64,000 nt of DNA from Blepharisma stoltei ATCC 30299. Taxonomy: Eukaryota > Protista > Ciliophora. The stretch is taken from the NCBI GenBank assembly GCA_965603825.1, contig CBFDEM010000020.1:806001-870000 (forward strand), read 5' to 3'. Below the pieces are notes generated by a model. The model saw only the letters and a list, made by a program, of their open reading frames with translations, was not told the origin of the DNA and did not search any database. Position numbers and translations under genes: made by a program. Of the stretch, positions 1 to 64,000 are shown piece after piece; the stretch's first letter is position 1; each line of letters begins with the position of its first letter.

Positions 1-500
1 TATCTTTCATCTTGAAATGAATATTTTAACTCAACGATCCAGGGATTATTCGCCAGCGCTAGAACATTTCTCTCAGCTCTAATATGCTGCACTTGGTTTT
101 TCCTTATCATTTCTGACTTATTCATCTTCTTCATGGCTAAGATTTCACCAGTTATTTTGCTGCGAACAACTCTGACTTCTCCAAAAGCACCTCTCCCTAT
201 AATAGCAATAGGTTCAAAGTCGAAAACACTTGTCCTTTTTCGCTTTTGTCGTAGCTGTTCAGCTTCCTTGTGGAGGATTTCTTGCTTAATTAGCTCTTGA
301 TCTGTGGTAGACAGGCTAAGTTCATTCATTTTGCGTGACAGTTCATTCCACCCTTCGCGTTTTTCTGTTTCTTCTCTTTTTAACTTTGAGTATTTTTGTT
401 CAATATAAGCTTTTGCAGCTTCAGCTTTTTCTCTAGAAACAGCTGAAATCTCAGGTCTTTCACGTGTTTCTGGCTTCTTTGCAGCAGTTCTTTGTTCCAT
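1..500 (-). CDS. NDR/LATS-family AGC Ser/Thr kinase, N-terminal part (truncated by window start)
   Basis: Not in the ORF track. Manual translation from ATG 500: MEQRTAAKKPE...KAEAAKAYIEQKY...LHKEAEQLRQKRKRTSVFDFEPIAIIGRGAFGEVRVVR...AMKKMNKSEMIRKNQVQHIRAERNVLA...WIVELKYSFQDER. This is an NDR Mob-binding N-terminal region plus kinase subdomains I-IV. Confidence 0.93.
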   Translation of the reverse strand, partial: MEQRTAAKKPETRERPEISAVSREKAEAAKAYIEQKYSKLKREETEKREGWNELSRKMNELSLSTTDQELIKQEILHKEAEQLRQKRKRTSVFDFEPIAIIGRGAFGEVRVVRSKITGEILAMKKMNKSEMIRKNQVQHIRAERNVLALANNPWIVELKYSFQDER

Positions 501-657
501 GCTATTAATTAGTATAAGATTATATTATTTGCTCATATTCAGTATATATTACAAAAAATTCTTTATAAATTTGCATTCTTTAAATGATCTATTTTCCTAA
601 AAAAAATTATATTTGTAATACTTTATAGAAAATTTTTTCTAACTGCGAAATAAAAAT

Positions 658-2907
658 ATGAGTGATAAAAGCCCTCAAAGTACTTTGACACAAAGAAGAT
701 CAATTAGCCGCAAAGACTCAGAGCTACCAGAAAAGGACACTGCAGCTGACGAAGTAATAGCAGAAAGCAAAGGACATATCAACGTTGTCTGCAGATTCCG
801 CCCTTTCAACGACAAAGAAAAGGAATATGGGGAAAAAACGTCAATTGAATTTAATTCAGATCAAAAATCAGTAGCAGTGATTGGCCACGATACTGCTCCT
901 TTATTATTTTGCTTCGACAGAGTCTTTCCATCCAGCACACTCCAACAAGAAGTCTATGACGCTGCTGGCAAGCCTATAATCGAATCAGTTCTTGAAGGAT
1001 TCAATGGCACCATTTTAGCATACGGGCAAACCTCATCAGGCAAAACTTTTACCATGAGCGGGCCTAGTGTTGACGACCCCCTCTACCAAGGTATTATTCC
1101 TCGTATGGTAAAAACCATTTTCCAAAACATTGATGAAGCCAGCGAGCATCTTGAATTTACCGTTAAAGTAGGCTATTGTGAAATTTACCTTGAAAAAATC
1201 AGAGACCTGTTAGACCCTTCAAAAAAGTCACTTAAAATAATGGAAGATAAAGTTAAAGGGATTTTTATTGAAGATCTCACTGAAGATTATGTATATCAGG
1301 AATCTGATATGTACCAATTAATGAAATTCGGAACTAGGAATCGAGAAGTCGCTGAAACTCAGATGAATGAAGTAAGCTCTAGGTCTCATGCAATTTTTAT
1401 GATTACCATATCACAAAGCAATACACTTGACCTTTCTGCAAAAACTGGGAAACTTTATTTAGTAGATTTAGCAGGATCTGAAAAAATTAGTAAAACAGGA
1501 GCTGAAGGAAAAAGACTGGATGAGCTTAAAAAAATCAATAGGTCTTTATCCACCTTGGGTCTTGTAATTTTTTCACTAACAGATGGAAAATCTACACATA
1601 TTCCTTATAGAGATTCAAAGCTCACAAGGATTCTTCAAGATTCTCTTGGGGGAAACTCTAAAACATGTTTAATTTTGACCTGCTCGCCATCACTTTATAA
1701 TGAGCAAGAAACAATAAGCACACTTAGGTTTGGAATCAGAGCTAAAGCTATTAAAAATAAGCCAAAAGTGAATAAGGAGCATACAGTGGCTGAGCTGAAA
1801 ATTTTATTAGCAAAAGCTAAAGAAGAAATTATTAAAAAAGACTCAAAAATAACACTATTAGAGAGACATATTAAAGATATAGGAGAAACTTTGCCAAATC
1901 AAACGGAAGATTCTGAAGCATCAAATGAGTTTTTAAAATCTGCTGAATATCAGGAACTTCTACAGGAATTGGAGTTTGAAAGGCAGCAATACTCTAATGA
2001 AATTGAAAAATCTTCAAAATACAAGCAGGAGCTGAACTCACAGACAATAAAAAATCAAAATTTAGTAAAAGAGAATGATATTTTGAATGGAAAACTAATG
2101 GCACTTGTGATGGCTAAACAATCGATTGAAGACAAGCTTAGGGACTATGAAGATACTATTCAGCAGCTGAGAGCCAAAAATGAGATGCTGGAAAACCAAA
2201 TTTTAAGCTTTACAAATTGCAATATGCAGCTTGAAGAAAAATTAACAGAAAAAGAAGCAGAAATAAAAAAATTAGCAAGTGAATTGTTATCAGTAAAAGA
2301 AAAAGATGAAATCATAGCTGATCTCAATCGAAGATTAAAGAGCCAAGAAGAGCAGCTTAGAGTCAAATTATTAACAGAAAGCAATGGAAGAAAAATGAAA
2401 TCCGAATCAGTCTTAATTTCCCAAAAAGAAAACTTAGCAGCCGAAATTGAAGAAAAAAATGAAACTATTTATAAACTTAACACAGAAATAGAAGACCTCA
2501 AAAGAATTCTGGAAAAAACCAAAAAAGATCATGAACAGGCTGAATTTTTCGTAAAAAGCAAAATAAATACATTAGAGCGTAACTTAGAGTTGCTTACTTT
2601 GATGTATTCAAATATGAACACACAAAAAGCTATGGCCAAGATGGAAAATGAAATCACTGAGAAAAAAGTAAAAAGAAAAACTGAAAGAATTGAGCAGCTT
2701 GAAAAACAGCTTACTAAGATAAGTGAGCAGGCTCATGGGTATAAATATAAAAATAATGTTCTCTCAAAAGAATTGAATGAGATGAAGGATGATTTACCAA
2801 ATCGAGCACACAATAAAATTAAAAAGATGATTAAAGGTGGGAATACCAGAGTTTTAGGTATAATATCGCCTTATGCATTTCAGAATGATGTAATAAAAAA
2901 TAGTTAA
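658..2907 (+). CDS. Kinesin heavy chain (kinesin-1-like), N-terminal motor plus coiled coil
   Basis: VVCRFRP, P-loop GQTSSGKT, NEVSSRSH, LVDLAGSE, HIPYRDSKLTRILQDSLGGN; coiled-coil tail; ends TAA. Confidence 0.93.
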   Translation: MSDKSPQSTLTQRRSISRKDSELPEKDTAADEVIAESKGHINVVCRFRPFNDKEKEYGEKTSIEFNSDQKSVAVIGHDTAPLLFCFDRVFPSSTLQQEVYDAAGKPIIESVLEGFNGTILAYGQTSSGKTFTMSGPSVDDPLYQGIIPRMVKTIFQNIDEASEHLEFTVKVGYCEIYLEKIRDLLDPSKKSLKIMEDKVKGIFIEDLTEDYVYQESDMYQLMKFGTRNREVAETQMNEVSSRSHAIFMITISQSNTLDLSAKTGKLYLVDLAGSEKISKTGAEGKRLDELKKINRSLSTLGLVIFSLTDGKSTHIPYRDSKLTRILQDSLGGNSKTCLILTCSPSLYNEQETISTLRFGIRAKAIKNKPKVNKEHTVAELKILLAKAKEEIIKKDSKITLLERHIKDIGETLPNQTEDSEASNEFLKSAEYQELLQELEFERQQYSNEIEKSSKYKQELNSQTIKNQNLVKENDILNGKLMALVMAKQSIEDKLRDYEDTIQQLRAKNEMLENQILSFTNCNMQLEEKLTEKEAEIKKLASELLSVKEKDEIIADLNRRLKSQEEQLRVKLLTESNGRKMKSESVLISQKENLAAEIEEKNETIYKLNTEIEDLKRILEKTKKDHEQAEFFVKSKINTLERNLELLTLMYSNMNTQKAMAKMENEITEKKVKRKTERIEQLEKQLTKISEQAHGYKYKNNVLSKELNEMKDDLPNRAHNKIKKMIKGGNTRVLGIISPYAFQNDVIKNS

Positions 2908-2957
2908 TATAGCTAATTACCTTGATTATATTAATTTAAGAAATCTTACAAATGCAG

Positions 2958-3983
2958 TTAGCATTTTAAATCTGAATAGAAATTACCCTCAAACACCTTG
3001 GCTTTGGCCATACCTATTTCCATTTCAATACTTTCAATTTCAGTTTGTCTTTCTATCTTAGCAAGGCTGAGCCTTTGTCTTTTCTTTTTAATATTGCATA
3101 TTTTGCGGTTAACGTTCTCTATTTTCGGCTTAAGATCCTGATTAGAAAATACAGAAATCTTCCCTCTGTAAAAATCAATCAAATTTGAAGTTACGATATG
3201 GTCTTTTATCCAAGTTTCTGATTTTTCTAAATTCTTTTCTAATACTTCTACGACTGAAAATTTCTTTTTTAATTGGCTTTTTATATTTTCTTTTGCGATC
3301 TTTTTCTTATTAGAAACTTCTTTAAACAATTCTCCTCTTTTTTCAGCAAATCTAATTTTAGCTTCTATAATTAATTTTTCTTTTTCAGAAATATTTTTTT
3401 TACAGTTTGAGACTAATTCCTTAAGGTTGCTAATGCCTGTAAGCTCACGAACGTTTTTATTTACCAATTTAACTATCTCTTGAGAAACCAATTCATCATC
3501 ATTCGATATAGTGCTTCCTTGGTCTTCTGTGATTTCAATATTAGTAGGAGTTTGGCTAAGAGTTTCTTGAGATTCATTGCTCGATCGATTTTCAGCTTTA
3601 ATTTTAAGGTATTTTTCCTCTAGCCTTTCCAATTTTTTTCCTTTTTCCGCAATCTCTAAAGTGGTTTGTTCAATTGTTTTTTGTAGCTTTTCTATCTGTA
3701 ATATGTATATCTTGCAAAGTTGGTCTTTTTCATTATATTCTTCTAATAAAAGCCTTGCTTTTTCAGAGTAAGAAGCTGTGCCAAGCCTACTGTCAATTTC
3801 TTGGATTTCTAAATCAAAATTATTTATTTTGTTAGTTAAAGCTTGTTCACTATCTATCAATTTATTATATTCTGCTCTTTTTTCTTCGATTTTATGCTCA
3901 ATAACGCTTAAATTATTAGCTAGTTCTTGAGAAAATTTATCCTGTTCCTCGCTTAAAGATGAGTCTGCATTCATATCTTCCAT
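2958..3983 (-). CDS. Hypothetical coiled-coil protein (341 aa)
   Basis: Long E/K/L-rich ORF with aaaaATG start and TAA stop; no recognisable motif. Confidence 0.75.
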   Translation of the reverse strand: MEDMNADSSLSEEQDKFSQELANNLSVIEHKIEEKRAEYNKLIDSEQALTNKINNFDLEIQEIDSRLGTASYSEKARLLLEEYNEKDQLCKIYILQIEKLQKTIEQTTLEIAEKGKKLERLEEKYLKIKAENRSSNESQETLSQTPTNIEITEDQGSTISNDDELVSQEIVKLVNKNVRELTGISNLKELVSNCKKNISEKEKLIIEAKIRFAEKRGELFKEVSNKKKIAKENIKSQLKKKFSVVEVLEKNLEKSETWIKDHIVTSNLIDFYRGKISVFSNQDLKPKIENVNRKICNIKKKRQRLSLAKIERQTEIESIEMEIGMAKAKVFEGNFYSDLKC

Positions 3984-5200
3984 TTTTATAGTCAGTGTTT
4001 TGAGATAATCAATACTCTTTGGCTACTCTAAAGACAGAGATTGAATTATTTTCAGAGATTTTAGATTTGATTTTTAAAAAAATTATTTAAAATTAAATTA
4101 TTTATTTTAATTATTATATTGTTAAAAGCTTTTCAGTTATTGGATACAAGATTATGAATTTTCGGGAATCACCATGACGCTTTCAACAAAGAAAAAGGGT
4201 GAATTAATAAAATTTCCATTTTTACAATTAATAGAAACATCATATTTGTAATTCTTTCAGTTACCTATTAACTTAAAAAAAATTGAGCTTAATAATTATC
4301 TTAATTTCTATTATTTTACTAACAATTTTGACTTTATATAAATGCAATCTGATCAATTTCAATTATTATAAATAATGGCATCGATTTCTCTGTTCGCCAA
4401 ATAGAAATTCATTTCTTGAAATTGTGCCAAGTCAGGAATTTTAGTGAACTTAATTCCTCATATCCAGGCTGGAAGACTGGTGAAAGATCCTATCAGGCTA
4501 AGTTCAAAGAAACCACTGTTGAAGCCAATCTATGTATACTTAAGTGGCCAAAGTCATGGAAGCCACATCTTTCAGGGCTGAGGAATATACATTAATGCCC
4601 ATTATTGTGTTGTAAATAGTTAAGGTTCGCTTTAAACTATTCAAGTGAGATAAGATAATTTTCAATTAAAATGCAACTTAAAACACACAAATAAATTTTG
4701 AATTTTTTATTTTGATATTTCAGTCATTAACTTATGCAAAGGAGTTTAAATACAAGTGGTTAATTTATGAAAACTTATCAATGCTATACAAAATTTTTTT
4801 TTAAGCAGTTTTATGACCCACTTTTAAATTAGATTTTAAAAAAAAACTGTTAACTTTCATCGATATAATATAAGCTTAAAGCGAAATATAGCATGCTAAG
4901 TACTTTTCATTCATTATTGTAATTAAAATATTTTAAAATTAGCATCCAAAATTTTAAGTCGCGTGCTAATTAAGCCTATATATTTTTAGCAAACTCTAAT
5001 CTCCCTAATGTTTATAGTTTAAATCCCGAGCCTCTCGGCTTTATTTTGATGAAGCACAAAGACCAATATGGAATATCGCATGAGTTTAATAGCGGAGAAA
5101 TATGAAATCACTAAACAGATTGTTCTAGACTTAATAATTTATAATGCTTCATCTTTGAAATACACCACTGATTTTTTAATCACATCTCAGTATAAATAAA

Positions 5201-8200
5201 ATGCAAAATAATACCGAAACGAACTGGAGAGAGTTCAAAGTTGATGGAAATTCAAGCATTAAGGATTCAATATTTCCTAAAAATTTGGCAAAATCAACAC
5301 GGTATACACTTCTGTCAATTCTCCCTAAGAACCTTTTTGAGCAATTTCAGCGTTCGTCTAATCTGTGGTTCCTTATCGTTTCTATTTTCCAATTAATACC
5401 TATAAACCTAAACCCAACTGATTCATGAAGCACTATTGCACCTCTTGCATTATTACTGTTTTTTACATTCATAAAAGATGCTCTCAATGATTTTCGTCGA
5501 TGAAAAGACGATCAAAAAATAAATTCAATGCTTTATAGCTGCTGAAACGGGGAGAGATTCGAAAAAATTAAATCAAAAGATTTACTAGTAGGAAATATTG
5601 TCCTATTGAGAGATGGAGAAATCGTACCAGCAGATATGGTTCTTTTATCGTCAGAAAGTGATAACCAAAATGCATATTTAGACATCACAAGTATCATAGG
5701 AAGCGCCAATTTTAAAGAAGTTAAAGGGATTTCCGAAATCCAGAGATTCCTAAACTCAGCTGAAGGTGATGCAATTTTAAAAAAATTTCAAGGTAGAGTC
5801 AAAATGGAGGAACCCAATAACGATTTTTCGAAATTTAAAGGAAGGATAAAACTGACTGGTTTCCCAAAAGCATTTGAAATAAATGCTGAGCAAGCTTTAT
5901 TTAGAGGTGGAAAACTAAGCGGAACTTCATGGGTAACTGGGCTGGTTGTTTATACTGGCCATGAAACTAAAACTCTTATGAATACCAAAAGGCCTGAAAA
6001 AAAGACAAGTCTGCTAGAAAAACGTATCAATAAATGAGTAGGGATAATACTGCTGGTTTTAATAGGACTGGTAATATTTTCTATTTGTACTTATTATTAT
6101 TTATCAGTCAGCAACTATTCTTCTGTTACTCTGCCAGAAGCATTTGTGAGTTTTATTCTTTTGTATAATAACATCATTCCTATTTCTCTGTTTGTAACAA
6201 TGGATCTTATAAGGATTCTTCAAGTTATGTGTATCCAGCGAAATATGAAGCACACTGTCCATTTTAAAACAGGAGATGTAAATGAGGATTTAGGGCAAAT
6301 TGAATATATTTTGCTAGATAAAAGTAGGACAATTACTGAAAATGATTATTATGTCCAGCTATGTATTATCGACTCTGATGTATATATAAGAAGTGATTCA
6401 CCTGATTCAAGTTTAGCTTCTGATGAGGATGGTCCATTATGCAAACAAGCAATAGGAAATAATATTCTGTCTACTGAGAGAGTAACTTTTAATACTCCTA
6501 AAGAGCACTCACTTACTTTTTGTAATTTAAGGCTGGAATTGCTGAATAATAATGATGAAAAAAAGCTCCAATTTGCTAAGTGTATGGCTTTATGCAATTC
6601 TGTGACACCGTCTAGGGATAAAATCATAGGGCCAACTGCTGATGAAAAAGCACTAGTGAATTTAGCTTCTGAACTTGGTGTAAATTTGGTAGTAAAAGCT
6701 CAGAAAGCTTGTCAAATTGATATAAATGGATGCCAGGAAACTTTTAATATATTGGGATCAAGGCCTTTTCAACCGATTTCTAAAAAGACCAGATTACTAG
6801 TAAAAGGAAAGCCTGAAGACCCAGCTATATTATATATAAAAGGATCATATGATACCATTATCCCGTTACTGGACGACGAAGAATTGCAAGCAAGTTTGCT
6901 TTATGAATCCAAAAAATTGAGCTCAGAAGGTATAAGACCTGTTTTATTAGCTTATAAAATCCTAACTGACTCACAAACAAAGGATTTTCTCACCAAACTA
7001 GAACTCGCAAAATATTCTCCTGTAAATATGAACCACAAATATGAAGCAGCCTACTCTGAATTTGAAAAGAACCCTACTTTCTTAGGAGTTGCCGGGATTC
7101 GAGATAAAGTTCTTCCTGAAACTCTTGAATGTGTAGAAGCCTTAAAAAAAGGTGGAATAAAGCTATGGCTTGTAAGCGGAGACTCAGAAGAATGCACCCT
7201 TGAAGCTGCCTATAGCACAAAGCTACTGACTTCTAGACTCCCACTAGTCCAAATCAAACAAGCTACCAGTGTTTATGGGGTCACCAAAATTCTACAGCGG
7301 GCAATTGGCACTCACATTTACCACGAATCCTCCAGAAACAGGTCTAAAACAATTGTATACCGCAAGCCTGAAGCTCCCAAAATCGTCAATGAAATTTTTG
7401 ATAACGACGCTGAGGCTCAAATCGCCGCCTCAGAAAGTATTGTAAGCGAATTCCTCGAAGAAGCCTCTATCATAAAAGACGAAATTCAAGCCAAAGGTGC
7501 TCATCTTGCCTACCAATCCCTTATGGCAATGAATAATTCTCGTTCTCTCTATGATGCTTTTCTTTCCCGGTCTTTTTCTCCCAAAACAGTCAGTTTTGCG
7601 ATTTCAATAGACCGAAAGTCTTTTGAGTTTGCGTTATCTGACGAAGACTCAAGAAAATTATTGGTTTGTTTACTAGTAGCTTCTAAATGTGCTTTATTTT
7701 CTGATATGCTGCCTAAAGATAAAAGTAACCTTGTAAAGCTTCTGAAAGAGAACTTATCGTTTAAGCCAACTGTGCTAGCAGTTGGGGAAGGAAATAGCAA
7801 TATTTCTATGATCCAAGAAGCTGATATAGGCATTGGAATTCAGGATAAAGAGCATAACCATGCTTCAAATTTTTGCGAAATTTCTATATGCCATTTTTCT
7901 GTTCTAAACGAACTGATTTTATTGCATGGATATAGGAATTATTCGAGGATGTCGAGAATTATATTACTGTTCTTTTATAAGAACTTTGTATTGATTGCTA
8001 TAACATTTGGGTATATTTTTATGAGTGACTACTCAGGAGCTACTATTTATAACTCTGGGTTATTGGTTGGGTATAATTTGCTATATACTACTTTTCCTTT
8101 GATTTCACTTGCTACGTTTGACGTAAATGTAGATAAACAGAGACTTTTGGAGACTCCACAGCTTTATATACAAGGTATTTTAAATAAGCTTTTTAGCTGG

Positions 8201-11200
8201 AGAACACTTATGTATTATAGTTTTTTGTCAATAGTACAAGCTGGGGTGTTACTGCTTTTAATAAGCTATGCTTTTCATAGCGCAATAAATGAAAATGGCT
8301 ATGCAGAGGATGATGCTTTGTTTGGGACTACTTTATATATTGCGACTGTTCTTACAGTGCTGGCACAGATGTGGATTGACTGCTATACAAATAATATGCC
8401 ATTATATGTGTCGTATATTAGATCGATAACTTTGTTAATCATATATGTGGTGGTTTCGAATTTTACGCCATTTCCTGATTATGAACAACTTGGAGTGGGG
8501 ACTGAAATCTCGAAATTTCCAATATCACTTATAGCATTCCTTATAACTCCCTTTGTGGCTGTTGTTCCAAGTTATCTAATAAAAGCCCATATTTTTCTAT
8601 TCAGACATAACTCGAAAGAAATGATTATAGTCGCAGCTCAAAGCATAGAGGATCCGGAACTTAATAGATTGGAGGACTTTGCAGATGGTCTCAGAGGAAT
8701 GTATAGGGTTTCATCAATTTGGAAATCAATTCATGGAAAAAGCCAATTTGACATGAACTGGGCTCTTAGATTTGTTTCTGGATCTATGGAGAAGCTTTAT
8801 AGAGAGCATTATATAAAAGAGCATATTCTTATGTTTAGATTAGCAAATTTCGTAATTTGGGTTATTTTGATTCTTTGGACAGTTTATGAGCTAGTAGCAG
8901 TTGATACATCGGTCTCTTATACAGTTATTCGAATTATTTTGGTACTTGGGTATTCAGCAGTTTTAGTCATAGTAATGTTTGATTTTTTTAGGAAACATTA
9001 TGTTATAATTACACTCATTATTATATCTATAGCTATCGCAGCTATAGTTGCTGCTGATATTGTTTATTATAAGCTAGGACTTGTGCCAACAGCAATGGTA
9101 CCAACAATCAGCTACATTCTTTTCAATGTAGATTTCGAATATATCACGATTTTGAACATCATTAATGTGCTACTGTTCCTTATTTCATTGCTATTTTATT
9201 ATCTTGGCTCATCAGAGTATAACAGAACTGAAGAAACCTTACTGCTTTTGACAGCTCTGCTATTAGTAGTTGCAATCACTGCAACATCAGGGTTTATTGG
9301 CTATTTTTTGGATAAATCCAAAAGGCAAGAGCATAAATTAATTAACATTGCTAAAAACGGAGTAGAAAAAATCCAAACAATCCTAGGATACTTACTACCT
9401 GCCTTTGTCAGAAATAGAGTAAAAAAAGGTATCAGATACATTGCAGAAGACCAAGGAACCGTCACAATCCTATTCTGTGACATTTACGATTTTGATAAAA
9501 TCTGCAAAGAATATTCGCCTATAGAGCTAACTACCTTTTTAGACGAAATTTTCCAAAAATTCGACCAAATTTGTGACACAGTCGGCGTCGCAAAAATAGA
9601 AACAGTTGGAAAAACCTATATGGCGTGTGCAGGTTTAAAAGACAGTGAGCTAGAAATGAGTAAACAGCTGAGAGAAGTGACTCACGCTCGCAGATGCATA
9701 GAAATGGGATTAGCAATTATAAGAGAAATCCAATCAGTCAAGCTAAAATATGGATCAACTCTACAAGTGAAAATTGGGATAAACTCTGGACCGGTAATTG
9801 CTGGTGTTGTAGGGTACCATAAGCCTCAGTTTTCATTAGTTGGAGATACAGTCAATACTGCCAGCCGTATGTGCTCAACCTTAGAACAGACCAATACAAT
9901 CCAAATCTCTAATGAGACTTATGAATTATTAGAAAGTTTTGATGGGCTGAAATTTATCCCTAACCAAGTTGAGGCAAAAGGGAAAGGAATTATGAACACT
10001 TTTCTGCTATCAGAAATTAACGAAGGCAATATTGATTATGACCCATCTCAGCTTATGGACACAGTTTTATTAAATCCAATTTCTCAAGTACTACAAGCTG
10101 AAACTTCTGCTCTTCAAGAGGAAGAAGAAGAGTCCCCAGAGCCGAAAAAAACTAGAAAATATACTAGATTTGACATTGATAATAGAAAAGATGTATTTAA
10201 AAAAAATGATCCAGAAATCATAAAGCCAGTCAATCTGTTTGATTTTTCCTTAAAAGAAAGTGAAAACCAAAGACTGTTTAGGATACAGCATATGGAGGCA
10301 AACTATGTGACTGTCTTATTAGGACTTATAGCTGCTTTTATTACATATGGCTTGCTATTAGTAATTTCTGTCCTAGAAGAAGAGTACCTACACGATTATT
10401 CTGATAAAGACACTATTATTATGCGATCTACAGTCGTTGGGGCTTTGTTTATCCTTATAATTATCCACCTAACCAAAAACAAATACAGGTTTTATCAGCT
10501 TGGTGCAGTCCCTGTCCTTCTCTTGATGCTGGCAACTGATATTTACCTTAATTTCCGTTTAAAAAAGATAAACGGAGACTATATCAGTCTTGAAATTATG
10601 TACATTCTTGTAATCCTAAACCACGCCTCCAACCTATCTGTAAGAATGGTCATATTTGTAAGCTTAGGAATTTTTATACCATGGGTCGTATCAGTATCTT
10701 CAAACGCTGAAGACGTCGCTAATGCAATTTTGGTCTTCGGATTTGCCATAATTAACACCTTTGCAGCATACTCAAGAGAGCAAAGAGTCAGAATTAATTT
10801 CAATTTGCAGCATTTGGCTGAAAGAGAAATTGAAGAAACTGACAAACTTTTAGTACAAATGATGCCGCCACATGTCCTGGAAAACATGAAACAAGACAAG
10901 TCAATCACTGACAAACTCCAAGACGTGACCTTGCTATTTGCTGACATCGTAGGATTCACTGCTTGGAGTTCTAATAAAGGCCCTAAACAAATTGTCAAAA
11001 TGCTTAGCGAGCTTTTTACACAATTTGACAAAAAATGTGTAGAACTTAACGTTTATAAGGTCCATACCATTGGAGACTGCTATGTAGTTATGGGCTATAA
11101 TGGCAGCGTAAACAGAGATATAGGCCAAGAATGCTTAAATATGCTGAAAATGGCACAAAGTATGATTGAAATTATAAATGCAATGAACAAGCTCCATGGG

Positions 11201-11485
11201 TCAGAGCTGAATATGAGAATCGGCCTTCACACTGGCACTGTAATTGCAGGTGTAATCGGCACTAATATTGTCCGATATGACATATACGGCCCTGATGTCT
11301 TAATTACAAACAAAATGGAAAGCAATGGGAAACCTGGCGATATCAATGTCAGTGATGTGACAAAAACTTTACTAGAAAGAAATGCTGAAGGCCTATACGA
11401 ATTTACCTTCAACAAAGAAGTAGCTGCCAAGTCAATTGACCGAGTCCACCAAAGCTACTTTATAAAACCAAAACCCCCTGCTTAA
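5201..11485 (+). CDS. Alveolate-type bifunctional P4-ATPase-like / guanylyl cyclase fusion (2094 aa)
   Basis: ORFs at 5201, 5606 and 6146 are in one frame, joined by TGA=Trp at 5426, 5501, 5543 and 6035. P4 motifs: [38 protein letters not shown]. Two class-III cyclase domains: [21 protein letters not shown] and [15 protein letters not shown]. Confidence 0.93.
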
Positions 11486-11518
11486 TTTAAAAAAATTGTG
11501 TGATAACTCATCTTAATA

Positions 11519-12379
11519 TTATTGAAATCCTTGAGGATTTTGCTGGAAATTCTCAAACAGCAGACTTGCGGCCACTTCTTTATTTTTATCACAGCTTAAG
11601 TATACCTGTATGACGTCTTCTTGTGAAAAGCCAAGCTGGATCAGTTCTCGGACGTCATTTTGTTCTTCAGGAGATAGCTGGATTTGAATAGTTCCTCTTG
11701 GCTGCCGTCTTCCGCCTAAAATTCTGATAAACTCGTCCATATTGCTATTTATAAGTGCCAATAGTTCTGGGTTGGTGGCTTCTAATTGTTGTAAAAAGAC
11801 GTTGAGCTCTTCAGGATTTTGCAGGATAACTTCTCTTATCCGTTGGAACTCAGGGGATTGCAATAAAAAGTCAAATGTGGAGGATGTGACTTCTCCGCCG
11901 GCTTCTTCTAGATCTTCTTCGTCTACTTCAAGCTCGTCGCCTTGTTCGTTTGTTATAGGGATTGCAGAGGACACGAGGTATTCTATAGCGAGCTCAGAGT
12001 TATTGTGGGCAGCTCGCAAGGCAGCGACGACTTCTTGCTGGGAGTAACCCATTTCCATAAGGCGAGAGACTTCAGCTTCGTTGACTTGGTATTGGGCTTG
12101 CTCTTGGCGCTGTGGAACTTGTGGAACGGATTCTGGCTGAGGTCGCTCTTGAGGCTTTTTATTGGAAACCATTAGCACTAAAATAGCGTTTTCTGTGATT
12201 TGGAAGTCTGTAAGAGGTTTTTCGTCTTCAAGAATTTTACCTTTGTAAAGGAGTTTTTGAGACTCTATAGGATGGCCTTGGCCTGTTTGGATTAAGCGCT
12301 TAACTTCAATCACTTTGATCTGGGGGTCGATTTCTAAGCTAGTTTGTTCACCACGCAGATTTTTTATTTGGATGATCAT
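11519..12379 (-). CDS. RAD23: UV excision repair / ubiquitin shuttle receptor Rad23
   Basis: UBL domain (QKLLYKGKILED), UBA1 (LMEMGY..VVAALRAAHNN), XPC-binding/STI1 region (FLLQSPEFQRIREVILQNP), UBA2 (LIQLGF..YLSCDKNKEVAA). Confidence 0.93.
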   Translation of the reverse strand: MIIQIKNLRGEQTSLEIDPQIKVIEVKRLIQTGQGHPIESQKLLYKGKILEDEKPLTDFQITENAILVLMVSNKKPQERPQPESVPQVPQRQEQAQYQVNEAEVSRLMEMGYSQQEVVAALRAAHNNSELAIEYLVSSAIPITNEQGDELEVDEEDLEEAGGEVTSSTFDFLLQSPEFQRIREVILQNPEELNVFLQQLEATNPELLALINSNMDEFIRILGGRRQPRGTIQIQLSPEEQNDVRELIQLGFSQEDVIQVYLSCDKNKEVAASLLFENFQQNPQGFQ

Positions 12380-12544
12380 TTATTATATGCCAGAATAATT
12401 TCTTTCATATTGTGATTTTAAATACCTTCATAAGAAATTTATTTCCTTATTAAAATTATTCATATAATTAATGATTGCCAGGAATAATTAAAATTTTTCT
12501 ATTGCAAAGTGAAAGCATATTTCTGAAGCTAATTTGTAAATAAA

Positions 12545-12868
12545 ATGAGCAGGCTTGCTTGGACAATAAATTTCAGCGGAAAGGATGGATCTAATCCTGG
12601 ATTTGTCAGCAGAACTATAAAAAATGCTTTATTTGATCTGAGGTTCCACAAAGATTCGAGATCATGGCCACACCAGACCCCATCATCAATTAAATGGAGT
12701 AGAGCACCTGGACAAGAAAGAAGAACGCGGTTTAATGAAAAATCAAGACAACTGCTTAGATGGGAAGCAAACCAGATGATCACTCAAATTCTATCTAAAA
12801 ATAAAATTATGAATCCTCCACAAAATTTGGCTGAGATAGCATATAGAATGGGGAGAATACCTAAATAA
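12545..12868 (+). CDS. Small basic protein, possibly mitochondrial ribosomal protein bS21m-like
   Basis: aaaATG start, TAA stop, 107 aa. The pattern RTIKNAL...APGQERRTRFNEKSRQLLRWEANQMITQILSKN loosely resembles mitochondrial S21; the assignment is tentative. Confidence 0.5.
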   Translation: MSRLAWTINFSGKDGSNPGFVSRTIKNALFDLRFHKDSRSWPHQTPSSIKWSRAPGQERRTRFNEKSRQLLRWEANQMITQILSKNKIMNPPQNLAEIAYRMGRIPK

Positions 12869-12956
12869 GTAAGAAAATTAGAGGATAAACGAAAATTCTT
12901 GGATTAATTTTTAAGATTTAGGCTATTGGGTAAAATTATTTAGAAAATTAAATTGT

Positions 12957-13012
12957 ATATACGGCCTTCCTATAGATGGCGCGCAATGCGCCATCTATAG
13001 GAAGGCGTATAT
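12957..13012. repeat. GC-rich inverted repeat (19-bp perfect stem, 5-nt loop, outer 6-bp arm after a 1-nt bulge)
   Basis: gccttcctatagatggcgc (12964-12982) / gcaat / gcgccatctataggaaggc (12988-13006); outer arms atatac (12957-62) and gtatat (13007-12). Confidence 0.95.
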
Positions 13013-13676
13013 TAACTACTTCAAATTTCATGTATGAATTGAAGAAGGCAGCTTTTTGGCTTTGGCTTGCCTGCTGCGACTGTTGAGAAAATTTTGAACT
13101 GATTCTACTCTTTGATTTTAAATCCAGGCTTTTTACCTTGTAAACCGGTCGTAATAGACCCTGAAATTGTGCTAATTAAGTCTTGGACATATATATTTTT
13201 ATAGTAATTAAAAAGGCTTAATACTCTTATATCATCAACAAATAAGCAGCATTCATATATAAAATTATATTTTCCTCATGCCATTCAGCTAGCTCCCGTT
13301 TTTTGATCTTGCTCTAGCTTTCTTTGATGCTGTTATTGCATCTCCTAAAAATCTTCTGCTTCAGCCTTTGAAGCTTTCAGGCCGGACATCATGTCCCTTA
13401 TTCTATTTTTGACTTTTTTCTTACCGAACCCTTACTTCTTCTGCATTAGTACGTTTAATATTATCGCCTGGCGCGTAGCCAGAATAATTATTCTTGTATC
13501 TTTGTATATATGTGGAAATCAGTAAGGCCCTCGTCTGGCATCATTTTTCCCACCCTTAGAAGTCAAAATTTCATCCAAAAAAATCTTCACCTAATATTTC
13601 AGATATCAAAAAATTTCTTATTTTTGCCTCTGACTCATTATTTATTATAATTTTCTTGACTATGATTTGCACTAAA

Positions 13677-14471
13677 ATGAGAGCATTAAGAAGACTCTTC
13701 GCAACAGTTGATTTTGGCTCTCGTGAAGTCCCTAAAGAAGAAAAGCAAAAACTAGTCAATGAAGTCTTTACCAGAGTTGCTGAAAAGTATGACATAATGA
13801 ACGACGCCATGAGTTTGGGGATTCACCGACTTTGGAAGGACCAGTTTATCAGCGACATGGGAAATTTCCACACAAATTCCAATCTTTCATTTCTTGATGT
13901 CGCCGGTGGGACAGGAGACATTGGCTTTAGGATTGTGGAGAAGCTAAAGCAAGATATCCCTAGTTTTTACAGTGGAAATCAAACATGGGATCTTACCATT
14001 TCAGACATCAACGCAGAAATGCTAGAAGTTGGAAAACAAAGAGCCTCTGCATTGGGATATAATATTAACTGGGTACAAGCTAATGCTGAAGAGCTCCCAT
14101 TTGAAGACAACAAATTTGATTTTTATACAATTGCATTTGGGATCAGAAATGTCACTGATAGACTAAAAGCACTAAAAGAAGCCAAAAGAGTGCTGAAACT
14201 TGGAGGCAGGTTTATGTGTCTGGAATTTTCAAAAATTAATTACCCTGTATTAGACCAGGTTTATTCGCTTTACTCACAAAATGTTATACCTGCCATGGGG
14301 AAAATTATTGCAAATGATAGAGACTCTTATCAGTATTTGGTTGACAGCATTGAGAAGTTCCCGAGCCAAGAAGAGTTTGCGGCATTGATGAATAATGCTG
14401 GGTTTGAATATATCACACATAGAGATCTCACGTTTGGAGTTGTTGCCATTCATTCTGGAATTAAACTTTAA
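13677..14471 (+). CDS. COQ5: Ubiquinone biosynthesis C-methyltransferase COQ5/UbiE
   Basis: VFTRVAEKYDIMNDAMSLGIHRLWK, LDVAGGTGDI, IAFGIRNVT, YQYLVDSIEKFP. ATG 13677 (aaaATG) is preferred over TTG 13656 or ATG 13662. Confidence 0.95.
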   Translation: MRALRRLFATVDFGSREVPKEEKQKLVNEVFTRVAEKYDIMNDAMSLGIHRLWKDQFISDMGNFHTNSNLSFLDVAGGTGDIGFRIVEKLKQDIPSFYSGNQTWDLTISDINAEMLEVGKQRASALGYNINWVQANAEELPFEDNKFDFYTIAFGIRNVTDRLKALKEAKRVLKLGGRFMCLEFSKINYPVLDQVYSLYSQNVIPAMGKIIANDRDSYQYLVDSIEKFPSQEEFAALMNNAGFEYITHRDLTFGVVAIHSGIKL

Positions 14472-14612
14472 GTTATGGCTAGCTAAAAATAAAGTATCTT
14501 ATTGATCTAAGTATTTAATAGTAGTAGCTACTAAGGAGCTGATAATTAAATATTAAATTGCTTGGCTACATAATGATCATAGAATAGTGCATAAAGTTAA
14601 AATTTATAATAT

Positions 14613-17600
14613 TTAAGCTCTTTTTTTATCCTCGTGGCCTGGAATAACTTCATTTTCAGTAGTGAACCTTTTAAAATATTTTCCACACCCCTTCAGACCC
14701 CGGCAAATTGAATTTCCACATTTTTTATCAATTCATGCAATTATTAAAGGTAGGATTATACCATTCGTAAACAAAAATAAAATCAATGCTTTTGTTATAT
14801 AGTCTAAATATGCACTCAAATTATTTAGAGAGTGTTTTTGCATTTTCGATAGCGAATAACAAAATTCAGCAACTATCATTACCCAGCTCATAATAAATCC
14901 TAAAATGACACTTGTATTCCAACCCTCATCTAATTTGTTTTTCTTGAACTGGGTGCTTAAAACATTATATCTGAAAAACAGCTTTAATATCAATGGTATC
15001 AGCCCAAAAAGAACTGAAAGTAAGAAAATAACAAGTTTTTGCTCTTTAAAAATGATAATCAAGTCTACTTCTTTATTTATATACCGCATGTTATTATCAA
15101 AAGCTGAAATAGCAATAGTGATTTCTGTCAGCACCGCAACTAATAAATAAGTAAGCCTAAACTCTCGTGGGGAGTTCAAGTTAGTGAATCCTCAAACTCC
15201 TAAAATATCATTGTGCATCATAAAATACTCTATAAAACGTTTGTTGAAAGTAACGTTATTTATGTTTTCATTTTCAATTGCTGTCATTGCTTTAGATAAA
15301 AGCGTTGAAGACTCATCTTCAAATTTGTCTTCATTGTGTGAAGGATTACCTACAATTATACCAATATCTTCAATGTTAAGGGCACTTTCACCTGCTTCTT
15401 TATTATTATCAATGGTTTCTGATTTTTTAGGTGAGCTAGAATGCTTATTAGGGTTCTCTTTTAGTTCTTCTTCAATAAAAGTTTGGTCTATGCTAGGCGA
15501 TTGATTCAATATGTACCTGGATTCAGCTGGAATCTGTGGTGGATCAAGAGGAATCGCTTTTTTCTCTAAGAATCTTAATGCGATTTTATTCAATCTTTTT
15601 AGTGAATTCGTCAAATTTATGTGTGATGTGCTTGCCAATTGAATTTCGGCATATTTATAAGGATCATTCATTAAGTCTTTGTCAATATTCAATTTTTCCG
15701 TATTATTTTTTTCTTCAATTAAATTCTTGAGTTCTTTATTGTCGAGATTTTTATTTGTGCCTTTTTTTATCAAGGCTATTATAGCAGCACATCTTATTAT
15801 ATCAGCTATGTCTTGAAACTTAAATTTTCTTTTATATCATCTAATAGCTTCGCCTAATTTTATCATTTCAATTATTCAGTGTTGCTTTTTAAACAATTCT
15901 TCTACTTTATCTTTAAATTTTTCACAGTTTTCTCATAAAACCTTCATCACTATTTTTAGATCATCAAAATTTTGTATATCAATGCAATTTTCAATATAGT
16001 TTTTTACATTTTTTGGAGTCAGCAAGTTATGGATTATAATTTCGTCTTTCATTAAACTTTCTAATTTTGTCTTTATGTTTTCTTTAAGTTTATAATAGAT
16101 CTGATTACTATTTTCATATTCTTTATCTTCATCATAATACTGCTTTTCCCTATTTCATATTTCCAAGAGATTTTCCCAGTTTTCATTTTCAGTACAAATA
16201 GCGTTGATTTCTGCAATGATAGCTTTATTAGCTTCTAATACTTTCTTTTTTAAATCTTCTCCATAGAACTTATCATATATTTTAACATCTTTTCTTGCAA
16301 TTAGGTATAAAACTATGAAGAATCCATAGATAGCATATGCAGGAATAGTACCAACAGTAGGAATATCAAGCTGAGTTATTTCTAGAGTTCTTTCTTTCAA
16401 AATAGATCAAATACTTGGATAAGGAAGAACTCCAACAAGCCCTGCAATGTCACAATAGCATGAAGCGATTCCATTTTCTTTCAAAGCTGTCCTGCAAAAT
16501 TTAAATGAGAATTTTTTTATATTCATATCATAAACAGCACAAGTTGGACTCAAGCTTTTATCAACAATCTCATAAGAGACCTTATTATTTACTTCAGCAA
16601 TTTCAGAGCTCTCTAGTACTGGGTTAATTAAAGTCCCAGTATTTTTAGATATACTAGATTGTACCAAGTTTGTCGTAAATTCATTTGAATAAGAATAAAG
16701 TTTGCTTACAGTAATATTTGAGATCACAATTGACCCATCACGATACTCAACATTTTCTGAAGCAACATAAGAGTGATTAGCATAATATTGAAAAGAATCA
16801 GATATGTTATCTAGTGGAGCAACTGAAAGAATTGATAAAAAATATGTTGTTGAGTCAGAGTTTTTAGAAGTATCTATTTTAATCTGAGCTGAACTTTCTC
16901 CTGAAGGGGAATCAAACTCAATACTGTTCATTGCTGATTTACCATCAACAGAAAGAGTAGTTGAGTTGTATTTTTGGCCTTTATATTTTATAGGACTTTC
17001 GTTTGGATTTGTGGTCATTAAGTACTTTAAACTTCCTTCACTATAAGTTTGGTTGATAAGTCTAAAAAGATCTGTTTCTGATATAGAAGAGTTATCTTTA
17101 TTGTTAATTAATTGTGTCTGAAGGCTGTCAAGCAGCTTATCAAGAGTATAAAGAGTTGTGTTGTAGGTATGGAAATCAAGAGTTTTTGTGTGGTTCAAAG
17201 CTTGGCTATGTGTGCTGTGAATGTCAAGCAAAAGATCTTTATCATAGGTTTCTGATTTTCCAAGTAAGGTGTGGACAGCATCAATTACAGTGCTGGATTC
17301 GGATAGTCCTGTGCTTGGCATTGAAGAATTCATCCACTTGTTTAGGGTTCCAACCAAGTTTTGGACACAAATAGTTAGGTTTTTTTGATCCTGGACATTA
17401 TGAAATGCATATGACGCTACAGAATTTATTGAAGAAATTATCATATTTGAATCCATTGTGTCAGCCCCATTATTCAGCAACACTTCTGATCTTTCTTTAG
17501 CATCCACATAATCAGTGTCCTTAATATTTACATAAGCTTCAACCTCACTAAAAGTCCCACGTGCATCATAAATTCTACCTATAAGTTTGGTCTTCCCCCT

Positions 17601-20600
17601 CTCTCCAAGCACTATCTGAAAGCTATTTCCCGTTGTTTTTGGGGTTAGCGCATAAATTCTGCCTTCTTTTTCCTTAAAAACTTGATAATAAAAAGGTTCA
17701 TCGCCTTCCAAGTCACTTCACCCTGCAAATAAAACATTAAAATGGCTGTCCAAAGCGCTGCCTTCACTCGGGTCTACTTCAAAAGTCCCTGAATTAGGCG
17801 GACAGTTTACATATCTTTTAATAGAAGCTTTAACAGGTACAAAAGAGACTGGATCGACTACTTTAATTTCAAATTCATAGTCAATTCCACAGAGCATGCT
17901 ATTTTCTTTAATTGTCATGCTAGGCTGGTTCAAAGGAGTTGCAGCTATAAAGGGGTGGCCATATTTTTCTATTCAATAAATTATCATCCTCAGAGAGTCA
18001 GGGACTTCAGCTATTAGTCTTACGGGTGATGAAGGGTCTAAATAAGGAAACTGTGATACAATGTAGACCCTTGGGATATTCCCTTCGACTACATTAAGCC
18101 AGTTGACTTCAGATTCATATTCAGGGTAATCTCGAAGCTTGATGGTAAATGAGCAATTAAATCGAGATTCTTTGTTAAATACGTTAAGTTTAAAAGAGTC
18201 TCCGGCAAGCTCAATAAATTCGCCATTTGAGCAGTCATGTTTTTTAATAAAGGCGAAGCCTGTATCTAGATTTATAGGTGCATTGTTATAGCTTGCAGTA
18301 ATGTTTACTGTGATATTTGAATTGGCATAGACGTAGGTGTTAACTCCATTTAGGACTATGTTTGGAGGTGGGAGGGTAGCAATTATTGTAGCATTTGCTG
18401 AGATCTTGTAGGTGTTGTCGTTAAAGAAGGCATCAACGATTAATAAATATTCTCCTTTTTGGGTAAATAAATAAGAGAACTCAATCCCTGTAGACTCATA
18501 GATTTTATTTCCTAATAGTAGTCTTGATATTGAACTATTGTATAAGCTTCACACAACACTATAGTTTGGGTCAAGACGGATTTTTGGGCTTTTTATTATT
18601 TGAAATTTAAGCTTAGATATCGTATCAGTTCTGAACTGAATATTAGGATCTTTTCATGCGCTAATTGCGACATCTTCAACTGTCATATTTACTGTAATAC
18701 TAGAAGAAGCCTGCTGGCCAAATTTGTCCGTCACAATTAAAGTGACATTAAATTGGCGATGCTTATCTGCTACATTGCAGCTTTCCAATGTGATATTTGC
18801 AATTCTCTGGGTATCATCTCCTGACCATAGCATAAAATCGCTTAAAACTCACTGATACTTTAGACTTCCCAAGCGTGTTGGAGATCTTGAGCCATCAAAA
18901 ATAACATTACATGAGCAGCAAACTTCAGGAATTGGCTCAATCAAAGATGTAGGCATAGGTGGATTTTTATATTTCCAAGGGATATTTAAATATTTAAAAT
19001 TTGTCTCATTATATTCACTAATAAATACTTTTTCTCTAAAAGTTATAGAATCTGTATGGTCATTTATATGGCCTACGTATATTAAAATTGCATTTATCCC
19101 AGTATATACGCAGTCAATGCTTTTTCCAATTGAGGAAATAGAATCTTGGGATAGTAATTTTTCACAAGCCACATGTGTGCAGTCTTCATCACTGCAGAGG
19201 TCATTATTAAATGATAGCCATTTATCTGGTAATACTTGAATATAATTGTAGCCTAAATAAAACACAACACCGAGACGTTCAGGCTGATTCATGAGGGAGA
19301 TAGAGAAATCGTCATAATAAACAGGAAACGTAATAGGATATATATATCCTTCATATTTCAGTTTAATTGTAATAGGACCGTTTTTATTATTGTAGCTTGG
19401 ATCTACAAATACTTTGAACGAGCATGTAAAGTTTTCGTTAAAAGGGCTGAAATCGCAAGAATTGCTACTAAAGGTTACATTATCATTGTCAATGAACTTT
19501 ATATTTTTCATCCATGGATGAATTGTATTAATAATAAAGTTATCACTTCACATGCCAACTTTAACCGTTGTATCTGGGAAAAAATGGATCCAGTATTTTT
19601 CTGTGCTATTTTCAAATGGAACTCTAATGCAAGATAATCTATCTAGAGATAAACAGTATTTGTCAATGCATTTGCATTTTTTGGCTCCATAAGCATAAGG
19701 GACACATTGGATGCAGAGGTTTTGCCCGAAATTAGGACAAACAGCACACAGAACGTCTTCACAAATATTGCATGTATCTTTTCTAATGCAACCTCTATCA
19801 CATGAAGAAAGACATTTTTCGCAAGATGGCTCTGATCCATTCCATATTTGATAATATTCGTCAATACTACAAAGCAGCAAGCAGGCTGAATCTTTTTCAA
19901 TCCCACAAATTTCATCATTAAACTCAAAAGAGAAATCAATCTTCTCAAAATTTCACATTTTAAATCTGTATAAAAATCCGTTGAAATACGATCGCGGGCT
20001 TTTCGCTAGAAAAATCTTGGAATCAGGAATATCTCTGAATAGTAAATTTTGAAAACTCCACAGATACATACTGATATCGTTTAAGAAGATACCTAAAGAG
20101 GTAGTTGAATTTACATAAGATACAGTAAATGAAATATAAGTTCACTCAGAAAAGTTCATGCCTGGAGTAGCAAACGTAAATTCTTTTAAATCCCTGTCTT
20201 GAAAAGTTATTGACAAAGACCCATTGCTTGCCAATAAAAGCCTATTTTCATGCTCTAAAACATCTCCTGTCCCTAAAACTCAAAATCAGCCGCCTATAGT
20301 AAAAATATGTCCTATATAAGTCGAGTTTTCAGTTTGGAAAAACATATTAACCCCATCATGATAGAAACCCCGCTGCTTTGTAGGAACTGGGTCATCTTTT
20401 TCATGGTTATTAAAATGATTGAAGGTCTCTTTGCTTGATCCGCTTATAAAAATTCCATAATTTTCACTAAAGCCTTTATTTGGGTCTATTTCTGTGACAA
20501 GGCAAGGCTGGCCTGAGCATTCATAATATCCAATTGGAGGCTCATCAAGACAAACTGTATCTACAAGAACACCCATGCTGCAATTTAAGCATTCAAAATG

Positions 20601-22760
20601 CCCATTATTATCGCAGACTGCACAATAATTATAATCACAATTTTCACAATAGTAATTTGAACTATTTTTAATAAAAAAAGCATTATCATCACAAATACAT
20701 TCATTGGTATATAAATTATGGGCAAGTTCTGCACAATGAAAACAAGTAGATTCTTCATAAGGCCCAGAGCAGTTGCGGCATAATTGGTCATAGCATAAAT
20801 TGCAGTTTGACTCTCGTATGCATCCTATGGAGCATGAAGATTCACAAGGGAAGCAAGTGCTGTTTTGGTTGTAAATGTAACTATAATCACAAAGAGGTAA
20901 TGAATTTAAAATTAAATCATTGCTCAAGTAGGCTAATATGTCTATTTCTCCAATAAAATACTGGAAAATATAAATATAGCCATCATAGCTACTATCTTGA
21001 TTCTTGCCTAAAAGGATATAAGATAATTCCTCATCTCTGAATAGTAGAGGATAATAGGAATATAAAAATAATAAATTTCTATTAGAGTATATCGATAATG
21101 TAGTAGTCGAATTGTAATAAGAAACAATTAATGTAAAATATGTCCAATTTTTAAGTGGAAAATCACTATGAGTAATAATATGTGTCAAATTATTTAATGG
21201 ATCTTGAAGAAAAATGCTTGCTTTGCCATTAGAATTGATACTTGTATTTCCTTTCTCAAAAAAGTCCCCATTTTTAGGATTGATACAAAATATTAGAGTA
21301 AAGCTACAAGATAAATAAGCCTCTTGGCTAGAATTCAAATATTTTCCATCACTAAAATACAATCCACGGCCTTCTATCGGGAAGGGGTCTATTATTTCTG
21401 GATTATTAAAAGGATGATAATAGTTTTTAAATTTCCCAGTCGTAAAAAACCCATATATTTCTTTATATTCTCCATCCCCTAATTGTGTATCAATCGCAAT
21501 ATAAGGCTTGTCTTTTTCGCTATCTCAGCCTGTTGGGACCCATTTTAAGCACACCCCATCAATTAATTGATAATTTCCTTCACATTTTTTGCAATCAAAA
21601 TAATTTACCGTCAAGCATTGGCTGCAAAAATTACTGTCACATAAATCACAAATGCTTGTAGTTTCATTAAAAAAAGTGTTTAAATTGCATTCACATACAG
21701 ATCCTGTGAGATTTCCTCTTGTTACACAGGTGTTGCAGACTGAAAAATGATTGCATGAATAGCATTCTTTGGTTTCGCACAAATTACATCTTTCTAGTGT
21801 TCGGCAGCCATGTGCACATTCACTTAAACAGTTTACACAGGTGCCATTATTATTGAATTCGTTAAATTCGCAGTCATCTGGACATGTAAAATCTGAAGCA
21901 CAAAATAAGCATCCTGACATACAGGATAAATCTTGTAAATAATCATTAAGCCCTTCATTTGGGTTGTCATAATATCCTATTTTATATAAAAAACCAATAA
22001 AAGATTGGCTTACTGCAGGATCGTTTCCAATAAACCCTATGCTGTGATCGCGATATAAGTCTGTAGAAGGTGTTTGATATTGACTAGCTATTACTCCGTT
22101 ATAAATAAGCTGAATATTTGTGAATCATTCATCGATAATTAAATTGCATGTGATGCTAATCTGATTCCAGTTCTTAAATAAGCTTTGCATATGTAGGCTT
22201 AAGTTATTCCCATTATGAAATAGCATATTTAAATAGATTTCCTGATGTGAGTCGATTGAAAGACTTAGTCATACTTTTGTGGAGTCTTTTTTAAGAAAAA
22301 TATTTCCATTTGAATATGGTTTTATCCAGAAAGAAACTGTAAATCAAGGCGAAAAATTAAATTTATCTGAAGTCATATACGAGTTTGTATGAAAATAATA
22401 TCCTCTTAAATAAGCAGGGATCGGATCATTTACATCAAAATCTGGGTATTTGTTTGTTTTATTTGACCCAATTTGAAAAATCCCATTCACATCCATTCCA
22501 AGAGTAAGTTGGTTTCCGAACGGAAATTGTGTGCTTTGTAGAGGAATAATAGGCAAGCAAAGATGATTCAAAAAGTAATAGCTAGGGTAGCATGAGTTGC
22601 ATTGATACCATCAAGCATTTCCAAAACAAGTTTTGCATCCTTCAAAACAGCCTACACAGCTATATCCAATCACTAAATACCCATTATCTGTAGCGCAAGT
22701 TAGTCAATCGCATTCTGCTTGTCTGAGTAAGATAAAAAGAGCAACCAGTAACTTTTTCAT
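14613..22760 (-). CDS. Giant polycystin-1/REJ-like surface receptor with Cys-rich and LamG-like repeats, REJ, GPS-like motif and TM segments (~2715 aa)
   Basis: Ten minus-strand ORF fragments (22344, 21525, 20286, 19548, 18849, 17718, 16407, 16155, 15192, 14733) are all in frame with ATG 22760. The junctions I checked are TGA and the stop is TAA at 14613. Signal peptide MKKLLVALFILL, furin-like CxxC repeats, REJ hallmark VNCPPNSGTFEVDPSEGSALDSHF..GW.D, GPS-like CAVYD...FC...SCYCD, then TM helices. Not every gap was translated base by base. Confidence 0.82.
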
Positions 22761-23195
22761 AACTCAATAAATGTTCTATAATTATGTCAAATTATAAAAT
22801 TCGAATTCAGATTATAATACAGACTAATTTTGAAGGAATAATAGAATAGATTATGACTGATTTTTATTTTATTAAATCGAGCTAAAGCTAAATAAAGCAT
22901 TGATATGAATTATAATTTTAGGAAATGCTTATGCTTTTTGGATTTTCTTTAAAACTGAGTACTTCTAAAGTAAGAATAGTTTTATTTTAAATATAAAAAT
23001 TCCTGAACTTGAAGCAGTCTGGAAAAAGATCCCATCCCATTTATTAGTAGATCATATGTACCATTTAGTTCTATTCATCCCTTATCACTATGATGTGGAC
23101 TTTAATATAATTAGGCTCAAATTTGTTAGAAAAACAGCCAAACCTTTTATCAAAACTTCCTTTTTCCACCGCCCCTATATTTAAATAAAACAAAT

Positions 23196-23429
23196 TTATC
23201 GTTTATTATTACCTAATAATTTTGAATATTTCGAACAAATTGAATAAGTAAAATCAGACGAATGAAAATTAGAATTTGAAACAATAAACAATTCCTCAGT
23301 TCTGCTTTCTCCATTTAGTGTCCTATTAAGATTTATAATAGAATTCGCAGATTCTAAATAATTTTTACCATCTTCTAAGTTAAATTCATATTCAGCTTGA
23401 TCTGTATTGCAACTGCACTTTGTTCCCAT
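23196..23429 (-). CDS. Putative 77-aa dually acylated microprotein
   Basis: Starts MGTKCSC (myristoylation Gly2 plus nearby Cys), ATG after an AT-rich leader, TAA stop. Confidence 0.5.
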   Translation of the reverse strand: MGTKCSCNTDQAEYEFNLEDGKNYLESANSIINLNRTLNGESRTEELFIVSNSNFHSSDFTYSICSKYSKLLGNNKR

Positions 23430-23508
23430 TCTATTATTTTATTATCAATTATTTAAATTTTTTACTCACATTTTGATTATCATGAAATACTAAATTTACC
23501 TAAATATA

Positions 23509-26500
23509 ATGGATAAATCTAAATTAAGTATCGGGAGCTTAAATGCTTTGAGTGAAATCTTTCAATCTGCAAAGCAGCCTAAAAACAGTTCAAGCACCAA
23601 AGATTTTGTAGAAACCGCTACTGGCATTGAGCCAAAAGATAGTGTGAAAATTGATAGATCTCTAACGAAAGAAGAAACAAAAAGGTGTCCGATGGCATAC
23701 AAGTCTCCACAGGAGGATAGTAATAGGCAAGCTAATTCTAAGTCTCCTATGATGATTACACCTAAAGGAGATGAAGCACCTAATTATTCAAAAACTAGCA
23801 CAAGGGATTGGTATTTTGAAGAAAATGAAGCTAATAAAATAGCAAGAACAAATCAAAAAGACAAAGAAAGTGATAAAAATCAAAAATTGCAGGGCCAAAG
23901 AGATAATGTATTAGAAATTAAGCAAACTGATCATCACCTTGAGAAGAAAGAAGTAATAAATAAAGGATTCAGTTTGTCACCTCAAAGGAAAAAGCCTGAA
24001 AATCCAAATTTCTTTCAAGAACGCAGCAAGATTGAAGGCGCTACATCAGAATCTAAAGTTTCTGAAGCAAAAGAGATCGAAAACCCCAAAAATAAATATA
24101 TCAGTCCTCAAAAACCGAGTATACTGCCACCAACTGCAAAGAATAATCAATATCAAAAATTATTTCCCACTCAGGCAGCTTACCCAAGTCAACCTTCTAC
24201 AGAAATAATTATTCCCGAAAACTATCAAAATGGCGGTTTGCAAAATAAATCTTCAAAAATCTCAATCCCACCACAAAATCAGCTACCAAAATCTCAAGAT
24301 TTCCAACAAAAATCCGATTTTTTAAAAGAGCAAGCAGTCAAAAAAATTGAGCCGAGATCAGAAGAACAAGGAAATTTTCTTTTAATTAACGCTTTGTCTG
24401 ATATATTTTCAGCTAGAAATGAAGATGAAAAAATAGACAATTCAGAAGAAATAAAAATTTATAAACTGCCAGAAAAAATCCCACCAATTAAGTATATCCA
24501 AATTGAAGAAAAAAAAGCTCAGCCTATCCCAGATCCAAAACAAAAATCTTACAGTCAATTTAGTGCTTCATATGAATTCAGGAAGCAGCCAGCTATTCCA
24601 CAGCCAAAAATAATTAATCAAAAATTGAAGAATGACATAAATTATGATCCTATTTTTGATTTTATTACGAATTTTAATCCTTCCTTATTAAGCTGTGAAG
24701 ATTTGCCTGAAATTCCTGATACTTTTACAGATGCTGCACAATATGAAAAGCTATTTTTGCCGTGGTTTTATGAAGAGCTTAAAGAGCACGCTTTGCATGG
24801 GTTTGCACTGATAGATAGAGCGAAGTTTATTTGCTCTAAATTACGTTTCACCAAAAAAACAGCTTTATTTCGTGATACTACAGGCTTTGAAGTAAAATTT
24901 CAAAATCACGATGTTGTAATAATTATTCCTTTAGAAAATAGTAAAATACCTCTATTCTCAAGCTATATTGAATCTGCAAAAGAGTATAAGATTGGAATTA
25001 TAATAAAAAACAAAAAAGAAAACTATAAAATCCTCCTCAAAAAGGAGCAAAATCTAAAAGGATTAAATGGAGCATCATCGTCACCAAGTAAAGAAGAAGC
25101 CAATGAGCTCAATAGATGGAATTCAATTGATAAATTTGCTGTTGTATTTATAGAGAAATTAGTTCCAGATATGAGAGAATTTAAAGCTTTAAAAATTTTG
25201 TCTAGATTTAATCTGCTCAGTTATATTCTCAACCCAGCTCCACCTATAAAATCAGAATTATCAAAATACTCTATTGAATTTCTGCAGAAAAACAAACAAT
25301 TTTTCAATGAGTCACAATATTCAGCTATCAGAGAGATTTTACAAGTTAGAGAAGGGATTTCGCTCCTCCAAGGACCCCCAGGAACTGGAAAAACAAGGAC
25401 AATAATGGGACTAATTTCTGGATTTTTCGAAAATTTAAAAGGCACTAAGCGTCCGAAAATCTTAGTTTGTGCTCCAAGTAATATAGCTATTGATGAAATT
25501 GCTTTGAGAATTATTCGTGATGGACTTCTAGTAGAGGGTAGATGCACTGACGACATTTATCCAATCAGAATTGGGAAGCGCAATGGATGAGAAGAAGATA
25601 AAGATTTAAAATATGAAGAACCAGATGAAGTAAAACAAATAAGACTAGAATTTTTGACAGAAAAAGGTTTATCGCTTAAAGGAATTAAAAATCCTTTAAT
25701 AGAAATTGAAAATTTAAAAGCAGAAATGGACAAAAATAACGAAAAAATAAAATATATGAAAGGAAACACAGAAGAAAAAAATAAATTAATCTGCTCAATA
25801 AAAAGCTTAGAATACAAAATTTCAAATTTACAATCAAAATTGGCTGAGTATTATAAACAAAAAAATATAGAAAGAAGTAAAATTAGAAATAAAGCAAATA
25901 TCATTCTTTGTACATTAAGTGGAGCTGGATCTGAAGCATTGCAACAAGGAATTTCTTTCGATTACGTGATTGTTGACGAAGCTTGCCAATGCATTGAATT
26001 AAGCTGCATAATTCCTTTCCAATACGGTGCTAAGCACGCTGTTCTTGTCGGTGACCCCAATCAGCTCCCAGCCACAATATTTTCAAAGTCAGCAGTTGAC
26101 CATAATTATGATCGATCTTTATTTGAAAGACTATGCTTCAATGGGGCAATCCAATGCCATTTTTTAAGCATCCAATACAGAATGAATAAAGAAATTTGTG
26201 ATTTTCCCAATAAATTTTTTTACAATGAGCGGCTCGAATGTGAGCCTGGATTTTTTGAAAATCGCAAAGCTCCTGAATGGATTCCTCCTTTAAATACAGT
26301 TTTTATTAATCTAGAAAGTTCAGAGGAATCTCGAATTGGCAATGAAATGAGCTTTAAAAATAACGCTGAAGCTGCATTTATTGCTGATTTGTATGATTTT
26401 ATAAAAAGATCCTTTGCTAATCAGAAAACAGATTTAGGGATTATTACACCTTATAGAAAACAAGTAGAAAAAATAGAAGAAGAATTAAATTTGAGGCATT

Positions 26501-26907
26501 CTAACTGGGATAGCCATATGGAAATAAATACCGTTGATGGGTTCCAGGGGAGAGAAAAAGATGTGATTATTTTGTCTTTGGTTAGAACCACAGATGTGGG
26601 GTTTTTAGTTGATAAGAGGAGAATGAATGTGTCACTTACAAGAGCTAAGTTTGGCTTGTGGGTGGTTGGAAATGAGTTTTGCTTGGAAAATGATGAAAGC
26701 TGGGCTCAATTTATGAAGTATTGCAAAGAAAATGATAAGTTTATTTCCTGCAGCAGTTTTCATGACATTTATAAAATTTTTGGGAAAAATATAGAAGGAA
26801 AATGGAATGGAGTAAAGCTGCAGGAATCTGAGAGTGAAAGACAAGATGAAGATGTTCAGAGGCAAGATGATGAGATAAGGCTTTATAACTCATGGGAGGA
26901 ATGCTAA
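23509..26907 (+). CDS. Sen1/senataxin-like (UPF1-family) SF1 helicase (1132 aa)
   Basis: Two in-frame ORFs joined by TGA at 25588. LLQGPPGTGKT, LVCAPSNIAIDE, IVDEACQ, LVGDPNQLPAT, LSIQYRM, NTVDGFQGREKD, RRMNVSLTRAK; low-complexity N-terminus. Confidence 0.92.
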
Positions 26908-27013
26908 TTTTACAATTTTTTAACACAATTAAACAGTCTCTATCAAAAAATTATTCATAGCAATATTATTTTTCAAATTTATCTTCATTTATATGTAAAA
27001 TTATTATTTTCAT

Positions 27014-29672
27014 TTATTTCTCCCTCATTTGTTCACAAATTTTTTCATACTCTTTTCTTGCCTGGACTATCATTTGATTTGTTACTTTTATATACCCCAT
27101 TTCTTTAAACAAATCATTATCAAACACATTCACTTTTGCAAACGGGCCATGAAGGCTTGACATCAAAGACAAAATATCCTCAAATTTCTTATGCAAAATA
27201 TGTCCCGATATCCTAGTTAGCAGCGCAATGCTGACTTTAAATATAACTTTTCAGCCTTTCTAAATAAATCTTACATAAAAAAACTGGTCCCAAATTTTAA
27301 GCAATATTTCTATTTTGCTGTTTAGAATCCCTGAAAATAATGTAATAAATCATAAAGACGCAAAATGGTTAGAACTGATCATTTCAGCGTTAAAAGTTTT
27401 ATGGACTTCAGGCAAAAGATACGCTAAAAATCGATCTAATGTAAAAAAGAAAAGTTTTAGCTTGGAGAGGTTGGAAGAAAAGAGTTCCTCCATTTTAAAT
27501 TTTTGGATCATAGTGGAGAGGCATCAAAAGACTTTTTCCTCATCTCTTAGAACGTAAAAAAGTGTCCCTGCTATAAAATTCATCCCTTGACAGTACCCTA
27601 CGTCAGGTTTATAAGAAGCATAAGCTTGGAGGATATTTCTGAGTTTTTCACTATCAACAATAGGGTCGTTAGGGTATGACCTTAATATGTCCATCACAAT
27701 GACATCTTGGACTTTTTCAATTGAAGATTTGTCGACTTTTAGCTTATTAACAAGATCTGTATAAGAAATTTTTCCTGGCTTGCATAAAATTGAGGTTCAT
27801 GCTTCGAGTCGGACTTTGTCATTTAAGTCTTCTATTAGAGCTCGCTTGATGATTTTAAGCTTTAAATTAGAGTATCAGTGCTTGCAAACTAGCATAAGCG
27901 GCAAATAACACTCTTTTGTGAGAAACTGGAGAGAAAGACCTATAGGCATGAACCTGCCTCACTCATCTCTTTCAGCAGATCTTTTTTTAAGCGATTTTGG
28001 CTTTCCGAATTCTTTTTTATAAAATTCAATCTGCGCTGCATGAAGCTCAGTCATCAATGAAAACCTTCTTTCTTCGTCCACTTTAGTCCTTTGGGCTGAT
28101 TCAGATATTATTGATCTTGCTAGTTCTAAAGGAACCTTCAAATTAGCCATGTAAAAGTTAAATTGATTCAGCAGCAAAGTCGCCGTATTTTTTTCTGATT
28201 TTTCTACCGAAAATTTAGAATTTTTGAAATTTTTCGGCTGGACCTTATTTTTCCTAATTCTTTTTCGAGCCCTATGAAAAGCTTCATTATCAGCCAAAAC
28301 TTTTGAATTAATCGCACATTCAATCGTCTGGCTTCACATTTTTCTTATCTGGAAAATAGGATGATGTGACAAATGCTCAAAAAGATACCCTTTTTTTACC
28401 CCAGCGGTCCTGAATATATGAGAAAGTACCACAATTTTGTAAAATAAATTATAATCACAGTCAGCTTCATTCATAAGTGAGCTTAAAATAATTGTCAAAA
28501 AATTCGCAAGGGTTTGCAGATGCTGGATTTCTAAATCTGGGCTTGATTTTTTGGACTCTAGGAGCTGGATAAATATTCTTCTGCCTTCAGTTGTAAGAAG
28601 CACATCTGTTAACGAGACAATGGTATGGTTATTAATTCTTTCTTCAGTGTCAGTTGAAGAGCTCATACTATCAGAGCTTGAGCTGCTGAATGATTTTTTC
28701 CTTTCTTTTTTCGGAAACAGCCTATGTAAAATTTCTTTAATTAAAGCAAGAGTGGTATGCATTGGAACATATCCAATGCCTGGACTGATATACCCTTGCT
28801 CCATAGCAAGAGGATCTTGCCCTAGTTTTTTAAGGTCATTTTTCCAGTCTTCATAGATCGCCCATTTTTCTTGAGGGAAAGGCTTGAATAAGTCTAAGCA
28901 TTCGCTTTCAAAGCTACTGATGTCTTTAGGGGAAACTTCATTTATTGTCTCTGTCAGCTCAGCAGTATCAGCTTGCAGTGATTGATAAAAGCTGCTTTTT
29001 GACTTCAAATATTTTTCTATTGTTTTTTTAATAAATTGGACCCTGGTTTCTTCATTATCTCTTAAGGCACAGCATATTTTTTTCCTCAAGGCTTCATATT
29101 CGCCCCAATGTCTTTTCTCTTCAGCCATAGAAGAAAAATAAATTTCTGAGGCCTTGTGGGCTTGGTTTTTCATTTCTTCTGCATTCAATGATGCAAGAGT
29201 TACCCTATCAAATTCATCCTCTAGCTCTAAAACCCGCTGGGCCTTTTCAGCTTGGACACTGGCTTTAAAATATGCATTCTTATTGAGCTCTAGCTGCTTT
29301 TTTGCCTTAGAAAGTGAATGAGCATTACTGTGGCCTTCATTAATAAAATGTACATAGCTGTTGGCGAAATTTTCTCTGAAACCTTCTATAGGCTCAATAA
29401 GCAGGGATTTTAGCGTCCTAATTTGAAAATTACTTTGCAAAGTTATATTGATGGGATGCTTCAAGCCTCAAGGACTCAGAAAAGTCGGAAAAAAAGGACT
29501 GCAACGACGATGTATTGTCAGACAATTTAATTTCTTCAGTAAGCTTGCTTATTTTAATTGCTGCGTCCTCAGTGATTTCAGTATAAGCTGAAAAGAACTT
29601 TGACAGATTTTCGAGATTGTAACTGTTTAAGTTAAAATAGTCTTTAGAAACCTGATAGCATTCAATACTCAT
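27014..29672 (-). CDS. Rab-GAP TBC-domain protein with N-terminal F-BAR-like coiled coil (2 introns)
   Basis: Exons joined across introns 29418-29433 and 27260-27274 plus TGA=Trp. TBC motifs RLEAW, IVMDILRSYP, GYCQGMNFIAG, LWFITLFS, IWDQFFYKGWKVIFKVSIALL. The N-terminus has an F-BAR-like pattern ending NEETRVQFIKKTI. Confidence 0.88.
27260..27274 (-). other. 15-nt spliceosomal intron
   Basis: gtaagatttatttag; removal restores TBC IWDQFFY|KGWKVIF, retention gives an in-frame TAG. Confidence 0.92.
29418..29433 (-). other. 16-nt spliceosomal intron
   Basis: gtaattttcaaattag; removal fixes the 1-nt frame offset between ORFs 29430-29672 and 28334-29464 (FAKTLKSL). Confidence 0.92.
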
Positions 29673-29765
29673 TAACTAATTTATTATGCTTTCAAAGACA
29701 TTATTAAACTCTACGCGAGAATATAAATTTACAGTCCATCCCATAATAAAGAATTATTATTTTTA

Positions 29766-30581
29766 TTACAGCATAGACATATCAGGATCATGCTTTTTGT
29801 TAAATAAATACGGCTCAAACGGGATTGCCATTGAATAATTCAGCTCTGGGCTAGGACTCAGCGATTTTATAGCTTTCGGTTTTGTAATTTGGCTTCGGGA
29901 AGTCTCAAATCCTTTAAATCTTTTCAGTGTATTTTTCTTATATGACTCATATTCTTTCAGATAAGGCGATACAGACTTCGAAATAGTCGCTAAGCTTTCA
30001 TTTGCGCAGCCATTTATAGGGCTAAGTCTTTCAAAAGTCGGGCTCTGTGAAAGAGTCCTCTCTATAGGTGGCAGCTTGCTTGTCTTAGTTTTTTTCCCTT
30101 GAAATTTCACTAGCTGACACCTATATTTTTTATTTTCTTCCCAGCCCTTATCCATAGCTTTTTTTTCAAGATAAGGCGATTTTTCTTCAATTCTTTTAGC
30201 AATCCTCAAATTCTCATATGCGATTTTTTGTGCTTCTTTTTTCCTCATAACGCCGTTCATGCTTTTCGGCCAAAACATGTAGGAAGTTATATGAGACTGT
30301 TTAAATCTTACATATTTCTTGCGAGATATTTTTGTCAGTTTGTCTAAAAGCATTTGGTTTTCTTTTGAAATTGCGATTTCTTTCATTTTATTTGTAGTGA
30401 CTATCTGTGGCCTTTTGGATTTGTAAGTTGGAGACTTTGTATAACTGTCTGGGGATGAGCCGTCTATTAGGTGCGATCCTTTTTCTTTAATAGCTTGTAA
30501 TTTTTTCTGGTGGATTAGCATGGAGTAGTCTTTGTAACGTATCATTTCAGGATCGGATTCAACATACCCAGGATTGTGCAT
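29766..30581 (-). CDS. CFAP97/Hemingway-domain ciliary protein
   Basis: Pattern HQKKLQAIK..IDGSSP, ISKENQMLLDKLTKIS, SMNGVMRKKEAQKIAYENLRIAKRIEEKSP. Confidence 0.75.
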   Translation of the reverse strand: MHNPGYVESDPEMIRYKDYSMLIHQKKLQAIKEKGSHLIDGSSPDSYTKSPTYKSKRPQIVTTNKMKEIAISKENQMLLDKLTKISRKKYVRFKQSHITSYMFWPKSMNGVMRKKEAQKIAYENLRIAKRIEEKSPYLEKKAMDKGWEENKKYRCQLVKFQGKKTKTSKLPPIERTLSQSPTFERLSPINGCANESLATISKSVSPYLKEYESYKKNTLKRFKGFETSRSQITKPKAIKSLSPSPELNYSMAIPFEPYLFNKKHDPDMSML

Positions 30582-31009
30582 ATAATGGCTTTTAAAATAA
30601 TTAAATAATGAAGAGGAAGAAATTTAATTAGATTTTTGGTATTATGGCGTCATAAATATTTAGAGAAAATAAAGAGTGATGGTTGGAGAAGTATAATTGA
30701 AAAGAAATAACATATTGGTTTAGAAAAGAAACGAAACTTATGGGATTGTTCATTAAAACTAAAATTTAATAAATCAACAATAGTGATTTAATAGAAATTT
30801 TAATTTTTAAAAATATGTGAATTTCTAAATAGAGAGCCGCTGAAATATTTAATTTGTGTATGTCCTATAAACTTATATTAGAGATAATAGCATATGATTT
30901 AAATCAATCTTAGAATTTTCATAGAAATTGCAAAAAATATGAAATAATTTGTTTTAAAAGGATTATTTGGATTCAAATAAGATAATTTAAGGTTACAAAA
31001 AGAAGAGTT

Positions 31010-32119
31010 TTAGCTGAAATTCCCCCATGCCCTTTGTCCTTCAATAATAAATTCAGTGTCCAAATCTAAAAATGTAGCGGAGCTTTCTATTTCTATAGCT
31101 TTATTATCTCTGTTATATCTACATCTATAAATAACCCCACTCAATGACCCTATCAAAATGCATTCATTATTTTGAATTCCTATAACTGGGCCATTTGTTT
31201 TTGAAAAAGGGCAGCTTCAATTAGCATCATTTGGCAAATATAATTTGCAGCTACTTGGTTTATTAGTAAAATATGAAGGCAAATAATTTTTTATTCCAAA
31301 ATACGAACCAGATTGATCCCCATCAATATCCCACAAATGCACAGTATTTTTTGTATTTGCAGCTATTACAAAACTTTGGCCAAATGCAATTGTTGAAATC
31401 CTAGAAGGGGTATTTCCTCTTCTTAATTCATGCAAAACGGCAAGCGAATTACAATCAAAAACCCTTATCAATGTGCCTTGTTCGCTTGCACTTGCTCCCA
31501 TTCTTGAATCAGAATTTAAAGCGATATAGACAATAGGGTTTTCGTGCATCGGATTTTGCCTGATTTCGCCACTATCAATATTTTCTATTCTGATCTGTCC
31601 GATCTGTGTGGTAGTTGCCAATATAAATTCTCCTTCATATGAGATAGCACATGCTCCATAAGAATTCCCTTCAATTCTTATCAATTTTAGCTGCTGATTG
31701 TCTGGGTATGAATATATAAAAATCTGAATAGTTTTTACAATATTTTCACAAATTACTACAATTTTATCGTATCTAGCTAAAATATTCAAGATTTTGTAGT
31801 CAAAATTTTTCTCATCTGAAATTCCTTTAGAATCTTCATTTCAATAATATAGAGTATTCGGATTTTGGCGTTGGTTTAGCACACTAGCTACAAGTAAAGT
31901 TGTATTAGAGTTAGGGACATTGCAAATTAACGAAAATCCTCCTGGAAAATTGATCCCTTTCTGCAGATCATATTTAAAAACTGCGTTACTGCTATTAGTG
32001 TCTCAAGCTCGAAAGCCTAGTGTTGTTCCTATATGTATTTTCGACTATTTATAGCCTACTTCTCTCACATCAATAGAAATTGCTAAAATCCTGCAGCCTA
32101 GATCCTGGACTTCATTCAT
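31010..32119 (-). CDS. Atg18/WIPI-like PROPPIN WD40 protein (1 intron)
   Basis: ATG 32119, intron 32045-32059, TGA=Trp read-through (including 31217), TAA at 31010. H..PI..IALN...MGASASEQGTLIRVFD...ELRRG phosphoinositide-binding motif, TVHLW. Confidence 0.88.
32045..32059 (-). other. 15-nt spliceosomal intron
   Basis: gtaggctataaatag; in-frame TAG if retained. Confidence 0.85.
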
Positions 32120-32146
32120 TTTATTTATATTTAAATACCGATTACA

Positions 32147-35100
32147 TTATTTTCTTTTATTTCCATTAAATCTTGTCTCCACATTGTTTTGCCTTTGTCT
32201 TGCTCTATAAGACTCAATAGTGTCCAGAAAATGATAAAACGTTATCTTAGCCTGCTTCTTAATATCCAGCGCTTTAAAAATTTCTGCTGACTGCTGCTCA
32301 TTTAAGTCTCCATTTATACTAATAAAATCCCCGATTCCGTATTCTCCTAGTACATTTATTCTTGAATTTAAATAATTTTCGCATGTTCCTATTTCATTTA
32401 CGTCTAATTTTTGGGCTATTGATTTCAATAAAAGCTGGACTTGCTCACTAGTGTTTGATTCCCATACATAAGGAAGCGCTGGGATTTCTTTTATTATTCT
32501 TCCATTCTCTATGCAGCTTCTATACAAATCAACTCTTGTCCATATTTGAAAACCAAAAATCCTCTTGTTATCTCTTTTGTCTATTTCTCTAAACAATTTT
32601 TCTGCAGTTTCAAGACTCAGCCCGAGTTTTACATACATATATCTAGCAAATCTTTGTGTATCAAAAAGATCATGAATATTCATGTCACTGAAAAAGTCAG
32701 CAGTTTTAACATTTTCAGGGATTTTTAATGCAAAAGTTGTGAGGCTCTCTGTCTGATTAATTTTAAGTCCAGTATTTTTACAATAAGTTTCAAGACATGC
32801 GAAAAAATGATAAATTTTGATACCAGTGCAGGTAGGGACTTCTAATGCCCTAAAAAGCGCAGTTGCTTCAGGTGGGGTAAAATCACTAGAAAAAGTTCTA
32901 ATAAATCCTGACAAGTCAAGAACTTCTTCAGAGTCTATGTTATTTTCTACATAATAATGATAAGCATTTTTATTATGTTCGTCTAGGCTTTTCGCAACTG
33001 TTTTTAATATATTTTTTACGTCTTTTGGGGCCTGCTGATTGTTATTGAAAGGAAAACTCCCTAATTCTCCTCTGGCAAAGTGAGCTAAATCAATTAAAGC
33101 CATTATTTGATGAGCATGAATAAAGCTTCTCCCATAAGGATTAAGAAAATCAAAAATATTGACCAGCATTGGCTTATGGAACAGCGGAAAAAGTCCTGAA
33201 AAATCCTGTAGCGTAATCGTCGAGTCCATCGTCAAATTTTTCGACACAAGCCAGCCTAGTGCTGAAATATTTTTTGAGACATATTTATTAATCTCATTTA
33301 TTTCTTGTTTCGGCACATAAACTGCTAATAAAGACGAGTTTCTATAAGTGTCCAAGACAGTTATCAGATGATAAATCGCAATTTTTGTATTTTTATTAAA
33401 TTTCAATAATGACAAATAAGTGGACGCTTCTTGTTTTCGTAAGTTTAAATGCCTTTCAAATAGATTGCCAAGCTCGTCTTCTGTTAATTGAGATATAAGG
33501 TTTATGCCAAAGACCGCTAGAGGCTGGGTCATTATATCAGAAACTCTTTTATAAAATGATTTTATTCGGATATCTAGGTCTTCTCGTTGAGAAATCGGGA
33601 TTCTGGGAAATGGAAGCAAGATGCCAGGCTCTGGGAACATGCTTAAAAACATATCAAAATAAGTAAAAAATTGATAGACTGGCTGATTTTCGTTATCAGT
33701 TCCATACACAACTCGATATAAAGTATCAGATTCAACCCCATTCAGCTTAAGCGCAATAATTATTCTATTTATAAGCTCATCTTTGTTTAAATAGTCACTG
33801 ACACTTAAATTATATGGAGCAAAGTAAATTGGAGCCTGCTGCCGAATATTGTTTATATTAAATGCACAGAGCATCACTTGCTCTCCACATAGTGAGATTG
33901 AGTACTGATAAGACTGCAAAACAGCTGCTAGATGGTACATATAGCATTTTGCTGGAAAAAAAGGCTTGACAAGCTCAAGCTCATGGTATTCTACATTCAA
34001 AAATGTTAAAAGTCCCCAGTCTAAAATCGGGCTTGATAAATCAGGTAGCTGTCTATATAACGGACGATTTTCATTAAAAGTTTCCGCTGCTTTTTCTAAT
34101 ACAAAAATAATAGATTTATCAGCTTCTGGGTTTTGAGGAATCGGCAAATTAGAAATATTATATCTAAAAGAATCAAGTACAGTAAATAAAGTATAAGCAT
34201 AAACGCTTCCTTGGTTACTTGTATCAAGCACCTTTAATATTTCTCTACAATCCATCTCATTAAGGTCATGGGCAAAACCTATCTTTGCAAGCCTTGCTAA
34301 ATTTATCAAATTTTGAGGAAAAAGCCCAAAATTTTCAAAATATTGGTGGATTGGAAAAGAACTTGGGCATTGGATTATCAATTTTTGGAATTTATTTATC
34401 AGAATTTCATTTTGTAATAAATTTCTTAATGGAATTGGTGGGAGTAAAGATCGCTTCGGTTTAATTGAGATTCCAGGAGTTCTTGGTATAGGAGGCAGTA
34501 AATTAATTTCTTCATCATTTCTATTAGCTTTAGTTTTGCCATATTCCTCTAGGAATGCGTCACTGTGACTGGACTCTTTTCCGTCTTTTAGCCTTTTTAT
34601 AAACTCCGGCAGCTCAATTGTACCGTTTTTATTAATATCCATTGCTTGAGAAATATAACAAATATCTGTGTATGTCAGTAAAGACCCAGGTAAGCATTTT
34701 TTAATAGCTGCCCTGAGTTCTTGTAAATCAATTTTCCCATCCCTATTGGCATCTGCATAATAAAAAACAGTCTCAGGCGCCACCTTAAGCTTGGAAATCC
34801 CATTTTCTAGCTTTCTCAGCCAATAAACTTCTTCTACACTAAGTCCATTCTGATCTATCTTATTTGGCTCTTTTTTGGCAGCTTGCAGGAAAATTGCTTC
34901 CACATCTTTTATAGTAATTTTATTTTTATTAAAAAGTTTCAGGGCTTCTCTCGTCAAATTTGGGTCAATATGTCCTGCAAACCTTACTATTGTGTTTTGG
35001 AAATCAGCCAAAGAAATTTCGCCTTGGTTATTTTTGTCAGCAATTCTGAATAAATTTATTGGCTTTAAGCCAAACTTGTGGAGAGCATTGAGAAATTCGT

Positions 35101-36868
35101 CAACTGAAGATTGGGCTGCACTTCTTGGGCTTAAGGGCCTAGGGGTTTCAAGGATAAGAGAGTCTTCTTTATTTTTATTTTCATATGGTTTAAGAGCGGC
35201 AATTAGTTGTTTTAAAGAAATTCCTCCGCGTCTTTCAGAGTCTAGATAATTAAAAAGCTGAATTGAGTTGTCCTCAGACAAAGAAAAAAATTTTTTGCTA
35301 AAATTAATAAAGGTACTTATATCAATAACACTAGGAATTCGGTTTCCAGAGCAAAATGATGAAAAATCTCCTTGTTTAGATATGGTTTTTGCTATTGATC
35401 CGAGGGTTTGTCGTATAGAAAACTTGTCAGAGTTTGAATAAATTGTAAGAAAATCCTGCATTTCAATCAAATCAATCATATTGTCCTGGTCAATGTCCAT
35501 ATACCCAATCAGCTTTAGCAGGTCGCTTTGTTCCATATGTGGGTACAGTCTAGCTAAATTTCTTGCAAAGGTAGAAAGCGTGATTTTTCCGTTTCGGGTA
35601 GTCTCAATCAGATCGAAAGCTTCAGGAATCCCAAGTCCTTGGCTTTCCATTTTGTCAACTGTTGCCTTTACTCATTCACTTCTCCTTGTATTTGGTCCAC
35701 CTTTTTCAGGAATTGCTGAAGTCGCTATATTTTTTTCTATATGAAAATACTGGACAGCTTTCCCTACATGTTTTAAAAACTCTTCCCTGGAGAGTTCGCC
35801 GCTTTTATCAGTGTCAAGAAATGTCACCAATGCATGGAAATCTTTAATTTTAAATCCAATATTCATACTTCTTATGAGTTTTTCTAGTTCTTCTAAGGAA
35901 ATTTTTCCTGAATTGTCTGTATCACATAAGTTGAAAAGCTCACTGGGTTCGATATTTTTTGAATTCATAGCATTAATAAACCTCATCAGGGTTTCTTGTT
36001 CATATGTTTTATTAGATTTTCTCTGTTTTTCTGTTTCTACTTTAAAGGCTGACAGTGCTTCATAGAACTCATTAGCTTCAATAGTCCCATTGCAGTCTTC
36101 ATCAAGAATCAATATAAATCTGGTAAGCTGAGATTTATTTAGTCCAATATCAAGTTTTGATAGAAATTTTGAAAATTCTTCACAAGTCACGACTCCATCA
36201 CCGTTGATATCTGCTGCTCTAAAGCATTGCTCAAGAGTAAGTTTTCGTTCAGAAATAGCTGAGACTACTTGCTTAATGATTTGTTCATCTGAAACTTGGC
36301 TTTTTTCGAAGGTTTTAGATTTTTTAACTTCGTTCATGATCATTTGATAGAATATTTTTCGCTGCTTGTAGCCTTTTCAGATCTTTTGGATATTAAGCGA
36401 GGCATCACATCACTTTTTTAGGTTCTTTAAGAAGCGATTGTGGACTTCTTTGTCAAATTCTAAGTGTATTTTGACTGATTTCTCAGCGAATTCTATTTCT
36501 GTGTCTCTTAGTTGTAGTTCTGTTGCTTTAAGCTGGGCTTGACATTGGAAAAGTTCGTTTTTAAAAGAAAGTAATGCAGAATTCTCTTTTTCTAGCTGTT
36601 TTACCTTTTCTCGTAGAGCTATTACTTCGGCTTCAAGCATCTTTTGGTCATTATCTGATTTTGATTCATTTTCTTTTGTGATTAAATCTTGCTCTTTTCG
36701 AACCTGAGGAGGACCATTTCTTTGAATTTTATTTTCTTCTTTGTTTTCTTCAGCTTTTGGCCTAATTTCTTTTATTTCAGCTACTCTTGATTCGTTATTT
36801 TTAGGAGTGGAATCTTGCTTGTCTGGGTTTTCTGGCTTTGGTGGCTTTTGCTTTGGCTCTTTATCCAT
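32147..36868 (-). CDS. IQ-motif plus multi-EF-hand calcium-binding protein (1573 aa)
   Basis: Three in-frame ORFs joined by TGA at 36410, 36377 and 35672. IQ motif IQKIWKGYKQRK (W=TGA). Canonical EF loops DINGDGVVTCEE, DEDCNGTIEANE, DTDNSGKISLEE, DTDKSGELSREE, DANRDGKIDLQE, DINKNGTIELPE, followed by degenerate repeats. Confidence 0.9.
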
Positions 36869-37221
36869 AAAAAATGTTTATATTTAATTTTAAAATTAAA
36901 TTCAAAAAATCACCCCAATTTTTTTATGTATAATAAATTTCTATTTTTAAACTAAAAATTAATTTTTGCTAATTATTATAAGCATAATAAAAACTGTCAA
37001 TTTTATATATAATAATAATGCAGATTTTTATATAGCTATAAGCCAATAAAATAGCAGGATTCAATCAAATCATTTATCTTTGCTTAACTAATCAGCAATA
37101 AACAGCTAAGCTTTATCTTTAGCATCTAACCTCTTTTTTATTAAATTAAGCCATTATGATATATTTTCGCCAAATATTTGGACATGATTATTTTATAAAA
37201 CTCCTCCATTTTTTGTAATTT

Positions 37222-38856
37222 ATGCAGTGTTCCATTCAAGGTTGTTCCGATAAGGCAAAATCTTTCTGCAGCTGCACTGAGTCAAATCAATACCTTTGCG
37301 ACTCCCATACAGATCTTCACTTAAAATCCACTTCCTCTTCTGATCACAAGCTCGAAAATATATACACCCAACCGGTATCCCAGACCAAGCAATCATTGTT
37401 GCTCCACATCGTCAAAAAAATCAGCGATCTCAAGAAGTCTAAAACCAAGTCTGTCGTGGACTCCAATCAAGAAATCCGTGAAATTCAAACCCACATGGAA
37501 AGTGCCTTGGAAAAGTTTGATTCTGACATAAAGTCCTACATCGACCTGATGGCAGAAATCATATCAACCGAAGAAATCGTGAAAAATGATAAATCCTTTG
37601 TTAGCACTCTCCTTCAGCTTCCAGAAGAAGACGCCCTCAGGTTTCTAGACGAGTTTTATTCATCTTCACCAAAAACTCAAGACTTTTTAACCTCGCTGAA
37701 CATTTCTAAAAATGTTCAAACAGAAGCCTCAATCCCAGAGGAGACCAAAAATCACGAAAAAATGGACAGAATTTACATGGACGGCTGCTTTGACCTGATG
37801 CACTCAGGACACTTCAATGCCATCAGGCAGGCCAAATCTCTAGGAAAAGTTCTGGTGGTCGGTGTTCACTCTGATGCAGAAATCACGAGGAATAAAGGCC
37901 CACCAGTGATGAACGAGCAAGAAAGATACCAATTAGTCAGAGCTTGCAAATGGGTCGACGAAGTTATGGAAGAAGCCCCATATTCGCCCACAATTCAGCT
38001 TCTAGACTCTTTGAACTGCCAATATGCAGCTCATGGGGATGATTTGAGTATTAATGCAGACGGCTCTGACTGTATGTCAATACTAAAGCGGGCTGGAAGA
38101 TGCAAAATTTTCAAAAGGACTGAAGGGATTTCAACAACCACTTTGGTTGGAAAATTATTACTAATGACCCGTGATGAGCTGCTAAATATAGAGCAGCCTC
38201 GAAAATCAAATGAAATTTCTTCAGTAAATGACTCTATCCAAGCACAGTTGGACAGGAAGTCAATTCTCACCACAAGTCGTAGAATAAGCGAATTTTCGAA
38301 TAAAAAAGAACCAAAAAATAGTGACACCATTGTGTATATTGACGGGACCTTTGACTTGTTCCATGCTGGACATGTAGAGACTTTGAGAAGAGCCAGGCAG
38401 TTTGGGGATTATTTATTAGTAGGAATTCATGATGACCAAACAGTAAATCATTATAAGGGGTCAAATTACCCTATAATGTCGCTCCATGATAGAGTCATGT
38501 GTGTGCTCTCAATCAAATATGTTGACGAAGTTATAATTGGCGCGCCTTGGGTTATTTCTAAAGAATTACTGACTGGGTTTAATATAAAATATGTATGTGG
38601 AGGAACAGTGACAAAAGGGACTTCAGGAGCTTACCATTGGAGAAAAGGCAGCATTGAGGTAGAGGACTGTGATCCATATCAGATCCCAAAAGAAATGGGA
38701 ATTTATAGGCAAATAGAAAGCGCGTTTGATTTGGACACTGATATCATCATTTCGAGAATTGTCAACAATAGACTGAAATTCCTGTCAAAGTTTGAGAAGA
38801 CGTCTCAGAGGGAGGCAAAGTATGTGGAGAACAAGGAGTATATTCCAGAAGCCTAA
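37222..38856 (+). CDS. PCYT2: Ethanolamine-phosphate cytidylyltransferase with N-terminal Cys/His domain and coiled coil
   Basis: Tandem CT domains YMDGCFDLMHSGH...RTEGISTT and YIDGTFDLFHAGH...PIMSLHDR; about 180 aa of extra N-terminus. Confidence 0.92.
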   Translation: MQCSIQGCSDKAKSFCSCTESNQYLCDSHTDLHLKSTSSSDHKLENIYTQPVSQTKQSLLLHIVKKISDLKKSKTKSVVDSNQEIREIQTHMESALEKFDSDIKSYIDLMAEIISTEEIVKNDKSFVSTLLQLPEEDALRFLDEFYSSSPKTQDFLTSLNISKNVQTEASIPEETKNHEKMDRIYMDGCFDLMHSGHFNAIRQAKSLGKVLVVGVHSDAEITRNKGPPVMNEQERYQLVRACKWVDEVMEEAPYSPTIQLLDSLNCQYAAHGDDLSINADGSDCMSILKRAGRCKIFKRTEGISTTTLVGKLLLMTRDELLNIEQPRKSNEISSVNDSIQAQLDRKSILTTSRRISEFSNKKEPKNSDTIVYIDGTFDLFHAGHVETLRRARQFGDYLLVGIHDDQTVNHYKGSNYPIMSLHDRVMCVLSIKYVDEVIIGAPWVISKELLTGFNIKYVCGGTVTKGTSGAYHWRKGSIEVEDCDPYQIPKEMGIYRQIESAFDLDTDIIISRIVNNRLKFLSKFEKTSQREAKYVENKEYIPEA

Positions 38857-39023
38857 TAACTAATAAATTTCTAAGTGAAATAAAATTCTTTAATCAATAT
38901 AAAAAACTTTAAATAAACACAATAAATCCTTACAAATTAAATCAACTTTATTTTATACGTTTAACAAAAGAAATATTAAAGTAATGTTTCATTTGAATTG
39001 TATCAGTGAATTCGTATTCGCAG

Positions 39024-41156
39024 TTAACTCCAAGCATTATTATTAATTTGGCAGTCAAACACATCATCATTAAGTGTCAAATTATATTCTGTGCTTGGAA
39101 TTTCGCTAGAAAATACAATTGAGCCTCCAATACTTGGCTCCATATTTTCTGATCTTGAAATCATATGCTTTCTCACAAAATTTTTTCCAAATTGGAAAGA
39201 TTCTGGAAGCAGCTCATTTGGCATCTCAGAATCATGGGAAACTTCACCAAGCTCTTCTTCTATTAATGCCAAACTTGAAGCGTTTGAGTACCTTGAAGAA
39301 TTCATTTGGTATAATCTAGCTTTCGCTACTAAGGAGCTTCTGTCTTGGAAATTAGCCAAGTGCTCTTCACGCCCAGGAAGATTTTTTGTATCATATCTTC
39401 GGAATTGTTCTACTTGTGAAATTTTTTTTCTGTACATTTTGTTTTTTTCAGCGATTTTGTCTCTGCTGACTATTTTAGAAATTTGGTATTTTCTGTGATC
39501 TGCCTTTTTTATTACTTTTTTATGATCAACAATAAATACGTATTTTTTACAGTCTCTAGCTGCATGCCCGATTTCAGAACAAAAATAGCATCTAACTCCC
39601 AGTGCACTTAAATCTCGCTCACATTGTTTTGCTAAGAGATTTGTGGTTTCTTCTTCAGAATGCCGAGTGCTTGTGAGCTGATTGAACTTATACCGCTTCA
39701 ATTCAAAAAGCTCAGTATAAGTTTTCGCCTTGGCCGAGGCACATCTTTTCTTATTCAGAAAAAAACCAATTTCCCCGAAATATTTTCCTTTAAAAAGATC
39801 CCTAAAAGTGGAAAAAGTTTTTTGGTCATAGATTTCGACAGATCCATTGAAAATTCAATAAATATTTTTCCCAATTTCTCCTTCTTTTATGATTAAATCT
39901 CCAGGACCAAAAACTTGTATTTCTAAAAAATGCACTAAGTATCTTAAAAAATAATGACTATAATTTCTGAATGGAGCACTATTAAACAAGAAATATCCTC
40001 TAGTTTTTATAAGGATTTCTTCCTTTAGTGGTAAAGATAATGACTGTAAAATTTCAGTTTCATCCAAAATGTTCTCATCAGCGATCCTTTCAAGATGTTC
40101 AATAAATAAAAACACTCTAGATCGCAGACTAGATGGTATTTTGTTGTTTGTCATATAAAACTTCATTCTTAATACTGCACTGCGAAAATATGATTGTTGC
40201 TGCTGGGACTTCGAAATGGCTTCTCGAATTCCTTCTATTAAATAGCCATAAATAAGCCCTGACATATACATTATAAGTAATATCAAAATTTTTTCTCTGG
40301 GGTCTGTAACTATCGATATATAGCCAACAGTCGCCATAGTCTCAAAGACATAAAAGAAATAAAATAGCCATTTGTCACTTCTAGGAATATCATATTTAAT
40401 TCATATTTCTGGAATCGTTTGGAATGCAAGACGATGTGAAGCATAAATGATGCAGGACATCCAGTGTGTTGCAAAAAAAGCAATTCCAAAAAACGTCAAT
40501 ATCCTCACCAAAGCGATCAAAATTGGGTGGGGAAACTCATCCATGATTTGGTATAAGACTTTTTTTATTTTTACAAATCTTAAGAGACGTAATAATCAAA
40601 GGGTTTTTACAAAATATAAGGCATGGAATTCAAAAGGGTTTCCCCGAGTATCATCTCCCAAATCCATATATGGCATGATATCTTCAAGTGGAATAGAAGA
40701 AATCAAGTCCAAAGGAAATCAAGATTTCAAATATCTATTCCAAATTGATTTGTGGTCTGTAATAAAGCTGCCGCTAAAATAAAAGCCTGTGTTCATATTC
40801 ACCAAAATATCGAAGTAAAAAAAAGCTTCAATAAACTTGATTATAAAATTAAAGTGACGCACATTTCCATAGCTTAAAGCAAAAGGTAAAATAAAAGCTA
40901 AATAAAGAATCTGAGAAATTCCGCAAATGTCTCATAGCAATTTTCAATTACTGTCCGGTTTAAAAACGCCGAAATTTAGATGTCACCTATGTCTGGCATG
41001 AGGATCTGGAAAATAAGAACTTCTTAATGTTGAAGCGGTCATGTTTTGCGTGGCAAATGTACTCGTCACGGCTCGTTTCAGTACGCTTTGAGCTATAGAT
41101 GTGCTAGCTCAGATCTTCCTTGTGTTTTTTGATATTGCTCTTGTACTTTTATTCAT
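39024..41156 (-). CDS. 6TM cyclic-nucleotide-binding-domain (EAG/HCN-like) cation channel with C-terminal CCHC knuckle (710 aa)
   Basis: Manual translation from ATG 41156 with TGA=Trp: PDSNWKLLWD, FDILVNMNTGFY, YLKSWFPLDLISSIP, S4 LLRLLRFVKIKK, HWMSC, pore ETMATVGY, C-linker, CNBD YFGEIG..RCASA, CYFCSEIGHAARDC; ends TAA. Confidence 0.9.
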
Positions 41157-41696
41157 ATTTATGTTTTAACTAAGGAAAACAGAATAAGGTTTCTTCAAAT
41201 CTAAAGGTGTTATTAAAAGGAAAAGAATATAAAGAAACTGCCTTTTTTTAAAAAAATTATTCGACAGAAAACGAATTTTATGGAGGTTTGAGGATTTTTG
41301 ATATCAGGCATTTTTGAATGTATTAAAAGGACGTCCGAATGCTTAGAAAAATAATTATTTCTATATGTAGCGTGGATGCTACAGTATTCAAGCTTAAAAC
41401 AATCAATAAAATAATCAAACAGTAAAATGTCGAAAAATCGGTTTCATTGCTGTCATTTCATAAGGAAAAATAAGATATATTTGTATTTATTATTTTTAAA
41501 CTTCAGAAAAGCTTAAAATGATCAGCAATTACTGACGATGAATTAATGTTTTGCCATAAATTAATATAGAAATAAGTACTTTTAGACATTTTTACGTTCT
41601 CTATATCAATGAGATAATCTTAATATTGATAGAAAATTTTCACAAAATAAAAATATTCATTTATTCACAATAATATTTCTAAATCGCTTATTTAGC

Positions 41697-42152
41697 TTAA
41701 AATCCTAATTTCCTCAGCCAAAGCTTGACACTCTCAGAATGTAATCCTTTCACCTCAATTCTACCGTTTTTCTCATATATTGGTGAGTTGCTTACAACTT
41801 TTTGCAGCTCAGTCTTGAACTCTTCCACATCTCCCAAGATTTTTCTAATAATTGTCAATTTTCTTGATCTATCATTTCTAAACTCAGTGTACACTGGCAA
41901 ATTCCCTGTCCATGTTCTTGAAATTTGAAAAGGAATGGCATTTGTTCCTCCTAGAGGAGTATTCCATGTGGTATCAGGGCTTGGCAATTCTTGAAGTTTG
42001 TATTTTAATGGCAATAAAGGCTTAGTCAATTGGTTGTGGATCTCAAGTACTTTGGGATGTGTGTGAATTTTATCGCTTACTTTTGGAGGCTTAAAATTCA
42101 CAAATTCTTCAGCAGCTTTCTTTAAGACTTTAAACCCTTTCGTTCTTCCCAT
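41697..42152 (-). CDS. MRPL49: Mitochondrial ribosomal protein mL49 (Img2)
   Basis: PFQISRTWTGNLPVY..RND.SRKLTIIRKILGD...GRIEVKG..VKLWLRKLGF. Confidence 0.88.
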   Translation of the reverse strand: MGRTKGFKVLKKAAEEFVNFKPPKVSDKIHTHPKVLEIHNQLTKPLLPLKYKLQELPSPDTTWNTPLGGTNAIPFQISRTWTGNLPVYTEFRNDRSRKLTIIRKILGDVEEFKTELQKVVSNSPIYEKNGRIEVKGLHSESVKLWLRKLGF

Positions 42153-42195
42153 TTTTAATAAATCTTAACTTAAGAATTGTCTTTTATAAGTAAAC

Positions 42196-43707
42196 TTAAT
42201 ATTTAGGCATTTTATCAATTTTTTCTAAAAGTTTATGCATTTGCTCAGTCATATTTCCTTTTCTTTGAGTCTCGTCTTCCACAAATGATATCAATTTGTC
42301 AATATTTGCAAGAAAATTGTGCTCATACATGATAAGGGAAAGCGTGGCGTTTCTAATAAGCTTTAATTGCTCTTCTCTCATATCACTAATAAATGGTAAA
42401 GGAAGCTCTCTTTCTGAGAAATCTTGTGTGTTATCAATCGTCAATTGAATTTCTGATACACTTCTCGTGTTTTTTACAAGATTTATATCTGAACGCTGTG
42501 TCGCGTTATCATAGTCAGTTTCTGCTGAATAAATTTGCTTTACGCAAAAATTCCCCCATGTTTTGCTTCTAAATTTGGGGTGATTTCATATACTAAGGCC
42601 TATTGAAAATATTGACACAATTATTACGATAACAAATAGTCATTGAGCTATCCTTGCGTCTATTGAGCGCTGCTTTCGAATAGCTTGGTCTATAAAAAGA
42701 TTATATTTTTCTGTTAAATCTGTAGGCGAGTTTGTCATAGTAAAATCGGAAAAAGCTTTATTAATTTTTTTGATATCAGAAGAAGACACTCCTTGTCCAA
42801 TTGCCGCTGCAAATCTGTAAGGCAAAAATGGGCTGCTTGGCAATACATAGTCAGAATACTGCTCAGCTTTATAAGCAAGAAAGCAATGATCTGAAATCAG
42901 TCCTAAAACAGTTTTATTTTTTAGGTACTCTAGTGCCACATCAAATTTATCATAAAAGTTATCATCAAACACATAATAATAAAAAGCATACTCCCCAGCC
43001 ATGTCTTGATAATTTGGGTCTACAATCACAAGCTCCCCAACCACATCAGCATAACTGACTACAAAAGATTGAAGCTCTTCATATGTTGTTATAACATAAG
43101 AAGTTATATAGCCATAAAACATCATAGTCATCGCAATTCCTATGGCGCAGCTTAATAATTTTCCTACTCCTTTGTCATCTGCGTCATTTCTTAGCATTCA
43201 GCTTGAATAAGAATTCCATATAAGTTCAATTAAAGTATCAATATCAGATAGCCCTGGCATTAATTTCCCATGAATAATATTCGCATACCCCCAGCTTATA
43301 AATCCTAAAATAAGTGGAGTAACTAGCAATAAAATCCATATTTCTATAGCAAATACTTTAAAAAGCTTCCATGGGCTGCCTGATTCTTGTTTGTTTACTA
43401 GAACATTTAGCCCTGATGTCATTGTTGGGTAGGAAAATGATATTCCTTTTTCCATTCAGGTAGAAGTAATAGGGATGCCTCCTATTGCAATTACATCATC
43501 TGATAATAAAGAATTTTGAGTATCATCAGTTGAAGTTTCACAGGATATCGAAAAATCAGTATTTTCTACTAAATTACTCTTGGCAAATGACTGTAATAAA
43601 AATTCTACTTCATAGCCTGTACGGTCACAAGAGGAAAGAGGATAGTTGTCTCTGACAATTACTTTGAAACCACTTGCTAAGGAGAGAAGTAATAAATATA
43701 AAACCAT
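42196..43707 (-). CDS. Ionotropic glutamate receptor-like ligand-gated channel (S1-M1-M2-M3-S2-M4, 503 aa)
   Basis: Four in-frame ORFs joined by TGA (43456, 43198, 42640 and one after M4). Signal peptide; S1 GYEVEFL..AIGGIPIT..ISFSYPTMTSGLNVLV; M1 LFKVFAIEIWILLLV; re-entrant LIWNSYSSW; M3 GKLLSCAIGIAMTMMFYGY; S2; M4. Confidence 0.75.
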
Positions 43708-43785
43708 TTTATTTGGCGTTACCTAAAACCAAATTTCATTACAGATTATTTTTGGAATATCCCTGGATAAATTAGATACTTATTA

Positions 43786-44697
43786 TTAAGGGTCTAGCCT
43801 AAATAATGTGCAGGAATTCAAATAAGAGGCTTCTGCTAGCTCGCTTTCTTCAATACCTTTAATTGCAGCAACAGCTTCTAATACTTGTCTAAATAAATTT
43901 TACATTGTATTGCATGGCTCATTTCGCCCTCTCACCAAACAGTTAGGGTCTTTTTTTTCTTTGTTTTTTGACTGAAAATGAGTTTTTACATACTGATAAG
44001 CTGGGCTAGATTTTCTGATTTCACAGTAAGGACAGTCTGTTTCTAGCATAATTTTCTGAATAGGGACATGTCTCACAACTTCAATGTTTTCTAATGTTTT
44101 AAGAGAACACCCATTAATTCCTATATATAAGTCCATATCAAGCAGCTGCTGTAGCTCATCTAAAGTCCCAGTAAAAGAATGCACAACACCTCCTGAAATT
44201 CTGTCTCTGTTAGTCCTCATTAAATTTATGAAATCATCTCCTGTGTTTCTGTTGTGTAAATACATAGGAAGCCTCAATTTTTCAGCCAGCTCAAAATGTT
44301 TAGGAAAAGCAGACAATTGGCAATTCCTGCCACTGAAATTCAGCCGATCATAATCAAGGCCGCATTCCCCGACAGCTACACATTTATTCCCGCATTCTCT
44401 TATTAATTCTTCGAATTTCTCAAAATTATCTGCAGGATCCACAGTCTGATTATTATTTACATTTGCATAACAAGGATGCACCCCAATGCAGCAATAAGCA
44501 TTTTCATTATGTAAAGAAGTCTGATATGCGTGACGTGATTCTTGTAAATTAAGCCCTGCAAGGAGAAATTTTGAGACTCCAACGTTGCGTGCTCGCTCGA
44601 AAACTCGTTCTAAGTCATGTGCAAAGCTTTTGTCTGATAGGTTTGCAGCAATATCAAATAGTCTTACAGTCTATTTTATATGTACCCTAGTAGCCAT
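43786..44697 (-). CDS. TATDN1: TatD-family DNase (TATDN1-like; 2 introns)
   Basis: LFDIAANL, IGVHP, VAVGECGLDYDRL, LPMYLHNR, GVVHSFTG, MLETDCPYC, RNEPCNTIQVLEAVA after removing introns 44671-44685 and 43889-43903. Confidence 0.93.
43889..43903 (-). other. 15-nt spliceosomal intron
   Basis: gtaaaatttatttag; removal restores the TatD C-terminus NEPCNTIQVLEAVA. Confidence 0.92.
44671..44685 (-). other. 15-nt spliceosomal intron
   Basis: gtacatataaaatag; links ATG GCT ACT AGG to TVRLFDIAANL. Confidence 0.88.
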
Positions 44698-45603
44698 ATT
44701 TTAGATTATAAGGTAAGGTATGGGTATGTAAATCTTGATTTTAAGAATTAAAGGAAAAATATTTTTATTTGCCAAGAAATGAAACATAAATTTTATTGTT
44801 TAAATTTTTGAAATAGAAAAATATTAGATGAGGCGATACTAAAAAATTAAATAAAATAAAAGAAATAAAAAGGTAAAAGTTAAATTTAAAGAGCTGAAAA
44901 TAAGCGTGATTAAAATGTGTAAAATTCTTAGGCAAATAATGATTAAAATGGCACAAATTTATACGCTGGTCTGGTTCCTGATAGCCATTGCTATCCGGGA
45001 GACGGGGCTAGCTACACTAAGGCACGCAAATCTATGCATAGCAACATTCAAACAATTCAATAAATTTCATTCATTCAGCTGCCATAAAGAAATTTCTTAT
45101 GCAGGCTTTATTTCTATCTGAAATTTTTAGCTTGATCCAAAAAAGCCTAGCCTTCTTTCAGAAGTCTTATTTCTGTGGTCAAATAAGGTTTATCTTTAGA
45201 ATGGCTGGCTTGATCCACGTTATCTGCATGATTAAGTTTTTCCTTCTTATCCATAGTAATTTATTACCCCAAACCTCAAATTAGCTTCTATCTTTCTTAT
45301 CGTTACCTTAGTCTATGCTATTCTTTCTAATTTTACCTTTATCTATGCAATTATATTTTAGAATCTTTTATGATTTAAAATTTAACTTATAATTTACAAA
45401 TATGGGAGGAATTGAAAGAGTCAGAATTTTAGAAGAAGTTATAGGGAAGAAAATTTAAAATTCATGAGATTGTGCTTTATAAGAGAAATTTGGGAATTGG
45501 CTAGAAGATGAAAATAGAGAAAAGGCAGAGAAAGTGGGCAATTTATAAAAGAGAAATGCTGAAAATCAGCGTTAAATTAATCAGGAATAATAATAAAAAT
45601 AAT

Positions 45604-46029
45604 TTACAAAAAGTTTTCAGCAAGATATCTCAGCATATTTGGAGGAATTCTAAAAATCCCTTCCTTTTTTCCTTTATTCAAGCGAACAATCCATAGGAAA
45701 CCCTTTCGTCTTTCCCAAGGCAAGCTTGATTTTACTTCTTTCAAAATATACTCGTGCACTGCTACAAACTTCGGGTTTGAATTTCTCAGCAATTTTGCAA
45801 TTTGCACTGGCGAGGAATTGGAACTAAATAAAAATTACTTTGAATACGGATTTGTAAAGATTTTGATACCCTCTATTTCTATAACGACTTTCAGGGCTGG
45901 CAAATTTGCATAGGCTATGCTGAAATCTATGAAGAGATGCGCTTTCCCTTCATTTTTTCAATATTTGTAGTATTTTTCTATGACTTTTTCATCAGTTTCA
46001 GTCCTCAGTTGCTCAGCTATAGTGCTCAT
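45604..46029 (-). CDS. Hypothetical ~136-aa protein (1 intron) with a C-terminal SOCS-box-like LP/IP..L..FL pattern
   Basis: ATG 46029, one TGA=Trp, intron 45824-45838, then joins ORF 45604-45807 (WERRKGFLW...IFRIPPNMLRYLAENFL). Confidence 0.65.
45824..45838 (-). other. 15-nt spliceosomal intron
   Basis: gtaatttttatttag; in-frame TAA if retained. Confidence 0.85.
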
Positions 46030-46118
46030 TTAAATTTTTACAGTTAGACCAATTTCGCATGTTACTCAGCTTTGTTATTACTCACATTACACCAATATAC
46101 TAATAACAAAAAATTAAT

Positions 46119-47249
46119 TTAATTATGCATTAATTTTTGCGATTTTTTCATATAAAATTCAAAGGCTTTTTGCAGCCCAAAAGTTCTCCTATTTAATTCC
46201 CTGACATCTTCTACCACTGCTAAATCTTTTAAATAGTGCATTAATTTCAATAATTCTCTATCATCTTTATCATCATGCCATGCTTTAATAGGGATTCCAT
46301 TATCAATTTGATTTCCAAAGCTATAAATAGAGTTATCAATGATAACAGTATTTGACAGACTTCTACCTACCAAAATACTTAAATCTTTCACCCTAAGCCC
46401 ATTCACCAATAAACAATTTTCTCTATATAGTCTATGACTTATATACTTTTTAGTAGGGTCTAATAAGTCAATAACAGGATCTGCGTAATTTCTGGTACTT
46501 GCAGTAAAAATGATCACTTCAAACAGTCGGCTTGCCATCCTTAATATATCACTTGCATATGGGCGGATATTTATTCCTGCAGTCACTGTGATGCCTAGCG
46601 GGATTTGCAATTTTTTGTCAGGGTTTTTTAGATTTACTGAACAGAAAATCAGAGTTTCGTCAAGGTCAAAAATCACCGTTTTTTGGTGCTGGGTAAGTCT
46701 TGGCAAGTTTATTTGCAAAGAATGGTATTCACTGTAAGAAGGCTGTGGAGAAGTTTTAACGAGCTTTAGCAGGTAAAATGGGTCAACAGTGCTTGGTTTT
46801 CCAGAATCAATCTGGACATCGTTTTCAATGCTTTGATTTTTTTGCATTTTTTCGTTATATTTCGCTACAATATCAAACCTTTCTGAGGGCTGTCCTGTGC
46901 TACGATTTGCAATATTTGGAAGACTTGGAGTTGCCCTGCTCAATAAATGTTGGTCATGGTTTGAAATTTCTTCAAGTTTTCTATGATAATTAACCCCAGG
47001 CGAAAGGCTGATTCTACCAAAATTCTGCCTTGGTGAAATCTGATTTAGTGTCGCCAAAGTCGCTGTTGATTTTCAATGCATTTTCTTTTTGTTAGCTGTT
47101 TTAGGCCGAAAAGTTCCTGCAGGAGAGGCAAAATCTACGCTTGAAGATTTTGAAGGCACAGGAGTTTCAGCAAAAAGCTTGGTCGCTGGAAATGAGAGTT
47201 TGTTGTGGTCAAAACTAATGAAAATTTTTTTATGCAAATTGTCAGACAT
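46119..47249 (-). CDS. FCP/SCP-family CTD-like HAD phosphatase (376 aa)
   Basis: VIFDLDETLI, IRPY, IIFTAS..YADPVIDLLDP, RLYRENC, KDLSILVGR, IIDNS, NGIPIKAW. The frame extends through TGA 47073 to ATG 47249. Confidence 0.9.
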
Positions 47250-47268
47250 TATTTATTTGATATTCTTA

Positions 47269-50200
47269 TTATTTCATTTGATTAATTCTCCATGCTACAA
47301 GTTTACCCTTCAGCCACATCTTCATTGCGATTCTTTGTGTTCTCAAGACTCTATTTAAAGCTTTTTTCTGCAACTTGAAAATTTTTAAATCCTGCTTTAA
47401 AATTTGAAAATAAGCGGATTTTGAAACATTTTTTGATTTAAAAAAATTGTCCAAGCAATTAAGCCCAGTTTGGATATTTTTTAAGGCAAGAAACATTGTC
47501 CCAGTTTTAGGTCGCCGTCTAGGGGATAAGTACATTTGAACCCTGCTGAAAAAGCTATTGAAATGCTTTTTCTTGATACTGAATGTAATAGATGTTAAAT
47601 GTCTGAGCCCACAACTGACATAGCTGAGTTTATATTTGGAGACCTTTAAGTAGCATTTTCATATAATTAATGACTTTTGTTTTTCATTTGATAAATAATT
47701 GGAAATTGCTTTCACAAATCTTGAAACTTTTTTATATTTTTCTGAATCAAATTGTTTCGATTTTCTATTCGCAATATGAAAACAGCTCATAGCAGATTTT
47801 ATTTGAGTTCTTATTAATGATTCCAAGATTTGTACATGGGCAATTGTTTTGAGGGAATCATAGTTTTTCTGCTTTATTGAAGAATGCCAATGAGTAAAGC
47901 ACACAGAAAGTCGATAATTTATATCTTTTGATATATTTTTCAGCAGAATTTCTAATTGTTTCGCTTTCTTTTTCTGCAAATTCGCAATAGCTGACAAAGT
48001 CTGAAAAGACTCAGAAATTTTCCTATGGTTTGTAGCTTTATAAGCAGAATTAATAGTTTTAAATAAAAATGCCAAAGAAACTTGGTAAGCTTTTGTTTTC
48101 TGGTAGCAGGATTTTAAGTGAGAAAAAGACTCATGAGTTTTAGAAAGCAGCTTGGCTTCAATTATATCAGTAAGCGATTTTAAATAGCTTTCAGTTTTTA
48201 ATGTATATATATGGGTTTCGCTTTTTCATGCCTGCTGCTTGTATTTCTCTTCAAATCGGGTTTGGATTGTAGAAATCTTTCATTGGTTAAATCTTTTATA
48301 AAGATATTTATTGGCTTGAGTTGTTAGCTTTTCTCGGATTCTCTGCACAAATGCAGCATGTTTATATATAATTTTGAAAGAAATTGACAATTTTTTGGAA
48401 AAAATATTTGAAAGCTTTTTAGTTGCCTTGTCTAGCAAATTAAATACGAACATTTTCATTGTGTGCCTTTTGTATATCATAAAGCTCTTTTTGACAAGTC
48501 TCCGGTTAATAAAAAATGTTAAAAGCTTCAAGCCTCGTTTTTCTGCGGACTCAGCATATCCTCTTCTTTTCAGTCTCTTTGATTTTTCTATATCAATATA
48601 GCTGGCAGCTTTTTTAATCAAATCGCTTTCAGAGTCTGAATTTTTATAGCTTAAATGGATTGTTTGTGCTAAATTGTCTTCTTTGAAACTACTTATTTTA
48701 AATGGACTCTTTTTGGCTGAATTTTCTCGTGATGGCTTTTTGCTGCTTTTTAATCGTTCCCCATCAGAATTATTGCTGGATGAAATCAATAAAGACTCAT
48801 AGCTCGATGCGTTCCCTGAGGACTGTTTCGAAGGAGTTTTGCTGCGGGATGGGTCTTTTTCTTTTACATTATGGGCTTTTGGCACATGCAATGGTGGCTT
48901 TAAGTGGTTTTGGCTTTGTGAAAGTGGGAGACTTTTTGCAAAAGAACTATTAGCAGAGCTTCGTTTAGAGTCAGCGCGCTCAGTCTTGTCTAAAGTTTCA
49001 TAGCTAAACTGAGCCACAATTCGTGATGAAGTGTTTGCATACTGTTTTTGCTCATTGTCTACAACTTTTCTAATACTTTGACTATGATCTCTTGATGATG
49101 AACTTTTGCTTGAACCTTGGGTGTCTAAAATAGCTTTCCTATCTTTTTTTTTATAATATAAGCTTTCTACTACATCTTTATGGTCAGTTCCTTGGGTCCT
49201 TTCAGTTTGTTGGTCTATGTATTGTTGGAGTGTTCTAGCTGTGTGCTCTTCACTATGATCTAAATAGTCTTGAACTAGAATGGGGTCTGTGTCTTCTAAA
49301 GAAGAAAAAAAATTTGAAGCATGGTTTCTTTTGGAATTTTCATGAGCTGACCTACTGTGATTTGAAATTGAAAAATCTGGAGACTCGTGGTGATTTTTCA
49401 TCCCGAATTCCCCTGTAATTCTTCTTCTGTTATGCTCTCCTGAAGAAAAATCTTCTATACTTCTTCTGTGGATTCTTTTGGTTTTTTTCCCATCTTGCTC
49501 TTCAAGACTTGTTTGTATTGCTTCGCTTTTTTTAAGACTTTTCATAAGAAAATTAATAGAATTTGTCTCTTTCATAGCTTTGAATACTACTTTTAAGGTA
49601 TTTTTGTACATTTTTTCAGTGTAGCATAACAGGGTTTTTGTGACTAAATCTTTCCTATAAGCAATTTTTATGATTTCTATAGAATCCCTCTTTGCTTTTT
49701 TTGCTGCTTTATTTAAAACTCATATAATTTTGACATAGCCTTCTGTCCTATTAAACACGTTTAATTCTTTAGAAATAGGTGATAAATCGATTGATTTTCT
49801 TTCTGTAACTGGGCTAGATATTTCTGCCTCATTAACCTTTCTCACCTCTATAACAGATTTTTTCTCTCCATAATTTTGCAAATTCCTGGGCATCTCCTGA
49901 TTGTTTTCTGGCAAAACCCTCAAGCTTGCATTTGCTGAAAACACTTTTCGGTATTTTCTCCCATCAATACTATTAGCATCAAACCATACTGGCATAGTTG
50001 TATCTTTAAAGCTGATTTCTTCAGGTTTTTCATTAATACTTGTTCGGCTGCTAGAAATTCTTTTGGAGTTAAGAATCAATTCAGTCCTTTTGGAGGCTTC
50101 TTTTTTTCATATTCACAGATGTTTACATATAAACCTTTTAATGCAAGAAAAAATTAATTGGGCTGCATCTAGTTTATATGTCCGCAATTTTTCTTTAGGA

Positions 50201-50508
50201 TATCGAAATCTTTCAAGAAGCTCTAAGGTAGATCTGGGGACATGAGAATAATGTGTCCTTTCAGTAGCACACATGTCTGGAATATTGTATTGGGGTTTTG
50301 AAGGTCCATAAGAGTGAAAAAGAGGGGTGTTGCTGCGCATGCTTTCGTTGGAAACCGGTTTGATTATTTTTTGAGATTTTTGGTGGGGAGATGTACTGCG
50401 ATGTGGATTAGAACGAAGAGGAGACCGGGAGAGGGTGCGCATTCTTTTTTTTCTAGCGAGGTCTGTTTTAAAGTTCTCAAGAGTTTTAAGAAGGTCTGAA
50501 ATTTCCAT
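47269..50508 (-). CDS. Hypothetical basic helical protein (~1079 aa), possibly with Sfi1-like repeats
   Basis: Five in-frame ORFs joined via TGA from ATG 50508 to TAA 47269; Ser-rich centre; K/F/W-rich helical C-terminal half (e.g. KRFNQWK, CFTHWH). Function speculative. Confidence 0.65.
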
Positions 50509-51142
50509 TTTCAACTCTTTGAATTAATTAAAAGGAAATGAGAAGCTAATTATAAATAATTTTTTAGGAATAATTTGAAGATTTGTGGGGAAAAAGACAA
50601 AAATTGATAATTTTAATTGATAAATTAATTAGATAAATTAAATATTAAAAAATTATTTACAAAAAAATATAGGTTTGGGTATTATAAACTTAAAAATCAA
50701 TTAATATCTATTTTTGTTGGAGTGATTATTTTGAGCATTCATTATTTTATAAATATTCACAAATTTTAGTTTCTGTTTTTAATACATATTTTTCTGATAA
50801 AAAGTTTTTGATTTAAGATTAATTAACAATAAAATAATTAATTCATAAAGCTTATGAATTCTAAATCTTTGTAAATTTGAAAAATTGAATTCATACAGGA
50901 CTAAAATTTATAAAAATTAATAATTTAATGGATATCTTTAATTTATAGCTACCGATCTGATCGCTATAAAATCTACTTTTTATTTATAACTGAAAAACAC
51001 ACATATATTCACAATATTTTTACTTAAAAAACGCTCTTATCTTGGCTTTTTTACTTTTTTTTTAACTATACCATGAAAAAACCACAAAATAGACACTTTT
51101 CTTATAATTATATATCTATTACGACATATTGATTAATAATGA

Positions 51143-51703
51143 ATGACCTTAATTTCTTACATAAAAATATTTCTGACATTACTTAAAATGAAAAATACAT
51201 TGCCACTCCCAGCTCCAAAAGAAATCCTTTGCAGCCAGAACCCCGAGTCTGAATTCAAATGCTCATACTGTAATACTTCATTTCTTACTTCAGATGATTT
51301 ATTGCATCACAATTCAGTTTATGAATATTCAGTTACTAGTATACCCACTGGAATTGAGACCCCAATTCCAGTGAAAATATTTTCAAACGTTGAAAAACCG
51401 ACTTTAATTACTGGAAGTGAAATTAAAGCAATTGAATGCCATGAATGCCTTAGACTTTTTTCTTCAGAAAAAGGCCTAAATCAGCATGTGGGCAAAGTCC
51501 ACAATTTCAATCGAAGATCAGTAAAATGCCATTTATGCATCAAAAAATTTAGAGAGGGCTCAGCATTGAAATTTCATATAAGGCAGGTGCATGATAAAAC
51601 TACAAGAGTCAAGTGTGATGATTGCCAAAAGGTGTTTTACAGTAAATATGTGCTTTTAAAGCATAGGAATAAGTGCCTTATGAAGATGAGATCCGAAATT
51701 TAA
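51143..51703 (+). CDS. C2H2 zinc-finger protein
   Basis: CSYC..F..L..H, CHEC..F..L.QHVGKVH, CHLC..F..L.FHIRQVH, CDDC..F..L..H...C. The true start may be ATG 51188. Confidence 0.85.
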   Translation: MTLISYIKIFLTLLKMKNTLPLPAPKEILCSQNPESEFKCSYCNTSFLTSDDLLHHNSVYEYSVTSIPTGIETPIPVKIFSNVEKPTLITGSEIKAIECHECLRLFSSEKGLNQHVGKVHNFNRRSVKCHLCIKKFREGSALKFHIRQVHDKTTRVKCDDCQKVFYSKYVLLKHRNKCLMKMRSEI

Positions 51704-51939
51704 ATAATTAATGAGTTAAAAAGCCAAAATATAATTTTCTTTAATTATTGAGAGGATAATTTTTATGATTTTGCTTTGGTGGTATAAAGAATAATTTCTA
51801 GAAATGATAAATTTACAAGGTAAAAATTATGATTAAGCAGGGTAATAATTTTAATTAAAATTTTGCTTTAAAAATAAAATCTTTCATTTTTCGTATATAA
51901 TTTATTAATACAGCTTTAAAATATATCATTATAAAATAA

Positions 51940-54120
51940 ATGGCAGATATAAGAGACTTTTCTATAAGCCCATCTTCATTGTCTGAAATATTTAAAAATA
52001 GAGACTCTAAAATCCAAAACTCATTAGAAAGTCTTAAAGCTTATGGTGGGATTGAAGGTCTTTGCCATCAATTGCAGACTGATTTATGCAATGGGATTGA
52101 CGACAGTCCTACAAAGATTTCTAAAAGAGTTAATCATTTTGGAACTAATAAATTTGAACCAAAAGTCCAGAGAGCATCATTTTTTGAGTGTTTAAAGGAC
52201 CAATTAACGGACTATACATTATTACTAATACTATTTCTTTCTTCAGTGTCCATTATTATTGGAGTCTTTGCAGGGACCACTGAATATATAGGAAATTTTA
52301 AAGTTCTGGTTTCGGTCTGAATTTTAAATGCGATTTATGCAGTTTTCAACTATAAAAAAGCAAAAAATTTAAGTACTTTGAAGGCACCGAATTGGAAAGT
52401 AAAGGTTATAAGAGCTGGGGTAGAAAAAGAGATTTCGAAAAATGACTTATTGACTGGGGATCTATTAATAGTATCTAAAGGAGACGTTTTGCAGGTAGAT
52501 GGAATTCTTATAAAAGGGTCAATTCTAGACATAAAAGAAAGAGAAAATCTTCATTTATCGAATGAAATTTCTCCTTTAGAGTCTAAAAATCCCTCAAATC
52601 CATTTATATATTTTAATTCAAAAATCCTTGAAGGCAATGGAGTGGTGCTTGTTTGTGCTGTAGGAAAATACACAAGCAAGCCACAAAGTATTCCAGAGCC
52701 AAGTGACGAAGAAGAGACTTTAATTGAGACTAAAATTGAAGAAAAAGCAGAATCTTGGGGAAAAATCGGGCTTATTTCATCAATAATTATTATTTTTGTG
52801 CTTCTCATTATATTCTTTTATCATTCAATTGTTGCCTGAAAATGGGGAGCTGCAGGAACAATTGAGGTGCTGTCTATTTTTGTAACAGGATTAGCCCTTA
52901 TTATTGTTTCGATTCCAGAAAATTTTACTGTTTTCGTCAGTACATATTTTTGCCATACTACTAAACAAATTGAAAAAGACAATATTTTCATTAAAAATGT
53001 TAGCCAAATTGAACTTATTGGAGAGGTTACAACTGTGATTATAAGCAGTAACAAGGAAAGCGCAAAAAGTTTATGCAATTTAATGCAAAATTTTGAAAAT
53101 TCAGGAATTGCAGTCATAATTGTTACTGAAGAAGATGTGAAAACAGGGAAAGAAATTTGTGAAAACTGTGGGATCACAGATGATTTTATAATGGACATAG
53201 AAATATTAAAAAAACGGGTCCCAGGGCTAATTAGTATTTTAGATTCAAACAAAGAAGACCCAAAAGTAGAATATATTATAAAATCATTCAAAAAGGCAGC
53301 AGAAAATGTCAAAGTCTTTGCGAATTGTGCACCAAATGATAAAATCATTATAAAACAAGCGTTGCAAGCTTCTGGAGAAGTCATAGCCTCTATAGAAGCA
53401 TGCCAAACTGATTCTTCATTATTAGAAATTTCCGATGTAGGGATTTTTACACCTTCAAACAGTCAAATTTGTATGGCTGCTTCCACTATTTTTTTGCCTG
53501 ACACCAACTATGAAGCCTTTATTCATTTTTTACGAAGAGGCCGAAATCTTGTGTTATCTACTCAAAAGCTTATAGTTCATCGAGAAGCGTCAATTTTTGT
53601 GTTGCTTTTTATCTGTTTAATTGGAGTTTTTACATCTGGAAAGCTGCTATTTAATGGCGTCCAATTGATTTGGATGTGTTTTTTGCTTGATATACTAGGA
53701 ACTTTAGTTTTTACGATTAATTATGATGGAGATAGTGAGACTAAGCCTTTTAAAAGGGAAGACGAAATTGTGAATGGAAATATGAAGATCTTGATAAGAG
53801 CTCAAATTCTTTATCAGGCCTTGGTACTTGTTTTTCTATATTTCGGAAGCCAAAGCTCATTAATTTTTCATACGTTTATTTTTTTGCAAATATTCAATGA
53901 ATTGAGTTTGGTGAATTGGAGCTTTAAGAATTTCAATGCAATTGCAGTAGTAGCATTAAGCTTTATAATGCATTATTTCGCTATAGAATATGCTGGAAGC
54001 TGGCTAGACTGTGAAAAAATGAGCTGGGAGGGCCATTTTAATTGCATTAAGCTTGCAGCTGGCTCTCTGGCAGCATTATTCATAGCAAAATTACTATTTA
54101 AGTTTGGCGAAAAGAAATAA
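51940..54120 (+). CDS. Degenerate, internally deleted PMCA (P2B Ca2+-ATPase)-like membrane protein (726 aa)
   Basis: Three in-frame ORFs joined by TGA at 52318 and 52837. PMCA-like YGGIEGLCHQLQTD..GI, RVNHFGTN, VIRAG, LLTGDL..GD.LQVDG, IIVSIPE, FANCAPNDK, VQLIWM, FHTFIFLQIFNEL. No DKTGT. Confidence 0.85.
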
Positions 54121-54238
54121 AAACAATAAAACTTAAAATTTCATACAAATAGCGAGCTATTTATAAGCGAAAATCATTAAAAAATTTTTTATTAGCACAA
54201 ATCCTCTTAAGTATATTATTAAATTTCTGTGCCAAAAA

Positions 54239-55249
54239 ATGAATCGAAAGATCATTTTAGTCCAAAGACCCCAAGGACTTCCTAAAGATGAAGACTTCAA
54301 GCTCATTGAAGAACCCCTTAACACAGCTTTAGAAATTGGAGAAGTTCTTGTCAAAGTAGAATGGATTTCTATCGACCCTGCCCAAAGAGTCTGAATAGGC
54401 GCCGGAAGATCATATATAACCCCTGTAAGTGTCGGATCTGTCGTCAAAGGAATGGGCGCTGGCATTGTAGTTTTTTCTAAAAGCCCTGCATTTAAGCGTG
54501 GCTCCTTTGTCACAGGGTTTTTACACTGGCAGGAATACGCAAAAGTCAAAGCGTCTGACATAATTCGTCTTCCTTCATATGTAAATCCACAGCTTCACTT
54601 AGGGGTTTTAGGTATGACAGGACTGACTGCTTATGTAGCTGTAAATGAAATAGCGAAACCAAGAAAAAAAGAAACCATGGTTGTCTCCACAGCCGCAGGC
54701 GCAGTCGGGTCTATAGCCTGCCAATTGGGAAAAATCCGAGGTTGCCGCGTTATCGGTATTTCTGGCTCTGACGCCAAAAATAGGTGGCTTACAGAAATAG
54801 GTGTCGACGGTGTTATTAACTACAAAACAGTGCCAAACCTGACACAAGCCTTAAAAAGCCTCTGCCCTGAAGGTATCGACATTTACATTGACCTTGTCGG
54901 TGGCGATATCCTGGACGCAGTCTTACTAAATATCAAAAAATACGCAAGGATCGTCATGTGTGGGGCCATTTCTTCTTATAACCTCAAAAGAGCCCCGCCA
55001 ATCCGTTATTACCCTCTCATAATCTCCCAATCAGCCTCAGTTGAAGGATTTATTGTATGGGAACACAGAAATAAATTCGACATTGCCGTAAAAAATCTGA
55101 GTAAATGGATAAAAGAAAACAAAATAAAGCACAAAGAGCACATCGTGGACGGCATTGAAAACGCCCCAAGAGCATTAAGAATGGTCATGACTGGCGAAAA
55201 TTTCGGAAAAATGGTGGTAAGAGTGGAACATCAGAGTCCTAAAATTTAA
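54239..55249 (+). CDS. NADP-dependent alkenal/prostaglandin reductase-like MDR oxidoreductase (336 aa)
   Basis: ATG 54239; TGA=Trp at 54392 in SIDPAQRVWIG; LGVLGMTGLTAY, VSTAAGAVGS, CGAISSYN, GENFGKMVV. Confidence 0.92.
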
Positions 55250-55256
55250 CAATTAA

Positions 55257-58200
55257 TTATTGAGTTTCACAATTTTGTGAGTAATCAGAATCACGCTGCT
55301 TCAGCTCTTTTCGGTCCTTTCGGCTGTTTTTTAGCTCGCTCGGGAGGAAGCCTTTTTTCTTTTCACCACGCTTGCGAGGCATGATGTCAATTGGGGACAT
55401 TTCTTGGAGTTTTTTGAACTTTTGCAGCTCTGATTTGAGGTCGGAGTTTTCGTCTTCGAGGAGACGTAAGGATTTTTCTAGTTCTCGCTTTTGCTTGGTG
55501 AGGTTTCGGCTGCCTTGGAGAAGCATTTCGTTGTCAATTTTGATGCTTTCATAGCTTTTCTTGAATTTTGTTAAGTCCTCTTCTGAGCATTTTTGCTTGA
55601 ATTCAGCGTCTTGGATTTTCTTGTGAAGATCATGCCTTTCAGACTCAAAGATTGACTTTACCATGTTTTCATCAATCAAGTCACTTTGGAGTCTTTTATA
55701 AGAATTCCTCCTCTTTAAGTTTGTGATTTCTTCTTCACTTTTAGAGATTATTTTTTCTTTTTTTGAAAGCAAATTTGATAAATCAGAGTTTTCTTTTTCT
55801 AGCTGCTCAAGGGTGTCTTGGAGCTTCTTTTTGTCATCTTTTATGTCTTTTAAGGCCTTTTCGTGCTCTTGTACTTTTTCTTTCCATTGCTCTACCTGGT
55901 CTTTAAGCTCAAAAATCCTTTCTTTATTTTTCTCATTACTTCTATTAATAGCTGCCTGCTGATTCTGATAAAATTCTTCTTTGAGCTTTGAGTATTCTAT
56001 ATCCTTCTGTATCAATGCTTGGTTCAATGATGAATTTTCTTGCAAATATTTGTCTAGCGTTGCCTGCAATTTATCATGGTCTTTATTTATATTATTTTTT
56101 TCTAATTCTTCTATTTTTGACACCAAGTTTGAGTTTTCTTCATTTGTCTGTTCATAAGCCAATTTTACTTCATTTAACTCTGTTTCACAGTATTCCAGCT
56201 TCTGTATAAGTTCTTCATTTTTTGTTTTTAAGCTTGACAATTCAGTGTCCAAACTGTCTTTTTCATTAGAGTTTTCTTGCAAAAAATCAGACAATTCATC
56301 AAGTCTTGACTGAGCAGTTGTATATAAAGCTTCATAATCTGCCATCCTGGCTTTAAATTCATTCATCTCATGCTCAAGTTTTTCTTTTTCATTTGTATTC
56401 TCTTGTAGATAATTGGAAAGCTCGTCAAGTTTTGATTGAGAAGCATTGTATAAAGCTTCAAGTTCTGATTTTTGGTCAATAAGAGATTGGCTGTCTGATT
56501 GGAGAGATTTTATTAGAACTGAAAATTCTTCAAGTTTTGATAGAGAAGAGTTGTATGAGATTTCTAGGTCAGAGGATTTTTTCATTAAAGACTGGCTTTC
56601 TGCTTGCGATAATGATAATAAGGTTGATAGCTCAGCTATTTTTGATTGGAAATTGGTGGAAATGGAGCTTAGCTCAGAGTTTTTGGAAAGAAGTGCATCA
56701 TTTTCTAGCTGAGTGGATTCTAAAAGACTAGTGATCTCTCCTATAAAGTTCAATTGCTCATTTAAATTATTTTGTGATTCTAATACTTTTTTATTTAATT
56801 CTTCTTTTTCTTTTTCAAAACCTTCTATAATCCCTTTATATTCCCTTATCGCATTTTCAATATTTTCATAATTTTTGAGCTTTTCTCTATCCTCATCACT
56901 TTTTTCTTTCATTATTTTCATCTCCTCTAGCATTTTTTCTAACTTTTTACAATTTTCTTCATTATTCTTTTTTTCTTCAAAAATTATTCCTTGGTACTCA
57001 TTAATTTCGCCACACAAAATTTCATTTTTATCTGCTTCAAATTTCAGCTGAGACTCCAAAGTTCTGACTGTCTCATTTAATGGCTTATCTTTGCTTTCAA
57101 TGTACTCATACAGAAATTTCAGCTCACTTTCTAATTTCTCTAAATCCTTAGCGTGCTCCTCAGTTAGATTTTTATTGACTTTTTCTAAATTTTCATATGA
57201 AGATACAGCAGCTAAACAAACTTCTTCATATTCCTTGACTTTAGCTTCCATTCCAAAGGTTCCTTCTATTTGTTTTTCTAGCTCGCTTATCTGGATTTCT
57301 TGCTCTCTCACAATTCTAGCTTGTTCCTCAAATTTATCTAGCAAAACTTTATTTCTTTCATTAAGGATTTCAATCTGAGTTTGCCTTTCAGTTTTTTCTA
57401 CTTCTTTCATATTCAAAATTTGAAGCAGCTCCTGATAGTCTCTTTCCAGCTTGCTTAGCATCAGCACATCATCCCTCCTTATAAACTCATCAATCTTTGC
57501 ATTCAAAAACCCTATATTTTCCCTCAGTCTATTATTTTCAGCCACTTTTTCTTCAATTTCTTTATTTTTCAGAATTTTCATTTCTTCAATTTGAAACATT
57601 AGCATTTCTTTTTCATTTTCCAAAGAATTTATTGAGTCTATATACTGCTGGACATCGATAGTATTTTCTACATGATTTTGGATTTGTTCATTTAAAAGCT
57701 CGCCTTCCATTATGATAATTTGGTATTTTTCTTCATAGTCATTTTTTATTTTTTCTATATCTTTTCTTAAACTTGCTATATTTTCGTCTCTTTCTATAAG
57801 CATGGTCTCTAAGGTCGCTATGTATTCTTTGTCTTCAATTGTTTGATTTTTCGTTTTTCGGCTCATAAACAAGCTTGATTGGATTCTGCTTCTTCTTTCT
57901 TCGTTAGAAGCTGGAGTATTAAAGCTTGCAGGGCTTGGCCTTTCTGAATGTACAATCCTATTTTGGATTTCTCTGAGCTGGTCTTCTTTTTGAATTAGCG
58001 CTTTTTTTAGATTTTCGTTATCATTTTCGACCTTTTCTAAAATTGCTGAGTGATATGTATCTTTTTCATTATTTTCTATTTTCAGCCTCGTCAGTTCATG
58101 GTTTTTGTCATTTAATGAGTCTTGCAACTCTTCTATTCTGCATTGCAGCTTTTTCATCTCGTCCTGCATATTTTTCAGCTGACTTTCTGAGCTGACCACT

Positions 58201-59243
58201 TCATTGACTTTTGCATTAGTTTTTATTCTTTTCGCTTTGGCCCCAAACTGTAACGTATTTATTGATTCTTGGAAATACGCAATTGCAGGCGTCACATTGC
58301 AGATTATTGAAGTTTTTGAATTCCCTGATAGTGCAGGCTGCAGAAGTCTTGTCATTTTAGAATCCCTGTAGTTTACAAAAGGGTTAATCCCTTTAGCAGC
58401 GCCTTCTGAGAGCTTTTGTATAACAGTTGAAAGAGATAGCAAGCTTTTGTTTATATTGGAGCCTTCTCGGAGCCTAAGGTTTTCTGCTTTGGTTTGTTGG
58501 ACGCCTTCACTTCCAGCGAGATCTACAAGATTTAGCTGAGAAGAAAGGATTTTTGACTCGTCAGAGCTGCAGGAAGACTCTATATAGATCCGAAAAACGG
58601 TGTGGGAGCGGGAACTTTGAGAATTCATAGAGGTTTCCCCAATTTTTCGGTTGGCTTCACCAGTAGTGAGGAGGTTTAAAGCTTGAAATTCATTAGAAAT
58701 AGTGTATTCAGTCAGCTTGTCGACATAAACACCTTTATCAAGCCTTTCTCGGATGTCAAGATTGGCTTTCGTAGGGTCTAAAAGGTCGTTTACTTGTTCA
58801 TTGTAGACTTCAAGATAGGAAACGCGCAATAAAAATTCGCGCTCAGGCTGGTTTTGGATTGCTGAAAAAATTTCTCTGATTGAGAGAGGGATAATGCCAG
58901 GATTTTCAGGGTTACCTCGGATTGTGTAGGTTTTTCCTGAAGAGGTTTGACCATAGGCAAAAATTGTTGTATTGATACCATTTAAAGCGTTTAAAACAAA
59001 AGGCTTTGCTATAGACTCAAAAACCTCTTCATTTGAAGAATACTCAGAAAAAACTTTATCATATGTGAAACTTTGCCTCGTTTTTGTATTCAAAATTGTG
59101 TTTTCTTCTTGGAAAATTTTTCAAAATTCTGATGAAAAATTTGCCTTGAATTTTTCTTGATTGGAGCGAATTATTTCTTCTTGCTGCACGAATTCTGCGT
59201 TAGAAAGTGGACGAAATCTAACTGCAACAGTGATGCTTTCCAT
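55257..59243 (-). CDS. Kinesin-7 (CENP-E-like) motor protein (1328 aa)
   Basis: ATG 59243 MESITVAVRFRPL, TGA=Trp at 59121, GINTTIFAYGQTSSGKT, REFLLRVSYLEVYNE, GETSMNSQSSRSH, NLVDLAGSE, YRDSKMTRLLQPALSGN; long coiled coil. Confidence 0.9.
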
Positions 59244-59388
59244 ATAAAAATTATTACCGCCATTTTGAGAATTTAATTAATCTTTGAAAAATTAGCTTTT
59301 AGAATAAAAAAATTAAAAATCAAGGCTCCTAATTCTATTTAAGCTATAATTATTTAACTTATTAATGCTACTCAGCAGCAATAAATTA

Positions 59389-60078
59389 TTAGATTTCCAT
59401 TGTCCTTTGAAGCAGACTCATAGACTGATATATAGGCTGTTTTTCTTTTGGCTTTTGTTTTAGCCATCTCAAAAGTTCAAAGCTGGACCACAAAACTATA
59501 AATTCATATACCATCACTAAATAAGTCCATATATTCTTATAAGTTATAAGAGGATACAAAGGCCTTTCATGTGTCAAAGTCCAAGGCATATTGATTAACA
59601 ATGAATAAGCGCTTACAAATACAATAGCAAAAATCCAATGTTTCCTAATAAAATAAACTTTATTTAAATACACTTCAATAAGCATAAAGATAGGGCATGC
59701 AGCGTGCACGGTCAAATTATATATAAGTGGCACTTTAATTTCTCTCAAAGGGTAAACATAGGTCCAGTAGACGATAAAAATGGTCGACTCTATTGGAAAT
59801 ACGAGTTCGAGATATAAATGAGCCCAACTGTGAATTGAAAAATATTTATAGGAAAGCAAAGATATCAGAAAATAAGTAGTCGTAAGCAAAACTCCTCAGT
59901 CTGTGAGGAATAAAAAATAAATCGCAGGATTAGTTGTAAATCCAATTATGAGAAACACAAAAATATAGAGAAAAGCTAATACTCTGAAGAATGCCATGGC
60001 TAAAGGATATCTTGAGTGAATGAGGTTACAGTAAGGCTCCGTCCATATCTTTTTCAATATGCCTTGGAAATTTACCAT
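59389..60078 (-). CDS. Multi-pass membrane protein, FAR-17a/AIG1/rolling-stone-like
   Basis: FLTDWG (W=TGA 59896), FIVYWT, TVHA, LYPLITY; about six hydrophobic segments. Start position uncertain. Confidence 0.7.
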
Positions 60079-60285
60079 TACCTGTGTATTATTATTATTC
60101 CATTTTGTGTATTTATCAATAAGAAAATTATCAGTTTCTGCTCTATCTTGAAAACAAAAAAATTTTATTTTAATAGCCAATTGAAAGCTTATTTATCCAT
60201 AAAATTCTATAATTATACTAAATTTTTTATAAAAGTCCTATAATTACAACTGATAATAATTATAACTAAAAAAATAAATCCATTT

Positions 60286-62256
60286 ATGCAAGACCTTACT
60301 GCAACAGACACAAGATCCCAAAGATCAACTTACTCTAAATTTCTTGGAAGCACCAATGACTCTACTAGTTCTGACGCTTTGCATTTTGAAATAAAAAAAC
60401 GTGAAGAGCTTCTATCAAGACTTCTCACAGAAAGTGAAATGCTAGAAAGAGATTCTATTGTACCGGACCAACATAAACAAATTAAAGACCTAGAAAAAAA
60501 GATAGAGGAGCTGGAAAATAAAATGTAAAATCTAATTAGAGAATTGGAAATCAATGATGAAAAAATTTTGAAAAATGCTTTACATAGATCAGCAATGACC
60601 GCATCAATATGAAAAATGAGGGCCAACGATCTGTATAATAAAGAAAAAAAGATTGCTCTGAAAATGAGTGGGGCTGAGCTTATCGTGGATGATATTTCTA
60701 GCACTTGTAACCAAGAAAAAGCCAAAGTAAAATATTTAAATGACCATTTAGAGCTAACAAGAACTACAAGGACAGCTCAAATGGAAGCAAGAATTAATGA
60801 CGCAAAATCCCTTAAATCTGAGTTAGAGCCTGACTTAAAAAAGACTGAAAAATCATCAAAAAATCTTGATCTTTTTGTCCATAAAGAAAGAATGAAATCT
60901 GTATACGCAAAATTATCCAAACTCGACAAAGAAACAGTCTCAAGAAAAGAAGAAAACGAAAAAAAGGTAGAAATCATCAATAAAATGTACAAAATCACTG
61001 AAACAAATAGCTTGGAAAAAGCTTTACAAGAATATGAAAAAGTTATTGGAATGAACGCAAGTCTCAGTCAGCAGGCTGACTCTATTTTAAATGACATAAA
61101 ATCTTCTGAATTAAAGAAAAAAGAAATTTTCATAGAAAAATCACAGCTTTTAAAAACAGAAAATACAGATCCTAGACAAGATTTAGAAAAAAAAATGGAG
61201 CTGCTTAATGAAGATGCTTATATTGAATACCACCAAGCTATAACTGACTCAAAGTTTATTGAAAAAAATTTCCAATCCCTATATGCCCTTTTAGTGCATT
61301 TATATGAAGGTGTTTTATTAGTCGCAAAAAAAATTAATAATACAAGCATAAATAAAATCTCAGACCAATCTATAATAGAAACTCCTTCTCCAAATACCCA
61401 AAGGGAGTATGAAACAGAGCTGAAAAAACTTTTGGAATATTTATCTATACAGATTTCAGCTGCTGAAACTTATGTGTTAAGCTCAGTTAATAAATCGAAG
61501 ATGGCCCGATCGTTTAACCCTAAAGTAAAAATTGAGAATGGCCATCCGTATGTAAATATTGAAATCTCTGTGCCTAGAAGAGAATATACAGAAACTCCTC
61601 AATCACTTACAAGTACTTTTAAAAATTCCTCGCATTTTTTAAGACAAGATTTAATGAACCGACAAAGCTCAGTCGTTGATATGATCCTTGGGGCTGAAGA
61701 TATAGAGAGAAATGCTATAAAGCTCGTTAAAAACAGGCTAAAACTATCAGAAAAAGCTGAGATTTTTGATACAAATAATGATACAAAGCGTTCTGATTAT
61801 GATGAAGATACTTATCAAGACAAAGAAGATGAAAATTTATTGAGCCCAGTCTCAGAAAATTTTACAAGAGAATTTGATGAAATTACAGGGATAAATAATA
61901 TTAATAAAAAACTGCAGACTATTACAGCAAAAGCTCACCAATTTCGAAAAGTGCTGTCTACAGAAAAAGAAAGCTTAAGAACTTTAAGCTTAGAATTAGC
62001 CAAAAAAAGGTAATAATTATTCAGAATAAAATTAGCCCGAGAGCGGCATAAACTTCAATCATTTGTGCTGACTCCTAAAGTCAAGCACATAAAAAACCTC
62101 GAGCTCCCCCCTTTACAAAAAGAAAAGCGGCTCACCTCTACCCCTTCCGCCAAAACAGTCCCAAGTACTCCCAGTAAGCGAAGCCCTACCAGCAGTGCAA
62201 AATCCATCATAATGCAAGACTACATCGGCCGCATAAAAGCGATCTATGAATTATAA
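60286..62256 (+). CDS. Hypothetical coiled-coil protein (2 introns)
   Basis: ORFs 60286, 60616 and 62065 are joined by introns 60525-60539 and 62010-62024 and TGA 60610; ends TAA. Confidence 0.78.
60525..60539 (+). other. 15-nt spliceosomal intron
   Basis: gtaaaatctaattag; in-frame TAA if retained. Confidence 0.85.
62010..62024 (+). other. 15-nt spliceosomal intron
   Basis: gtaataattattcag; in-frame TAA if retained. Confidence 0.85.
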
Positions 62257-62272
62257 ATATAACTGATATTAT

Positions 62273-62872
62273 TTAACTGCTTTTTGGCTTACATTCATTA
62301 CAATACCATTGTCCATTTGGCTTGGCCGTCAGTCCTGCACATTGAAAATGAAACCATTCATATTTACAATTTCCCCCATCGCAGGCTACCATTTCTCCAT
62401 AGCACGGCTTATTACAATAACAATAATTATGCCTTATATTGCTTTGGAACTCCTCATCTAAATACACGCTAAACTCTTCGTCAGCTACTGTCGAGTCTTT
62501 TTCTGATTTTTGGCGTTTTAAAGGGGACCCTTCTTCAGATTTCACGTCACTGCTGTATGTTAATAAGTCTTTTTCAAGCCTCCTAGACTCTGTGTCGGCC
62601 ATGTCTAGGATTTGTTTACTTATAGCGATTTTTTCGTCAGATAAATTAGAGACTTCTTCTTGTTTTTGGCGGATTTTTTGTAAAAGATTCGTGTTTTCGA
62701 GCATGGTTTTGCCATCTTTGGTGAGGGTGTTAAAGTAGTCAGTGGTTAAGTATTGGAGCTCTTTGGTGAGCTCTTCTGCTTTGTAGTCGAGCTGCCTGAT
62801 AAGATCGAGAGAACGTGCTAATTCAATGGGGAAATAATTGATTGAGCTCAGGACTTCTTCTAAATACGACAT
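62273..62872 (-). CDS. ING-family (inhibitor of growth) PHD-finger chromatin reader
   Basis: N-terminal ING helix YLEEVLSSINYFPIELARSLDLIRQLD, SDEKIAIS; PHD YCYCNKPCYGEMVACDGGNCKYEWFHFQCAGL..KPNGQWYC. Confidence 0.93.
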   Translation of the reverse strand: MSYLEEVLSSINYFPIELARSLDLIRQLDYKAEELTKELQYLTTDYFNTLTKDGKTMLENTNLLQKIRQKQEEVSNLSDEKIAISKQILDMADTESRRLEKDLLTYSSDVKSEEGSPLKRQKSEKDSTVADEEFSVYLDEEFQSNIRHNYCYCNKPCYGEMVACDGGNCKYEWFHFQCAGLTAKPNGQWYCNECKPKSS

Positions 62873-63034
62873 TATTGATATGGGGGATCATAGAAAAATA
62901 ATTTTTGTGAAAGTAAGAAGCAACTTTGGGTCTTTTGACTGATTTAGAAGAAAACGAGGATGGGATTGGTGCTTTATGAGATAAAAAATCAATTTTACAA
63001 ATTTATGATTAATTAATCTTAAATTATTATAGAT

Positions 63035-63874
63035 ATGATTAATATGAGAACAGACTATTTAGACTCTTTAACAAACACTGATTTTGACCGCTCAGAAGCT
63101 CAACAATTTCGAGGAAAATGCAGAACTGGTGAACACTCTGGCCCTACAACTGGCTTCTGTATGAAATTCGTCCAAGCAAATCTAGTAATCCTCCCAAAAT
63201 CTTACGCCTACGATTTTCTCCTTTTCTGCCAAAGAAACCCAAAACCGTGTCCTCTTTTAGAAGTGACTGAACAAGGCAGCTACACCCCTTCAATCCTCGC
63301 CCCATCAGCTGACCTCCGCACTGATCTCCCTAAATACAACATTTTACAATCCGGGACCATCACTGACCAAGTACCAAATATCTCAGAATATTGGTCAGAA
63401 GACCTTGTGTCTTTCTTATTAGGCTGCTCTTTTAGCTTTGAAGAAGCGTTATTATCTGCCAAAATCCCAGTCAGACAAATTGAAGAAAATAAAAATGTTC
63501 CTATGTACGCTACTTCAATCCCTTGTAGGGATTCTGGGGTTTTCAGGAATTCTAAGCTGGTAGTGTCTATGAGGCCAATTCCTGTTGAAATGGTTAATGA
63601 TGCTATAAATGTGACCGCAAGATTTCCTACAGTCCATGGATCTCCTGTGCAGATTGGTAAGCCAGAGGAAATAGGGATTGAAGATATTAATAAAGTAGAC
63701 TATGGAGAAAGTGTGACTATAAATGAAGGAGAAATACCTATATTTTGGGCATGTGGGGTAACGCCGATGAAAGCTATAATTGATGCGAATTTACCATTTG
63801 CGATAACCCATGCTCCTGGGCATATGTTTATCACTGATAAACTAAATTCAGAATTAAATATCTTTTCTATATAA
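63035..63874 (+). CDS. DUF1445/UPF0317 putative hydro-lyase (D-glutamate cyclase-like)
   Basis: VQANLVILP..YAYDFLLFCQRNPKPCPLLE, DLRTDLPKY, FLLGCSFSFE, LVVSMRP, HGSPV, FWACGVTP, ITHAPGHMFITD. Confidence 0.9.
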   Translation: MINMRTDYLDSLTNTDFDRSEAQQFRGKCRTGEHSGPTTGFCMKFVQANLVILPKSYAYDFLLFCQRNPKPCPLLEVTEQGSYTPSILAPSADLRTDLPKYNILQSGTITDQVPNISEYWSEDLVSFLLGCSFSFEEALLSAKIPVRQIEENKNVPMYATSIPCRDSGVFRNSKLVVSMRPIPVEMVNDAINVTARFPTVHGSPVQIGKPEEIGIEDINKVDYGESVTINEGEIPIFWACGVTPMKAIIDANLPFAITHAPGHMFITDKLNSELNIFSI

Positions 63875-64000
63875 AATTTATACAGAAATTTCATATTTTC
63901 TTTATAATCTCTAATATGAACGTCGAGATGTCAACTCCTTATTCCCTTCTTCGCAACTCAATAGTAAGGAAAACTTCAATTGACAAAGTAGTCCAAAATA

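What the first reader, a model, noticed from the sequence alone, without database searches (positions are those of the whole stretch)
51940..54120. Intact 'mini-PMCA' pseudo-pump: phosphorylation motif and entire nucleotide-binding domain cleanly deleted
Seen: an uninterrupted 726-codon frame (TGA=Trp) that follows P2B Ca2+-ATPase order from the N-terminus through the C-terminal TM bundle. Canonical pumps read ...ETMGxATxICSDKTGTLT-[~250-aa N-domain]-DPxR...AGIxVRMVTGDN. This protein reads ELIGEVTTVIISSNKESAKSLCNLMQNFENSGIAVIIVTEEDVKT (~53011-53145), so the two halves of the P-domain are fused directly. TGES is absent, TGD becomes TEE, GDGTND becomes EACQTD, and PEGL becomes PENF with the M4 Glu kept. 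Known: these motifs are essential for the P-type cycle. Inference: this is not an ATP-driven pump, yet it is heavily diverged with no frameshift or TAA/TAG, which suggests a selected new role such as a passive leak or channel, ion or lipid sensor, or regulatory partner of real PMCAs.
Basis: partly seen in the sequence, partly recalled or inferred. Interest (0 to 1): 0.8.

Follow-up and report, generated by a model that had tools for sequence, protein, structure and literature searches.

The report
Calcium-pump relic lacking its ATP engine
The ciliate Blepharisma keeps and transcribes an intact gene for a calcium-pump relative that has lost its ATP-binding domain and every catalytic motif, so it cannot pump, yet selection has kept it open and foldable, which points to an unknown non-enzymatic membrane role.

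Summary
Window 51940-54120 (+) is one 726-codon frame (two in-frame TGA=Trp, stop TAA). It descends from the plasma-membrane Ca2+-ATPase (P2B) family.

What it has lost:
- About 210 residues are missing: the DKTGT phosphorylation loop and the whole N-domain.
- TGES, TGD and GDGxND are gone.

The deletion is real. Contigs of three studies and the germline (MAC+IES) assembly are collinear across the junction. The only germline insert in the gene is an 82-nt IES at codon 141.

RNA-like runs give a 2181-nt unspliced contig that covers just this gene.

The gene sits inside the genome's PMCA clade, on an end branch of 3.9-4.9 changes per site against about 0.3 for its sisters. It has no TAA/TAG, where 29-58 occur in the other frames. 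Its replacements are more conservative than simulated drift (z about 9). AlphaFold predicts ten membrane helices, an A-domain and a closed half P-domain (pLDDT 89.6).

No orthologue was found in any searched collection. Other dead PMCA copies occur sporadically elsewhere. One Calothrix ORF has lost the N-domain at the same place.

Verdict: a real, selected pseudo-pump. Its function is untested.

The parts
51940..54120 (+). Complete coding sequence of the mini-PMCA: 726 codons plus TAA, no intron. It equals database protein P0001.
   Evidence: the RNA-like contig is collinear with no gap or joint
52318..52320 (+). In-frame TGA read as Trp (residue 127)
52837..52839 (+). In-frame TGA read as Trp (residue 300)
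52042..52251 (+). Cation_ATPase_N region (residues 35-104), running into M1
   Evidence: Pfam PF00690, 37 bits
52362..52362 (.). Site where the germline (MAC+IES) assembly carries an 82-nt IES inside the gene (codon 141). The insert is full of stops, so it must be excised precisely.
52396..52821 (+). A-domain (E1-E2_ATPase, residues 153-294). The former TGES loop is now HLSNEISPLES.
   Evidence: Pfam PF00122, 42.6 bits; alignment; pLDDT below 50 for residues 203-216
52558..52572 (+). SNEIS in the place of the dephosphorylation motif TGES
52915..52926 (+). M4 motif PENF (canonical PEGL). Pro326 and Glu327 are kept, and the helix is predicted to be broken here as in real pumps.
53041..53076 (+). 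Junction ISSNKESAKSLC. It stands where the DKTGT loop, the about 200-residue N-domain and the return linker lie in canonical pumps.
   Evidence: AF2 strand 365-369, helix 372-387, strand 391-395; collinear in DNA, RNA-like and germline sequence
53056..53544 (+). Remaining C-terminal half of the P-domain (residues 373-535). TGD has become TEE and GDGxND has become EACQTD. Thr396, Asp467, Lys468 and Asp491 are kept.
53644..54096 (+). Cation_ATPase_C (M5/M6 to M10, residues 569-719). The M6 Asp584 is kept, the M6 Asn has become Cys580, and the M5 Asn has become Ile552.
   Evidence: Pfam PF00689, 48.2 bits
51952..54132 (+). Extent of the single 2181-nt contig of RNA-like run X8. X10 covers 51947-54149 in two contigs.
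   Evidence: table 8. The spacers 51730-51951 and 54133-54214 have no contig in X8, while the DNA run X1 covers them.

Best explanation
This is a genuine, germline-encoded and apparently transcribed gene of Blepharisma stoltei. It arose by duplication of a plasma-membrane-type (P2B) Ca2+-ATPase and became a pseudoenzyme.

Shown:
- It keeps the N-terminal/A-domain module, ten predicted membrane helices and the C-terminal half of the P-domain.
- It has lost the phosphorylated Asp loop, the entire nucleotide-binding domain, TGES, TGD and the first Asp of GDGxND.
- Its frame is intact where drift would have broken it many times over.
- Its residue replacements are conservative.

Follows from the established Post-Albers mechanism of P-type ATPases: it can neither bind ATP nor form the aspartyl-phosphate, so it cannot run the pump cycle.

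Inferred:
- The intact frame and conservative replacements mean selection still acts on a folded membrane protein. Constraint is much relaxed: only 41% of family-invariant residues are kept.
- The most likely way of working is as an ATP-independent membrane scaffold or regulator. It would use the retained pump surfaces (membrane bundle, A-domain, half P-domain) to bind lipids or partner proteins, possibly the active PMCAs. It would do this rather than transport ions itself.
- A passive cation path through the uncoupled membrane domain is the main alternative.
For: Descent:
- The best PDB sequence hits are ACA8 and PMCA1/2.
- It nests in a starred clade of this genome's PMCA paralogues, nearest L013/L014/L015, at 29-30% identity.

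Catalytic death:
- No Hydrolase or N-domain Pfam hit.
- ACA8 alignment skips residues 463-676.
- Motif states are read from the alignment.

Reality of the deletion:
- Contigs of X1 and X5 (DNA) and X8 and X10 (RNA-like), from three studies, cross the junction with 0 gaps and 0 other letters.
- The MAC+IES assembly GCA_914767885.1 is collinear from 52362 to 54222. Its only insert in the gene is the 82-nt IES at 52362.

Transcription: X8 and X10 contigs match gene bodies and vanish in the intergenic spacers.

Selection:
- 0 stops in frame, against 29-58 in the other frames (one reverse frame has 9) and 43.6 in shuffles.
- Drift simulated from the sister coding sequences to the same identity hits about 60 stop-creating mutations (minimum 34). 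It gives BLOSUM62 -0.78 at changed sites against -0.12 observed, z about 9-10.
- A true decaying copy in the same genome (L030) is already split into three or more frames at 75-89% identity.

Fold:
- AF2 pLDDT 89.6, pTM 0.87, with ten membrane helices and a closed junction.
- Foldseek best matches are PMCA E1 states, TMq 0.73-0.76.
- The ESM Atlas model, made without an alignment, has pTM 0.72 and TM 0.88-0.89 to Ca-ATPase clusters.
Against: - No orthologue exists in 5.8 billion (word search), 1.84 billion (exhaustive) or metagenome collections. There is therefore no dN/dS and no proof of conservation between species.
- The end branch (3.9-4.9 against about 0.3) is in the range expected for nearly neutral protein evolution.
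- 59% of family-invariant residues are changed.
- 'RNA' for X8 and X10 is the tool's guess plus my inference from where the contigs lie. Contigs give no expression level.
- There is no protein-level evidence.
- The AF2 confidence leans on an alignment of real pumps.
- The conservative-replacement test is somewhat favoured by the aligner's own scoring.
- Nothing here tests any binding partner or ion flux.
Confidence: 0.7

Rival explanations
1. Functionless duplicate on its way out. The copy lost the N-domain in one deletion, has drifted almost neutrally since, and is transcribed only because its promoter survives. The open frame is a leftover.
For: - The end branch is very long and 59% of family-invariant sites are lost.
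- It is a singleton without orthologues.
- Comparable lineage-specific dead PMCA copies occur elsewhere. One example is Paramecium sonneborni P0034, only 56-59% identical to the intact PMCAs of sibling species.
Against: - Reaching 30% identity by drift would create about 60 in-frame TAA/TAG (minimum 34 in 200 runs), and none is present. No indel breaks the frame.
- Replacements are much more conservative than drift.
- A real decaying paralogue in this genome is frame-broken at only 11-25% divergence.
- An intragenic IES is still excised precisely.
Confidence: 0.14
2. Passive ion pathway. Without the cytoplasmic engine that gates access, the retained membrane bundle lets Ca2+ or another cation leak down its gradient, so the protein acts as a leak or channel.
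For: - Ten membrane helices are predicted, with M4 unwound at Pro326-Glu327 as in pumps.
- Two of the three PMCA site-II side chains are kept: M4 Glu327 and M6 Asp584.
- There is a precedent. Truncated SERCA1 splice variants that cannot pump lower ER Ca2+ through increased leak (PMC2192035, found; abstract only read).
Against: - The M6 Asn has become Cys and the M5 Asn has become Ile. PEGL has become PENF.
- Keeping 2 of 3 site residues is no more than the 41% background retention allows.
- No open pore was examined in the model.
- No flux data exist.
Confidence: 0.15
3. Artefact. The gap comes from a collapsed assembly, an unannotated intron, or somatic removal of the N-domain coding segment as an IES, while a full-length gene exists in reality or in the germline.
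For: About 70% of Blepharisma IESs are intragenic (PMC9942856), and the germline copy of this gene does contain one IES.
Against: - DNA and RNA-like contigs of three studies cross 53041-53076 with no gap, joint or loose end.
- The MAC+IES assembly is collinear there. Its IES lies 680 nt upstream, at 52362.
- The other motifs (TGES, TGD, GDGxND) are also degenerate, which a local artefact cannot explain.
Confidence: 0.01

Closest known systems
Canonical plasma-membrane Ca2+-ATPases (P2B): the B. stoltei paralogues at G000:C12:29000-36500, C18:184000-191500 and C2:253000-260500, and the solved structures ACA8 (8qmp) and PMCA1/2 (6a69, 9gs*)
   Same: - Common descent.
- Same order of N-terminal module, M1-M2, A-domain, M3-M4, P-domain and M5-M10.
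- Predicted fold TMq 0.73-0.76 to PMCA E1 states.
   Different: - No DKTGT, N-domain, TGES, TGD or GDGxND.
- About 210 residues shorter in the headpiece.
- 29-30% identity where the sisters share 58-68%.
- Cannot be a pump.
Truncated SERCA1 splice variants (S1T), PMC2192035
   Same: Naturally occurring P2-type ATPase derivatives that cannot pump yet are expressed and change Ca2+ handling.
   Different: - S1T are C-terminally truncated splice products of an active gene, with few membrane helices.
- The gene here is separate and keeps all ten helices, and it lacks only the N-domain and the catalytic loop.
P4-ATPase-like domain of alveolate guanylyl cyclases (found: PMC7858053, PMC13466520; the state of their motifs is from my own knowledge)
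   Same: In the same broad lineage, which includes ciliates, a P-type ATPase body serves something other than plain ion pumping.
   Different: - P4 (flippase) type, not P2B.
- Fused to cyclase domains.
- The N-domain is present.
- At least PfGCalpha needs the activity of its ATPase domain (title of PMC7858053).
Calothrix sp. PCC 7103 657-aa P2-ATPase-like ORF (L151:1752-3725), and two ESM Atlas cyanobacterial clusters (61 and 55 members, 629-653 aa)
   Same: - Independent loss of the N-domain at the same structural position.
- It aligns collinearly with the mini-PMCA through the junction.
- SGKTG stands for SDKTG, TPE for TGD, GNGIDD for GDGxND.
- Same Pfam set, without a full Hydrolase hit.
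   Different: - Bacterial, and derived from a PacL-like pump.
- Much less diverged: Cation_ATPase_C 191 bits against 48.
- PEGL is intact.
- Not found in 300 other sampled cyanobacterial genomes.
- I could not retrieve or check the Atlas clusters.
Sporadic catalytically dead PMCA-like proteins in other eukaryotes (P0034 Paramecium sonneborni, P0015 Nematostella, P0118 Acytostelium, P0069 with 43 members from ENA; plant models P0121 and P0137 without an N-domain)
   Same: They lack DKTG, TGES and GDGxND but have full-length frames. Eleven such proteins occur among the 150 best hits.
   Different: - All but the two plant gene models keep at least part of the N-domain (P0060 only a part).
- None is an orthologue (at most 30% identity).
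- The plant models may be prediction artefacts or isoforms.

Membership tests
Functional P-type ATPase (catalytic membership) | Phosphorylated Asp in DKTGT | tested here: not met
   No Asp in residues 358-398. The loop is replaced by ISSNKESAKSLC.
Functional P-type ATPase (catalytic membership) | Nucleotide-binding N-domain inserted in the P-domain | tested here: not met
   No PF13246 or PF00702 hit. ACA8 residues 463-676 are skipped. AF2 shows strand-helix-strand closure.
Functional P-type ATPase (catalytic membership) | A-domain TGES dephosphorylation loop | tested here: not met
   SNEIS plus an insertion; pLDDT below 50 for residues 203-216.
Functional P-type ATPase (catalytic membership) | P-domain TGD and GDGxND Mg2+/phosphate motifs | tested here: not met
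   TEE and EACQTD. Only Thr396, Asp467/Lys468 and Asp491 are kept.
P2B (PMCA) family by descent | Sequence homology over the N, E1-E2 and C Pfam families, with best matches to PMCAs | tested here: met
   Pfam scores are above the cut-offs. ACA8 gives E 3e-24 and PMCA1/2 follow.
P2B (PMCA) family by descent | Phylogenetic position inside the PMCA clade | tested here: met
   It lies in a starred clade of 8 rows (100/99) and of 10 rows (100). Its exact place within the clade is unresolved because of the long branch.
P2B (PMCA) family by descent | Single Ca2+ site formed by M4 Glu, M6 Asn and M6 Asp | tested here: inconclusive
   Glu327 and Asp584 are kept and Asn has become Cys580. This is not distinguishable from background retention.
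P2B (PMCA) family by descent | Calmodulin-binding autoinhibitory tail | not tested
   The protein ends 6 residues after predicted M10. The nearest sisters also have short tails.
Pseudoenzyme (selected non-catalytic homologue) | Catalytic residues lost while the fold is kept | tested here: met
Pseudoenzyme (selected non-catalytic homologue) | Maintained by selection and expressed | tested here: inconclusive
   The intact frame, conservative replacements and RNA-like contigs support it. There is no orthologue for dN/dS and no protein evidence.
Ordinary pseudogene | Frame disruptions or lack of transcription | tested here: not met
   No stop or frameshift. A gene-sized RNA-like contig exists. Contrast the frame-broken copy L030.

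The most novel reading that the evidence does not exclude
A 'headless' P-type ATPase body works without ATP. The ten-helix bundle, A-domain and half P-domain would act as a gated or constitutive cation path, or as a regulator that pairs with active PMCAs to tune Ca2+ extrusion in a large excitable ciliate. The Calothrix ORF and the Atlas clusters would then mark the same solution arising independently in cyanobacteria, pointing to an unrecognised class of N-domain-less P2-ATPase derivatives.
Probability: 0.25. Interest if true: 0.8.

Novelty: new variant of a known kind. Interest (0 to 1): 0.55.

Why it matters
P-type ATPases are defined by their phosphorylation cycle. My searches of the open-access literature found no paper describing a family member that has cleanly lost the N-domain and the phosphorylation loop yet is kept by selection.

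If the protein is made and functional, it is a natural experiment on what the membrane, A-domain and P-domain core of a Ca2+ pump does when uncoupled from ATP. It could leak, sense or regulate. It would also add P2B pumps to the list of enzyme families that spawn pseudoenzymes.

The finding is limited by being a single-species singleton with no functional data.

Tried and rejected
Searches and tests that led nowhere:
- Orthologue search. The word search with residues 301-726 found only the protein itself. The exhaustive search with the whole protein gave a next-best hit of 29% identity. The metagenome scan found nothing.
- Assembly collapse, intron, or IES-mediated deletion. All are rejected by the contigs and by the MAC+IES assembly.
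- Segmental-duplication trace. Only the upstream zinc-finger-like gene has homologues, near the paralogues L020 and L022, and in a different orientation, so this is not informative.
- Other dead or short P2 copies in this genome. The low-scoring Cation_ATPase_C loci on C50 and C17 are, respectively, a canonical divergent pump and a frame-split gene that keeps TGES, TGD and GDGxND. The locus on C63 is a frame-broken recent copy. None resembles the mini-PMCA.
- A conserved cyanobacterial family. The Calothrix ORF is real but alone among about 300 sampled genomes. The Atlas clusters could not be retrieved.
- Paramecium P0034 as a conserved ciliate pseudo-pump. It is a species-specific fast copy, not a conserved family.
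- Literature on P-type pseudo-ATPases or N-domain-less pumps. Nothing was found.

Not done:
- The protein was never sent read through its TGA codons by reference. I used the three pieces or the database's own P0001.

Full report
**Source.** The window is G000:C20:806001-870000 of a 41.46-Mb assembly in 64 contigs. The same gene lies on GCA_914767885.1 contig CAJZBQ010000020.1. TGA codons of the paralogues fall on tryptophan columns. This matches the published code of Blepharisma stoltei, whose genome also has tiny 15-16-bp introns (PMC9942806). Earlier notes of this scan name the same organism. I take the organism to be B. stoltei.

**Observation.**
- Positions 51940-54120 (+) form one frame of 726 codons. 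It has in-frame TGA at 52318 and 52837 and ends with TAA. The protein database holds it as P0001, a cluster of one.
- The frame has no TAA or TAG. The other five frames have 9-58, and 1000 shuffles average 43.6 with a minimum of 27.
- Pfam finds Cation_ATPase_N, E1-E2_ATPase and Cation_ATPase_C, all above their cut-offs. It finds no Hydrolase or N-domain family.
- phmmer against PDB puts ACA8 and PMCA1/2 on top. It aligns ACA8 402-463 and then 676-1019, skipping about 210 residues.
PEGL has become PENF, TGES is gone, DKTGT and the N-domain are replaced by ISSNKESAKSLC, TGD has become TEE, and GDGxND has become EACQTD.

**Is the deletion real?**
- One DNA contig of 69 kb (X1, possibly the source of the assembly) spans the region. 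A DNA contig of another study (X5) spans 51903-54219. Both cross the junction without a difference.
- In runs X8 and X10 the contigs coincide with the three genes of the stretch and are absent from the two intergenic spacers. This is the pattern of RNA, although the tool marks 'RNA' as a guess.
- X8 gives a single 2181-nt contig, 51952-54132, with no gap and no joint. The transcript is therefore unspliced and lacks the N-domain segment too.
- The public record fetched turned out to be the germline-scaffolded MAC+IES assembly. It is collinear with the window except for inserts of 65-261 nt. These sizes fit the IES lengths published for Blepharisma, whose short class runs from about 65 to 115 bp (PMC9942856).
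- One 82-nt insert full of stops lies inside this gene at 52362 (codon 141). None lies at 53041-53076. The deletion is thus encoded in the germline and is not a product of somatic excision or of assembly.

**Descent and rate.**
- The genome holds about 27 loci with a Cation_ATPase_C match. I extracted sixteen full-length P2 pumps, all with DKTGT; the eleven nearest the mini-PMCA also keep the literal TGES.
- The mini-PMCA is 29-30% identical to its nearest paralogues L013, L014 and L015. These are 58-68% identical to one another.
- In a maximum-likelihood tree it lies inside a strongly supported PMCA clade. It groups weakly (84/84) with L013-L015, on an end branch of 3.9 changes per site against 0.25-0.30 for the sisters.
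- With outside homologues added, it stays in the starred 10-row clade, but its place inside is unresolved and the end branch is 4.9.
- Only 41% of family-invariant residues are kept, spread fairly evenly over the domains.

**Selection.** No orthologue exists in any collection searched, so dN/dS cannot be computed. I used three indirect tests.
- First, I simulated AT-biased drift from the sister coding sequences down to the observed identity. It produced about 60 stop-creating mutations, never fewer than 34 in 200 runs, and the gene has none.
- Second, at the changed positions the mean BLOSUM62 score is -0.12. The simulation, even with stops forbidden, gives -0.78 +/- 0.07, so z is about 9-10. 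The aligner's scoring favours the observed value somewhat, but not by this margin.
- Third, the genome offers a control. A copy beside the C63 tandem array is still 75-89% identical to its neighbour yet is already split into at least three frames.

I conclude that the frame and the general chemistry of the protein are under purifying selection, and that constraint on individual residues is strongly relaxed.

**Structure.**
- AlphaFold2 with a 101-sequence alignment gives pLDDT 89.6 and pTM 0.87. It predicts ten membrane helices with M4 broken at Pro326-Glu327. It also predicts a beta-rich A-domain whose former TGES loop is disordered, and a junction that reads strand 365-369, helix 372-387, strand 391-395. 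That is a Rossmann-like half P-domain closed without a cap.
- Foldseek ranks PMCA structures first, with TMq 0.73-0.76 for E1 states.
- The ESM Atlas model, made without an alignment, has pTM 0.72 and matches Ca-ATPase clusters at TM 0.88-0.89.
- These are predictions. The AF2 model borrows signal from real pumps.

**Mechanism.**
- By the established Post-Albers cycle, a P-type ATPase needs three things: ATP bound by the N-domain, phosphorylation of the DKTGT Asp, and TGES-assisted dephosphorylation. This step follows from the sequence.
- What it does instead is inference. I favour a non-enzymatic scaffold or regulator that uses the retained pump surfaces. A passive cation path is the main alternative. 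Truncated SERCA1 variants that cannot pump and increase ER Ca2+ leak give a precedent for that (PMC2192035).
- Keeping Glu327 and Asp584 does not discriminate between these readings. Two of three site residues is within the 41% background retention.

**Comparison and novelty.**
- Among the 150 best hits of the exhaustive search, eleven other proteins lack DKTG, TGES and GDGxND. They come from Paramecium sonneborni, Nematostella, Acytostelium, unnamed eukaryotes and plants. Only two plant gene models also lack the N-domain.
- The Paramecium protein is a species-specific fast copy, 56-59% identical to intact PMCAs of sibling species.
- The ESM Atlas feature search pointed to two cyanobacterial clusters with the same three-family architecture.
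- I found one concrete case, a 657-residue ORF in Calothrix sp. PCC 7103. It aligns collinearly with the mini-PMCA through the junction and has SGKTG, TPE and GNGIDD in place of the catalytic motifs. It has no counterpart in about 300 other sampled cyanobacterial genomes.
- Dead and even N-domain-less P2 pump derivatives therefore arise repeatedly. Literature searches found no description of them.
- I class the finding as a new variant of a known kind: a pseudoenzyme derived from a PMCA. It is interesting but is a single-species singleton without functional data.

**Limits.** There are no raw reads, so transcript ends, strand and level are unknown. There is no protein evidence and no orthologue. 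I did not lay run X12, which holds a third of the words and might be a diverged strain.

Noticed in passing
window 54217-54222 (intergenic, after the mini-PMCA stop): The MAC+IES assembly carries a 65-nt insert here, and the X5 contig carries about 68 extra letters at the same place. This is a short IES of the 65-bp class in a spacer.
   Followed up: partly
window about 49848-49852, 51450-51452, 54599-54601 and 55572-55573: Further germline-only inserts of 192, 209, 261 and 103 nt, seen by comparing L027 with the window. The 209-nt insert lies inside the upstream zinc-finger-like gene, and the 261-nt insert lies inside the downstream ADH-like gene.
   Followed up: partly
G000:C63:427900-430630 (L030, minus strand): A frame-broken copy of the neighbouring tandem PMCA-like genes. 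It is 75-89% identical to L024 but split into at least three frames, so it is a recent pseudogene.
   Followed up: partly
L151:1752-3725 (Calothrix sp. PCC 7103, G005:C7:7854251-7856224): A 657-aa P2-ATPase-like ORF without an N-domain and with SGKTG/TPE/GNGIDD in place of the catalytic motifs. It lies next to a SAM synthetase gene. It was not found in about 300 other sampled cyanobacteria.
   Followed up: partly
L021:1469-4375 (G000:C45:370000-377500): An otherwise canonical PMCA paralogue has a single in-frame TAA/TAG between two long ORFs (1469-2974 and 2978-4375). It may be a tiny intron or a fresh nonsense mutation.
   Followed up: no
L029 (G000:C17:134000-142500, minus strand): A divergent P-type ATPase-like gene is split over two frames (ORFs 3726-5507 and 5381-6118). 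TGES, TGD and GDGxND are present, but no DKTG was seen in the ORFs.
   Followed up: no
window 51437-51676: The upstream 186-aa zinc-finger-like gene has about 51% identical homologues next to the PMCA paralogues L020 and L022, in a different orientation.
   Followed up: no
proteins P0069 (43 members), P0148, P0073: Uncultured-eukaryote PMCA-like proteins of full length whose DKTG is DCTG, EKTG or GKAG and which lack TGES and GDGxND. P0069 recurs on many contigs, so it may be a conserved pseudo-pump.
   Followed up: no
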